Assembly: GCA_035221665.1 (NCBI GenBank)
Contig: CM069136.1
Coordinates: 22,010,001 to 22,074,000, forward strand
Length of the DNA stretch: 64,000 nucleotides
Direction: 5' to 3'
Source of the DNA: Okamejei kenojei
Taxonomy: Eukaryota
Part shown: one piece after another, positions 1-64,000 of the stretch
Layout: every line of letters starts with the position of its first letter
How positions within the stretch are numbered: the stretch's first letter is position 1
Program-made: the position numbers and the translations under genes
The notes under the pieces: generated by a model
Databases searched by the model: none
Told to the model about the DNA's origin: nothing
Seen by the model: the letters and a program-made list of their open reading frames with translations, nothing else

Positions 1-482
1 CTCCAGTGCTTTGTGACTTCTTTTGTAAATTAACTTCTGCAGTTTCTTGTTTCTAAAATAAGCACAGACATTGTTGGGGATTGCAAGTTCCCCAATGGAA
101 CAAGGGGCCATTGATTGCATTCAGTATATTTTGGGGAATCCAGATGAAAATCCTCAGAAGGCTAGGATCTACAACGAGTTTCACTCACTATGTAAAGAGC
201 TGGAGTATCGCCGATCACGATACAGATCACAATGTCCAGTGTTGATCTCGGTGTTGATTCTCTAAAGGGTTGCTGATTTTGAGCCATGCTGATGGAACAA
301 TGAGAACAAGCTAGATGCATTGCACTTTTGGCTCCTCACACCAATCTGAAACCTAGGCACTAGAATGCTCCTATAATGAAACAATGCACCTGCAGTAATG
401 ATGTACTAAAGCAAAGATTTCATTGAATTGATCACTATGGAGGTGTCTTGTAGTATGCTTGAAAAACATGTATTAAATATAT

Positions 483-781
483 TGAAGATAGACGCAAAAT
501 GCTGTAGTAACTCAGTGGAGTAACTCAGTCCGAGGAGAGGGAGACAAGGAAGGGTAAGGTGTGAAAACGAGACATCAATGGGGATGCAGGTCAAGCATAA
601 AGAGATAAAATATACTCAGGAGGACAGTCAGACTGGTCAGAGAACTAAGGCGGGGGAGGGATGCGGTGAGAGGGAAAACAAGGGTTACTAGAAGTTAGAG
701 AAGTCAATATTCATACTGCTGGGGTGTAAGCTGCCCAAGCAAAATATGAGATGCTGTTCCTCCAATTTGCGCTGGGCCTCA
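483..781 (-). mobile_element. Penelope-like element (PLE) 3' fragment: end of GIY-YIG endonuclease plus pLTR
   Basis: Minus strand of 691-781 translates EAQRKLEEQHLIFCLGSLHPSSMNIDFSNF, the same C-terminus seen in PLE fragments at 25.3, 37.4 and 44.7 kb. Confidence 0.8.
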
Positions 782-1509
782 GTGTTTCCTGATCCATCCT
801 TTTCACTTGGGAGAAATACAGCTCAACCAGTTGCAGCACTGTGCTGCCCCGTTTTGGTGGTGAGAATAAAACATCACTAGAAAGACTCCACATCTGGAAA
901 GTTGCAGTCCTAATGTGGGGTTTTGACCTGAAACACCTACCATTCTTTTCCCTTGACAGATGCAGCTCATTCTGCTGAGTTCCTCCAGCAGATTGTTTGC
1001 TGCTACAGATTCTGTTATCTCCTGTGTTGCTATCTAAGTTGCATTTGTCTGTGCATATGCAGTATGCAAATAAAAATAGGTTGTGTGGGATGAGGAAAAG
1101 CTAGGATGTATTTCTTAGCACACCAGCACCAGCCTCCAATCACTTGGTATCGAGTGCTCCACTAAAAGGATGCATGCTATCAACTAGGAGGTGGAATGCT
1201 GGAGTCCAACAAGCCCATCTGATATTGTGTAGGAAATAACTGCAGATGCAGGTTTAAATTGAAGGAAGACACAAAATGCTTTCTTCTCTCCAGAGATGCT
1301 GCCTGCCCCGTCGAGTTGCTCCAGCATTTTGCGTTTACCATCTGATAATGATTTTGAACTTTTTAGCAATTACTGCATGACTTGCAAGGTGATTCAATAG
1401 TTGGCAATGTGTGGTAATTGTAGCAGCTGGTGATGAGGCTTGGAGCAGTGGGACTACTGTGAGGGCTTGTTGAGGTTTTTGAATGTTATACCCATGCTCT
1501 GATTCATGA

Positions 1510-2297
1510 AAGTCACTGAAAGTAAGCATGCAGGTACAGAAGGCAGTGAAGAAAACTAATGGCATGTTGGCCTTCATTACGAGAGGATTTGAGTTCAGGA
1601 GCAAGGAGGTCCTACTGCGGGTGGACAAAAATGCTGGTGAAACTCAGCGGGTGAGGCAGCATCTCTGAAGCGAAGGAAATAGGCAATGTTTCAGGTCGAA
1701 ACCCTTCTTCAGACAGTGGAATGCCTACTGTACAGCTGCAGTGAGACCACACTTGGGGTATTGTGTGCAGTTTGGGTCTCCTAATTTAAAGAAGGACATT
1801 CTTGCTATTAAGGGAGTGCAGTGTACGTTCACCAGATTAATTCCCTGGATGGCAGGACTGACATGATGAAAGATTGGGTCGACTGGGTTTGTGTTCACTG
1901 GAATTTAGAAGGATGAGACAGGATCTTACAGAAACATATAAAATTCTTAAAGGATTGGACAGGCTGGATGCAGGAACAAATGTTCCCGATGTTGGGGGAG
2001 TCCAGAACCAAAGGTCACAGTTTAAGAATAAGTGGTAAGCCATTTAGGACTGAGATGAGGAAAAACGTTTTCACCCAGAAAGTTGTGAATCTGTGGAATT
2101 CTCTGCCACTGAAGGCATTGGAGTCCAATTCTTTGGATGTTTTTAAAAGCATCTTAGGGCTAAAGGAATCAAGGGATATGGGGAAAAGGCAGAACGGGGT
2201 ACTGATTTTGGATGATCAGCCATGATCACATTGAATGGCAGTGCTGGCTTGAAGGGCCGAATGGCCTACTCCTGCACCTATTTTTCTATGTTTCTAT
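1510..2297 (+). mobile_element. CR1-clade LINE (HER1-like), 5'-truncated 3' portion, interrupted at 1618-1723
   Basis: RT C-terminal motifs (MFPMLGESRTKGHSLRI, FTQKVVNLWNSLP) and TTTCTATG tail. Confidence 0.9.
1618..1723 (-). mobile_element. Penelope pLTR-derived mini-element with hammerhead-like core, inserted in CR1
   Basis: CCTACTG duplicated at 1611-1617 and 1724-1730; minus strand reads CTGAAGA-AGGGTTTCGACCT-GAAAC. Confidence 0.75.
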
Positions 2298-2303
2298 GAA
2301 GAT

Positions 2304-2671
2304 GGGGCAGATTGGGCTCATCGGCCTGGGAAGGCAGTCCATCTAGGAGAGGGAAAACTCTGATTTAAAACCTCCAGTGCCTTGTGGCCTTATCCAGTCA
2401 TGGAAAAGGCTCAGGGAGTAAAACTCAAGAAAATCCAGAGTCGGAGCCCCTTAGGAAGTTCGTCATTGTCTACAACCTCGTTCTGGCAGCTCCTGGGACG
2501 GCACTAATGCCAAACTGTAATGGCCCTTCTGTTCCTTTGGATCGATCAGCGACGTGGAGAGGGGGGGCGTGCTTCATGGGCAACAGCCTGTCTTATATAT
2601 GACATCGCCCAGGCTTGCATCCAACCAGGATGCATCACCCATGGTCAGTCATGACTGAGGGGTGCCTACTA
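2304..2671 (+). mobile_element. Short non-autonomous retroposon, probably RTE-clade-derived (5' UTR joined to 3' end)
   Basis: ATGAAGAT duplicated at 2296-2303 and 2672-2679; 5' motif GGCAGTCCATCTAGGAGAGGGAAAACTCTGA and 3' end CCATGGTCAGTCATGACTGAGGGGTGCCTAC resemble RTE-clade termini (recalled). Confidence 0.6.
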
Positions 2672-2699
2672 ATGAAGATTGACATTACTAATATCATGT

Positions 2700-2830
2700 T
2701 TAGGAAGGAACTGCAGAAGCTGGTTTAAACCGAACATACACACAAAATGCTAGAGTAACTCAACGGGACAGGCAGCATCACTGGAGAGAAGGAATGGGTG
2801 ATGTTTCAGGTTGAGACCATTCTTCAAACT
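2700..2830 (-). mobile_element. Penelope pLTR-derived short repeat (degenerate)
   Basis: AGGAAGGAACTGCAGA...GAGTAACTCAACGGGACAGGCAGCATC...TTTCAGGTTGAGACCATTCTTCA matches other copies in the window. Confidence 0.7.
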
Positions 2831-3775
2831 AAGTACCCTGCTGTGGCTGTGGTCAGGCTGATGGTAACCTCTTTCCATTCAATTGTGTCACCTGCAGATG
2901 GCCACAGTGATGGCAATGAGAGGTTCTGACCCTGGAGGGGTCCCACAATTGGAGGTTGTGGATTGAAGGCTACATGTACAGGCATTGCAGAACCATTGGC
3001 AGAATCAGGTGCAGACATGCTGAGGAATGATCACATATTTATGCTCTATAATGCCAGAGGAACAATCTGCCGAGACCCTTCTTCATACTTGGTTAATATG
3101 TTAGTGGGATTTCAGCATGAATTGTGGGCATGTCCTGTACTGGTCTGGCAGCCTTGTACAATGTACAATGCAAGAGCTAGTTTTCCAGGGCTATCTTATT
3201 GAGTCCCCATGGTGTTTTCCCTTATTAAGTTATCACTCCCTAGACCACCCTTAAGAGAAGTTTCCATCATTGTAACTCTGTGCTTTTGTTGTTAGGTTAA
3301 AGGACTGCAGTTGTCTGTGTCAGATTTGCTGCTCTATTGAAATATAGCCATTTGTGTTTACTCACTACAAGTCTACTAAAGTTGTTTGATGGCGAGAGCC
3401 CATAACTGCTCTCTATGGTCTCCTCAGAAACATCGGACACATTGTTTGACTCGGGATTCTGAAATCTCTTTCATTCATCATGAGGTTTCCTCACACTAAT
3501 TTTAAAAGATTGAACAGCAAATTCTGGAGACCATGTTACCGCTGAACTCTTTGATGAAAAATCAAATATTTATGGTAAATTTGTACAAATTATTCCTTTG
3601 CTGTTTTGTTTTCTGTGTTTCTTTTAATGTTTTACAATTCTAACAGCCCGTCCATCTAACAGAGCAAGTCTTAATTTATTCCTGATGATCTTATGTATCC
3701 TTTCCCCAGGGAACAGTCTGCACTGTTGACATATTTACCCATGTGTTTTATCCCACTTACGGTTTTTTTTTAAAA

Positions 3776-4342
3776 GTTTTTGTTTTAGATATACAGCACG
3801 GAAACTGGCCCTTCGGCCCACCGGGTCCACACTGTCCGGCGATCCTCACACACTAACACTATCCTACATGCACTCGGGACAATTTACATTTATGCCAAGC
3901 CAATTAACCTATGTCTTTGGCGTGTGGGAGGAAACTGAAGCTCTTGGAGAAAACCCACGTGGTCATGGGGAGAACCTGCAAACTCCGTGCAGACAGTACC
4001 CTTAGTCAAGATCGAACCCAGGTCTCTGCCGCTGCAAGCTCTGTAAAGGGCCTGTCCCACTTGCCGATTTTTTTCAGCGACTGCCGGCATCATTGACTGA
4101 CATATCAGGTCACCGAAAATGTCGCGGCGTGATGCGGCATGACGCGGCGAGGTGGCGTATTGACGCGTGGTGTTTCCTCAAGTGTCGCAGCATTTTTTTT
4201 GTCGCCACTGGATTTTGAAATGTTCAAAATCTTTCGGTGACCCTGATACGTCAATCAGTGACGCCGGCTGTCGCCAAAAAAAATCACCAAGTGGGACAGA
4301 CCCTTTAGGCAGCAACTCTACTGCTGTGCCACCATGCCGCCC
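3776..4342 (-). mobile_element. tRNA-derived V-SINE (HE1-like) carrying a MITE insertion
   Basis: Minus-strand head GGGCGGCATGGTGGCACAGCAGTAG (A box), GGTTCGATC B box, V-domain-like body and CR1-like tail; homologous to 59447-59751. Confidence 0.85.
4047..4304. mobile_element. PIF/Harbinger-type MITE
   Basis: TIRs AGGGCCTGTCCCACTTG / CAAGTGGGACAGACCCT flanked by TAA (4044-4046) and TTA (4305-4307). Confidence 0.85.
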
Positions 4343-4777
4343 TTTCGCATCCCAAGTTCCTATTATTTGTATTTTGTTCGGATGTAGAGAAGTTTTTGGT
4401 AGCCCGGGACAATTAAGCCTAAACTCCCTGTGCTCTTCACGATCAAGCAACATCAAATATCTAAAGGATTCTGGCTTCCTGGTAGTTCTCCACATCCGGT
4501 TCCTGATAATAAAAGTATCTTGCAGACCACACTACATGTATGAGAAGCAACAGATGTGAACATTCATTTCTCTTGACTTTCTGCAGATTTTTGTTGCGAT
4601 AGATAAAAATTTTATATGCTGATAATATGATGACTGATAATTCTTCATTAATGTATTTTGCAATAGTATTTGTCTGCTGAAAACAAATCGGTGTTAATCT
4701 TGTGCTATCATAATAGCAGGAAACCTCATGTGTGAGACTTGAAATGCAATAAAGACTATTAAAGTTGATGGTTTGGG

Positions 4778-5672
4778 GATGTTAGGAGGTTGCAGGGTGA
4801 CCTGGACAGGTTGAGTGAGTGGGCAGATGCGTGGCAGATGCAGTATAATATAGATAAATGTGAGGTTATTCACTTTGGCAGCAAAAACAAGGGGGCAGAT
4901 TATTATCTCAATGGGGTTAGGTTAGGTAAGTGGGAGGTACAGCGAGACCTGGGTGTCCTTGTACACAAGTCACCGAATGTTGGCGTGCAGGTACAGCGGG
5001 CTGTGAAGAAAGCTAATGGAATGTTGGCCTTCATAACAAGAGGATTTCAGTATAGGAGTAAAGAGGTTCTTCTGCAGTTGTATAGGGCTCTGGTAAGACC
5101 ACATCTGGAGTATTGCGTACAGTTTTGGTCTCCTAATTTGAGGAAGGACATCCTTGTGATTGAAGCAGTGCAGCGTAGGTTCTCGAGATTGATCCCTGGG
5201 ATGGCGGGATTGTCATATGAGGAAAGATTGAAAAGTAGTTTAGAAGGATGAGGGGGGATCTTATAGAAACATATACAATTATAAAAGGACTGGACAAGTT
5301 AGATGCAGGAAAAATGTTTCCTATGTTGGGTGAGTCTGGAACCAGGGGCCACAGTCTTAGTATAAAGGGGAGGCCATTTAAGACTGAGGTGAGAAAAAAA
5401 CTTTATCACCCTGAGAGTTGTGAATTTGTGGAATTCCCTGCCACAGAGGGCAGTGGAGGCCAAATCACTGAATGGATTTAAGAGAGAGTTAGATAGAGCT
5501 CTAGGGGCTTGTGGAATCAACGGATATGGGGAGAAGGCAGGCATGGGTTATTGATTGGGGACGATCAGCCAGTTATTGAGGATGATCAGATGAATGGCGG
5601 TGCTGGCTTGCAGGGCCGAATGGCCTCCTCCTGAACCTATTTTCTATGTTTCTATGTTTCGATGTTTCTATG
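4778..5672 (+). mobile_element. CR1 LINE 3' portion (RT C-terminus, frameshifted)
   Basis: ORFs 4790-5251 (QGDLDRLSEWADAWQMQYNIDKC; LYRALVRPHLEYCVQFWSP) and 5248-5481; TTTCTATG tail. Confidence 0.95.
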
Positions 5673-5683
5673 ATCAATAGATC

Positions 5684-5997
5684 TTAGTTTAGTTCACTAT
5701 GGATACGGTATGAAATCATGTCCTTCAATCCACTGAGACCATGCAGACCATTGATCAGCCGTTATTACTAGTTTTACGTTATCTCACTTTCTCATTCACA
5801 TCCCACACATTCTTGGCAATTTTACCAAGGTCAATTAACCTGCAAACTTGCATGTCTTTGGGATGTGGAAGGAAACTAGCCGGAAGGAACCCAGTCATGG
5901 TGAAAAACGTGCATACTCCTCGCAGACAGCACCCGAGGTCAGGATCGAACCCGGGTCTCTGGCACTGTGAGGCAGCAACTCTACCAATAGTGCAACA
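5684..5997 (-). mobile_element. V-SINE (HE1-like)
   Basis: Minus-strand GGGTTCGATCCTGACC B box and homology to the other SINE copies. Confidence 0.8.
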
Positions 5998-6249
5998 GTT
6001 CTTTGAAATGTTTGGTATGAAGTAACAATAAAAATAATATTTGTCATTCTTTGTGAACACAAGGTCAGAAAGATTAATAATGTTCTTAGAGGCATATGAA
6101 GAGGAATTGTAAATTCATTCAATAAACATACTGCTTTATGGTAAAGAAATACAGAATGAAACTGATAAAGTTAGCAGTTTGGCAACCCAAGTGTAAACAT
6201 CAAATGGGTGGCCACCATTGGATACAATAGTTACTGTAATTAGGGAGGG

Positions 6250-6332
6250 TCTCGACTCAAAACGTTGCTTATTTCTTCTCTCCATAGATGCTGCCTCACC
6301 CGTTGAGTTCCTCCAGCATTTTTGTCTACCTT
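6250..6332 (+). mobile_element. Penelope pLTR-derived mini-element, 5'-truncated within the hammerhead
   Basis: 15-bp direct repeat TGTAATTAGGGAGGG at 6235-6249 and 6333-6347. Confidence 0.8.
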
Positions 6333-6459
6333 TGTAATTAGGGAGGGAGCTCGTTTCCTAATGACAAGAGTGGGCCGAGGGTGATTCTGATAGGTTTCTG
6401 ATCTTCCAATAAAAGAATAAACATTGAAAAGTCGGAGCTGTGACAGTAACATGGGAATT

Positions 6460-6940
6460 TGAAATAAAGCAGAAAATATTGAATCACCAGCACAGCAGGC
6501 TGCACATGCAGAGAGAGAAACAAATCATTTCAGAGTGATAACCTTCCATAAGAATTGTGAAAGGCTGGGGAGTGAAAAAATATATTTAGATGAAAGTGTG
6601 GGAGAGGCAGAGAGTGCATATAGAAGGAACGAGAAAGGAATAGGTGTGCCTGCGGAAGGTAAAACAAATAACATCTGAAATTAACCAAAGAAGAATGAAA
6701 ATAAACTGAACGCTGGGAATATTTCACATATCTGCCATTTATTCCACTGCTGAATTCATTGTTAAATCAAGAGAGCTGTAAATGTCCAATAAGGTGCTGT
6801 AACCCAAGCTTGTGTTTAACTTCATTGGAATATCATATGACATTAAGAGATTAGAGTGTGAGAGAGATGGAAAATTAAATCGATGGGCAGCTGAACCTTT
6901 GAGGTTTCCCTAACAAGCCAAAGGTAGGTGTTCAGGGGAC
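6460..6940 (-). mobile_element. Old, degenerate Penelope-like fragment
   Basis: Weak resemblance to pLTR and GIY-YIG C-terminal sequence of younger copies. Confidence 0.4.
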
Positions 6941-7302
6941 TGTCCTGTCAAAATGCTACCAGTAATATTCTGACATCATGTGCCCTGTTCATAGGGATGG
7001 GATTTTAATTAACAGTGTTTGGACATGTATACATGTACTACCACTGAGCCACAGCTAACATTGCTAAATCCATTAAAAAAAGCAGCATCAAGTTTAAAAT
7101 GAAAGTGCCTGTCACTCACACAAAATATTCTGCACAGGTTTCAAATCATTTCAAATAAAATATTAAATTCAAACTTAAAATTGAATATACACATATCTAT
7201 ATTGATCTAAATTAAATCAATACTAAGTGAACTGAATTTGCCTTTACAACAATTCTCTGATATTTCATGCTGTTTGACTAATTTTATAATACCACCATCC
7301 AA

Positions 7303-7725
7303 TACTCACTAGAATTTAGAAGATTGAGGGGGGATCTTATAGAAACGTACAAAATTCTTAAGGGGTTGGACAGATTAGATGCAGGAAGATTGTTCCCAAT
7401 GTTGGGGAAGTCCAGAACAAGGGGTCACAGTTTAAGGAAAAAGGGGAAGTCGAGGACCGAGATGAGAAAAATTTTTTTCACACAGATAGTGGTGAATCTG
7501 TGGAATTCTCTGCCACAGAAGGTAGTTGAGGCCAGTTCATTGGCTATACTTAAGAGGAGTTAGATGTGGCCCTTGTGGCTAAAGGGATCAGGGGGTATGG
7601 AGAGAAGGCAGGTACAGGATACTGAGGTGGATGATCAGCCATGATCATATTGAATGGCGGCGCAGGCTCGAAGGGTCGAATGGCCTAATCCTGCGCCTAT
7701 TTTTCTACGTTTCTATGTTTCTATA
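7303..7725 (+). mobile_element. CR1 LINE 3' end
   Basis: ORF 7324-7563 (RGDLIETYKILKGLDRLDAGRLFP) and TTTCTATG tail. Confidence 0.93.
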
Positions 7726-7795
7726 TGTATCTGAATTAATTGTGATCATTACAGGGGTTCCTGTTATCTCTATAATTATAAAACTCTGGTCTTGG

Positions 7796-7796
<1 letters not shown>

Positions 7797-7872
<76 letters not shown>
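7797..7872. repeat. (TG)n microsatellite
   Basis: About 38 perfect TG units. Confidence 0.99.
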
Positions 7873-7873
<1 letters not shown>

Positions 7874-8076
7874 TCACATCTTCTCGAACAAACGACGCGC
7901 TAACGGTAAAAATTCTACATATTCCGGTAGAGATTTATCCCGTGGGCTCCGAAATCGTTTTATCTGAAAAATGCATGCTTTATTTCTCGAGTTATTAATC
8001 AAAATGTTCAATGATCTGACAAACTTTGAAAACAAAACCGACTGTTTTCGCTCATGACGTCACAATGGCTCTGCGT

Positions 8077-8355
8077 TGTGTTCCATGCGCAGCGAGTGAT
8101 GTCACCCCCTGACCCCACTCCCCCATTTTTTTGCTGTGTTCCATGCGCTGCGAGTGATGTCACCCCCTGACCCCACTCCCCCCCATTTTTTTGCTGTGTT
8201 CCATGCACTGCGAGTGATGTCACCCCCTGACCCCACTCCCCCCCATTTTTTTGCTGTGTTCCATGCGCTGCGAGTGATGTCACCCCCTGACCCCCACTCC
8301 CCCCCATTTTTTTGCTGTGTTCCATGCACTGCGAGTGATGTCACCCCCTGACCCC
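8077..8355. repeat. ~60-bp tandem repeat, about 4.6 copies
   Basis: Unit TGTGTTCCATGCRCTGCGAGTGATGTCACCCCCTGACCCCACTCCCCCCATTTTTTTGC starts at 8077, 8135, 8195, 8255, 8316. Confidence 0.97.
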
Positions 8356-8739
8356 TTTCTCTCCCCCCTCCCCCTCCTTTCACCCCCCCCCCCCCCCCCC
8401 CCTCAAGCACTGTTTGAATTGCTGGGTGTCAGGGTGGTGAGGCTGGTTTGGTATCTTTTCTTGGCATCTCTGATGGGTTTTGGAAGTTTGTAGCAAGATT
8501 TCCTGAACAGGTTGGGATCAGTCAACTTCAATGCCTCTGACGTGGACTTCAGTAGGAAGTGGTCCTCATGATGCACATAGTATATTCATCATGGATTCAA
8601 GAGGCGATGATGATGATTCTTTATTGTCACTTGTACCTAGCTGTGAAATTTTTTGTGTTTGCATACAATGTGCACAAAATAGTCGCCACAGTGCTGACAA
8701 AGTTACATAAAGTACTCATCCCTTTTTCGTTTCTCCTCT

Positions 8740-10507
8740 CCCACTGCTCACCGGGAATGTCCCACTGCTCACCGGGAATGTCGCTGACACTGGGAATGTC
8801 CCTGCTCACCGGGAATGTAACTGTTCACCAGGAATGTATCTGCTCACTGGGAATGTCCCTGCTCACCGGGAATGTCTCTGCTCACCGGGAATGCCCCACT
8901 GCTCACCGGGAATGTCCCACTGCTCACCGGGAATGTCGCTGACACTGGGAATGTCCCTGCTCACCGGGAATGTAACTGTTCACCAGGAATGTATCTGCTC
9001 ACCGGGAATGCCCCACTGCTCACCGGGAATGGATCTGCTCACCAGGAATGTCACTGCTCACCGGAAATGTCACTGCTCACCGGGAATGACACACTGCTCA
9101 CTGGGAATGTCCCACTGCTCACCAGGAATGTCCCTTCTCACCTGGAATGTTCCTGCTCACCCGGATTGTCGCTGCTCACTGGGAATATCCCACTGTTCAC
9201 TGGGAATGTTCCACTGCTAACCGGTAATGTCGCTCCTCACTGGGAATGCCCCTGCTCACCAGGAATGTCCCACTGCTCACCGGGAATGTCACTGTTCACC
9301 GGGAATGTCCCACTGCTCACCGGGAAGGTCCCACTGCTCACTGGGAATGCCACACTACTCACCGGGAATGTCACACTGCTCACCGGGAATGTCCCACTGC
9401 TCACCGGGAATGTTGCTACTCACTGGGAATGTCACACTGCCCACCGGGAATGTCCCACTGCTCACCGGGAATGTCACTGCTCACCAGGAATGTTACTGCT
9501 CACTGGGAATGTCCTGGCTCACCGGGAATGTCCCACTGCTAACCGGGAGTGTTCCACTGCTCACTGGTAATATCCCACTGCTCATGGGAATGTCACACTG
9601 CTCAATGTTCCACTGCTCACTGGGAATGTTACTGCTCACTGGGAATGTTACTGCTCACTGGGAATGTCACTGCTCACTGGGAATGTCCCTGCTCACCGGG
9701 AATGTCCCACTGCTCACCGGGAATGTTCCTCTGCTCACCGGAAATGTCACTGCTCACCAGGAATGTTACTGCTCACTGGGAATGTCCTGGCTCACCGGGA
9801 ATATCCCACTGCTAACCGGGAGTGTCCCCCTGCTCACTGGTAATATCCCACTGCTCACTGGGAATGTCACACTGCTCAATGTTCCACTGCTCACTGGGAA
9901 TGTTACTGCTCACTGGGAATGTTACTGCTCACTGGGAATGTCGCTGCTCACTGGGAATGTCCCTGCTCACCGGGAATGTCCCTGCTCACCGGGAATGTCC
10001 CTGCTCACCGGGAATGTTCCTCTGCTCACCGGAAATGTCACTGCTCACTGGGAATGTCACTGCTCACCGCGAAGGTCCCACTGCTCACCGGGAATGTCCC
10101 ACTGCTCATCGGGAATGTCGTTGCTCTCTGGGAATGTCTCTGCTCACTGGGAATGTCCCTGCTCACCGGGAATGTCCCACTGCTCACCGGGAATGTTCCT
10201 CTGCTCACCGGAAATGTCACTGCTCACTGGGAATGTCACTGCTCACCGCGAAGGTTCCACTGCTCACCGGGAATTTCCCACTGCTCATCGGGAATGTCGC
10301 TGCTCACTGGGAATGTCTCTGCTCACCGGGAATGTCACACTGCTCACCGGAAATGTCATTGCTCACTAGGATTGCCTCTGCTCACCCGGAATGTTCCTGC
10401 TCACCCAGAATGTCGCTGCTCACTGGGAATGTCCCTGCTCACCGGGAATGTCCCACTGCTCACCGGGAATGTCCCACTGCTCACCGGGAATGTCCCACTG
10501 CTCACCG
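8740..10507. repeat. Minisatellite with 18/21-bp units (CCA)CTGCTCACYGGGAATGTC, roughly 90 units
   Basis: Directly visible tandem array; explains the long low-complexity ORFs in all three + frames. Confidence 0.98.
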
Positions 10508-10789
10508 ATAAATCTGCTGGAAAATAATAGTTAAGTTTTGATTACATTTTGCAAAAAACTGATGACAAATACATTCCAAAAAAAAAATATATATATATAA
10601 AAACATGTCATTCTGATTACATGGTATTCATTTAACCCGGTGCATACATCCATGGTAAATTAACTTTGGTTGCAAAGAGATACGGGTGCTGGGATAATAT
10701 TGAAGCACAATTAACCTCCACTCTTATAATTCAACAAAATGTGCATCAAAGTTTTGGTGGACAGCTTATTAAATGATTTTAATGCCCTG

Positions 10790-10962
10790 CCAATCAAAAG
10801 ATGCTGGAGTAACTTAACGGGTTAGGGAGTATCTCTGGAGAACATGGACAGGCAACGTTTTGGTTTAGGCCGAAAGAAGGGTTCCAACCGGAATTGTCAC
10901 CTACCCATGTTCTCCTGAGATGCTCATTAACCTGCTGAGATACTCCGACACTTTGTGTTTTG
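10790..10962. mobile_element. Head-to-head pair of Penelope pLTR-derived repeats (degenerate)
   Basis: GCTGGAGTAACTTAACGGGTT...GGAGAACATGG mirrored by CCATGTTCTCC...AACCTGCTGAGATACTCC. Confidence 0.65.
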
Positions 10963-10999
10963 TTGCTGGTGTCTTCCACTGTGAATACTGATGGAAAAT

Positions 11000-11440
11000 C
11001 TTATTCGGTTTGACCAACATTACTTTGTTCACCATTACTACTTCTCCAGCATCATTTACCAGTGAAAACTTTTGGCATCCTCTTTATTTTATTGGCTAGC
11101 TTACCTTCACATTTCATTTTTTTCTCCTTTGATCACTTTTTTAATTGCCTTCTGTTGGTTTTAAAAAGCTTTCCAATCCACTATATTCCCGCTAGTCATT
11201 TGTCTTATTATTAACGTTCTCATTTAGTGTTATGCTATCTTTGACTTCCTCTGTCAGCCAGGCCTCCCTCATTCTCCCATTAGTAAATTTCATCCTCTCT
11301 GGGATGAAAAGATCCTGCATCTTCTGAATTGCTCCTAGCAATTCCTGCCATTGCTGCTCCCTCCGTCATTCCTGCTATTGTCGCCCTCCAATCGACTGTA
11401 GCCATCTCCTCCCTCTGCAGTTACCTTTACTCAACTTAAC
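11000..11440 (-). mobile_element. Old CR1 fragment (region upstream of RT)
   Basis: Similar to the 14350-14640 segment of the younger minus-strand CR1. Confidence 0.55.
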
Positions 11441-11451
11441 TTCAGTTAAGT

Positions 11452-11644
11452 CTGCTTCTTCTTTTCATGTCCATCTTGGTACAAATATTGGCCTCACTGT
11501 CATTGTCCGTCCTGAAAAGAACGCAAGCTTCCAGCGACAATCAGTGGAAGCCATCGTCGCAATAGATGATGGTGGTAGCAGAATTAGCTTAGGATACTTC
11601 CAGTTTCCAGCCCCGCGACGTGGACGCTTCAGCTATGGGGTCAC
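11452..11644 (-). mobile_element. ~200-bp ribozyme-headed non-autonomous retroposon, copy A (probably Ingi/Vingi-clade derivative)
   Basis: TSD CAGTTAAGT at 11443-11451 and 11645-11653; AAAAGAAGAAG tail; colinear with 39319-39517. Confidence 0.85.
11576..11642 (-). ncRNA. HDV-like (CPEB3-like) self-cleaving ribozyme fold, copy A
   Basis: GACCCC-A-TAGCTGAA-GCG-TCCACGT-CGC-GGGGCT-GG-AAACTGGAAGTATCCTAAG-CTAA-TTCTGCTA gives P1, P2, P3, L3, P1.1 and J4/2 in HDV order; one mismatch each in P1 and P2. Confidence 0.75.
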
Positions 11645-11889
11645 CAGTTAAGTTTACATAACTTAATCCAACTAATTACGTTGCTCACCAATAAACGTTC
11701 AAGTAAATAGCACAGGTGGTAGAGACCCTTCCTGTTGCAAAACGCTGGATTCTGGAGTTGACTGTATTGTTTGAAGCTCAGCAGTTTATCAGCACTGGCA
11801 CCAAATTCATGTTGTGTGATGGTATGCCCATTCTGCCCATTGTAGATTTGCTTGTGGCTGTACCACATTGACATTGCACATTGCTCATA

Positions 11890-12003
11890 TAGAAACATAT
11901 AAAATTATAAAAGGACTGGCCAAGCTAGATGCAGGAAAAATGTTCCCAATGTTGGGTGAGTCCAGAACCAGGGGCCACAGTCTTAGAATAAAGGGGAGGT
12001 CAT
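11890..12003 (+). mobile_element. CR1 3' fragment, first half (continues at 14641)
   Basis: ...AAAGGGGAGGTCAT joins colinearly to CATTTAAGACTGAGG at 14641. Confidence 0.85.
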
Positions 12004-14640
12004 AGAAACATAGAAAATAGAAAATAGTATTTATGTCCCTTAGGTTGAATCTTTAGGTTAGTTGAAGGGAAATAGTAAAATTGGAAAAAGCCATGGTTTT
12101 CGGGAAATTGAACACTTGTTTCGAAAAAAGAGAGATATCGGAGACCTGCACCGCTTTGGCAAGAAAGGTGAAAGTCCCAAAGGGTTTCTACAGCTATCTT
12201 AATAGATAATGGCCATTAGATCAGCTCTGCATCTGCAGCTAAAAGCCAATTTCTTTTCTCGGTATTCACCAAGTATTGAACTCGGTGACTATGGAAACTA
12301 TCCTGACACTTCCAGGTCCTGATATTCCCTAGGACCAGGAGCTATGACTATTTCAAATGTCATTAGCCACCATTGTTTAAAAAGGGTTCAAAGAATAAAC
12401 CTACAATTATAGACCTATTAGTTTATGTCAGTGGTGGGCAAATTAATGAAAGAATACTTAGAGATAATATATATAAAGCAACTGGATAAACTCTGATCAG
12501 GAATATATTTGCCAAACCTTCTTGAATTTTTTGAAGCTGGGAAAATGATGAGGGTAAAGCCTCAGTAAGGCCTTTGATTCAATGCGGAAGAGAATTTCAA
12601 CAGTGGCTGAATGGGAGATGTCAGATAATGGTGTGGCTGTTTGTCAGGTTGGAAAGCCGTGTGACCAGTGGGTGCCTCAGGATCTGTGTTGATGTAAAAT
12701 GATGAAAATTTAATATGGCAGATGATACTAAGATAGGTGGTGTTGTGGAAAATGAAGTAGATTTTCATCTACAGAGAGATTTGGCCATGGGCCTAAAAGA
12801 CTTCCTCCTATATACTTAAACTGTGACCCCTTGTCCTGGACTTCCCTTCGGAACAATCTTCCTGCATCTAGCCCCCAAACAAGGGCATTAAATTAAGAAG
12901 AGGTTTTGTGGTGGAAGATCGATCTATGAGATCCCCCCTCAATCTTCTGCTGTAAATTCCATTCTGCCCTTCGAGCCCGCACCGCCATTCAATATGATCA
13001 ATCATCCAACACAGCCGAGTCTATCCAGTCTTTCTTCATATGGAAGTCCTGCCATCGCAGGAATCCGTCTGGTGAACCTTCTCTGTACTCCCTCTATGTC
13101 AAGCATGTCTTTCCTCAGATTAGGAGACCAAAACTGTACGCAATACTCCAGGTGTGGCCTTGCCAAGACCCTGTACAACTGCAGTAGAACCTCCCTGCTC
13201 TTGTACTAAAATCCTTTTGCTATGAATACCAACATACCATTCACTTTCTTCACAGCCTGCTGCACCTGCTTGCCTACCTTCAATGACAGGTGTACCATGA
13301 CACCCAGGTCTTGTTGCCTCTCCCCTTTTCCTAATCGGTCACCATTCAAATAATAGTCTACTTTCCTGTTTTTGCCACCAAAGCGGATAACCTCAGATTT
13401 ATCCACATTATACTGCATCTGCCATGGATTTGCCCACTCACGCAGCCTATCCAAGTCACCTTGTAGCCTCCTAGCATCCTCCTCACTGCTAACACTGCCC
13501 AGCTTCGTGTCATCCGCAAACCTCGAGATGTTGCATTTAATTCCCTCGTCCAAATCATTAATATATATTGTAAATAGCTGGGGTCCCAGCACTGAGTCTT
13601 GCAGCACCCCTCTACTCATTGCCTTCCAATCCTGAAAAGGACCCGTTCACTCCTAATCTTTGCTTCCTGTCTGCCAGCCAGTTCTCTATCCACATTAATA
13701 CTGAATCGCCAATACCATGTGCTTCAAGTTTGTATACTAGTCTCTTGTGTGGGACCTTGTCGAAAGCCTTCTGAAAGTCCAGATATAACACATCCACTGG
13801 TTCTCCCTTATCCACTCTACTAGTTACATCCTCGAAAAAATTTATAAGATTCGTCAGACATGATTTACCTTTCGTAAATCCATGCTGACTTTGTCCAATG
13901 ATTTCACTACTTTCCAAATATGCTGCTATCCCATCTTTAGTAACTGACACTAGCAGTTTCCCCACTACAGATGTTAGACTAACTGGTCTGTAATTCCCCA
14001 TTTTCTCTCTCCCTCCCTTTTTAAAAAGTGGGGTTACATTAGCTACCCTCCAATCCTCAGGAACTACTCCAGAATCTAAAGAGTTTTGAAAAATTATCAC
14101 TAAGGCATCCACTATTTCTGGGGCTACTTCCTTAAGTACCCTGGGATGCAGCCTATCTGGCCCTGGGGATTTATTGGCCTTTAATCCATTCAATTTACCT
14201 AACACCACTTTCCGACTAACCTGGATTTCACTCAGTTCCTCCATCTCATTTGACCCATGATCCCCTGCTATTTCCGGCAAATTATTTATGTCTTCCTTAG
14301 TGAAGACAGAACCAAAGTAGTTATTCAATTGCTCTGCCATGTCTTGTTCTCCATGATCAATTCACCTGTTTCTGACTGCAAGGGACCTACATTTGTTTTT
14401 ACTAACCTTTTTCGCTTCACATATCGATATGAGCTTCAGTCAGTTTGTTTGTTTCCTGCAAGTTTTCTTTCATAATCCATTTTCCATTTCCTAATTAAGC
14501 CCTTTGTCCTCCTCTGTTGGATTCTGAATTTATCCCAGTCCTCTGGTAGGCTGCTTTCTCTGGCTAATTTGTACGCTTCATCTTTTGCTTTGATACTATC
14601 CCTGATTTCCCTTGTTATCCACGGATGCACTACCTTCCCT
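12001..14640 (-). mobile_element. CR1 LINE with RT domain, nested in another CR1; includes a disordered 12030-13010 segment
   Basis: ORFs 13612-14340 (NYRPVSLTSVVGK, QHGF, YLDFQKAFDKVPH) and 13206-13619 (SVLGPQLF, FADDTKL); CATAGAAA tail at 12001. Confidence 0.9.
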
Positions 14641-14910
14641 CATTTAAGACTGAGGTGAGAAAAAACGTTTTTACCCAGAGAGTTGTGAATTTATGGAATT
14701 CCCTGCCACAGAGGGCAGTGGAGGCCAAATCACTGGATGGATTTAAGAGAGAGTTGGATAGAGCTCTAGGGGCTAATGGAATCAAGGGATATGGGGAGAA
14801 GGCAGGCACGGATTATTGATAGCGGACGATCAGCCATGATCACAATGAATGGCGGTGCTGGCTCGAAGGGCCGAATGGCCTCCTCCTGCACCTATATCTA
14901 TGTTTCTAGA
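14641..14910 (+). mobile_element. CR1 3' fragment, second half
   Basis: FKTEVRKNVFTQRVVNLWNSLP and tail. Confidence 0.9.
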
Positions 14911-15214
14911 ACATTTGCAGTAAATCAGCATTGATGACATCCAAGCTGCAGGTGAAACTGCATTTGTGCAGCCAAAGCGCACACTGATGCAGCATGAAAA
15001 ATCTTTCACCCACAAAAAATCAAATGAATGCAGGAAAATCATGCTTGAACCAATTATGAGACTGGTATTCCCAGAATCCACTATTTAAAAAAAAAAAATT
15101 CAAAATGAAATTGAAGCTGATAGCTTGCCTAATAAATAAGTGTTTCTACTTTCCAAGCTGAGCAGATTAACCAAGGCCGGCCGGTGGTCACGAATGCACT
15201 TGATTTGTTTCTTA

Positions 15215-15500
15215 TGTTGATGTCAAAATGTGGTGATGCATTTATTACCCATTCCCAGTTGCCCTGAGAATGTGATGGCAAGCTTTCTCCTTGAACCACT
15301 ACAGTTGTTAATGATTCTGTTCTGCATCATTTTTTTTTCCAGAAGAGTGGGCCACTTCAGAGTGCAGTAAAAGTCAAGTAAATTTGGGGAATTGAGTCAT
15401 CCGCAGTGTCGGCTGAATAGGCCGGCTTACCCTTCAACAGACTTACCCTGAAGGACAAGAGATTGTCACTTGAAGTTTTAAGGCAACCAAGAGTGATTTA
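15215..15500 (-). mobile_element. Ancient SINE/LINE-tail remnant (SacSINE1/DeuSINE-like)
   Basis: GCATTTATTACCCATTCCCAGTTGCCCTGAGAA resembles the shark repeat terminus also seen at 38680; family name recalled only. Confidence 0.35.
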
Positions 15501-15670
15501 TTTCCATGATTCTCACCCATCAGTTATAAAATATGTTTCATTTAATTTCACATTACACTATCAGATCACTTAACCTTTGGAATGCTGCTGTGCGGCTACA
15601 TTGTCAAGAATGAGGAACATGATGCCTGCAACTGAATGCTGGAATACTTGATTCAGCTATTGACCAAGTG

Positions 15671-15870
15671 AAGCCCCTGTCCCACTTGGCGACTTTTTTT
15701 GCTGAAAAATAGGCTGTCGCCTCATGGTCGCGGCGTAACGCGGGCTGACGCCTCCTGAGTTGTCATGAGCTGTCTCCGCACGTGTCGTCACTTTTTTCTT
15801 GTCGCCGCTGGATTTTGAAATGTTCAAAACCTTGCAGCGACATCGGGCTTCATCAATGTAGCGTGTGGAA
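15671..15870. mobile_element. Harbinger-type MITE, truncated
   Basis: One TIR (CCCCTGTCCCACTTGGCGA) and internal GGATTTTGAAATGTTCAAAA shared with 4047-4304. Confidence 0.75.
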
Positions 15871-15904
15871 GAGACTACTCCAGGATGTTCTCCGCAGAGC
15901 TTGG

Positions 15905-16265
15905 ACAACCTTAGATTATTTTCTCTGGAGCATTCTAGGGTGAGGGGAGACCTGATAGGTGCCTAAAGAATTGTGAGAAGCATAGATAGCGTAGACAGAC
16001 AAAACCTGTCCAACACTAGAAGGCATAGATTGAAGGTTTGAAGGGGGGAGGTTGAAAGGAGATGAGTGGGCCAAGTTTTTTACACAGGGAGTGGTAGGTG
16101 CCTTGTGATATCAGATGGGACAGTGGGATTTGAGGGTTTAAGATGCGGACATGGATATGGATCACATATAGGCAGAAGGGTTTAATTTAATTTGGCATTT
16201 GTATAACATGGACATGGTGAGCCAAAGGGTTTGTTCTGTGCTGTACTGTTCTATGTTCTATGTGA
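15905..16265 (+). mobile_element. Older CR1 subfamily 3' end
   Basis: GAGGGGAGACCTGATAG...TGTGCTGTACTGTTCTATGTTCTATG tail. Confidence 0.75.
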
Positions 16266-16423
16266 TGTGTGACTTGCCTGTGGCCATGGCCAGGTCAATG
16301 AATGTCACCGGGATAACAGCCATGACTTCTCCTTAACGACACAGTCTCCCGTGTAGGATATTTTGCAGCAACCACAGATCATCAAAAAGGTCAAGTAACA
16401 TCTGTGCAATACCTGCCTCAGCA

Positions 16424-18222
16424 AATGAATGAATGAATGAATTAATGAATATGTTTATTGGCCAAGTAGTCACATACAAGGAATTTGCCTTGGTGCTCCA
16501 CCCGCAAGTGACAACATGACATACAGTGACAGTTAGGAATGATACATAAAATATTAAACATTATTAATAAAACATTATTGATTAAACATGTGAATTAAAT
16601 AAAATACCAGAGTAAAAGGAAGCTACAGACTTTTGGTTATTGAGTAGAGCTACTAATCGTGGATAAAAAGCTGTTTTTATGTCTGGCTGTGGCAGCTTTG
16701 ACAGTCCGGAGTCGCCTTCCAGAGGGAAGTGACTCAAAGAGTTTGTGGCCAGGGTCAGAGGGGTCAGAGATGATCTTACCCGCTCGCTTCTTGGCCCTTG
16801 CAGTGTACAGTTCGGCAATGGAGGGAAGGTTGCAGCCAATAACCTTCTCAGCTGATCGGACGATTTGCTGCAGCCTCCGGGTGTCGTGCTTTGTTGCTGA
16901 GACAAACCAGACCATGATGGAGAAAGTGAGGACAGACTCTACGATGGCCGTGTAGAATTGGACCATCATTGCCTGTGGCAGATTGTGCTTCCTCAGTTGC
17001 CACAGGAAGTACATCCTATGTAGTCCCTTTTTAACTGTGGAGTCGATGGTATCCCCCCCACTTAAGGTCCTTGAAGATGATGGTTCCCAGGAACTTAAAA
17101 TACTCCACAGATGTGGCTGTGGTGTTGTAGATGATGAGTGGGGTGAGGGGAGGAGGAGCTCTCCTAAAGTCTACAATCAATTCCACTGCCTTAAGAGCAT
17201 TGTGTTGCGATGGTACCAGGACACCAGCTATGACACTTCCTGTCTGTAGGCAGATTCCTCCCAATGGATCAGTCCAATCAGGGTTGTGCCGTCCGCAAAC
17301 TTGAGAAGCTTGACAAGGAGTCAGTGGAGGTGCAGTCATTGGTGTAGAGAGAGTAGAGGAGAGGGGATGGTAGGTAGCCTTGTTGAGGAGCATAATCCTT
17401 GCCTTTTTGGGTAAATGGACAAAAATTTACCATTTTTGGAAGCAGGCAGGGACAGTACAGGTTTGCAGGGACTGGTTGAAAATGTCTGTGTAGACTGGTG
17501 CCAGTTGTTTGGCACAGAGCTTGAGAGTACTTTCAGAGCAAAAGGATTTGAGTATAGGAGCAGGGAGGTTCTACTTCAGTTGTATAGGGTCTTGGTGAGA
17601 CCACACCCGGAGTATTGCGAACAGTTCTGGTCTCCAAATCTGAGGAAGGACATTATTGCCATAGAGGGAGTGCAGAGAAGGTTCACCAGACTGATTCCTG
17701 GGATGTCAGGACTGTCTTATGAAGAAAGACTGGATAGACTCGGTTTATACTCTCTGGAATATAGGAGATTGAGAGGGATCTTATAGAAACTTACAAAATT
17801 CTTAAGGGGTTGGACAGGCTAGATGCAGGAAGATTGTTCCCGATGTTGGGGAAGTCCAGGACAAGGGGTCACAGCTTAAGGATAAGGGGGAAATCCTTTA
17901 AGACCGAGATGAGAAAGACTTTTTTTCACACAGAGAGTGGTGAGTCTCTGGAACGCTCTGCCGCAGAGGGTAGTTGAGGCCAGTTCATTGGCTATATTTA
18001 AGAGGGGGTTAAATGTGGCCCTTGTGGCTAAGAGGATCAGGGGGTATGGAGAGATGGCAAGTACGGGATACTGAGTTGGATGATCAGCCATGATCAAATT
18101 GAATGGCGGTGCAGGCTCGAAGGGCCGAATGGCCTACTCCTGCACCTAATTTCTGTGTTTCTATGTTTCTAGTAGAGGGGGAATCATTGTCCGGTCCTGG
18201 AGATTACCGGCTTTTCTCCCAG
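16424..18222 (-). mobile_element. Rex1/Babar LINE (RT remnant plus C-terminal domain), internally deleted, with CR1 inserted at 17530-18170
   Basis: ORF 16637-17014 (FYTAIVESVLTFSIMVWF, GHKLFESLPSGRR); LAPVYTDIFNQSL-type RT segment at 17437-17529; (ATTC)n tail; AGTA repeated at 17526 and 18171. Confidence 0.88.
17530..18170 (+). mobile_element. CR1 LINE 3' portion nested in Rex1
   Basis: AKGFEYRSREVLLQLYRVLVRPH and TTTCTATG tail. Confidence 0.93.
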
Positions 18223-18527
18223 CTCAGACACAGACGGGGAATGGATGTACTATGAGAGCCATGGTATAACTGAGCAGAGAAGAAGGGATCTTAAGCCATA
18301 CTTTTCATGCTTGCATCACTTACAGAAAGCCTAAAAAGTCAGCATATGGTGTTCCCCAAAAATTATAACTAATTGTATTTTAAGCAACCTGGAAATTATG
18401 TGGGCTTGCTCATTGATGACTGCAGGTGTTAATTTATGAAAAAAAAAGCCATAAAATATTGGAACAACTCAGTGGGTCAGGCTGCATCTCTGGAGAACAC
18501 GGATAGGAACATTCCGGGTTAAGACTT

Positions 18528-19205
18528 AGTGTATAAAATTGTGAGAGATGGGAAGATTCAAACAAGAGGACATGATTTGAGAATTAAGGGACAAAAGTTT
18601 AGGGGTAACATGAGGGGGAACTTCTTTGCTCAGAGAGTGGTAGCTGTGTGGAATGAGCTTCCAGTGGAAGAGGTGGAGGCAGGTTCGACTTTATCATTTA
18701 AAAATAAATTGGATAGGTATATGGACGGGAAAATAATGGAGGGTTATGGTCTGAGTGCAGGTAGATGGGACTAGGTGAGAGTAAGTGTTCGGCACGGACT
18801 AGAAGGGCCGAGATGGCCTGTTTCCATGCTGTAATTGTTATATATGGTTATATGGTTATAGATCGGGTGGTTGCACAGAGTCTCTTGCCCAGAGTAGGTG
18901 AATTGAGGACCAGAGACATAGGTTTAAGGTGAAGGGGAAACGATTTAATAGACCTCTGAGGGGTAACATTTTCATACAAAGAGTGGTGGGTGTTTGGAAC
19001 AAGCTGCAAGAGGAGATAATTGAGCCTGGGACTATCCTGACATTTCAGAAACAGTTAAACAGGTACATGGATAGGACAGGTTTGGAGGGATATGGACCAA
19101 ATGCGGGCAGGCGGGGCTTGTGTAGCTGGGACATGTTGGCCAGTGTGGGCAAGTTGGGCAGAAGGGCCTGTTTTCATGCTGTATCATTCTATGACTCTAT
19201 GACTC
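18528..19205 (+). mobile_element. Two adjacent CR1 3' ends of different subfamilies
   Basis: ORFs 18529-18774 and 18929-19354 (FFAQRVVAVWNELP; FIQRVVGVWNKL); tails (TATATGGT)n and (CTATGACT)n. Confidence 0.88.
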
Positions 19206-19369
19206 TACTTCAAACCCACATAGTTGAGCAAGGGGAAGAGGAGGTGGAAAAGGATGAGGAAGGAAAAAAGGAATGCACAGAAACCTTTTCGGGCTGGACA
19301 TTCAGGGTCAGGACCAATGGCATTCTGCTTTCAAAGAAGAGAAGGCTGAAATGAATCAACACTTATCAG

Positions 19370-19700
19370 AGAATGAAGCAGTTTGTGCCTGCATGCAGCA
19401 AGACCAGATGACAATTACACTTAGACTACAAAGTAGCATGGTTGAAGAATGCATGTGGCCAAACAATGATCACCTGCAACGTGAGAAAGTCCAAAGTTAT
19501 TCCCTTGAAACATAACGATATAATAATCGCTGAAACCCTCCCCATCACCATTCTAGGAGTCACTATTGACCAGAACATGAACCAGTCACGGTATTCCTCT
19601 GGCTATGAGCAGGTGAGGGATTAGGCATTCTTCAGCAGTGACATAACCTTTGACTCCCCAAATACTTCCTGCCTTCTACAACAAATAAGTCATTGCTATC
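19370..19700 (+). mobile_element. Old non-LTR retrotransposon RT remnant (CR1/L2 superclade)
   Basis: ITILGVTIDQNMN motif in ORF 19442-19624. Confidence 0.55.
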
Positions 19701-20299
19701 TGTCAGATAGCTCAAGTTTGTGCTGCAGTAGTAGCGGACATGATTCCAATTGCTAATAACTCACTGGAAATCTAGTGCTGAGTAACAGATGTTGCACAAT
19801 GCCTGGGGCTGCAAATACTAACCTGAAGATAGCCATAACTTCAATCTGGAAATGACTTGACTCCACGCTTCACATGTTTCCATGTGTGAAGTTACAGCTG
19901 GACTCCTGCAGACTTCTTGACATTTCACACAGCTCTCAAGCAGCCCTGCCAATGCAGCAACCATCTCACCATGCATGCCCATCAGCCTAACCTATCCCAC
20001 CAAAGTCCTCTTCATAGTTGTTCAGAGCAGAACCTGGGTGTGCGTGTGTGTGATCGTGCTTTTTAGACAGCTGTAATGTGGCCTAGCTCTGGCTGAAGCC
20101 CACATTCACCTGAGAGCTTATTGTTTACAGGTTCCACCTCTGAACTGCCTTCAATGAGACACAGAATATTCAGAGTCACTTAGCAGCTGTGAGGTTACAT
20201 GGCAAGACATCATCAACAACGTTTTGCTCAGGTACTTCCACCTGAATGAAAATACATGGCTAAAGTATGTTTCTATGTTTCTATGTTTCTAAGTGACTG

Positions 20300-20622
20300 T
20301 GTTCAGTTCAGCTCAGTTTAGTTTATTGTCATGTGTATCGAGGTACAGTGTAAATCTTTTGTTGCATGCTAACCAGTCAGCGGAAAGACTATACATGATT
20401 ACAATCGAGCCATTTACTGTGTGTAGATACATGCTAAGGGAATAACGTTTAGTGTAAGGTAAAGCCAGCAAAGTCTGATCAAAGATAATCCAGGGGTCAC
20501 CAATGAGGTAGATAGTAGTTCAGCACTGCTCTCTAATTCTGGTAGGATGGTTCAGTTGCCTGATAACAACTGGGAAGAAACTATCTCTGAATCTGGAGGT
20601 GTGCATCGTCACACTTCTACAC
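20300..20622 (-). mobile_element. Rex1-type 3' end; related pieces at 24612-24710 (-) and 26940-27175 (+)
   Basis: TTTATTGTCATGTGTATCGAGGTACAGTG terminus with (TTCAG/TTTAG)n tail. Confidence 0.75.
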
Positions 20623-21395
20623 CATATGTGTACTTATACAATCTATAGCTTGGAAGTCGAAAGAGACTGTGGGAAATGGGGAAAGTGGAATGTGACAAGG
20701 ATGATTATGACCATCCAGAGATCTTCAACGTTCCCCAAGCTGCAGCTGCTCACCCTTGGGCTTCTCAGTCCAATACTGGCTAACAATTTGTCCATTTGGA
20801 GGTAGGGTGGTGAATGTGAGTTGACAGATTCATGCTGGTCATTCATCAGCTGCTGCTGATGGTGATGTTGCTGCCTTCCAAGAAGAGAAGGGGGGAGCAA
20901 GTTAGTGAATGTCTTACTATGTATCTACGGAGGGGCTGCGAAGAAGGCTTGGGTGCTGGTAAACATGTGAGCTTGAGGTAGGGTAGCTAAATTACATATT
21001 GAAGGCTGAAGCATCAGAGAGGGGAGTAGGTGCATGATAATCAGCCACTTAATAGATTATCTTTGGATGACTGCCTTTTCATAGTCGTGTTATGCATATG
21101 GCTCCTTGAATATAGGTGTTTATGATTGATCTGAAAGCTGCCTAAGCTGTTTAAGGGCCTGATTGACAAATTATTATTTTTTATTTTTATATGTTAGTTG
21201 TATAAAATGTTATTTTATTTTTATTTGTAATATTAGAAATTCCAAAAAATTGAAAATCTAATTTTTAACATTTTAGAGGTGTGTGTATATATATATATGC
21301 TGTGCCGGCATACACCATCGCAGAATAAACCACAGCGTGGGGTGCAGTTATCAGGAGATGGGATTAGATCTTGAGTCCACACACCTCATTAACTT

Positions 21396-21523
21396 TGTAG
21401 GAAGGAACTGCAGATGCTGGGTTAAATCAAAGGTAGACACAAAATGCTGGAGTAACTCAGCAGGCAGGCAGCATCTCGGGATAGAAGGTGATGTTTTGGG
21501 TCGAGACCCTTCGTCAGACTCAT
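21396..21523 (-). mobile_element. Penelope pLTR-derived short repeat
   Basis: Minus strand CTGACGA-AGGGTCTCGACCC-AAAAC then AGATGCTGCCTGCCTGCTGAGTTACTCCAGC. Confidence 0.8.
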
Positions 21524-21677
21524 AACTTTACCGTGTTTTGCATCATTTCTGACTTTGGTTACTGCATCATCACACTGCTCATTTAGGCCCAGAGCATTTT
21601 CAAGCCCCTATAATGAATGAAAGTGACCTGACCAACTCATCTTCAGCTCCAGAGCTTTTGCTGAGAATATGGATGCT

Positions 21678-21994
21678 TGGGCCTGTCCCACTTAGGTGAT
21701 TTTTTAGGCAACTGCAGGCGACTAGTTTGTCGCCACATATTCGCTGGTGGTCGCCGGGAGTAGTCTCCTCAGTCGTGCAAAGCGTTGTAGTGTCTTTCTG
21801 ATCGCCGCTAAATTTTCAACATGTTGAAAATTTTTGTTGACTGTGTATTTGACGTCAATGAGCGTAGCTTGACGTAGATGCTGTCGTAGTTTGTCACCAG
21901 GATGACGTAGGTTGTCGCCGGTTTTTCGGCGACCAGCTATGACTATGACAGTCGCCGGCAGTTGCCTAAACAATCGCCAAGTGGGACAGGCCCA
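21678..21994. mobile_element. Harbinger-type MITE
   Basis: TIRs TGGGCCTGTCCCACTT / AAGTGGGACAGGCCCA followed by TTA. Confidence 0.85.
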
Positions 21995-22120
21995 TTACTT
22001 TCACACAGGATTAATCAGGAGGCTTCTGACAAAACATTGTAAACATGACGAGTGATGTAAACATGACGAGTATCTGATGCAAACAATGTGCATCTTTCCA
22101 AGGTTCTTATCTGGATTAAA

Positions 22121-22277
22121 AATAGACACAAAATATTGGAGTAACTTAGCAGGAAAGGGAGCATCTCTGGAGAGAAGGGATGAGGACTTTGGGTCGAGAC
22201 CCTTCTTCAGAGTCTGAGGAAGGGTCTCGACACAAAATGTCACCCAGAGACAATCCTCTCCAGAGATGCTGTCTGTC
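22121..22277. mobile_element. Head-to-head pair of Penelope pLTR-derived repeats
   Basis: GGGTCGAGACCCTTCTTCAG-AGT-CTGAGGAAGGGTCTCGAC near-palindromic junction. Confidence 0.8.
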
Positions 22278-22280
22278 TTT

Positions 22281-22587
22281 GTTTTTAGTTTAGAGTTTAG
22301 TTTAGAGATACAGCGTGGAAACAGGCCCAGCTGCCCACCCGAGTCTGTGCTGACCAGCGATCCCTGTACACTAACATTTTCCTAGGGACAATTTCACATT
22401 ATACCAAGACAATTATCCTACAAACCTGTCCGTCCTTGGAGTGTGGGGGAAACCAACGATCTCAGAGAAAGCCCTTGCAGTCACAGGGAGAACGTACAAA
22501 CTCTGTAGTGACAGCACCCGTCGTCAGGATCACACCCAGACCTCTGGCACTGTAAGGCAACAACTCTGCCACTGCACCACCGTGGCA
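22281..22587 (-). mobile_element. V-SINE (HE1-like)
   Basis: (TTTAG)n tail and body homologous to the other copies. Confidence 0.85.
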
Positions 22588-23379
22588 CTGTGTTGCACCA
22601 GCACTTTGTGTCTATTTCCGGTGTAAACCAGCATCTGCAGCTCTTTCTTACGCATTTCGTTTGCAGTTCTTTCCTACACATTCTTATCAGGATTAGCCAT
22701 GTTCAAATGGTGCTGGTCACTGTTGATCATGGATGCTGACAGGATGTGTTGATGTTCACTGATAACTCAGTGTTGCAATCATGCACCTGATGTCAGGCAT
22801 GACTTACCTCTGCTTCCCAAATACAATTTACAATTTGGGCACACTTGGATTGTGGCATATAGTGGAGCTGACGGTGTACCTCCTCGTATTTTTATTGGGT
22901 CAGCTCAGACATATATATGTGATAATGCCAGACATCATTCACTGCCCAAGTCCATTTGCATGACCTTTTTTTATTACAGTAATCAGGAGACCAAAACATT
23001 CAGTCTTTTTAACAATATTTCAGGAAATGAAAAATGATAGCTTTAGTTTAGTTTAATATATCCATTCACAGGGCATATACATCACTAGAAATGCTACATT
23101 TTTTATTATCTGATTTAATTGTCCTGAACTGAAGGATCAGTTAAGAGTTGAAATGACGCATTGGTCTGATGAGGTAAAGATGCCCTCTCTGGAGGGCATT
23201 AGTTCACCACATGGGTTTTAATGACAATCATGTAACTTTATATTCAACATTATTAATTTATCTGGAGATGAGAAAGGTTTTCAATGAATGTTTTTCTCCA
23301 TTTGTAACATGGAGCAAGACATAAAGACGAGAAGGTTTGGAACAGTTAATGGAGATGCCTTGAGGATAGTTGAGGAGGG

Positions 23380-24140
23380 CTGGATGTCTTAAGACGTGTG
23401 AATGTTGATACATCTCTTGGGCCTGATCATATATATCCAAGGACACTGTGAGAAGCTAGAGCAGAAATTACAGAAGTACTGGCTGAAATATACATGCATT
23501 TGGAAAACAATGGTAGCCCGCATGGTTTTATATGTGGGAGATTGTGTCTCATAAATTTGATTGGGGTTTATGAAGAAGTAACTAAGAAAGTTGATGTGGG
23601 CAAGGCCATAAACCTAGTGTGAGTGGACTTCAGCAGGTCTTTGATAGGGTTCTGCATGGTATGCTACTCTGGAGAATTGGATTGCGTGGGATTCAGATAA
23701 AGCTACCTAATTGGAAACAGAATTGGCTTCATGGTGGTGGAAGGTTATTTTTCACAATGGAAGCCTGCACCTCCAGGAATGACGCACCTCCAGGAGTATT
23801 GATGTTTGGCATCTATATGTGATCTGGATTAGAATGTACAAGGCATGATTAATTGATTTGCAGATAACACAAAAAAATGGTGGCATCTCAGACAGTGAGG
23901 ATGGTTATCAAGAATTAGAGCTTGATCAGCTGGGCAAGTGAGCAGAGGAAGGGTTGATCGAGTTTAATTCAGATATGTGTGAGCTGTTGGATGTTGGGAA
24001 GACAAACCAGGGCGGGACATGACCAGGAGTTTAGCGGGATATGTCCAAATATGGGCAAATAGATCTCTCTTAGATGGGGCATCTTGATCGGTCGAGTTGG
24101 ACAGAATGGTTTGTTTCTGTGCTGTATGATTCTATGACTA
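23380..24140 (+). mobile_element. Degenerate CR1 RT fragment with internal deletions
   Basis: VFDRVLHGMLLWRI and NWKQNWL motifs; CTATGACT tail. Confidence 0.7.
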
Positions 24141-25265
24141 TTTACTTGAATTCAAATTCCTAACTTATCATGATGGGATTCAAATTCCAACCTCCAGTTC
24201 CTTGGACCAATGGTCCATGCTTCCTGTTGTAAGCCCAGAATTTTGGCTCACCTGTTGTCTAACCCCAGAAATCAACCAATTGTCACGTCCCTTATCCGTT
24301 CCTGGATTCTCCTCAAAAGAAAAAAAGAAAAATATATTCCTGGTGACAAAGGAGCATATTAGTAAGATTAATCCTGGATAGTTTGCAAAGTTGTCTTTTT
24401 GTTTAACTAGATTTGATTGTCCTCAGCCTTCTCATTGGAGAGAATCACCGTTAAAATGCATACCTAGAATCCATCAAACTCTATTCCACAAACTGCAGGA
24501 TAGAAAGATAAATTTGCAACAAATCCCAAAACAATCCTCTGTAAATGTCTATCTTTGGGTGTTAAATATATCCAGGATTAGCATTATATTTGAGAACAGT
24601 AAAACATAGCCAGTCTATTATCACAGGTACAGTGAAAAGCTTTTGTTGCTTGCTAACCAGTCAGCAGAAAGTCAATACATGATTACAATCAATCCATTTA
24701 CAGTGTATATCGATCTAATTCAAAAGGAGGGAATATTCAGACTGGTACTGACTAGTACTTGGATCTTCTCATCTGATTTCCTTTCTCTGTCTTGCCCAGA
24801 TTATCCTTATACCATGAATTTAGAATGAAAAGATACCTGCCAATCTTGCTCCCACCATCCATCTGCGCAACTTGGTGGTGTTTGGACAAGCAACACTGAC
24901 TGCATACTCTGATTTGCTGAAGACTGTAGCTGGATATCCTTCTGACGAAACAAAGATCACACTTGGCTTATTCAGCCTCAAGATCGCAGGAGAAATATAT
25001 CAGGAGAGATGTCAATGAAAATAAAGTGATACTGGAAATAAAGTAGGCATAACAGGAGAATGATTTCATGATTTCCTTTCATGAAAATAAAACTATGCCC
25101 ATTTAAAAGTAGTCAAGTTTAAAACAAATTAAAATTCCGTAACAAAATGGTTGGACTTGTAGGATGTAAGTAAATCTTTAACAACTGAACTCTCCTCCAC
25201 CCTGTAGCTGTGGTTTTGTTGTGTATGACTTCACTAAAGGCTGTTTCTTGATCAAAGTGGCCAGT

Positions 25266-25870
25266 CGTACATCGGCAAGACCAAGCATCGATTCAGTGGC
25301 AGTTTCGCCAAGCACATGTTCAATCCGTCAAGGTCTGCTGGATCTCCCAGTTGCTAAGCAATTTTACTCCACTTGTCACTCCCATGCTGACATTTCTGTC
25401 CTGGGCCTCCTCCATTGCCAGAGTGAGGCTCAGCGGAAACTGGAGGAACACCAGAACACCACCTCCCATTGGCTTGGGTAGCTTATAACCCAACAATCAA
25501 TATGAACATTGAATTATTCCAATTTTGGGTAACTACATAATCCTCCCCCTCTCCATTCCTCTCCTACATAGCCCCCGCCCCATTGCCCCGTGCCCCACCT
25601 GCAGCTATTTCTCCCCTCCCCCTCTCGTTCTACCTACATTCTTTCCTCTGGCCATTGTCCAATGATCTGTCTATCAAAGGCTCTTCTTACTTGTGTCAAC
25701 CTATTACCTGCCAGGCTTTGCCCTGCCCCTCCTCTCTTCCAGCTTTCATTCCCCCCTTCCCCTTCACAATCCCTCTGACTGGAAAAGCGGTCCCGCCCAA
25801 AACGCCACCTATCCAAGTTATCTAGAGATGCTCCTTGACACGCTGAGTTAGTCCAGCACTCTATGTCTCT
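25266..25870 (+). mobile_element. Penelope-like element: GIY-YIG remnant plus pLTR
   Basis: YIGKTK at 25268; HSHADISVLGLLHCQSEAQRKLEEH in ORF 25221-25481. Confidence 0.85.
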
Positions 25871-27920
25871 CTCTCAATGCTCTGGTTTCCTACAGCATTC
25901 CAAAGACATTTGATTCCATAAGCCAATGGGAACTTCATGCATAGGTGAGTGGTAGAGAATGTTGGGATAACAGGTCACAGTGAAAATTAATGGGGGTATG
26001 AGATTGCTCCATAAGGGACATGAAGTTGATGGACTTCTATGTCATAAGGATGTGTCAAGAATTATACAGATTCCTAAGATTTGAGGCTTTGGTTTGTAGT
26101 TAGACGAGAAAGGGATTACTTTCCCTTGGGGAGAAAAAGGTAAAGAAATGATCTGAGAGAGGTATTTAATGTCTAGGAGGGTGTGGAAAAAGTGTGCTCA
26201 TATTGAAGCAAGAGGACATAGAATGAAGATAATTGGTAAGATAATAAAATTGACCACAAGGTAAACATTTTTAGCACTTGGAATACCCTACGAAGGGTAG
26301 TAGTGGAACCAGAATCAGATGTGGTGTTCTAAGGAAAGCTATAGAAGTATGTGAAATGGAAGAATTGAGGGATGAGGTTATGAGGAAAGGATGGGAAGGA
26401 ATTAGCTGCATTGCCCTTGTACAGAGCCAGTAAAGTGGCTCAAGCGGCCTGTATCAGTGCTGTGATGAATGTGTGACTGTATAATCAATACAGCATCACT
26501 TAAAGTTTAAAATGCTCATTGTACACATCAGAATATCACTACATTAACCTTTAATTAATCTGGCCTTATTACCAATGAAGTATGGAAAAGCAAATGTAGT
26601 TGGGAACCTCTAGTCTGCAGGTTGCATATTATAGAGATCCTTCTGACATCTCACCAACTATAGCCTGTCAACTTGAACATGATCCATTTCTTTCTAATGT
26701 CTGTTTTTTGTGCATGAGCCAATCCTCTATCGCTGCTAATATATTGTTTTCAACTTCCTGATCTTTTATTTTGTGGAAGAAACTTGTTTTTGTGTAAGTC
26801 TATTGAACATTAAAAAAAAAATGTTTTGCACTTCCTTTGGTTTCCCCTTATCTGTTCTGGTAGATGTATCCACATAAAACTTAATTATATTTTTCAACCA
26901 CAATTTTCCTTTCATAAAATCATTTACTCTGTCTAGGATTTTCCAGGAGAGAGGTGCTGAACTACTATTTACCTCATTGGTGACCCTTGGACTATCTTTG
27001 ACCGGGCTTTACTGGCACTAAACCTATTCCCTTGCACTAAACCTATTCCCTCAACTTGTATCTCTTCACTGTAAAAGGCTTGATTGTAATCATATTGACT
27101 GAATATAATGCAACAAAGGCTTTCCACTGTACCTCGGTACATGTGACAATAAATGAAACAAAACTAAACTGAACTGGCTGCACTACCACAATATTATTCA
27201 GATATTCCAACATCTTTAGATTGCTGCAAGTAAGTTAATTTGCCTGCCGTTTCCCCACATTTTCTCCCTCTTCGTTCTAGAATGGCAGTTCTACATTTGC
27301 TGCCTTCCAGTTCACAATGACTATTTCTGCATCCTCGGAATCTTCTGAGCACAATTCATGCTGTCACCTTTGTTTTTCCAATACTCTTTCTATACTTATG
27401 TTTAATGTTTACCAGCCATTTTAACTCTTCAAATATCTAGATTTAATGCTTTAAATTTCACGACTTGCTTTTTTATGTTTTGAATGAATGATTCTGTGCT
27501 TGTTTAATGATCAAGGAGAAGAAAGGACCAGCTGATTCATGGACTGCATGCATCGCATGCCAAGATGATCAACAGCCAACATATGCTGGCTCAGCAGAAC
27601 CTCAATAACTGCCAGCATTAGCAAGCCATCCTGAAAGTGACTTCAAGGGGTTTGCTGCATTTAATAATTAGATACAGTGTTATGCTATTTGCTGGAGGGA
27701 CACCTGTAGTTAACAGACGCCATATGATGTACTGACAAGCTGAGGCTAAATGCTGCCTCTCCCTATTTTGCTGTAGCGTAGACCTCAGGAGATGGCACCA
27801 CAGAGTAATAAACAGGATTTGTTCTCACCACCAAATCACACGCCATTCCCCTCGTGCAGCATTTCATTTCTCACAATTCAAGGTTTGACTGCTAGTGTCA
27901 AAGTAGGCATCTGCATAAAC

Positions 27921-28022
27921 AGATCTGAGGAAGGATCTCGACCCGAAACGTCACCCATTCCTTCTCTGCAGAGATGCTGTCTGAGCCACTGAGTAACTTC
28001 ATCTTTTTGTGTCTATCTTCAG
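27921..28022 (+). mobile_element. Penelope pLTR-derived repeat with hammerhead-like core
   Basis: CTGAGGA-A-GGATCTCGACCC-GAAACGTC at 27925-27952. Confidence 0.8.
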
Positions 28023-28567
28023 GTCTATCCTGAATTTTATTCAATTTCCCAAAGAAATATTCTGAAAAGTCTCTACTTCCCTCCTCAATGATAAATGAAG
28101 CAATCTAATAAACTTGTATGGGTCGAGGTCACCCCAACGATAACATGAAGAAGACAGATGCTTTCTGTTATATTGTAGGGAAAGGTGACAGCAGAAACAC
28201 ATGCAACAAAAATATAATGCGATAATGGTTTGATAAAGACGTAGACATTCTTTTAGGCCACATATTTATGTGGTGTGAGCAAATTGTAACTGAAAACAGA
28301 TCGCTAAAAGCAAATGGGCATCTCGGCTGCACACATGTACTTTCAGAACTTAGCCTTGAGTTCACAGGCACACAGGAATTAAAATACCACAGCTGCTTGA
28401 AATTAGAAACAGAAAAAGAATCATAAAATGCTGGAGAAACCATCACCCAGGCAGCATCAGTTGCAGAGAGAAACAGTGAAAAGTCAATGATCTCTGATTA
28501 TAAAAATGGACACGTGTTCATTTATAGAGAAAGGTGAGAGGGGAGCAGAACACAATAGGGAAGATCT

Positions 28568-28710
28568 ATGTAGGAAGGAATTGCAGATGCTGGTTTAAAC
28601 CAAACATAAACACAAAGAGCTGCAGTAACTCAGCAATCAGACAGCATCTCTGGAGAAAAGGAATAGGTGACATTTCCGGTTGAGGCCCCTCTTCAGACTT
28701 CTGAAGAAGT
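28568..28710 (-). mobile_element. Penelope pLTR-derived repeat
   Basis: Homologous to 21396-21523. Confidence 0.75.
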
Positions 28711-28774
28711 CTATGGGAACACAAATTACTTGTTAAAATGATTTCTCTACAGTGTAATGTTGTTGTCATTACTA

Positions 28775-30395
28775 AGTCATAGTCATAAAGTGATACCCTG
28801 CCGAAACAGGCACTTTGGCCCAACTTGCCCACACTGGCCAACATGTTCCAGATATCCTAGTCCCACCTGCCTGCATTTGGTCGTTATCCTACTGAACCTG
28901 TCCTATCCATGTACCTATCTAACTGTTTCTTAAATGTTGGGATAGTCCCCGCCTCAACTACCTCCTTTGGCAGCTTGTTCCATACACACAGCATCCTTTG
29001 TGTGAAAAGGTTCTTCTCAGATTCCTATTAAATCTTTTCCACTTCACATTAAACTATGTCCTCTGGTCCTCGATTCACTTTCTCTGGGCATGAGACTCTG
29101 TGCATCTACCGGATCAATTCCTCTCATTACTTTTTACACTACTATAAGATTACCCCTCATCCTATTCACTCCAAGGAATAGAGTCTGTGCTACTCAATCT
29201 CTCCCTATTGCTCAGACCCTCTAGTCCTGACAATATCCTTGTGAATCTTCCCTGTACCCTTTCCAGTTTGACAATATCTTTCCTATAACATGGTGCCCAG
29301 AACTGAACACAATATTCTAAATGTGGTCTCACCAACGTCTTATACAACTGCAACATGACCTCCCAACTTCTATACTCAATACTCCGACTGATGAAGGCAA
29401 ATGTGCCAAAAGCCTTTTTGACCACCTTATTTACCTGCGACTCGACCTTCAAGGAACCATGCACCTGTACTCCTGGATCCCTCTGCTCTACAACACTACC
29501 CAGAGGCCGACCATTCACTGTGTAGGTCCTGCCCATGTTAGACTTCCCAAAATGCAACATCTCACATTTTTCTGTGTTAAATTCCATCAACCATTCCTCA
29601 GCCCACTTGACCAATCGATCAAGATCCTGCTGCAATTTTTCACAACCATCTTCGCTCTCTGCAAAACCACCCACTTTTGTATTAGTAGCAAACTTGCTAA
29701 TCTTGCCCTGTATGTTCTCATACAAATCATTGATGTAGATGACAAACAGTAACGGGCCCAGCACCGAACCCTGAGGCACACCACTAGTCACAGGCCTCCA
29801 GTCCCAGAAGCAACCTTCCACCATCACCCTCTGCTTCTTTCCATGAAGCCAATTTGCTATCCATTCAGCTATCTCACCTTGGATCCCATGCGATCTAACC
29901 TTCCAGAGCAGCCTACCACACGGAACCTTGTCGAACGCCTTACTGTAATTCATGTATACAACATCTACAGCTCTGCCCTCATCGACCTTTTTAGTCACGT
30001 CTTCAAAAAAAACTATCAGATTTGTGAGGGACGACCTCCCAAGTACAAAACCACGCTGACTATCCCTAATCACTTCTTGCCCATCCAAATGCCTGTATAT
30101 CCTATCCCTCAGAATACTCTCCAGTAACATTCCAACTACAGATTATAAGCTTATCGGCCTATAGATCCCATCGTTTTCCCTGCAGGCATTCTTGAATAGA
30201 GGCACAACATTTGCCACCCTCCAGTCTTCCGGCACCTCTCCTGTATTTAAGAACGACTGATAAATTTCAACCAGGGCTCCCACAATGTTCTCTCTAGTTT
30301 CCTACAATGCCCTCGGATATATCTGATCAGGCCCTGGAGATTTGTCTACCCTCATACATGGTAGTACCTTCAGCACCTCTTTGACCATAACACTT
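28775..30395 (-). mobile_element. CR1 LINE, RT domain largely intact but decayed
   Basis: 322-aa ORF 29162-30130 with SKAFDKV, SGVPQGSVLGPLLF, LVRPHLEYCVQFWAP; the catalytic FADD motif reads FATN. Confidence 0.95.
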
Positions 30396-30459
30396 AATTG
30401 TACACTTTAAATGTCTCCGAATCTCACATTTACAACTTGTCACATTAACTGAGGAAGAT

Positions 30460-30752
30460 GGAACTGCAGGTGTGGGATTAAACCAAAGATAAACACAAAG
30501 TGATGGAGTAACACAATGGGGGGTTACACAAAAGGCTGGAGAAACTCAGCGGGTGCAGCAGCATCTAAGGAGCGAAGGAGATAGGCGACGTTTCGGGTCG
30601 AGACCCTTCTTCAGTAACACAATGGCTCAGGCAGCATCTCTGGAGAGATGGAATAGGTGACATTTCGAGTCTCAAGAAGAGTCTCAACCTAAAATGTCAC
30701 GTATTCCTTGTCTCCAGGGATGCTGCCTGTCCAGCATTTTGTGTTTATCTTC
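30460..30752. mobile_element. Composite of nested and inverted Penelope pLTR-derived repeats
   Basis: Host copy split by a 30520-30612 insertion flanked by AGTAACACAATGG at 30507-30519 and 30613-30625. Confidence 0.8.
30587..30614 (-). ncRNA. Minimal type I hammerhead ribozyme-like core (PLE-associated)
   Basis: CTGAAGA-A-GGGTC-TC-GACCC-GAAAC-GTC: CUGANGA box, stem II, GAAA box, palindromic ACGT helix III and GUC triplet. Confidence 0.65.
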
Positions 30753-31339
30753 TTGTCAAAATTAACTGGCAGCTTTAAATTTAACAGGTTTAAATTCTAC
30801 CCTCAACTTTGCTGGTTGCCAATGGTGATTCAAGGCAGACACCAGGATGCCTGAAACTTTGTGAGAGTCTGGACTCAGACACCACACTCTGAGATGGTGG
30901 TTGGGGGGGGGGGGGCAGCACAATGTTCACGCCTTGTACATACAGTGTGTGCATAAGAACTTGGTCTGATTCATTGCTATTCCCATTTACCCAATCCATA
31001 TGATCTAATAATTCCACTTTATCCACAAGAAAGTCCCATGTTGACTTGTTACTCACAAAGCTTTACAGATTATTTGAAAATCCAGGTTATGTTGAGATAG
31101 AGACAGATTTTTTTGAATACATGTAATCTCCAGGTAAGAAAACCAGACATATGGCAATTTGTACGTAGAATAGAGCTTCTGTCATTTAATTATTACATTC
31201 AAATGTCCAATGCATGTGCAGGTCTTCCACAGATTATGAATGCCTGATTTATGTACAGCCCATACTTATGGCCAAGCTTTGGGAGACTGTTGAGATAGTG
31301 TACTGGCTGCTGCCAGCTACAGGCAACTCCAGGAAGAAT

Positions 31340-31687
31340 GCAGACACAAAAAGCTGGAGTAACTCGTGTAGGAGGAAACTGCAGATGCTGGTTAAAACCG
31401 AAGATAGACACAAAAAGCTGGAGTACCTCAGCTGGTCAGACAGCATCTCTGCAGAGAAAAAATGGATAACTTTTTGGGTCGAGACCCTTCATCAGACTAG
31501 TTGGAGATAAGGGAATTGAGAGATATTGACGATGAAGTAGAGAGATAAAGAGCAGGAGGGATCACAGAGGGGGAGCAGCGATGTTGCAGACTCTCGTCGG
31601 ATCAAGAGAGTTGTAACTGTGGGACAGCCAGCATCTCTAGAGAAAAGGAATAGGTGATGTTTTGGGTGGAGACCCTTCTTCAGACTG
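31340..31687 (-). mobile_element. Nested Penelope pLTR-derived repeats
   Basis: GCTGGAGTAACTC interrupted by a second copy; host resumes GTAACTGTGGGACAGCCAGCATC near 31614. Confidence 0.7.
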
Positions 31688-32477
31688 CATTCTAGTTAAC
31701 ACGTTGATGTCCATTCTGCAAATTCTTTCTAAGACCCTACTGGGCGATCAGTAATTATTTTTCTCAATGTTATGTGCTTTTGATGCCATTCATGACAATA
31801 CTATGGAAATGAGGATATTGACTGACCTTTGTGTATTTTCCAACATTGGGAAATAAACACCAAATACACATCAGTGAAATGGAATACATTCATAACCCAG
31901 GAGTGGTCTATATGCAGAAGAGAATATCAAATCAACAGCCATATTTATGTCTGTTCCAATTTTCATTTCCTTTGTAATAAAATTCACAAAAACAATAGCA
32001 AGAAAATTCAAATGCTGGACATGAAACTTACGCAAGACAGAAACCAAAATGATAATAACACTGTTCAACATTGCCAAAGAGTGAAATTCAGAAGGTGGAA
32101 AAATATAGAAATTAAGGTCTTTGCAAATATGCAATCAATTTCCCACAGAATCATAATCATCAATTGGACATCTCCTATTCTGCACTGACTTCAAATCCAA
32201 ATCTTATCTGTGAAAACATAATTGGCTCAACCCACGTCATGAATTTATTCTGTAAATTGTGGCAAAAAAAAAGATGCAGGGTTGTAATCAAAGCGTATTT
32301 CAAGCACCATTTTGCTAAAAATTACAAATTATAAATAGGTTATGAAATTAGCCATGATATTAAGCATGGCCATTTTAAAAATAAATGTCTCCTAACATAT
32401 CTGATGTCTATAAGCGACTATAAAGATTGAACTGCATTCTTACGTTATATTTCTGTTCAAGCATAGTGCATTTTGCT

Positions 32478-32820
32478 TGAGGATGTGGAGAGGATGTTTC
32501 CACTCGTGGGAGAGTCTAGGACCAGAGGTCATAGCCTCAGAATTAAAGGATGTTCCTTTTGGAAGGAGGTGAGGAGGAATATCTTTTGCCAGAAGGTGAT
32601 AAATCTGTGGAATTCATTGCCACAGAAGGCTGTGGAGGCCAAGTCAATGAATATTTTTAAGGCAGAGATAGATTCTTGATTAGTACGTGTGTCAGGGGTT
32701 ATGGGGAGAAGGCAGGAGAATGTTAGGAGGGAGATATAGATCAGCTATGATTGAATGGTGGGGTAGACTTGATGGGCCGAATGGCCTAATTCTGTTCCTA
32801 TCACATGACCTTATGACCTT
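32478..32820 (+). mobile_element. CR1 3' end
   Basis: ORF 32473-32679 (ERMFPLVGESRTRGHSLRIKG). Confidence 0.9.
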
Positions 32821-33889
32821 GTTTTCACAACATTATGACCAAATTAAATGTGTATGAGAAATTACATATTGAAATATAAAATGTCCACTGAAGGGCAAAC
32901 TATTCAATGTAGTCCTTTGACGTTTTGTTAGTTAGTTTGGGCCTCACACAAACTTTCATCCAATTTATTTTTTTCCAAGCAAGGAAGAAAAAGTAAATTG
33001 AGAAAGTTGGTTAAAATATTCAAAGATTGAAAATTATAATAAAAACTCATAATAAATGACAAATAAATCCAGTTCTAATTCTTGACCTAAAATGTTAACT
33101 ATTTCTCCCTCTCAGCTGTTACTAACTAGTTTGCTAAGTATTTCCAGCATCTTCCATTTGTAACAATAATAAATGACTCTAGTAGTTGTTCTACTTTATA
33201 AAATTGTTATTTCTAGAAATGTATTTATGAGCTAATGATTTATTTTATCTTTAAAAAACAATTTAGTAAATGCTTTATAAATCGGTTGCTTATTTGTTTT
33301 TCATGATATTTATATTGTTGTCTTTGAAGCAGGTTCTTATAATTCTCGTATAATGGTGTCTTTAATAGTAAGATTAAATGAGAACTTACCAGTTTGAAGT
33401 TTGATCTTTATTTTATGAGGAGTTACATAGAAATTAGATGCAGGAGTAGGCCATTTAGCCCTTCGATTGCGTGATGAAGAACCCCACCAGTCGGCATGCG
33501 CGTCAATCTTCAAAGCAGCGGTGTGAAATCACAGAAGAACAATATTGAAGTGTTATAGTAAGACTAGAACTACCAGATGAGCTTCGTGATATGAGGGTTG
33601 GGAACGGTGGGCACGTAATCGCTCATCGTAACTCCTCATAAAATAAAGATCAAACTGTTAAGTTCTCATTTAATCTTACTATTTTACTTCGGAGTCACGT
33701 GAGTGATTCCGTGAAGATTTCAAAGATCTGTGATTTCAGGCCGATTCAAATCCAGGCGTCTCACACTGCAATCAGTTGACTCAGGAGGAGTGAATATTAG
33801 CAATACATCGAAACATGATACTGATTAACATGTTAAAGCTTTAATTCACAAATAAACAAATATACAATAGCGACTCCTCTCTCCCAGGG

Positions 33890-34877
33890 AGGAGCTATGA
33901 AACAGAACTTAAAACAGAATGGGCGAACACCCCGGCTTCAACAAGCGGCTTATTATAAAACCTTTGAAAAGTCAATTCATTTGACCATCCTGCGGCCACG
34001 AGAATATGGTCTAGGGGGACGTCCATGGCCCTCGCCACTGACGTTGATGCCGCCCTGGTGGAGTGAGATTAAAAATTGTCAGTATTAACTCCTGCACACC
34101 CCAACACTTGTTTCAGCAATCGTGAAATGGTCTGAGCTGACACTTTCATGTGTGGCTTTTTGTGGCTAATAAACAATGCTGCTCAGAGCCTCTAAGGCTC
34201 TTTGTGACTTCAATATAATGCTGCAAGTGCGGCACCACACACAGCCGTAAATCCGTGGGATAAGCTGACATTACAAGCTTGAATCCAGCCACCCCTGGTC
34301 TGCTTTGTTTAATTAGGTCATAGATGTAAAATTTAACATCATACTGTGAGGACACCATCCTGTCCAGGCTCAGTTTGTGCAAGGTCTGAACCCTTTGCGC
34401 TGATACCAGTGCCATGAGCATAGCCAACTTAAGGGTAGTCTTTGTTAAGGTCAAGGATGTGGCTGTACCCCATTGATGAAGCAGCGTCAGTACCATGCTT
34501 ACATCCCAGATTTCAGAATACCTAGGGCTGGGAGGATGAGAATTAAAAACACCCTTCATAAATCTGGAGATTAACGGTAGAGATCCTATAGACTGAAGTT
34601 CTGACCCACAGCATAGGTACGAGGACAAAGCGCTCCCGCCACTGTTGATGGCACTATAGCTCAACCCTTCATCAAAATGTAACTTGGACAGAAATTCGAG
34701 CACATCTGGGATGGAGGCTGTGTGGTATGTAATGTTCCCCTGTAAACAAAATTCCTCCCATTTCCTGGCATGAGAGGTGTACTGCCTTTTCGTACTATCC
34801 CTCCAGGATGCTGTGATGAGATCCATGGTCCGATTGGATAGTCCCAGACCCAGATATGGCCTTCTTAAAATCTGCAA
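33890..34877 (-). pseudogene. DIRS tyrosine recombinase (frameshift and stop)
   Basis: ORF 34146-34877 (SWRDSTKRQY, GLSYSAIN, LMALVSAQRV); another frame downstream gives *SHSTRAAS...AAGWS...TFQRFYNKP (HxxR and catalytic Tyr). Confidence 0.9.
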
Positions 34878-34989
34878 ATCACCAAATTTCGTAGATCATA
34901 CAATGGGTGTTGACCTCCAGTCACAGGGTGCACTAACAGATTATGCCATTTTTGAACCACCATAATAGTCTGTGTACTAACACCTGAAA

Positions 34990-35762
34990 TCAGAGGGAAC
35001 AATGTCTGATACCACCATGTCTGATAGGCCAGTTGGGTACCACCAAAACCCCTGAAGCCGAGTCCTGTTTGATCTTAGTCAAGCACCGACTAATGAGGCA
35101 GAACGTGGGAAATGCATCTAAAAACATTCCGTCCCAGTGCAGGGAGAATGCATTCACTGCAACTGTCCCTGGGTCTGATTCCCATGAAACATATTTCGGT
35201 ACCTGGTGATTAAGTCTGGATGCAAACAAATCGATATCTGGCATCCCATACCGGAGAACAATTTCATAAAATACATCATGATTCAACATCCACTCAGTGT
35301 TGTCGTTGAATTTGTGTGACCTGGTGTCTGCCACCATATTGAATCTGCCTGGCAAGTAGACAGCTGAAACCCAAATATTATTTTAATGCACCAGTGCCAA
35401 ATAAGGTTAGCAATCCATCACAAGATTTCAATTTGATTCCACCCATGTGATTAACATACGTCACTGTATGGTGTTGTCAACCTGAAGCTGAACATGTAAG
35501 TGATGCTTACTGTTACAGTAAGCTTTGAGCCCATAAAATGCTCCTAAGAGCTCTAAATAATTAATTCCATGTGATTGAAGCCTCCACAGCTAGACCTGGT
35601 GTTAGTAGCACCCCAAACTAGGGCACTAACATCAGTCTGCAAAACAACTGAAGGTGTTGTGATCAATGTTGCTAGAACAATTTGAAATGATTCTAATCCA
35701 CAACTGTACTTCAGTAATGGCTTCAGATGGTAAGAGCATGGGCTGATTGAAATGACCTGCAT
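34990..35762 (-). pseudogene. DIRS RNase H remnant and adenine-methyltransferase-like (MT) domain
   Basis: LQTDVSALVWG and PGRFNMVAD (RNase H); DIDLFASRLN, NAFSLHW, AFPTF, LVVPNWP (DIRS MT domain). Confidence 0.85.
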
Positions 35763-35855
35763 GTATTCTCAGTGCCTGTACCTTTGCCCTCTGTAAATAT
35801 TGGTAATGCAAAGATTAATATTGCACAGCTGGAAAGGCAGCTACCAATTTACCAA

Positions 35856-36330
35856 TTATGCTGGCCACCTGTTTAATTGAAGGCGATTGCTCCCCAAGAG
35901 CTTGATACAGCCTTCAATTAAATCTAATCTCTTGCCCTTGGGCAGAGTCACAGACATGTGAATTAAATCTATTGTGAATCCCAAATAGTCAATTGTGTTA
36001 ACCGACATCAATTTTGATTTAGTTGGGTGAATAATGAACCCCAACCTCTCAACATTGAGTTTAACAGCTGAAACCGATAATTTGGCTGCCACAAAGGTGT
36101 TTCCAATTATTAAGATGTCATCCAAATAGGCCATTACAAAATGGGCCTGTGGCCGTAATAACCCTGATACTGGTTTTAGCAATTTGGTAAAAAAGCGAGA
36201 GGTTGAGGTTAACCCATTAGGCAGTGCTCTAAACTGCCATAATTGCCCCATCCAGCTAAATTTCAAATATCTCCGATATGCTTTATGAACAGGCACTTAA
36301 TAATATGCATCTTGAAGATCTATACATGCC
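35856..36330 (-). pseudogene. DIRS reverse transcriptase (N-terminus deleted)
   Basis: IDLQDAYY, QFRALPNGL, FTKLLKP, AYLDDILI, IDYLGF motifs. Confidence 0.92.
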
Positions 36331-37169
36331 ATATAACACAATGCCGGAATGCCGGCTGCGAGCAGTTTCAGCGCCCGTTGCAGTTTTAACTCCTGCGCTC
36401 GGATGCCAAGTCCCATATGGCCCCAAATTGCATGGTTGACGGCCGGTACTTTGAGCAGAATACAATTTTCTGGGTGGTCATATTTTTTGGCCGTTGTATC
36501 CATGGCCAGTTCTTGAAGCTGGTGCGAAGCCAAATAATTTATACTGGCAGCCAGTTCTTCCCCCAGCGGCTCTCCAGAATCTACTGGGTCGGCAAACCTG
36601 GCCGCCATGAATGGAACCTCTTGCATTTCGTCTTCCAACGCTAAGCCCTCAGAGTCGGTGTCAGAATCATACTGACCCGGTATACTCTCCTCCTCCAAGA
36701 GGGAGATACTACGCAGCCCAGTAGGTGCTGCTGGCGCGGGCTCTTGGAGAGGCCGACGCTCTTGATGGAGCATCCTCTCCAATAGGAGCTCCATCCTGGA
36801 TACCCGTTCTACGGTATCCTTTCTTGAGGGAGAACCCACCCGACCGGACTCGTCCGAGTCTATCGGCCGGGCAGACTTTCGAGTGGCCTCACGCCCCTCC
36901 GGCGTAGCCACGGTGCTCTCGGACACCAAGTCTGTAGTCGCTGGTCTCACTACCAGCGACTCTGTAGATGAGCTAGGCGGCTGCCCGCTACCCGTATTCC
37001 CATGGGAATTAGACCCTTTTGCTACAGCTTGCTTTGCTGGTAACGACTTCTTCATGCTTGAACTTGCCCTTCTGCAACAAGAATTAACAAGCGCAGAAAA
37101 TCGACCTCCAATAAGTTTGAAACTTACCTGAGGCTTTTTAAACTTACCGCTGGAGGAGCGCTGCACCAT
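36331..37169 (-). pseudogene. DIRS gag-like ORF1, C-terminally truncated
   Basis: 290-aa ORF with PENCILLKVPAVNHAIW, located upstream of RT. Confidence 0.7.
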
Positions 37170-37184
37170 GCGTCAGACGTAATG

Positions 37185-37950
37185 AAGAGAAGGAATGGGT
37201 GACATTTCAGGTCAAGACCCTTCTTCAGACTGGTTAGGAACAAGGGAAACGAAAGATATAGACAGTGATGTGGAGAGATAAAGAACAATGAATGAAAGAT
37301 ATGCAAAATGTTAAGGTGATAAGGGAAACAGGCCATTGTTAGCTGTTTGTTGGGTGAAAATGAGAAACTGGTGCAACTTGGGTGGGGGATGGATAGAGAT
37401 AGAGGAAATGCGGGGCAACCTGAAGTGACAGAAATCAATATTCATACCACTGGGCTGTAAGCTCCCCAAGCGAAATATGAGAAGCTGTTTCTCCAATTTG
37501 CATTTAGCCTCACTCTGACAATGGAGGAGACCTAGGACAGAAAGGTCTGTGTAGGAATGGGAAGGAGAATTAGTGTCCAGCAACCGGGAGATCAGGTTGG
37601 TTCAGGCAGGCATTCGCGAAACAATAGCCCAGTCTGCGTTTGGTCTCGCCGATGTATAAGAGTCCATATCTTGAACAACGATACAGTAGATGAGGTTGTA
37701 GGAGGTGCAAGTGAACCTCTGATTAACCTGAAAGGACTGTCGGGGTCCCTGGACAGAAGTGCGTCTTTATCTCTCCACATTACCATCTATATCTTTCATT
37801 TCCCTAATCCCTAACCAGTCTGAAGAACAATCTTGGCCTGAAACGTCACCCATTCCATCTCTCCAGAGATGCTGCCTGTCTCGTTGAGTTACTCCAGCTT
37901 TTTGTGTATATCTTCGGTTTAAACCAGCATCTGCAGTTCCTTCTTACACA
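37185..37950 (-). mobile_element. Penelope-like element 3' part with inverted pLTR
   Basis: GIY-YIG remnant (SVLGLLHCQSEAKCKLEKQLLIFRLGSLQP) on minus strand 37185-37758; 37765-37950 is a plus-strand inverted copy of the pLTR. Confidence 0.88.
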
Positions 37951-39318
37951 CTTCTGTATCACCTCCCGATAGTGAAATTATTTATTAAAGACATTCAATC
38001 AATAACTTTCTACAGTTCAAAAAAGCTAACCTTTTACTTGAGTAATAAAAACAATTGTGATTTCAGTGGCAAGATTATAATTTGTCATCGATAACTAATT
38101 GTCTATATTGTCATGGATGGCTAATAGTTGTTACAGGCATCATATGGGATAAGAGAAGAGGGTCCTGACTAGAACAACAAATTGGACCACAGTCCACACC
38201 TGTACAATCATGGAATAAGAGAAACATAGAAAGCTAAACACACTGAAGGAGCCATTTGGCTTAGTGCTAGTCAAAAATGAGGCCCCCAACCTCCCAGAGC
38301 TATGTTCTCATCCCTGTAGCAGGTGACTGTTAAAGAACACATCAAAGCACTGATTAAATGCGATGAGGTTACTCTGCCAGTCACCTTTGCTGGAGCCCGT
38401 TTTGCTCCCACAGGCACCTCGGCTGATTGAAGAAGTTAATTTTGAGCCACCTGTCTTGCCAGCAGGAACAAGAGAAATCCTGGGAGGAAGTTGAGATCAT
38501 GGCCAATGGACATTTGGTCGGAGCATTGTGAAGGTAAGAGCTATATTTCAGCTTCTTCTGATTCATACCAAAATAAAGTCTATTTATGTTCACAGTGGCT
38601 GAAAAAATAAGTGGAATTAAGCTGTTATTCTTCCTGGGCACAAACTTTTCATTCATTTCTTGGGGTCTCAGCATTGCTGGAAGGCCAACATTTATTACAC
38701 ATCCTTAATTACTCTTGACAACTCGGTTTGGGCCATTTTTTTAAACCATTGTATTCTATTTGGTGAAGCTGGGCTGAACTGCTGTTGGGTAGGGAGCTCT
38801 GGGATTTTGAACAAGTGGATAAAGTCTGATTTAGTCATGATTGCGTTTCTATGCCTTTCGGTTCATAGAGTCCCAGAATCATAGAGAAATACAGCACAGA
38901 AACCTACTCAGTCCGTAATGTCAAAGTACCCATTTACTCTATTTCTACACAAATCCCAATAAATTTCCCTTAAATCCAATCAACACTATTAGATTCTACC
39001 ATTCACGTACCCGCAAGTGTAAACAATATGATATGATATTTATTTATCCCAGGAGGGAAATTGATCTGCCAATAGTCATAAAACACAAGATACATGAAGT
39101 GACGTTAATCTGACAACTTGCGCATTTACTGACATGTCGGACAAAACCAGACCATCTTTGGGAAACCGTTTGGAAATGCCTCACAGTCAGTATCAGAGCC
39201 CATAGACGAAACCTGAAACATTAACTGTTTTTTTTTCATGCAAATGCTATCTGATTTGCTGAACATTTCCAACATTTCTGGTTTCATATTGGAAATCAGG
39301 TCATTGTAGCTGTGAGGT

Positions 39319-39388
39319 GGCCCCATAGCAGAAGCGTCCACTTCGCTGGACTGGAAACTGGAATTATGAAACTGAACTAACTCTGCTA
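39319..39388 (+). ncRNA. HDV-like (CPEB3-like) self-cleaving ribozyme fold, copy B
   Basis: GGCCCC-A-TAGCAGAA-GCG-TCCACTT-CGC-TGGACT-GG-...-CTAA-CTCTGCTA; P1 3' strand has two mismatches in this copy. Confidence 0.7.
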
Positions 39389-39517
39389 CCACCATCATCT
39401 ACTGCAACAAGTGATGGCTTCCACTGATTGTCGCCGGAAGCTTGCGTCCTTTTCAGGACGGACGATGACAGCGAGGTCAACATTTGTAACAAGATGGACA
39501 CAAAAAGAAGAAGAAGA
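39319..39517 (+). mobile_element. ~200-bp ribozyme-headed non-autonomous retroposon, copy B
   Basis: TSD AGCTGTGAGGT (39308-39318) / AGCTCTGAGGT (39518-39528); (GAA)n tail; inserted in an old V-SINE head. Confidence 0.88.
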
Positions 39518-39559
39518 AGCTCTGAGGTAGCAGATCTATGAGCTGAGCCATTGTGCTGC

Positions 39560-40660
39560 CCTTAAGTGGTATCATGTATAGGTATAGGATGTGCTGAGAG
39601 AATAAACTAGGTGAGTAACTTCAGTGCATCCTGTCGATGGTAGACTTTGCAGCCATTGAACACTGATGGTAGAGTGGCTACTGCATCCAGGGTATCTTCA
39701 TAGGAGTAAACTAGGCAAGTGGAGAGGATTCCACTGCACTCCTAATTTGTGCCTTGCAGATAATAGAATTGTTTTGGGATGTCAGAAGGTGCGGTATAGG
39801 TCACTGACCTCTCACCTACTCTTTTACCCATGATATTTACATGAATGCTCCAGCTGAGTTTCTGGACAATGGTAAGACCCAAACTGTTAATAATAGTAAA
39901 TTTCAGTGATTTCAATGCTGAGTTACTCCAGCTTTTTGTGTCTATCCCTTATTTCAATGCGATTGAATGTCAACAGTAAGATGTTAGGACATTCAGTTTA
40001 GTTTAGTTTATTGGCATGTCCTAGTTGGTCATTGCCTGACACTTTTCCGTTGCAAATGATGCCTGTCCGTGAATAGCCGCTGCCTTGTTGTTGCCTGGGC
40101 CTTGTGGCACGCATTCATGGACTACTTCACTAAGTGATTGAGCCAGCTGAAGATGGTTAAGCAAGGACCGTGTCCTGAGGACCTCCTGCATTGAAGACCC
40201 GGGGCTAGGATACTTGACCTTCAATAACAACAGCCCCCTATCTTTATGCAAGGAGTCACTCAGATCATTGGAGTGTTTCCCCTTTGACTTTAGCATTGGC
40301 AAGCTCCTTGATGCCACATTTGAATGGGAAGCTTAATGTGACGGCCAGACACTCTCATCACATCTCTGGAATTCAACCTTCTAATGATCTCAACATGATA
40401 TGCTGCGATACAAAAGGCAAATATGGCAGAAGATTGCAGCCGTGTCTTGTTATCACATGAATTGAATTGACTGAAAACTGCCTTGCATGATTGTGGGGAT
40501 CTCAGGAGACAGAAAGAAGAGAGAGGCCCTCTCTTCAACACTTCTGGCTGAACATATCTGTGAATACTTCAGCATAGCCTCAGGCAGAAACATATGTGCC
40601 ATGAAGATGCTTAATAGCCTGTATCTGCGCCTATGGTTTTCCTTGCATTCCCACAAATAG
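39560..40660 (-). mobile_element. Old non-LTR retrotransposon RT remnant (likely the same family as 19370-19700; 3' end probably 38655-38820)
   Basis: Minus strand MWHQGA and EKCQAMT motifs; heavily decayed. Confidence 0.55.
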
Positions 40661-40744
40661 TTTGGAGATGTACATTCTTATCACAGCAGTATCCTCCTGT
40701 TACATTGAATATTATTCAAGTGTTCAGCAGGCGCACATTTGACG

Positions 40745-41331
40745 TGGCACAATGATGCGGCGGGTCGAGCTGCTGCCTCACGACACCAGAGATCCAGTCC
40801 AATCCCAACCTCAGGTGCTGTCTGTGTGGAGTTTGCACATTCCCCCTGTGGACATGCGGGTTTCCTCCAGATGCTCCAGTTTCCTTCCACATCACAAAGG
40901 CATACGAGTTTGTAGGTTAATTGGTGCTCTGTAAATTACCCCGAGTGCGTAGGGGGTGGATGCAAAAGTGGGATAACATGGAACGAGTGTAATCAGGTGA
41001 TCAGCGGTCAGTGTGAAGGATGAAATTCAATAACTGAACAAATCAATGACAACTTTAGTTTCGTTTAGGAATACAGGGCGGAAACAGGCCCTTCCCACGC
41101 CGACAAGTGATCCCGCACATTGACACTATCCTACACACACGTGGGACAATTTACACTGAAGTCAAGCCGATTAACCTGCAAACCTGTACTTCTTTGGAGT
41201 ATGGGAGGAAACTGAAGATCTCAGAGAAGTTCATGGGGAGAATGGACAGACACCACCTGTGGTCAGGATTGAACCCGGGTCTCTGGCGCTGCAAGGCAGT
41301 AGTAACTCTACGCTGCGCCACCCTGCCGCCT
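40745..41331. mobile_element. Two V-SINEs tail-to-tail (40745-41040 plus, 41053-41331 minus)
   Basis: Both show the tRNA-like head, V-domain-like body and tail found in 59447-59751. Confidence 0.82.
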
Positions 41332-42172
41332 TAAATAACTAAATAGAATGAATTAAATAACTAAATAAAATTAATAAAGTAAATCTGAAAAATTCAAAAT
41401 ATTATTGATATAACACACTTTAAATCAAATCTATAGATATTAGAAATGCTCAGCAGGTCAGGCAGCCTCTATGAAGAGGAAAGCAGGATCTGCTGATGGT
41501 CTATCATCACAACTATTGAATAATAATCAGCACAGACTCAAACGTACTCGGGGCCCACTTGCCTTGTGTATTACTCGTTGACATTAACTGAGAACCATTT
41601 GGCAATAAAGCAAGTTTTAAGTGGAAACATAATAAGTGGAAGGAAAGTAGAGAACAAAAGAGACGGTTGTGAAAACAGGAGAAGTTAAATGAGAAGAGAT
41701 TCAATGTGGCAGTGTGGGATGTTTGGGACAAGTCAAAGGAAGTGTGAGATGAAGAATTAAAGTAACATGCAGCTTGTTCCTCCATTTTTTTACTTTATCT
41801 CTCTCTCATGACCAACATCTATTGCAGGCCCGCTGAATCCCACAGCTACACTGCCTCCAATGTTGTTCCTTGAAGACATTTTACATTTTCCACTCAGTTT
41901 CGCCATCACACATTTTTCAATGATACTATCTTCCATATTAGTGCATCTGATATATATTGTTTTTTTCTGAAACAATAGATTTTCCTTCACCACAGTTGAT
42001 AGAACATCCTGTCCTATTCCATTTACTACATTTCTGTTCTTACCACTTGTCTCCATCATATTAGGCATAACCTTATTGTCCTTTTTCCAGCACTAGCCCT
42101 ATTTCCTTCGATTCCCTCCCTGCACAGAAATCTCTTAGTCTGTTATGAATGGACACACAATTGGGCTAACAA

Positions 42173-43155
42173 TTGGGTTTGACGGCACTGGGCCTGTACT
42201 CGCTGGAGTTTAGGATGAGGGGGAACCTCATTGAAACTTACCGAATAGTGAAAGGCCTGGATAAAGTCGATGTGGAGAGGATGTTTCCACTAGTGGGAAA
42301 GTCTAGGGTCAGGGGTCGTAGCCTCAGAATTAAAGCACTTTCCTCTAGGAAGGAGATGAGGAGGAATTTCTTAAGAGTGCTGAATCTGTAAATACATTGC
42401 CGCAGAAGGCTGTGAAGGTCAGGTCAATTGATATTTTTAAGGCAGAGATAGATAGATTTTTAATTAGTACAGGTGTTGGGTTATGGGGAGAAGGCAGGAG
42501 AATGGGATTAGGAGGAAAAGATGGATCAGCCATGAGAGTCGGTTTGTCAAGAGAACTCTCTCTAACTTCTACAGGTGCACAGTAGAGAGCTTGCTGACCG
42601 GTTGCATCGTGGCTTGGTTTGGCAACTTGAACGCCCTGGAGAGGAAAAGACTACAAAAAGTAGTAAGCGCTGCCCAGTCCATCATCGGCTCTGACTTTCC
42701 TTCCATCGAGGGGATTTACCGCAGTCGTTGCCTCAAAAAAGCTGCCAGTATCATCAAAGACCCACACCATCCTGGCCACACACTCATCTCCCTGCTACCT
42801 TCAGGTGGAAGGTACAGGAGCCTGAAGACTGCAATAACCAGGTTCAGGAATAGCTACTTCCCCACAGCCATCAGGCTATTAAACCTGGCTCGGACAAAAC
42901 TCTGATAACTAACAACCCATTATCTGTTATTGCACTTTATTAGTTTGATTATTCATGTGTGTATATATTTGTATATGGTATATGGACACACTGATCTGTT
43001 TTGTAGTAAATGCCTTCTATGTTCTGTTGTGCTGATGCAAAGCAAGAATTTCATTGTCCTATCAGGGACACATGACAAAAAACTCACTTGAACTTGAATG
43101 GTGGAGTAGATTTGATGGACCGAATGGCATCATTCTGCTCCTATCACTTATGAAC
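42173..43155 (+). mobile_element. CR1 3' end split by a Rex1 insertion
   Basis: GATCAGCCATGA at 42524-42535 resumes as TTGAATGGTGGAGTAGA near 43094. Confidence 0.85.
42536..43095 (+). mobile_element. Rex1/Babar LINE 3' end
   Basis: NFYRCTVESLLTGCIVAWFG, HHPGHTLISLLPSGGRYRS, RFRNSYFPTAIRLLN; (CTTGAA)n tail. Confidence 0.92.
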
Positions 43156-43159
43156 AACT

Positions 43160-43740
43160 AAGATTCCACAACCAACTGGGGTAGAGAATTTCAAACGTTT
43201 GTCATCTTCCTAGGGATAACGTTCCATCTCATCTTAGCCCAATTCCGAATCTGTCCCAGCAATCCCGAGGAAACATCTTCCCTGCAGTTAGCTTGTTAAA
43301 CCCTTTCATGATTTTGCAAGTTTCAATGTGGTCTCCTCGCACAATTTTAAATTCAATCTCCTCATAAATCAAACCCACCAATCTCATGAACCTCTGGTGC
43401 TTTCTTTCTATGCCAAGATTATCCTTTCTATAGTAAGAATGTAGCCTCAGCAAGTCCCTGCATAATTATAATACCATTTTTTTTTTCCCTGCATTGAACT
43501 CTTCTAATAATAGAGGCTAACATACCATTTGCTCTCCTAATTGCTTGCTTCACCTTTGTGTTATATTTCTGTGATTAATACAAGATTCACATAGGTCCCT
43601 TTACAAATCACCAATTAACAAATATTCTTCTTTCCTGTTATGCACTCCAAAGTAGATAAGTTCATATTATATTCCACCTGCCATCTTTTTGCCCACTTAA
43701 TAAGCTTATTATATCTTGATGCCTTATTTATATCCTTCGT
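43160..43740 (-). mobile_element. Degenerate CR1 fragment
   Basis: RGDHIETCKIMKGFNKLTAGKMFP in ORF 43229-43453. Confidence 0.7.
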
Positions 43741-44554
43741 CTGACATTCAATAGATCAGGCTCCATATTTTCTGACACCTCTAATCTGATGTTGTTCCCA
43801 AATGTATCTTCCCCTTTCCTTCCCTTTAGAGCCTTGCAAAGTCACTCTCCCATCCCCACCAATCCCATTATTCCATTCCCTTACTCGTGGCATTTTACTA
43901 TGTTACCATAAGAGATGTGACTTTTACATTCTCCACCACACTGGCCAGGGTTCCAATCTCTATTTGAAACGGTTATTTACTTCTGTTTATTTCACCTCAG
44001 CATGCTCCATTATAAAAACAGAAGCACTGAAAAAGGTTATAATGCCCTTTGTTCAGCACTGACAATGTGGCCGCTTCCACACTGAGGAGACCAAAGGCAT
44101 ATTGGGTGTCTCCCCTGTTCAATCACAGACATGATCATGATTCCTGTAACTTGTCACATTAATTTTCCATCTCCCTCCTGCTCTGACCTCTCTGCTTCTG
44201 GTTTCCTGGACTGTTACAACAATATAATCTTGGGGAGTAATATTTCTTCTTCCAGTAAGACCTTTCCTGACAACTTTGAATTCAATTACATATAATCATC
44301 TTTATATATCCCTCTTGTATTTTAATCTTTCCTGTCTTATACTTTATCACAGTTTTCCCCTTTTTTTTCTCCCCACTCCTTTTCAATTCATCTGAATCAT
44401 GCTATCTAACCTGTATTTTCAGCACAATCCTATTTTCATTATACCTAAACATAATACTGTGCCAAAGAGAATGCCTAAGGCAGACCTTAGCTTCAACAGA
44501 CTTACCTGGTTCAAGACAGATTGCAGCCAATCATGCTAAACCCACCATATAAAC

Positions 44555-45070
44555 GATGATGATGAGAGATATATAACAATGAATGAAAGATATGCAAAAA
44601 AGTAACAATGAAAAAGGGAACTGATTAGCTGTTAGAAGTGAAACCGAAAAGCTGGTGCAACTTGGGTGGGGGAGGGATGGAGCTAGAGGGAATGCAGGGG
44701 TTACTTGAAGTTAGAGAAATTAATATTCATACCACAGGGCTGTAAGCTGCCCAAGCGAAATATGAAATGCTGTTCCTCCAATTTGCATTTGGCCTCACTC
44801 TGACAATGGAGGAGACCTAGGACAGAAAGTCAGTGTGGGAATGGGAAGGGGAATTAGTGTTTAGCAACCAGGAGATCAGGTAGGTCCAGGCGGAAGGGGA
44901 TAAGGTGTTCAACGAAACGATCGCCCAGTCTATGTTTGGTCTCGCCAATGTATAAGAGTCCACATCTTGAACAACGGATACAGTAGATGAGGTTGGAGGG
45001 GGTGCAAGTGAACCTCTGCCTAACCTGAAAGAACTGTCAGGGTCCATGGACAGAGTCGAGGGAGGGGGGA
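44555..45070 (-). mobile_element. Penelope-like element GIY-YIG fragment
   Basis: Closely similar to 37270-37758; minus strand TACATTGGCGAGACCAAA = YIGETK. Confidence 0.88.
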
Positions 45071-45274
45071 AATGCTGATGTTATTTAGCATTCAGCTAGT
45101 GATTCCCACCAGCTCGATGGTGGCATGCAGTGATGCTGCTCTGTAGAAACGCTGTGGTACAAAGAGCATTCCTCTTTTCTCAGGGTTCACTTCTATTTCC
45201 ACAGCTAACTGATGTCCTTGAATCATTTGTGTCTTCTTTACAAATTCATGCTGAGCCAACCAGTCCATTACCCC

Positions 45275-47305
45275 AACAATCACAGTAAAGGAGTTAGTGG
45301 TGGACTTCAGGAGGAGAGGAACATCCCTGTCCCCAGTCTCCATCAATGGTGTGGATGTGCAGTTTACCAGGGAGTACAAATGCCTTGGAGTTTACCTGCA
45401 GAGTAAACTGGACTGGACTGGTCCAGGAACGCTGAGGCCCTGTACAAGAAAGGACAGAGCCGGCTGTACTTTTTGAGAAGGCTCCGCTCCTTCAACGTCT
45501 GCAGTGAGATGCTGCAGATGTTCTACCAATCGGTGGTAGCCAGTGCCATCTTCTTCACTGCCGTGTGCTGGAGTAGCAGGGTGAAGGCTGCGTATGCCAA
45601 TAGATCTCAATAAACTCATCAAGAAGGCTGGCTCCGTCCTGGGGCTGGAGTTGGATTCACGGGAGGTGGTCTTGGAGGGGAGGATGCTCGCCAAACTGCG
45701 GAGCATCTTGGACGATACAGCTCACCCTCTCCATGACATACTGGTCAACCTGAGGAGTACCTTCAGCAACATAGAAACATAGAAACATAGAAAATAGGTG
45801 CAGGAGTAAGCCATTCGGCCCTTCGAGCCTGCACCGCCATTCCATATGATCATGGCTGATCATCCAACTCAGTATTCTGTACCTGCCTTCTCTCCATACC
45901 CTCTGATCCCCTTAGCCACAGGGGCCACATCTAACTCCCTCTTAAATACAGCCAATTAACTGGTCTCAACTACCTTCTGTGGCAAAGAATTCCACAGATT
46001 CACCACTCTCTGTGTGAAAAATGTTTTTCTCATCTCGGTCCTAAAAGACTTCACCCTTATCCTTAGACCGTGACCCCTCGTTCTGGACTTCCCCAACATC
46101 GGGAATAATCTTCCTGCATCCAGCCTGTCCAACCCCTTAAGAATTTTGTAAGTTTCTATAAGATCCCCCCTCAATCTTCTAAATTCTAGCAAGTACAAGC
46201 CAGGTCTATCCACTCTTTCTTCATATGAAAGTCGTGACATCCCAGGAATCAGTCTAGTGAACCTTCTCAATGACTGGTGTACCATGACACCCAGGTCTCG
46301 TTGCATCTCACTTCCTAATCGACCACCATTCAGATAATAGTCTACTTTCCTGTTTTTGCCACCAAAGTGGATAACCTCACATTTATCCACATTATACTGC
46401 ATCTGCCATGCATTTGCCCACTCACCCAACCTATCCAAGTCACCAAGCCTCTTAGCATCCTCCTCACAGCTAACACTGCCCCCCCAGCTTCGTGTCATCT
46501 GAAACTTGGAGATGTTGCATTCAATTCCCTCGTCCAAATCATTAATATATATTATAAATAGCTGGGGTCCCAACACCGAGCCTTGCGGTACCCCACTAGT
46601 CACTGCCTGCCATCCTGAAAAGGACCCGTTTACTCCTACTCTTTGCTTCCTGTCTGTCAACCAGTTCTCTATCCACATCAATGCTGAACCCCCAATACCG
46701 TGTGCTTTAAGTTTGCATACTAATCTCTTATGTGGGACCTTGTCGAAAGCCTTCTGAAAGTCCAGATATAACACATCCACTGGTTCTCCCTTATCCACTC
46801 TACTAGTTACATCCTCGAAAAAATTTATAAGATTCGTCAGACATGATTTACCTTTCATAAATCCATGCTGACTTTGTCCAATGATTTCACCACTTTCCAA
46901 ATATGTTGCTATCCCATCTTTAGTAACTGACACTAGCAGTTTCCGCACTACCGATGTTAGACTCACTGGTCTGTCATTCCCCGTTTTCTCTCTCCCTCCC
47001 TTTTTAAAAAGTGGGGTTACATTAGCTACCCTCCAATCCTCAGGAACTACTCCAGAGTCTAAAGAGTTTTGAAAAACAGAATGGTTCCACCAAGATGCAG
47101 CACAGAACGCCACAGGAGATCCTTTTTCCCAGTGGCTATCAAACTCCTCCCACTTATGTCATGGGCTAGACTGAGTCACCCCCCCCCCCACCCAATCCTT
47201 TCCACTCGTCACTTTAATTTCATGTTTCACGTTTTTTGTGTTTTTATGATTGTTGGCAGATCAATTTCCCTCCTGGGATAAATAAAGTTCTATCGTATCG
47301 TTTTG
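45275..47305 (+). mobile_element. Rex1/Babar LINE 3' portion split by a CR1 insertion
   Basis: HPLHDILVNLRSTFSN (ends ~45769) resumes as RMVPPRCSTERHRRSFFPVAIKL (from ~47077). Confidence 0.88.
45769..47073 (-). mobile_element. CR1 LINE RT region with internal deletion
   Basis: ORF 45956-47113 (YLDFQKAFDKVPH, SGVPQGSVLGPQLF); CATAGAAA tail; very similar to 13300-14100. Confidence 0.95.
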
Positions 47306-48289
47306 TGTCAAAAAAATTATTAATAGCTTGATAGAACTTTTGAACCATTCGAGAGGTTTCCGGAATTATTGCGCCCAACTATATTATTCACCTTTAACCA
47401 GTCCAGGCCTTGACATTCTACCAATACACTCACTTTTGGTTTCTGATGTTACCAGGAACACTCCCCCCTCTTTGAAAATAAGCACGAGGAATTAAACGTA
47501 GACTCTCAGAAAATTAGGTGCATATAACATAGGTTTCATTAGTGTTGATTTAAAATCTGTCATTAACTATTCGTGAAAATTACTCTCAGATCAGAAAATT
47601 TGCATCCTGGTTCCGTTTAACTCCCCTTTGATGTGTGGATAGATCTGACAGTAAATTGATTCAAAGAATATATAATGTATACTTTATTAAAGTCTATCCA
47701 ATGCTTCCGTCAGGCAGGAATAAAACCTGATCTTTAGATGTGGTAAGATATTTAATTTATTCATTATAATAAAGACTGCAGTTTGTCAAAGAGACAAAAA
47801 GAAACTAGCAAAAACAGGGTCATCGATTCCAATCAAAGCCTCGGTACTTTGGGGGAAAATGCAAGAAACACTTTTCCACTGAGTAATAAATATTTGCAGC
47901 TGCTTTCTCCTCTTACACAATTAATTTTGAAAACAAATTGATAGTGACAGATTCAATCACATGGTTTATAAACAGAATATTGCTTTTGCATTCCAGCACA
48001 GTTAGGAGACCCTACCTTGAGAGTTGCAACTGTTGGGTTGGACTGTTCCAGTACCGTTGAAAAGGTGGCCCATTGCCAAATATCTGTCGAGCTTTAAAAG
48101 TTGAATCTTCCTAATTTGCTTAAAGAGTGTAATCATTAAAGCTACACAGTTTATTTGGCAAAGATGGAGAAGGTCAGATGTATGCATGTTCTTTTTGCTT
48201 ATTTATCATCAATAGTTACAGAAACTCTAAAAAAAAAATCAGTGAAGGGAAGCCTCACAGAGATTTCACATAATTCTGGTTAAGTTGAA

Positions 48290-49330
48290 GTCATCTTAAG
48301 TTTAAGTTGACATATACACAAGTGCAGGGAGGCGTAGATACAATGAAAATCTTGCTTGAAGCAGTGTCAGGGGCACATCAATGCCGATAAACACACAAAC
48401 TGTAAATATGCAGTACATACAGGTATACATAAACCATGCAAATTTGACATAAACTACGCTGTGAAAATAAAACAAGACATCAGTGCAAAACTGAAATTTA
48501 ACAAAATCAAATACATGGTAATCCAAGAGGTGACCTGTTCCAATGCCACAAATTGCCATGGCACCCTGGATAGGGCTGTGCAGATCAGTTCAAGAACCTG
48601 ATAGCTGTGGGAAAGTCGCTATTACTGAACCCAGTGGTGTGGAAGTTCAGGCTTTTGTACTTTCTGCCTGATGGCAGCAGTGGGAAAATGATATTACTTG
48701 GATGGTGGGGAACATTGCACATTAGCATTGGATATTGGCCTTCAGCAACTTGTGTACAATCGCACAAGGTTCCTTTCAACATCAACACTTCCCGACCTCT
48801 CACCATTTCACCACCATCCTGCTTTTCCTGTTTGTGCACCAAACTGGATGATCTTACTTTCTCCACATAATATTCCATGTGGCATGATCTCACCCACTCA
48901 CTCATGTGTTTCCAAATCCACACTGCATCCTCCTCTGTACTCATCACCCCCCCACCACGATGCTATTATCAGCAAGTTTGGAAATATGATATTTTGACTC
49001 TTTGGCCAAACCACTGAGATGGGGCATCCTTGCAGTATCCCACTAATCACAGGCAGCCACTTGAGAAGAAACTATTCACTCCCACTCCTTCAGGAAGTCC
49101 TCCAGGAATTCCACTGGTTCACCTCATCTTTTCTAATTGTCACACACTCCAAGAACCAGTAGATTCGTCAACCATGACTTTTCTCTTAATATTGTTAGTC
49201 GCCTCTGCTCAATTCTGTTATTTGTAGCAATATTTCTATTTTTTTCTTTCAACAGTGTTAGGCTAACAAATCGGTTGTTTACTCTCTCCATCCACAGGAA
49301 TAATCCAGAAACTTGAAAGATAATAACCAA
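48290..49330 (-). mobile_element. Old Rex1 3' end (48290-48720) joined to a degenerate CR1 RT fragment (48720-49330)
   Basis: LLPSGRKYKSL...SDFPTAIRFLN, then CR1-like EWVRSCHMEYYVEK and SWLTNLL. Confidence 0.65.
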
Positions 49331-49939
49331 ATATCCACTACCTCTAAATTCATATCGTTCACATCTCTGCAGTGCAGATCATCAGGTCTTTAAAACTTAA
49401 TTAGCCTTCAAGCTCAATAAGTTCTCTCGCGCTAAGTTCCGTCTGCTTCTCATTCTCAATAGCATAAAAACTGAAACATCGGTTAAATAAATAGTTCCAG
49501 TAAACGAGCTCAGGGAATAGGACCAAAAGATGCTGTAATATGAACATTGGAACAGGAACAGTCCAATTAGATTTTACAGCTATCACATTAAAAATAATCA
49601 TGTCTGTTATTCTCTGTCTATTATCTGTTAGTCATCCTCATTTAGATACCCTGGCACACAACTCCACACAAATATAACAGTTTTAACAGCTCCAGATTTC
49701 TACTACCCTTTACGTGAAAAGTGCTGCTGCACTTTGATGCTCAATGACCTAATTTTAGTTTTTAAATTACTATGTGTAAATTCTCAATCAATCGTACTAA
49801 ATGCTCCATTTTGCAGCAGTCGATCAATCTGCCCGGCTTCCAAACCTGAGCGCCACGCAAGTCAGTGGAACTGAATTATGTGGAGTAGAATGTCCCACCG
49901 TCACTAGATAAGAGTTCACAGTATTTACGAATGAGCGTT

Positions 49940-52800
49940 ATCAAGTCAAGTCAACTTTATTTGTCACATACACATACACATACAAGATGTGCAGTGAAAT
50001 GAAAGTGGCAATGCCCGTGGATTGTGCAAAAACAACAGAACAACAGAACACAACCAGTATTTACATTTGAGACCAAAAAGGACACAACACAACAGTAAAT
50101 TAGTCCCTGGTGAGATTAGAGTTTACAGTCCTGACGGCCTGTTGGAAGAAACTCCATCTCATCCTCTCTATTTTCACAGAGCGACAGCGGAGGCATTTGC
50201 CTGACCGTAGCAGCTGGAACAGTCCGTGCTGGGGTGGTAGAGGTCCCTCATTATCTTGCTGGCTCTGGATCTGCACGTCCTGGTGTATAGGTCCTGCAGG
50301 GGGTTGAGTGTGGTAAAGGCGGCCGAACGCACTACTCTCTGCAGAGCCTTCCTGTCCTGGGCAGAGCCAGATTGTGATGTTGCCGGACAAGATGCTTTCT
50401 ACAGCCCCAGAGTAGAAGCACTAAAGGATCCTCAGAGAGACTCTGAATTTCCTCAGCTGCCTGAGGTGGTAAAGGCGCTGCCTTGCCTTACTCACCAGTG
50501 CAGCAGTGTGTGTTGTCCATGTCAGATCCTCTGTGATGTGGACACCCAGGTATTTAAAGCAGCTCACCCTATCCACAATAGTCCCATTTATCTCCAGTGG
50601 CGTATACGTACTCTGTGTTGAGCCCTTCTAAAGTCCACAATCAGCTCCTTAGTTTTTGTGACATTCAAGAGGAGGCTGTTGTCCTGACATCATAGTGCCA
50701 GATCATCCACCTCCTCCCGGTAGGCCTTTGCATCGTTATCAGAGATCAGGCCCACCACCACAGTGTCATCAGCAAACTTGATGATGGAGTTTTATTTTTA
50801 ATTTTTTTTTAAATTGGTACAGGAGGAGGCCATTCGGCCCCTCGAGCCAGCACCGCCATTCTTTGTGATCATGGCTGATCGTCCGCTATCAATAACCCGT
50901 GGCTGCCTTCTCCCCATATCCCTTGACTTCACTAGCCCCTGGAGCTCTATCCAAAATCCACAGAGGGCAGTGGATTTTTCCTCCACTGACCTCCGTGGCA
51001 GGGAATTCCATAAATCCACAACTCTCTGGGTAAAAAAGTTTTTTCTCAGCTCAATCTTAAATGACCTCCCCTTTATTCTAAGACTGTGGCCCCTGGTTCT
51101 GGACTCACCCAACATTGGGAACATTTTTCCTGCATCTAGCTTGTCCAGTCCTGTTATAATTGTATATGTTTCTATAAGATTCCCCCTCATCCTTCTAAAC
51201 TCCAGTGAATACAAGCCTAGTCTTTTCAATCTTTCCTCATATGACAGTCCCGCCATCCCAGGGATCAATCGCGTGAACCTACGCTGCACTGCCTCAATCA
51301 CAAGGATGTCCTTCCTCAAGTTAGGAGACCAAAACTGTACACAATACTCCAGATGTGGTCTCACCAGAGCCCTATACAACTGCAGAAGAACCTCGTTACT
51401 CCTATACTGAAATCCTCTTGTTATGAAGGCCAACATTCCATTAGCTTTCTTCACTGCCTGCTATACCTGCACGCCAACTTTCAGTGACCGGTGGACAAGG
51501 ACACCCAGGTCTCACTGTACCTCCCCCTTACCTAACCTAACCCCATTGAGATGATAATCTGCCCCCTTGTTTTTGCCGCTAAGGTGGATAACCTCACATT
51601 TATCTATATTACACTGCATCTGCCACGCATCTGCCCACTAACTCAACCTGTCCAGGTCCCCCTGCAACCTCCTAACATTCTCTTCACAGAGTTGGAGCTG
51701 AACCTGGCCACACAGTCATGTGTGTACAGGGAGTACAGTAGGGAACTGAGGATGCAACCCTGTGGGGGATCCTGTGTTCAGGGTGAGGGGGTTGGAGGTA
51801 TGTTGCCCCATCTTGACCACCTGGGGCCTGGCGGTGAGAAAGTCCAGGACCCAGGCACACAGGGGAGTGTTCAGTCCCAGTTCCAGCAGCTTCTCAGCAA
51901 GTCTGAACTGAAATCAATGAACAGCATCCGCAAATAGCTCCCCTACTGGCTGTCAAGGTGAGAGAGAGTGGTGTGCAGAACCTGGGAGACCGCATCATCC
52001 ATGGATCTGTTTGGTCGGTGTGCAAACTGCAGCGGGTCCATGGTACGAGGGAGGAAGGCACAGATGTGGTTCTTGATCAGCCTCTCGAAGCATTTCATGA
52101 CCACCGAGGTGAGGGCCACCGGACAGTAGTCATTCAAGCAAGCTGGAGAGGCATTCTTTGGCACTGGTACAATGATGGATCTTTTGAAGCAGGCAGGGAC
52201 CACGGACTTTGCCCGGGAGAGGTTGAATATTGTGGTGAACACTGGAGCTAGCTGAGTAGCACAGACTTTAGTACTCGCCCAGATATACCATCTGGGCCTA
52301 CAGCTTTCCTCGTGTCCACACGGGTTACAGCCCTCCTCACGTCGTGCTCGGTCAACAAGAATGTGTGCACATCCCCAGCGGTGGACCTCCCTCCAGCCTC
52401 GTTAGCCAGCACGCTGGTGGTGTTGTTGTTAGCCGGCGAGCTAGGGGTGATGTTGCCCGTCTCAAATCGTGCGTAGAAAGAGTTCAGGTCATCAGCTAGG
52501 GAGTTGCCTGCACTTCCGATTGAGGGGCGCTGCTCTGGTAGTCAGTTATAGTCCGTAGCCCCTGCCAATGTTGTCTGGTGTCCCACTGCTCCATCTGTGA
52601 CTCCATCCCGTCCCTGTACCTCCTTTTTGCGTCCTTCACCGCTCTTCGCAGTCAGTAGGACTCTGCCTTGAAGTCGTCCATATTGCCGGATGCCAGGCCG
52701 GAGTTGTAAGCAGCGGTGCGGGCATTCAAAGCAACGCGAATGCACCTGTCCACCCAGGGTTTTTGATTAGGACTGATGCTAACCATGGGGACGATGTTCT
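49940..52800 (-). mobile_element. Rex1/Babar LINE with RT domain, split by a CR1
   Basis: ORF 51943-52242 (VPACFKRSIIVPVPK, LNDYCPVALTSVVMKCFERL, DPLQFA); KFADDT near 50765-50780; (CTTGA)n tail. Confidence 0.92.
50792..51688 (-). mobile_element. CR1 3' portion with A-rich tail
   Basis: ORF 50798-51454; GAGTT duplicated at 50787-50791 and 51689-51693. Confidence 0.93.
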
Positions 52801-52864
52801 TCTCTTTTAATTGACCATAAAGTTTAATTCCAAGAAATTCCTGCCATAAATGAAGAAGTGCTTA

Positions 52865-53140
52865 GGGGTAGGCCATTTAGGACTGAGATGAGGAAAAACG
52901 TTTTCACCCAGTTGTGAATCTGTGGAGTTCTCTGCCACAGAAGGCAGTGGAGGCCAATTCACGGGATTAATTCAAGATATATGTATTCAAGATATATTGG
53001 ATATAGTTATTAACGGAATCAAGGGATATGGAGAGAAAGCAGGAACAGGGTACTAATTTTGGACGTTCAGCCATGATCATATTTAATAGCTCGAAGGACC
53101 GAATGGCCTCCCCCTGCACTTATTTTCTGTGTTTCTATGT
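52865..53140 (+). mobile_element. CR1 3' end
   Basis: Similar to 2030-2297. Confidence 0.88.
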
Positions 53141-54074
53141 TAAGCATAGACGTCCTTTCTGAGTTGTGATATGTACTGACATTTAGAAATATCTAAATGC
53201 AAAGTGACTATTTGGAAATTATTTAAATAGTCGATGAGTATAGAAAATTCTACCTCCAAGTTGTAGTGTCCGATTGATTTGATCCCTGCTGTTTTTCATT
53301 TGAACCATATTCAACCAATTCATTGCATCAAAGCATAAAGTCTCAATTCATGATTAGCTGAGGCACATGAGATTGTCAATAATTCTGATGCAAATCTAAA
53401 TGAATATCAGAATATGAATAATTTGTACCATAGCCCATTTTGTCTCATCTCATAATATGTAATCTTTAAAATTCTTACCACATCCCAATATACCCTCTTA
53501 AAATAAGTTATTAATGTGGAAGTGATGAGTGACATTGGTTGAAATGACAACTAGATGTATGCTGAGCAATGTAACATGGATAATTGGGGAATTTACTATG
53601 CTTGATTCATGATTATACACTTCCACACTTTAATTGCATCAGCAATTTTGCATAACTGGAGGGAATGAGGATTGTTTTACACAGGGATTGGATCCGGCAG
53701 ATTTTTAATTTAATGGATGTCACATTTCTGTAGACAGTGAAAGCTTTTTAACCTTTGATTTTTTTTTTTACATAATGGAAATGTATATATTTTTTAATTT
53801 GGCATTTTAAAATGGATATTGTATAATGAAAAATGAGGCTGCACATTATGAAAATCTGAAATAAAAACATGAACTGTAAGAATCAGCGAATCTCTTTGAA
53901 GGGAAAAGTCAGATTATTGCCATTTCTGGTATTTAACCGTCTCCAGAACTGAATAAGTTTGGAAAACCATTAAGAGGGACGAGTAAAAAGGGAGAAAATT
54001 ATTATTAATCAAAGTTTAGGGGGTATAGCTTTATATGTGAAAGGGGAAAGTTTAAAGGAGATGGGCACACAAAG

Positions 54075-55076
54075 ACAGACACAAAATACTGGAGTAACTC
54101 AGCTGGTCAGACAGCATTTCTGGAGAAAAGGAATAGGTGAAGTTTTGGGTCGAGACTCTTCTTCAGACTGAGAGTCGGAGGAACGGAAACAAGAAATATA
54201 GACAGTGATGTAGAGAGATATAGAACAAATGAATGAAAGATAAGTAATGAAAGGCTGACTAAGCGAAGGTGTTCAGTGAAACGATCGCCCAGTAACGATC
54301 GCCGATGTATAAGAGCCCACTCCTTGAATGACGGACACAGTAGATGAGGTTGGAGGAGGGAATCTCGGCCTCTCCTGAAAGGACTGTCGGTGTCCCTGGA
54401 CAGAGTCGAGGGGGGAGGTATAGGGACAGGTGTTGCATCTCCTGCAGTTACAGGGGAAAGTACCTGAGGAGAGGGCGGTTTGCATGTAAAGAGATGTGTT
54501 TACCAGGGAGTTGTGGAGGGAACAGGCTCTGTGGAAAGGGGTGGAGATGGGAAGATGTGACTAGTGGTGCGATCCTATTGGAGGTGACGAAAATGTCGGA
54601 GGATTATGTGTTGTAAGCGACAGCTGATGGGGTGAAAGGTAAGGACTAGGGTAACCCTGTCACTGTTGTGACGGGGGAGGAGGAGTAAGGGCAGAGAGCC
54701 TCATCTATGATGGAAGAGGGGAATCCCCGTTCCCGGAAGAATGAGGACATCTCGGATGTCCTGGTATAGAAACATGGGAACATAGAAAATAGGTGCAGGA
54801 GTAGGCCATTCCACCCTTCGAGCCTGCACCGCCATTCAATATGTCATGGCTGATCATCCAACTCAGTATCCTGTACCTGCCTTCTCTCCATACCCCCTGA
54901 TGCCTTTAGCCACAAGGGCCACATCTAACTCCCTCTGTATGGAACACCTCATCTTGGGCGCAGATGTGGCATAGCTGGAGGAATTGGGCGTAGGTGATAG
55001 AGTCTTTGCAGGAAGCAGGGTGTGAAGAAGTGTAGCCTAGGTAGTTGTGGGAGTCAGTGGGTGTGTGAAGAATTTG
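54075..55076 (-). mobile_element. Penelope-like element (RT thumb, GIY-YIG, pLTR) with a CR1 tail inserted at ~54766-54935
   Basis: PTDSHNYLGYTSSHPASCKDSITYAQFL and GTFPCNCRRCNTCPYTS motifs. Confidence 0.88.
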
Positions 55077-55664
55077 CAGATGGCTCAAATGATCTAAAGG
55101 AGATGTAATTGGCAAGAATTTCCACACAGATGGTATTGGATGTCTGGAACATACTGCCAAGGGATGCGCTGGAGGCAAATATGATAGTGGCATTGAAGAG
55201 GCTTTTTGATAGGCACTTGGATAGGATGAATGTGGATCATCCCTCTCATGTGGGGAATGGAGGTATGTGTATTATGACAATTATGAGGTATGAGGTAGAT
55301 GAGATGACTTAATCTTAAAATTATGTTCAGTACAGGCATTGTGGGCTGAACGTCTGGCTCCTTTGCTGTACCTTTCCCAGTTCTATGATCTAAATCAATA
55401 AATGTAGTGATTGATCACCAGTGAGGGTTTAGGTTGAACCATCTGCAAATTCCTTAACAAAATATTGTTGGCCGAATGAAAGATTGTGCTCTAGTTTGTG
55501 ACTGAATATTGAGAGGATGAGTTGGGGTTACAATTCAGTGTTTGTGGCTTTACAATTGGGCTGGGGCTGCACTCAGACCACTGGTGGTGGGGCACTTAAG
55601 TGAACTTACAATGAAGGATAAGTATATATTTTAAAAGGCTCTTGTGGCATGAATTTTTAATGGA

Positions 55665-55852
55665 TATTTCAATGAATATTTTTAAGGCAGAGATGGATAG
55701 ATTCTTGATTTGTACGGGTGTCAGGGGTTATGGGGAGAAGACAGGAGAATGGGGTTCGGAAGTAGAGAAAGATCAGCCATGATGGAATGGCAGAGTAGAC
55801 CTGATGGACTGAATGGCCTAATTCTGCTCCTATCATTCATGACATTATGACC
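55665..55852 (+). mobile_element. CR1 3' end
   Basis: Similar to 32645-32820. Confidence 0.85.
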
Positions 55853-56427
55853 TCAATATGTCACTCAACATGTCTCACATTTGTAACTTGGCTCTGATCA
55901 AGTTTCTCCACATACTATTTGAAGGTTTATTCTTTGTATAAATGATTGTTTGTTTGAAGATCATTGATGCATGCCACTAATGGACATATGTAACAGCAGA
56001 TTGGACACCACGCATCATGTGCAAGTGACTCGGTGAAAAAATGAGTGACATGTAACAATTGTCAACAATCTGCAGATCTGTGTAAAATGTGCTGTAATCC
56101 CCCTACAATAAACAGTCCTTTGCAAATTCTGAGCCAGTTCTGATTGAATTTTATCGTATTGCAAGTTGACACATTTTTCAATGTTTTAGAATCAGCTTTC
56201 CATTGGAGGAGGATGCATGGATTACTGGGTCGAATTCCTATTTATTTGTGTTCTTATGTCCAGTAAAAATGGGTGGAAATATTTTTGGAAAAAGGGAAAG
56301 AAAATATACTAAGTGACTATGGAGAAGAAATATAGAGGTGAAAAAAGTAAAGACTAAACTGCACCACATGTCAAATTGAACTCACTAACAAAAAGAACGG
56401 TTCACACCACTCAATGTTGCTTTGTTC

Positions 56428-57350
56428 AGAAAGGAACTGCAAAGCTGGTTCAAACTGGAGATAGCCACAAAATACTGAAGTAACTCAGTAGGTCAGACAG
56501 CATGTCTGGAGAAAAGGAATAGGTGACGTTTCGGATAGAGACGTCTGAAGAAGGGTCTTGACCCAAAACGTCACCCATTCCATTTCCCCAGAGATGCTGA
56601 CCCGCTGAGTAATGGGCCTGTCCCTCTTAGGCGACTTTTTAGATGATTGCAAGAGACTATGCAGTCGCCACATGGTCGCCACATGTTCGCGGGTAGTTGC
56701 CGGGGAGGCGGCTTCATGGTTTCTGCATTCTGGGAACGGCCTCATTATGGTCGCCGCTAATTTTTCAACATGTTGCCATGGAGAGTAGCGAGAATTCCTA
56801 TGCTGTAGATGGGTCGCCAGGAAGTCCTAGTGGGTTGCCAGGTGGTTGACGGTTCTCATAGGTTCTAGTAGGTTGTAGCCGGTGCTGACTGGTAAATTTC
56901 ATTGGCTCAATGGGGAAAAAAGGTAAGCAATAGTTTACTGTCCGCCGAGCTTCACAGCCGTGTTTCTCTGGCTTCTTAAAAGTTGTCTCCACTCATTCTC
57001 CCCCCTTCTCCCCACTCTTTTAAAGGACTTACCGTACACTGTGCTTTAGCCGTCTCAATTACAGTGTCAACCTTCCTGTTTATTGCGGTGTGTGTCTGTA
57101 TCACATTGGATTTGCACCGTGGGAATTTTTTAGACAGGGCAAGGGGGGGGGAGGGGTGAGCGCTGTCTAAAAAATTCACACAGGGCTGGTGAAGGAAGCG
57201 ATGTGTTTGTGTGTGTTCCACTTTGACAGTCGCCGTTCAGGTTGTTAGGGTTTTCAGGCGACTGCTGGCCACTTGACAGTCGCCGGCAGTCCGCTGAAAA
57301 ACCGCCTCAGTGGGACAGGTCCACTACTCCAGCTCTTTGCGTCTATCTTC
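56428..57350. mobile_element. Head-to-head pLTR-derived pair interrupted by a MITE
   Basis: GACGTTTCGG...CTGAAGAAGGGTCTTGACCCAAAACGTC junction; GCTGAGT resumes as TACTCCAGC after the MITE. Confidence 0.75.
56613..57323. mobile_element. Harbinger-type MITE, long variant
   Basis: TIRs TGGGCCTGTCCCTCTTAGGCG / CGCCTCAGTGGGACAGGTCCA flanked by TAA and CTA. Confidence 0.82.
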
Positions 57351-58059
57351 AACTTGTTGATTTACTGTTATCAGTACCCTGCTAACAATCTCCCATAGTG
57401 CCTTAAGAAGTCTCCAATACAAGGTGTAACACCCTGGCTTGGATCCATGGGAGGATCGAACACTATGGTCTCTGACTGGCACCAGTTCCACAACCTGCTC
57501 ATTAACCTTAGGAAATGCACATCATTTGGACTTGGACTGCCAATGGTTTATGAGAAGATTCAGAAAGATGGAACAGTGACATGGGAAAATACAAAATCAA
57601 TTAACTCTGAACCGCAAATAATAATGATTTCACTTTATTCTGGCAGGAGTCATTCAATTGCATTTGACAAAAGTCTCCAAGCTTTTTGTTCAACAGAAAT
57701 AAACATTCGAAGAGGTGTACAACAGGCAGCTGAATCGATCATTCAGTGTCACCCTAAAGTAATGTCTTGTTTTTGTGTGGTTAGAGATTGATCCAAGTTA
57801 TATTTCTGTTTTCATGTCACAGTGCACCTGAAGCCATATTGCATCAACATGAAAGAGCTTTTGTAGTGGGAGCCTCATCAGCCAGTTTGTATTGTTACTA
57901 ATGAAGATAAAATAGTCCATTTGATGACAGTGGGTTCAGCTAATTTTCTTTCATTTGACACAATGTAAATCAACTAATTAGTGGCATTAGATTACAGATT
58001 TTTCATCACGTGGCTGAAATGACTTGCAGTTTCTCATTGATGCCGGACCAGGTTGACGT

Positions 58060-58590
58060 AGACTCATAGAATGATACAGTGTGGAAACAGGCCCTGCAGC
58101 CCAACTTGCCCACACTGGCCAACATATCCCAGCTACACTAGTCCCACTTGCCTGCGCTTGGTCCATATCCTCCCAAACGTTGTCCTATGCATGTATCTGT
58201 CGAACTGTTTCTTAAACGTTGGGATAGTCCCAGCTATCAACTACCTCCTCTGGCAGCTTGTTACATACACCCACCACCTTTTCCGGTGAAATAATTACCG
58301 CTCAGATTCCTATTAAATCCTTTCCTCTTCACCTTGAACCTATGTCCTCTGGTCCTCGATTCCCCTACTCTGAGCAATAGATTCTGTGCATGTACCCGAT
58401 CTCATGATTTTATACACCTCTATAAGATCACCCCTCATTCTCCTGCGCTCCAAGGATTAGAGACCCAGCCTACTCAACCTCTCCCTATAGCTCAGACCCT
58501 CTCGTCCTGGCAACATCCTCATAAATCTTCTCTTAACCCTTTCAAGCTTGACAATATCTTTCCCATAACATGGTGCCCAGAACTCAATAC
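58060..58590 (-). mobile_element. CR1 3' end
   Basis: Similar to 28775-29315. Confidence 0.9.
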
Positions 58591-58865
58591 AATTCAGCAT
58601 TAATATTAGCAGTTTAGCTTCCAAAATAAAAGCCAAATAAAGCCAAATAAAATCTGATATTAGAAAATAACAAACATCAAGGCTATATACTGTAACCTTA
58701 GAAGTGTCTCAATGTTAAATGGTATAGATTTGAAAGGTAATGTCAACTATAGCATAAGGGGACCACTTCTGCCTCTCAATCACATTCTAGACACAAAACT
58801 AGGATGACCTTTAAGTATTAGAGAAAGTTCCTGATAAAGGAGGACCAAAGCAGGTATACAATGTA

Positions 58866-59245
58866 TTGGAGACGCAAGGCACTGCAAATGATGGAAACTT
58901 GACTAAAACACAAAGTGCTGGAAAAACTCAGCAGGTCTGTAGCATTTATGGAAGGTTAATTGTCAGACAACATTTGAAGAAGGATCACAATCTGAAATGT
59001 GTAAGAAGGAAATGCAGATGCTGGTTTAAACCAGAAGAAGCGTCTCGACCCAAACGTCACCCATTCCTTCTCTCCAGAGATGCTGCCTGTCCCGCTGAGT
59101 TACTCCAGCATTTTGTGTCTATCTTTGGTCCTTTATCTTTCACATATAAATCTATCTTTGGTCACAACCTGAAATGGTATCTGCCATTTTCCTCCACAAA
59201 TTCTGCCTGGCCTGCTGAGTTCCTTCAGAAGTTTGTTTTTTGAAT
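58866..59245. mobile_element. Composite of Penelope pLTR-derived repeats
   Basis: GAAGAAGCGTCTCGACCCAAACGTCACCCATTCC...GAGTTACTCCAGCATTTTGTG at 59034-59120 within older copies. Confidence 0.7.
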
Positions 59246-59446
59246 ATAATATAATGATTGTTTGTATTTCCAAAATTCAGCTCCATTGACTTGAATTGCA
59301 ACAAAGTTCAGAAGTGAGTACAATGCACTGTCATTACCAGATTGGTAATTTAGCCATAGTGCAAAAATATTTATTTTTCCCTATATGCCCTCTCAGATGG
59401 TTGCAAAATCATGGGCTATGTTTGCAACACATATGTAACACTATGT

Positions 59447-59751
59447 GCACAGTGGCACAGCGGTAGTGTTGCTGCCTTACAGCGCCAGAGACCAGGGTTC
59501 TATCCTGACTGTGGGTGCTGTCTATACGGAGTTTGTACGTTCTTCCTGTGGCCTGCGTGGGTTTTCTCTGAGATCTTCGGTTTCCTCCCAACACTCCAAA
59601 GACATACAGGTTTGTAGGCTAATTGGCTTGGTATAAATGTAAAATTGTCCCTAATGTGTGCAGGGCAGTGTTGATGTGCGGGGATCGTTGGTCGGTGTGC
59701 TCAGTGGGCCATTTGCATGCTGTATCTCTAAACTGAACAAAACTAAACTAA
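59447..59751 (+). mobile_element. V-SINE (HE1-like), near full length
   Basis: A box TGGCACAGCGG, B box GGTTCTATCC, V-domain-like GGTTTCCTCCCA, (AAACT)n tail. Confidence 0.88.
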
Positions 59752-60436
59752 GTCCTCAATCCCGATAGTACAATTGTGGCTGCACTTCAAAAGTACCTGT
59801 TGGCCATGCAGTTATTTATGACAACATGAAGTCATGGAATAACGGAAAGGCGGGGAGAATAAAATGGTATTTTTTGAAGTGGCAATGCAGACTTGGTAGG
59901 TTGAAGAGCTTATTTTCATGCTTGAATGCCTATGAATGATACAGCATGAATGGGCCTATTAAAAGGATGAACAGACTGCGGTTATCAAGATATTTGAACT
60001 ACAACATCTCAAACTTGGCTCACATTGTAGCAAAGGTTTCATATATGAAAAACACTGGAAGATCAAATAATAGAACTGAGATATTGAGATTTCAGCTCCA
60101 ACCACAACACAAAAGTGACTTTGACAAGACCCCATCGAAGTCCACCAGAGCATGATGCTGTTTGAACTTGTTCTAGTTTGCTTACATCTTTGAAATGTAT
60201 TCAGGATTAAACAAGCTGAATGTTCCTTATCAGCCTTAACACATTTTTCACCAGGCAGAACCTATCATGAATAGAATTGCTGTTTTTTGTCTGTGGAGCC
60301 ATAATACAAGACCCTTTATCTCATTGAAGGATAGCATTCCTTATTTGGAATATGCCCTAAGCACTTGCAATGATCAGACACCCACATAGCCCCATCAATT
60401 ATACATATATGATATATGATATATGAGAGTCCACTA

Positions 60437-61250
60437 GGGGCGCCACATTGAAGGCAGCCTCGCCTATAGTCTGTTTGTTTTTCAATCTTTTTTTAATTTT
60501 TAGTTCGTTTTAAAGTTTGTTTTGGGGAATCCTTAACTTTTCTATGTGGGGGGGGGGCAGCGTAAGGAGGAAACTGTTTCCTAGTTGCTTCCTGGCCGGG
60601 ACGCGACTATTCTCCGAGTCGCGTCCTAGCCCCCCCTCCTCGTGGCCTACCACCTGGATTGGCATGACCTTTCCTGCCAGGGACCGGACTAGAGCTTCAA
60701 CAGCGGTGGTGCAGTGCTGGATTCACCACGGAGTGGGCGATGCCGACCCTGATCACCATTTGGAGCTCCGGAGCGTTGGGAGAGGTTCCAGCGCGGCTGC
60801 ACTGAACAACATCGCAGAGTCCTGGCACCCTTTGCCGAGAGCCGCCAGCGTTGCATCTCCACCCAGCGCGGCCTGCGGACTTTGGGAGCCGCGGACATCC
60901 GAGTCGGGAGCCGCCCGACTCGGATGTCCAAGCCGCTGAGGAGGTCCTCCAGTCCCGACGTCGGACATCCAACACGCCGGCGAGCGGGGCTGAACATTGG
61001 CGACAGCGGAGTGTTCAGGAGGCCCTGACCACGGGTGAACATCGGGAACATTAGTGGAAGATGACTGACTTTTGGTGCCTTCCCTCACGGTGGGAAACTT
61101 TTGATTCTGCTGTGTGGGGATGTTTTATGTTGAACTCTATTGTGTGTTGTGTTCTTTATTTTTACTGTATGGCTGTATGGTGATCACACATTTCACTGCG
61201 CCAACTGGCACATGTGACTAATAAATGTATCTTGTATCTTGTATCTTGTA
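60437..61250 (+). mobile_element. GC-rich non-autonomous retroposon with Rex1-like 3' tail
   Basis: Ends ATTTCACTGCGCCAACTGGCACATGTGACTAATAAA-(TGTATC)n, like Rex1 tails in this window; no RT homology. Confidence 0.6.
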
Positions 61251-61316
61251 TATCATAAACTCACACCATTTCAGGCCTGTAAACAAGTCTTTCAACATAT
61301 CAAGACTTGCATCAAT

Positions 61317-62075
61317 AATGAATAAGTAAGTTTATAAGTTTATTGGCCAAGTATGTACACATACAAGGAATTTGCCCAGGTTTGCCACAAGTAAAACACG
61401 ACATACAGCAAACAATTAAGAATAAACATAAAACATTAAAACATTAAGAATAAAACATTATAGTTTAAACATGTAATTGAAATAAAATACCAGAGCAAAA
61501 GGGGGCTACAGACTTTTGGTTATTGAATAGAGCTACTGCTCGTGGAAAAAAACAGTTTTTATGTCTGGCTTTGGTAGCTTTGACAGTCCGGAGTGACCTT
61601 CCAGAGGGAAGAGATTCAAAGAGTTTGTGGCCAGGGTGAGAGGTGATCTTACCCGCTCGCTCCCTGGACCTTGCAGTGTACAGTTCGTCAATGGAGGGAA
61701 GGTTGCAGCCAACAACCTTGTCAGCTGAGCGAACGATTCGCTGCAGCCTCTGGATGTCGTGCTTGGTGGCTGAACCAAACCAGACCATGATGGAGAAGGT
61801 GAGGACAGACTCTACGATGGCCATATAGAATTGGACCATCATTGCCTGTGGCAGATTGTGCTTCCTCAGCTGCCGCAGGAAGTACATCCTCTGTTGTGCC
61901 TCTTTGACTGTGGAGTCGATGATGGCCCCTCATTTAAGGTCCTTGGAGATGATGGTTCCAAGGAACTTAAAATACTCCACGGATGTGACTGTAGTGTTGT
62001 TGATGGTGATTTGGGGGAGGGGAGGGGGTGCTCTCCTATCTACTATCAATTCCACTGTCTTAAGGGCATTGAATT
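61317..62075 (-). mobile_element. Rex1/Babar LINE 3' portion (same subfamily as 16424-17395)
   Basis: ORF 61465-61887 nearly identical to ORF 16637-17014. Confidence 0.92.
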
Positions 62076-62436
62076 CCTGGTTGTTACCTTGATTCACGTC
62101 AAGATAAGATATCAAGATAGATATCAAGAAAGAACTGAGACTCAATATGGAGAAGAGTTGATTCATGGGGAATGTGAAAGAGATGTTTATGATTATGTAA
62201 GGAACTAGATTGGCTTCACACTGACAATGTGTTACAATTAAATGGAATCAAGAGATCCCATTTGAAGTTGCCCAAGACTAAGTCTGGATGAGATGGATTG
62301 TTTTCCACCCGATAATAGTTTGGAATAGGCTGCTATTCTGATTTGTTGACTTCCTTCAAACATGTTAGCCAATTTCTGACTAGGCACAAGTACCTTGCAT
62401 AGAAGGTCGCCACTGCATATAATTCAGTAGGTTCTG

Positions 62437-62577
62437 GAGTCTGAAGAAGGGTCACAATGTGAAACATTGCCAATCCATTTTCTCCACAGATGGTTCCTGA
62501 CCCACTGATTTTCTCCAGCACTTTGTATTTTGCTCAGGATTCCAGATTCCAGTATCTGCAGTTCCTTGTGTCTCTAT
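62437..62577 (+). mobile_element. Penelope pLTR-derived repeat
   Basis: CTGAAGAAGGGTCACAATGTGAAAC...CTCCAGCACTTTGT...ATCTGCAGTTCCTTGTG. Confidence 0.7.
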
Positions 62578-62719
62578 AATTATATGTAAATCTCCTACGC
62601 TGGTTTCTTCAGGGGAGTTGCAGAAGATATTTTGTGATTCCATTCCCTCCCTATCAGAAATCCACCCACCTGCCAATTACCTGAACTTTTACCCACTGAG
62701 TTACCTCAGCACTTTGTGT

Positions 62720-62980
62720 CAATAGACAATAGACAATAGACAATAGATGCAGTAGGCCATTCGGCCCTTTGAGCCAGCACCGTCATTCAATATGATCAGC
62801 GCTGATCATCCCCAATCAGTACCCCGTTCCTGCCTTCTCCCCATATCCCCTGACTTTGCTATTTTTAAGAGCCCTATCTAGCACTCTCTTGAAAGCATCC
62901 AGAGAACCTGCCTTCACCGCCATCTGAGGCAGAGAATTCCACAGACTCACCACTCTCTGTGAGAAAAAGTGTTTCCTTTT
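62720..62980 (-). mobile_element. CR1 3' end with (CAATAGA)n tail
   Basis: GGCCATTCGGCCCTTTGAGCCAGCACC terminus. Confidence 0.88.
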
Positions 62981-63331
62981 TATTTCTGCGGTGTTTCATT
63001 GTTATAATGTCAAATTTTATTTCATTCGACCATGCTGTTTAATGATAATAGGTGATTTGAACCGATTGAGATACGATTGGTGTTATGAAGGTCATGTACC
63101 TGATATATTCCTGCCTTCGCTAAAGTCATGTCTTTGTGACATGAGAAAGTAATCAGTAGAGGTATCAACATGTATGAATTATTCAGTATGACTTTGTCTG
63201 AAGCCATTCTTGACTAAGATGTGCAAAACACTTTCAAACTGTTATTTAGTGTGGTTTTGAGATACATTATGAAAATAGGCCCTCTGTCTGACCAAGTTCA
63301 CAGCAACCATTGCTCATTCATTCACACCAGT

Positions 63332-63924
63332 TCATAATCATAATCATAATCGTCATTTGTTAGCCAAGTATGTTTTGACAAAGAATTTGGTTTGTCATAC
63401 AGTCATACCAAAAAAGCAACAAGACACACAAAAACAATAGACAATAGACAATAAAATAGACGATAGACAATAGACATAAACATTTACATAAAACATCCAC
63501 CACAGCGGCTCCTCCCCATTCCCCACTTTTGTTGGAAGGGAATTAAGTCTTATCTTCTTTCCTCCTTTTGTCCTGCGGTTGGGACAGTCAAACCATCCAC
63601 AGTCGGGGCCTTCCACAGATGGAAGCGCCCGCAGCCGGCGATCGAAGCTCCCACTTCGGGGCGATCGGTGATCCCAAAGCCGGTCGCAAAACAGGGACCG
63701 CGAGCTGCAAGATGAAAAAGTCTGCAGGACTCCACAGTTGGAGCTTCCAAGATCGATCGTTGGCAAAGGGCCCGCAAGCTCCATGATGTTAAGTCCGCAG
63801 GCTCCAGTGGTTGGAGCTCCCAAGATCCCAGCAAGAGGGCGACATCTCCACAATGTTAAGCCGCAGTGCGGAAGGAGATATGACCTGCAAAAAGTTGCAT
63901 CTCCGTCGAGGAAGAGATAAAAAA
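63332..63924 (-). mobile_element. GC-rich non-autonomous retroposon related to 60437-61250
   Basis: CATAAAACATCCACCACAGC...GGAAGG matches the reverse complement of 61075-61130; (CATAAT)n tail. Confidence 0.55.
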
Positions 63925-64000
63925 GGGTTAGAATTAGACCTTTCAACCCATCAAGTCTACTCCACAATTCAATCATGGCTGACCTATCTTTCACTCTCAA

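What the first reader, a model, noticed from the sequence alone, without database searches (positions are those of the whole stretch)
39325..39388. Ribozyme core closely matches the mammalian CPEB3 ribozyme in sequence
The reconstructed core A-TAGCAGAA-GCG-TCCACGT-CGC ... CTAA-TTCTGCTA compares with human CPEB3, as I recall it: A-CAGCAGAA-GCG-TTCACGT-CGC ... CGAA-TTCTGCTG. P2 differs only by a compensatory terminal pair (T-A versus C-G) and L3 by one base. HDV-like ribozymes generally share fold rather than helix sequence, so this identity suggests common descent. Inference: the single-copy intronic CPEB3 ribozyme could be a domesticated 5' end of this retroelement lineage, and a mobile relative survives in cartilaginous fish. 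I cannot check whether this link is already published.
Basis: partly seen in the sequence, partly recalled or inferred. Interest (0 to 1): 0.85.

Follow-up and report, generated by a model that had tools for sequence, protein, structure and literature searches.

The report
Retrotransposon source of mammalian CPEB3 ribozyme
The flagged bases are a decayed self-cutting RNA at the front of a small jumping gene, and its sister jumping genes match the memory-linked mammalian CPEB3 ribozyme so closely that the mammalian ribozyme was very probably captured from this lineage.

Summary
The stretch is the head of a ~197-bp internally deleted, Vingi-type non-LTR retrotransposon (39319-39517; 2572 candidates genome-wide). 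Its first base is the predicted cut site of an HDV-like ribozyme. This copy is damaged: 18.9 bits on Rfam CPEB3, no better than phage ribozymes. The conclusion still holds, on better evidence. Sister families reach 66.8 bits. One matches ancestral CPEB3 at 58 of 63 positions outside L4, including all of the P4 stem; control maxima were P1 4/6, P2 5/7, P4 4/7. Heads lie on APE-RT elements lacking RNase H, here and in metagenome contigs. Inverted and solo heads with target duplications occur, a route to a lone intronic ribozyme. Common descent about 0.85. The window family is a cousin, not the donor. Cleavage and mammalian flanks are untested (one 19-nt panda flank showed no remnant). No paper naming this donor in 10 searches, but key Luptak and Kojima papers were unavailable. 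The scan had not noted it before.

The parts
39306..39318 (+). Left target-site duplication (11 of 13 identical to the right copy; inner 11 bp 10 of 11)
39319..39388 (+). HDV-like ribozyme head, damaged in this copy. P1 39319-324 with 39347-352 (4 of 6 pairs left); P2 39326-333 with 39381-388 (7 of 8); P3 39334-336 with 39344-346; L3 39337-343 (conserved G lost); P1.1 GG 39353-354; P4 region 39355-376; J4/2 39377-380 with the predicted catalytic C at 39377. G39319 is both the predicted cleavage site and the first base of the insertion
   Evidence: catalytic role inferred from C57 of CPEB3 (PMC9901934)
39389..39404 (+). Start of the parental LINE 5' UTR (CA-rich linker present behind the heads of all CPEB3-like families)
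39406..39478 (+). End of the parental 5' UTR, ATG at 39414 and about the first 21 codons of the LINE ORF (90% identical to L100)
39479..39517 (+). 3' end of the parental LINE (79% to L100) and (GAA)n tail
39516..39528 (+). Right target-site duplication (first bases overlap the tail)
11455..11642 (-). Second copy of the same element; ribozyme 11642-11576 with one broken pair each in P1 and P2, core bases kept; 9-bp flanking repeat by eye

Best explanation
The feature is the 5' HDV-like ribozyme of a non-autonomous, internally deleted Vingi-type LINE. Shown: dispersed copies, target duplications, a tail, a 3.1-kb APE-RT parent, and an insertion boundary at G1. Inferred: a source copy is read through from upstream DNA, the ribozyme cuts in front of G1, and the parent's protein copies the trimmed RNA into a new site, so nearly all copies begin at G1. 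This copy has since decayed. The mammalian CPEB3 ribozyme descends from the head of an element of the same Vingi sub-lineage that landed in CPEB3 intron 2 before the marsupial-placental split and was kept by selection (inferred). The nearest relatives seen are family B of this genome and metagenome element L150/L174, not the window family. Solo and inverted heads are a recurring insertion product, which would leave a ribozyme without a LINE body.
For: Element: 2572 candidates, 40 scored. TSD score >=7 in 26 of 30 copies against 4 of 300 shifted controls, peaking at offset 0 = G1. 25 of 30 copies picked on their 3' half start within 4 nt of G1. Parent L100 is 3.1 kb with an 11-bp TSD and shares the three segments at 78, 90 and 79%; L298 is a second LINE copy with the same head. 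Fold: 20 heads of families A-D and metagenomes, 23 pairs, 87% of cells paired, 37 two-sided changes against 10.8 shuffled (0 of 500), slid controls 1-8. CPEB3 link: RF00622 on the genome gave 42 matches of 59 scored, 30 over cut-off, best 66.8 bits, and 0 of 14 control genomes. 20 of 20 such loci given hit only RF00622 among HDV-type models. Family B majority (7 copies) equals the ancestral CPEB3 at 58 of 63 positions outside L4, with the P4 stem 7 of 7 bp and one difference a compensatory P2 pair (by eye). L174 equals opossum CPEB3 at 37 of the first 38 bases. In 58 distinct phage/prokaryote HDV-like motifs the maxima were P1 4/6, P2 5/7, P4 4/7 and P1+P2 9/13; rough chance for family B is 1e-8 to 2e-6. 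Compensatory changes in CPEB3 helices are tolerated (PMC9901934), so catalysis does not fix helix letters. The human genome holds Vingi traces (X12_LINE; PMC5753468). Solo heads with perfect 10-bp TSDs: L050, L051.
Against: No self-cleavage was measured. The focal copy alone is indistinguishable from phage ribozymes (18.9 against up to 22.4 bits). The U.U P1.1 (22 of 58 controls) and CGAA J4/2 (6 of 58) are not diagnostic. The controls are almost all phage minimal ribozymes; R2, RTE and R4 heads were not in the panel. The one mammalian 3' flank seen (panda, 19 nt) has no CA-rich linker or repeat of the upstream flank. Family B copies are decayed (6.6-26% from their majority) and its first 7 positions rest on 3-6 of 7 copies. 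MFE folding of an intact copy is not better than shuffles (z 0.28; the method cannot model pseudoknots). Vingi-type family E has an HDV-like head that is not CPEB3-like, so the link is to a sub-lineage only. No labelled Vingi reference was available for the tree.
Confidence: 0.82

Rival explanations
1. Convergence: the element is a Vingi derivative with an HDV-like head, but the likeness to CPEB3 comes from the constraints of a small, fast HDV fold; CPEB3 arose de novo or from another source.
For: The identical P3-L3-P3 occurs in phage motifs and in an unrelated metagenome repeat family (39 rows). The window family's P1 also occurs letter for letter in phage L359 and L415. Background helix identity is high (P1 46%, P2 41%). 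No flank remnant in panda.
Against: 0 of 58 controls exceed P1 4/6, P2 5/7 or P4 4/7, while family B has 6/6, 6/7 and 7/7 and L150/L174 have 6/6 and 7/7. Best control score 22.4 bits against 66.8. P4 is peripheral and differs freely even among Vingi families.
Confidence: 0.1
2. Shared descent through a different carrier: CPEB3 came from a SINE, another LINE clade or a circular RNA that had swapped ribozyme heads with Vingi, or the parent here is an Ingi-like or other sister clade rather than Vingi proper.
For: Heads vary between families independently of RT distance (family E differs). LINE 5' parts are known to move into SINEs (PMC5786205). No named Vingi reference could be placed in the tree.
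Against: Every CPEB3-like head whose body could be traced sits on the same single-ORF APE-RT type without RNase H. None of 120 listed RT relatives carries an RNase H Pfam.
Confidence: 0.06
3. Reverse direction: a host CPEB3-type ribozyme is ancient in vertebrates and was picked up by retroelements.
For: Only 59 of 141138 RF00622 candidates were scored, so a copy inside a CPEB intron here is not excluded.
Against: None of the 42 listed matches lies within 4 Mb of the five CPEB loci. CPEB3-like heads sit on lineages only 52-72% identical in RT/thumb to one reference, whose nearest named kin are sea urchins and a lancelet. The ribozyme is reported only from mammals (PMC8233481).
Confidence: 0.02

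Closest known systems
Mammalian CPEB3 ribozyme (Rfam RF00622; Bendixsen 2021, PMC8233481)
   Same: HDV fold, P2, P3 and most of L3 in the window family; also P1, P4 stem and J4/2 in family B; P1 and P2 in L150/L174.
   Different: CPEB3 is single-copy, intronic and conserved about 159 My. These are multi-copy, decaying retroelement heads. The window family has a 6-bp P1, a two-pair P1.1 and an unrelated P4.
L1Tc/ingi Pr77 ribozyme and its short derivatives NARTc, RIME, SIDER (PMC3185411, PMC4035085; passages)
   Same: HDV-like ribozyme at base +1 of an APE-type LINE and of its internally deleted non-autonomous forms; sister clade.
   Different: Trypanosomatid; Ingi has RNase H and Vingi lacks it (PMC13708176). 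No sequence link to CPEB3 is claimed in the passages read.
Vingi clade and its bipartite non-autonomous derivatives (PMC5786205, PMC13708176, PMC5753468; passages)
   Same: Single ORF, APE plus RT, no RNase H, about 3.1 kb, dispersed insertion, internal-deletion derivatives.
   Different: [quoted passage not shown]
Minimal/theta-type HDV-like ribozymes of phages, and drz-Spur-3 (oligos in PMC5984629)
   Same: 6-bp P1 followed by GG, 7-nt L3, CNRA J4/2; some phage motifs have the very same P3-L3 and P1 as the window family.
   Different: P2 and P4 letters differ; at most 22.4 bits on RF00622; the phage motifs lie beside tRNAs or genes, not at retroelement ends.

Membership tests
HDV-like ribozymes | Nested double pseudoknot P1, P1.1, P2, P3, P4 | tested here: met
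   Family level: all P1, P1.1, P2, P3 pairs and core bases intact in 10 of 29 and 4 of 26 located copies; covariation across sister families. P4 of the window family is only weakly paired. The focal copy has 3 broken pairs.
HDV-like ribozymes | Core bases: G1.U, L3 U and G, catalytic C and A in J4/2 | tested here: met
   Catalytic C in 29 of 29 and 26 of 26 located copies; the focal copy has lost the L3 G
HDV-like ribozymes | Self-cleavage 5' of G1 | not testable with these tools
   Indirect only: insertion boundary at G1
CPEB3 ribozyme (RF00622) | Score at or above gathering, 35 bits | tested here: inconclusive
   Not met by the two window copies (18.9, 25.9); met by 13 of 20 family copies and 30 of 42 genome matches
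CPEB3 ribozyme (RF00622) | Single copy in intron 2 of CPEB3 in mammals | tested here: not met
   Multi-copy; listed matches lie 4.7 Mb or more from the five CPEB loci. Paralogous relative, not an orthologue
Vingi clade | Single ORF with N-terminal APE endonuclease and RT | tested here: met
   L100, L063, L066 in broken frames; intact relatives P0001, P0004 with PF03372, PF14529, PF00078
Vingi clade | No RNase H (unlike Ingi) | tested here: met
   0 of 120 listed relatives and 0 of 7 scanned proteins, including L100's last frame
Vingi clade | Compact length near 3.1 kb; internally deleted non-autonomous derivatives | tested here: met
   L100 is 3107 bp; Vingi-2_Gav is 3128 bp in PMC5786205
Vingi clade | RT groups with named Vingi elements | not testable with these tools
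   No labelled reference held; the quick tree only separates these from the window's other RTs
tRNA/5S/7SL-headed SINE | Small-RNA-derived head with a Pol III promoter | tested here: not met
   The head is the LINE's own 5' end; no tRNA or 5S Rfam match at the element

The most novel reading that the evidence does not exclude
The mammalian CPEB3 ribozyme is an exapted Vingi 5' end, left as a solo or inverted head by an insertion route in which the ~100-nt ribozyme end is copied separately. Near-identical heads still sit on Vingi elements in cartilaginous fish and other animals and supply the missing outgroup, and this has not been published.
Probability: 0.45. Interest if true: 0.85.

Novelty: new variant of a known kind. 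Interest (0 to 1): 0.72.

Why it matters
[quoted passage not shown] A named donor lineage gives an outgroup, a date bracket and testable flank predictions, and turns a memory-linked RNA into a case of transposon exaptation. It also adds Vingi, now used for gene writing with its native 5' UTR (PMC13708176), to the LINEs with a 5' ribozyme, and suggests inverted-head junction products worth checking in those systems.

Tried and rejected
Rfam at gathering on the window: nothing. One search was mis-aimed at a flank and hit an unrelated repeat; discarded. One search had one row on the wrong strand; redone. One search had wrong P1 indices; redone as (its binomials stand). My note that no viral hit had P1 and P2 pairing was wrong and was corrected. 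The strict CPEB3-like pattern gave 0 in viral contigs. U.U P1.1 and CGAA as shared derived marks: rejected. P3/L3 identity as evidence of descent: rejected. Expression: no RNA holder listed. One raw polyA run of another organism gave 136 reads, no pile-up of ends and 29 reads running through G1; random-fragment reads of decayed copies say nothing on cleavage. Selection on copies: non-CpG divergence 2.3% in the ribozyme against 3.3% behind it, in copies picked by similarity; not taken as evidence. The careful tree did not finish; only the quick tree is used. Downstream flanks were sought in papers: only the panda row gave any. Not held: Ruminski 2011, Kojima 2011, Webb 2009, Webb and Luptak 2011, Chadalavada 2010. 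Earlier scan notes: none on Vingi or this sequence.

Full report
Observation. The window (G000:C6:22010001-22074000) holds two copies of a short repeat, at 39319-39517 (+) and about 11642-11455 (-). The copy at the given coordinates has 28 of 34, two broken P1 pairs, one broken P2 pair and a lost L3 G. It scores 18.9 bits on RF00622 and the second copy 25.9, both under the cut-off of 35. Of 20 other copies given, 13 pass.

What the element is. A DNA search gave 2572 candidates, of which 40 were scored. Copies begin at the first G of P1 and end in (GAA)n. A target duplication was found in 26 of 30 copies against 4 of 300 shifted controls, best when anchored exactly at G1. Of 30 copies picked only on their 3' half, 25 start within 4 nt of G1. 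A pattern for the continuation of the short reading frame found 3 places. One, L100, is a 3107-bp broken LINE with an 11-bp duplication, and the short element equals its bases 1-86, the end of its 5' UTR with the first codons, and its 3' end. The parent's RT fragment is 81% identical to a protein named from Strongylocentrotus purpuratus. Its relatives are about 920-1050 aa when whole, with APE and RT, and 0 of 120 carry RNase H. This fits the description of Vingi in PMC13708176 (passages) and of its internally deleted derivatives in PMC5786205 (passages). The name rests on these features, not on a tree with labelled references.

Mechanism. Shown: anatomy, boundary at G1, intact fold in 10 of 29 and 4 of 26 located copies, and covariation across sister heads (87% of cells paired, 37 two-sided changes against 10.8 in shuffles, 0 of 500, where relatedness inflates the shuffle test but the slid controls give only 1-8). 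Inferred from the Ingi-clade precedent (PMC3185411, PMC4035085, passages): the head cuts the element RNA out of a read-through transcript, and the parent's protein inserts it. Cleavage was not measured, and the flagged copy is probably dead.

The CPEB3 link. Searching the genome with RF00622 gave 42 matches of 59 candidates scored (141138 in the first look), 30 over the cut-off, best 66.8 bits, and none in 14 control genomes. They fall into four further families. Families A and D head near-full LINE copies (L063, L066). Family B heads are tied to Vingi-type 3' parts with RT and a C-terminal Cys/His motif. Family C is another short element; its parent was not traced. In 20 of these 30 loci given to Rfam, RF00622 was the only HDV-type hit. 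The majority of 7 family B heads (8 given, 1 not anchored) equals the ancestral CPEB3 sequence printed in the supplement of PMC8233481 (elephant row) at 58 of 63 positions outside L4. The differences are at 9, 15, 23, 32 and 62; 15 and 62 are one compensated pair, and the 7-bp P4 stem is the same. Single copy L032 matches 44 of the first 46 bases. Two lead into the same kind of ORF, and L174 equals opossum CPEB3 at 37 of the first 38 bases.

Convergence control. Scans of viral and prokaryote collections gave 313 loci; 88 passed a full HDV descriptor and held 58 distinct motifs. But none exceeded P1 4/6, P2 5/7 or P4 4/7 against the CPEB3 letters. Of 19 phage loci given, chosen mostly as the most alike, the best RF00622 score was 22.4. 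Rough binomial chances are 5e-4 for the window family, 2e-5 for L150/L174 and 1e-8 to 2e-6 for family B. These treat positions as independent and ignore how many families exist. The panel lacks R2, RTE and R4 heads. Three eukaryote-type controls are at background by eye: Vingi-type family E, a long-linker metagenome family (39 rows; 0 of 6 given hit RF00622) and drz-Spur-3. Pairwise mutagenesis shows CPEB3 helices accept compensatory changes (PMC9901934, passages).

Direction and route. A quick tree (45 rows, 300 columns; the careful run did not finish) puts the window family with S. purpuratus proteins, B with Diadema and A with Branchiostoma, each at 99-100 support. The CPEB3-like head thus spans deeply split lineages, while the host ribozyme is reported only from mammals, with a decayed platypus row in the supplement. 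None of the 42 listed matches is near the five CPEB loci. The human genome has Vingi traces. Among the 30 RF00622 loci, 10 have a Vingi body on the opposite strand starting within about 100 nt of the head and 3 have it colinear. Of 20 loci I picked for a closer look, 6 show an 11-15 bp duplication enclosing inverted head, body and tail (no random control run). Two, L050 and L051, are slightly clipped solo heads between perfect 10-bp repeats. A lone intronic ribozyme is therefore a natural product of this lineage. Against: the only mammalian 3' flank seen, 19 nt of panda, shows no remnant.

Prior work. Ten searches and term look-ups in 15 papers found no statement that CPEB3 derives from Vingi or Ingi. 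I saw passages only, except parts 1 and 4 of 6 and supplement rows of PMC8233481. PMC7761336 proposes co-option in general terms. [quoted passage not shown] The papers most likely to have noticed the likeness were not held (Webb 2009, Webb and Luptak 2011, Ruminski 2011, Kojima 2011), nor Repbase or Dfam. I put the chance that the specific link is unpublished at a little over one half.

Verdict. The element is a new member of a known design. Interest 0.72.

Noticed in passing
L033, L037, L042, L043, L044, L060 (also L035, L038, L039, L045, L048, L049, L107): Vingi-type insertions in which the first ~85-105 nt (ribozyme plus linker) sit inverted, head-to-head against a 5'-truncated body, inside one target duplication; unlike the usual twin-priming picture (recalled), the inverted piece is the extreme 5' end.
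   Followed up: partly
L250-L279: The base before G1 is a pyrimidine in 21 of 25 full-length copies picked on their 3' half (T15 C6 G2 A2); target preference or junction chemistry, unexplained.
   Followed up: partly
L100 against P0001: 81% amino-acid identity between a broken RT stretch here and a sea-urchin protein; families B and A likewise group with Diadema and Branchiostoma proteins, suggesting repeated horizontal transfer among marine animals.
   Followed up: partly
L282, L283, L287, L300, L305: Young Vingi-type family E (copies 92-97% alike at the 5' end) with a different HDV-like head that scores on RF00094 (28.5 bits), not RF00622.
   Followed up: partly
L052-L055, L057, L059; L046: Further very short elements with CPEB3-like heads: family C (about 170 bp, minimal P4, GAA tail) and L046 (head joined almost directly to the tail).
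   Followed up: no
L175:3463-3596 and 38 similar rows: High-copy metagenome repeat with an HDV-like fold, a hairpin of about 47 nt in J1/2 and a long P4; carrier element not identified.
   Followed up: no
L171:173-306: Two HDV-like motifs on opposite strands, abutting end to end, as in viroid-like or ambisense RNAs.
   Followed up: no
L129:2399-3538 (L138, L238, L368): Four HDV-like motifs within 1.1 kb on one strand of a phage-like contig.
   Followed up: no
window 8741-10507: Minisatellite, 19-bp unit, about 90 copies; it produces several spurious long ORFs.
   Followed up: no
window 45956-47158, 29162-30142, 13612-14361, 51943-52401 (all minus): RT fragments; the two longest were put in the tree and fall far outside the Vingi-type group. 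PF09004 hits at 16637-17170 and 61465-61929.
   Followed up: partly
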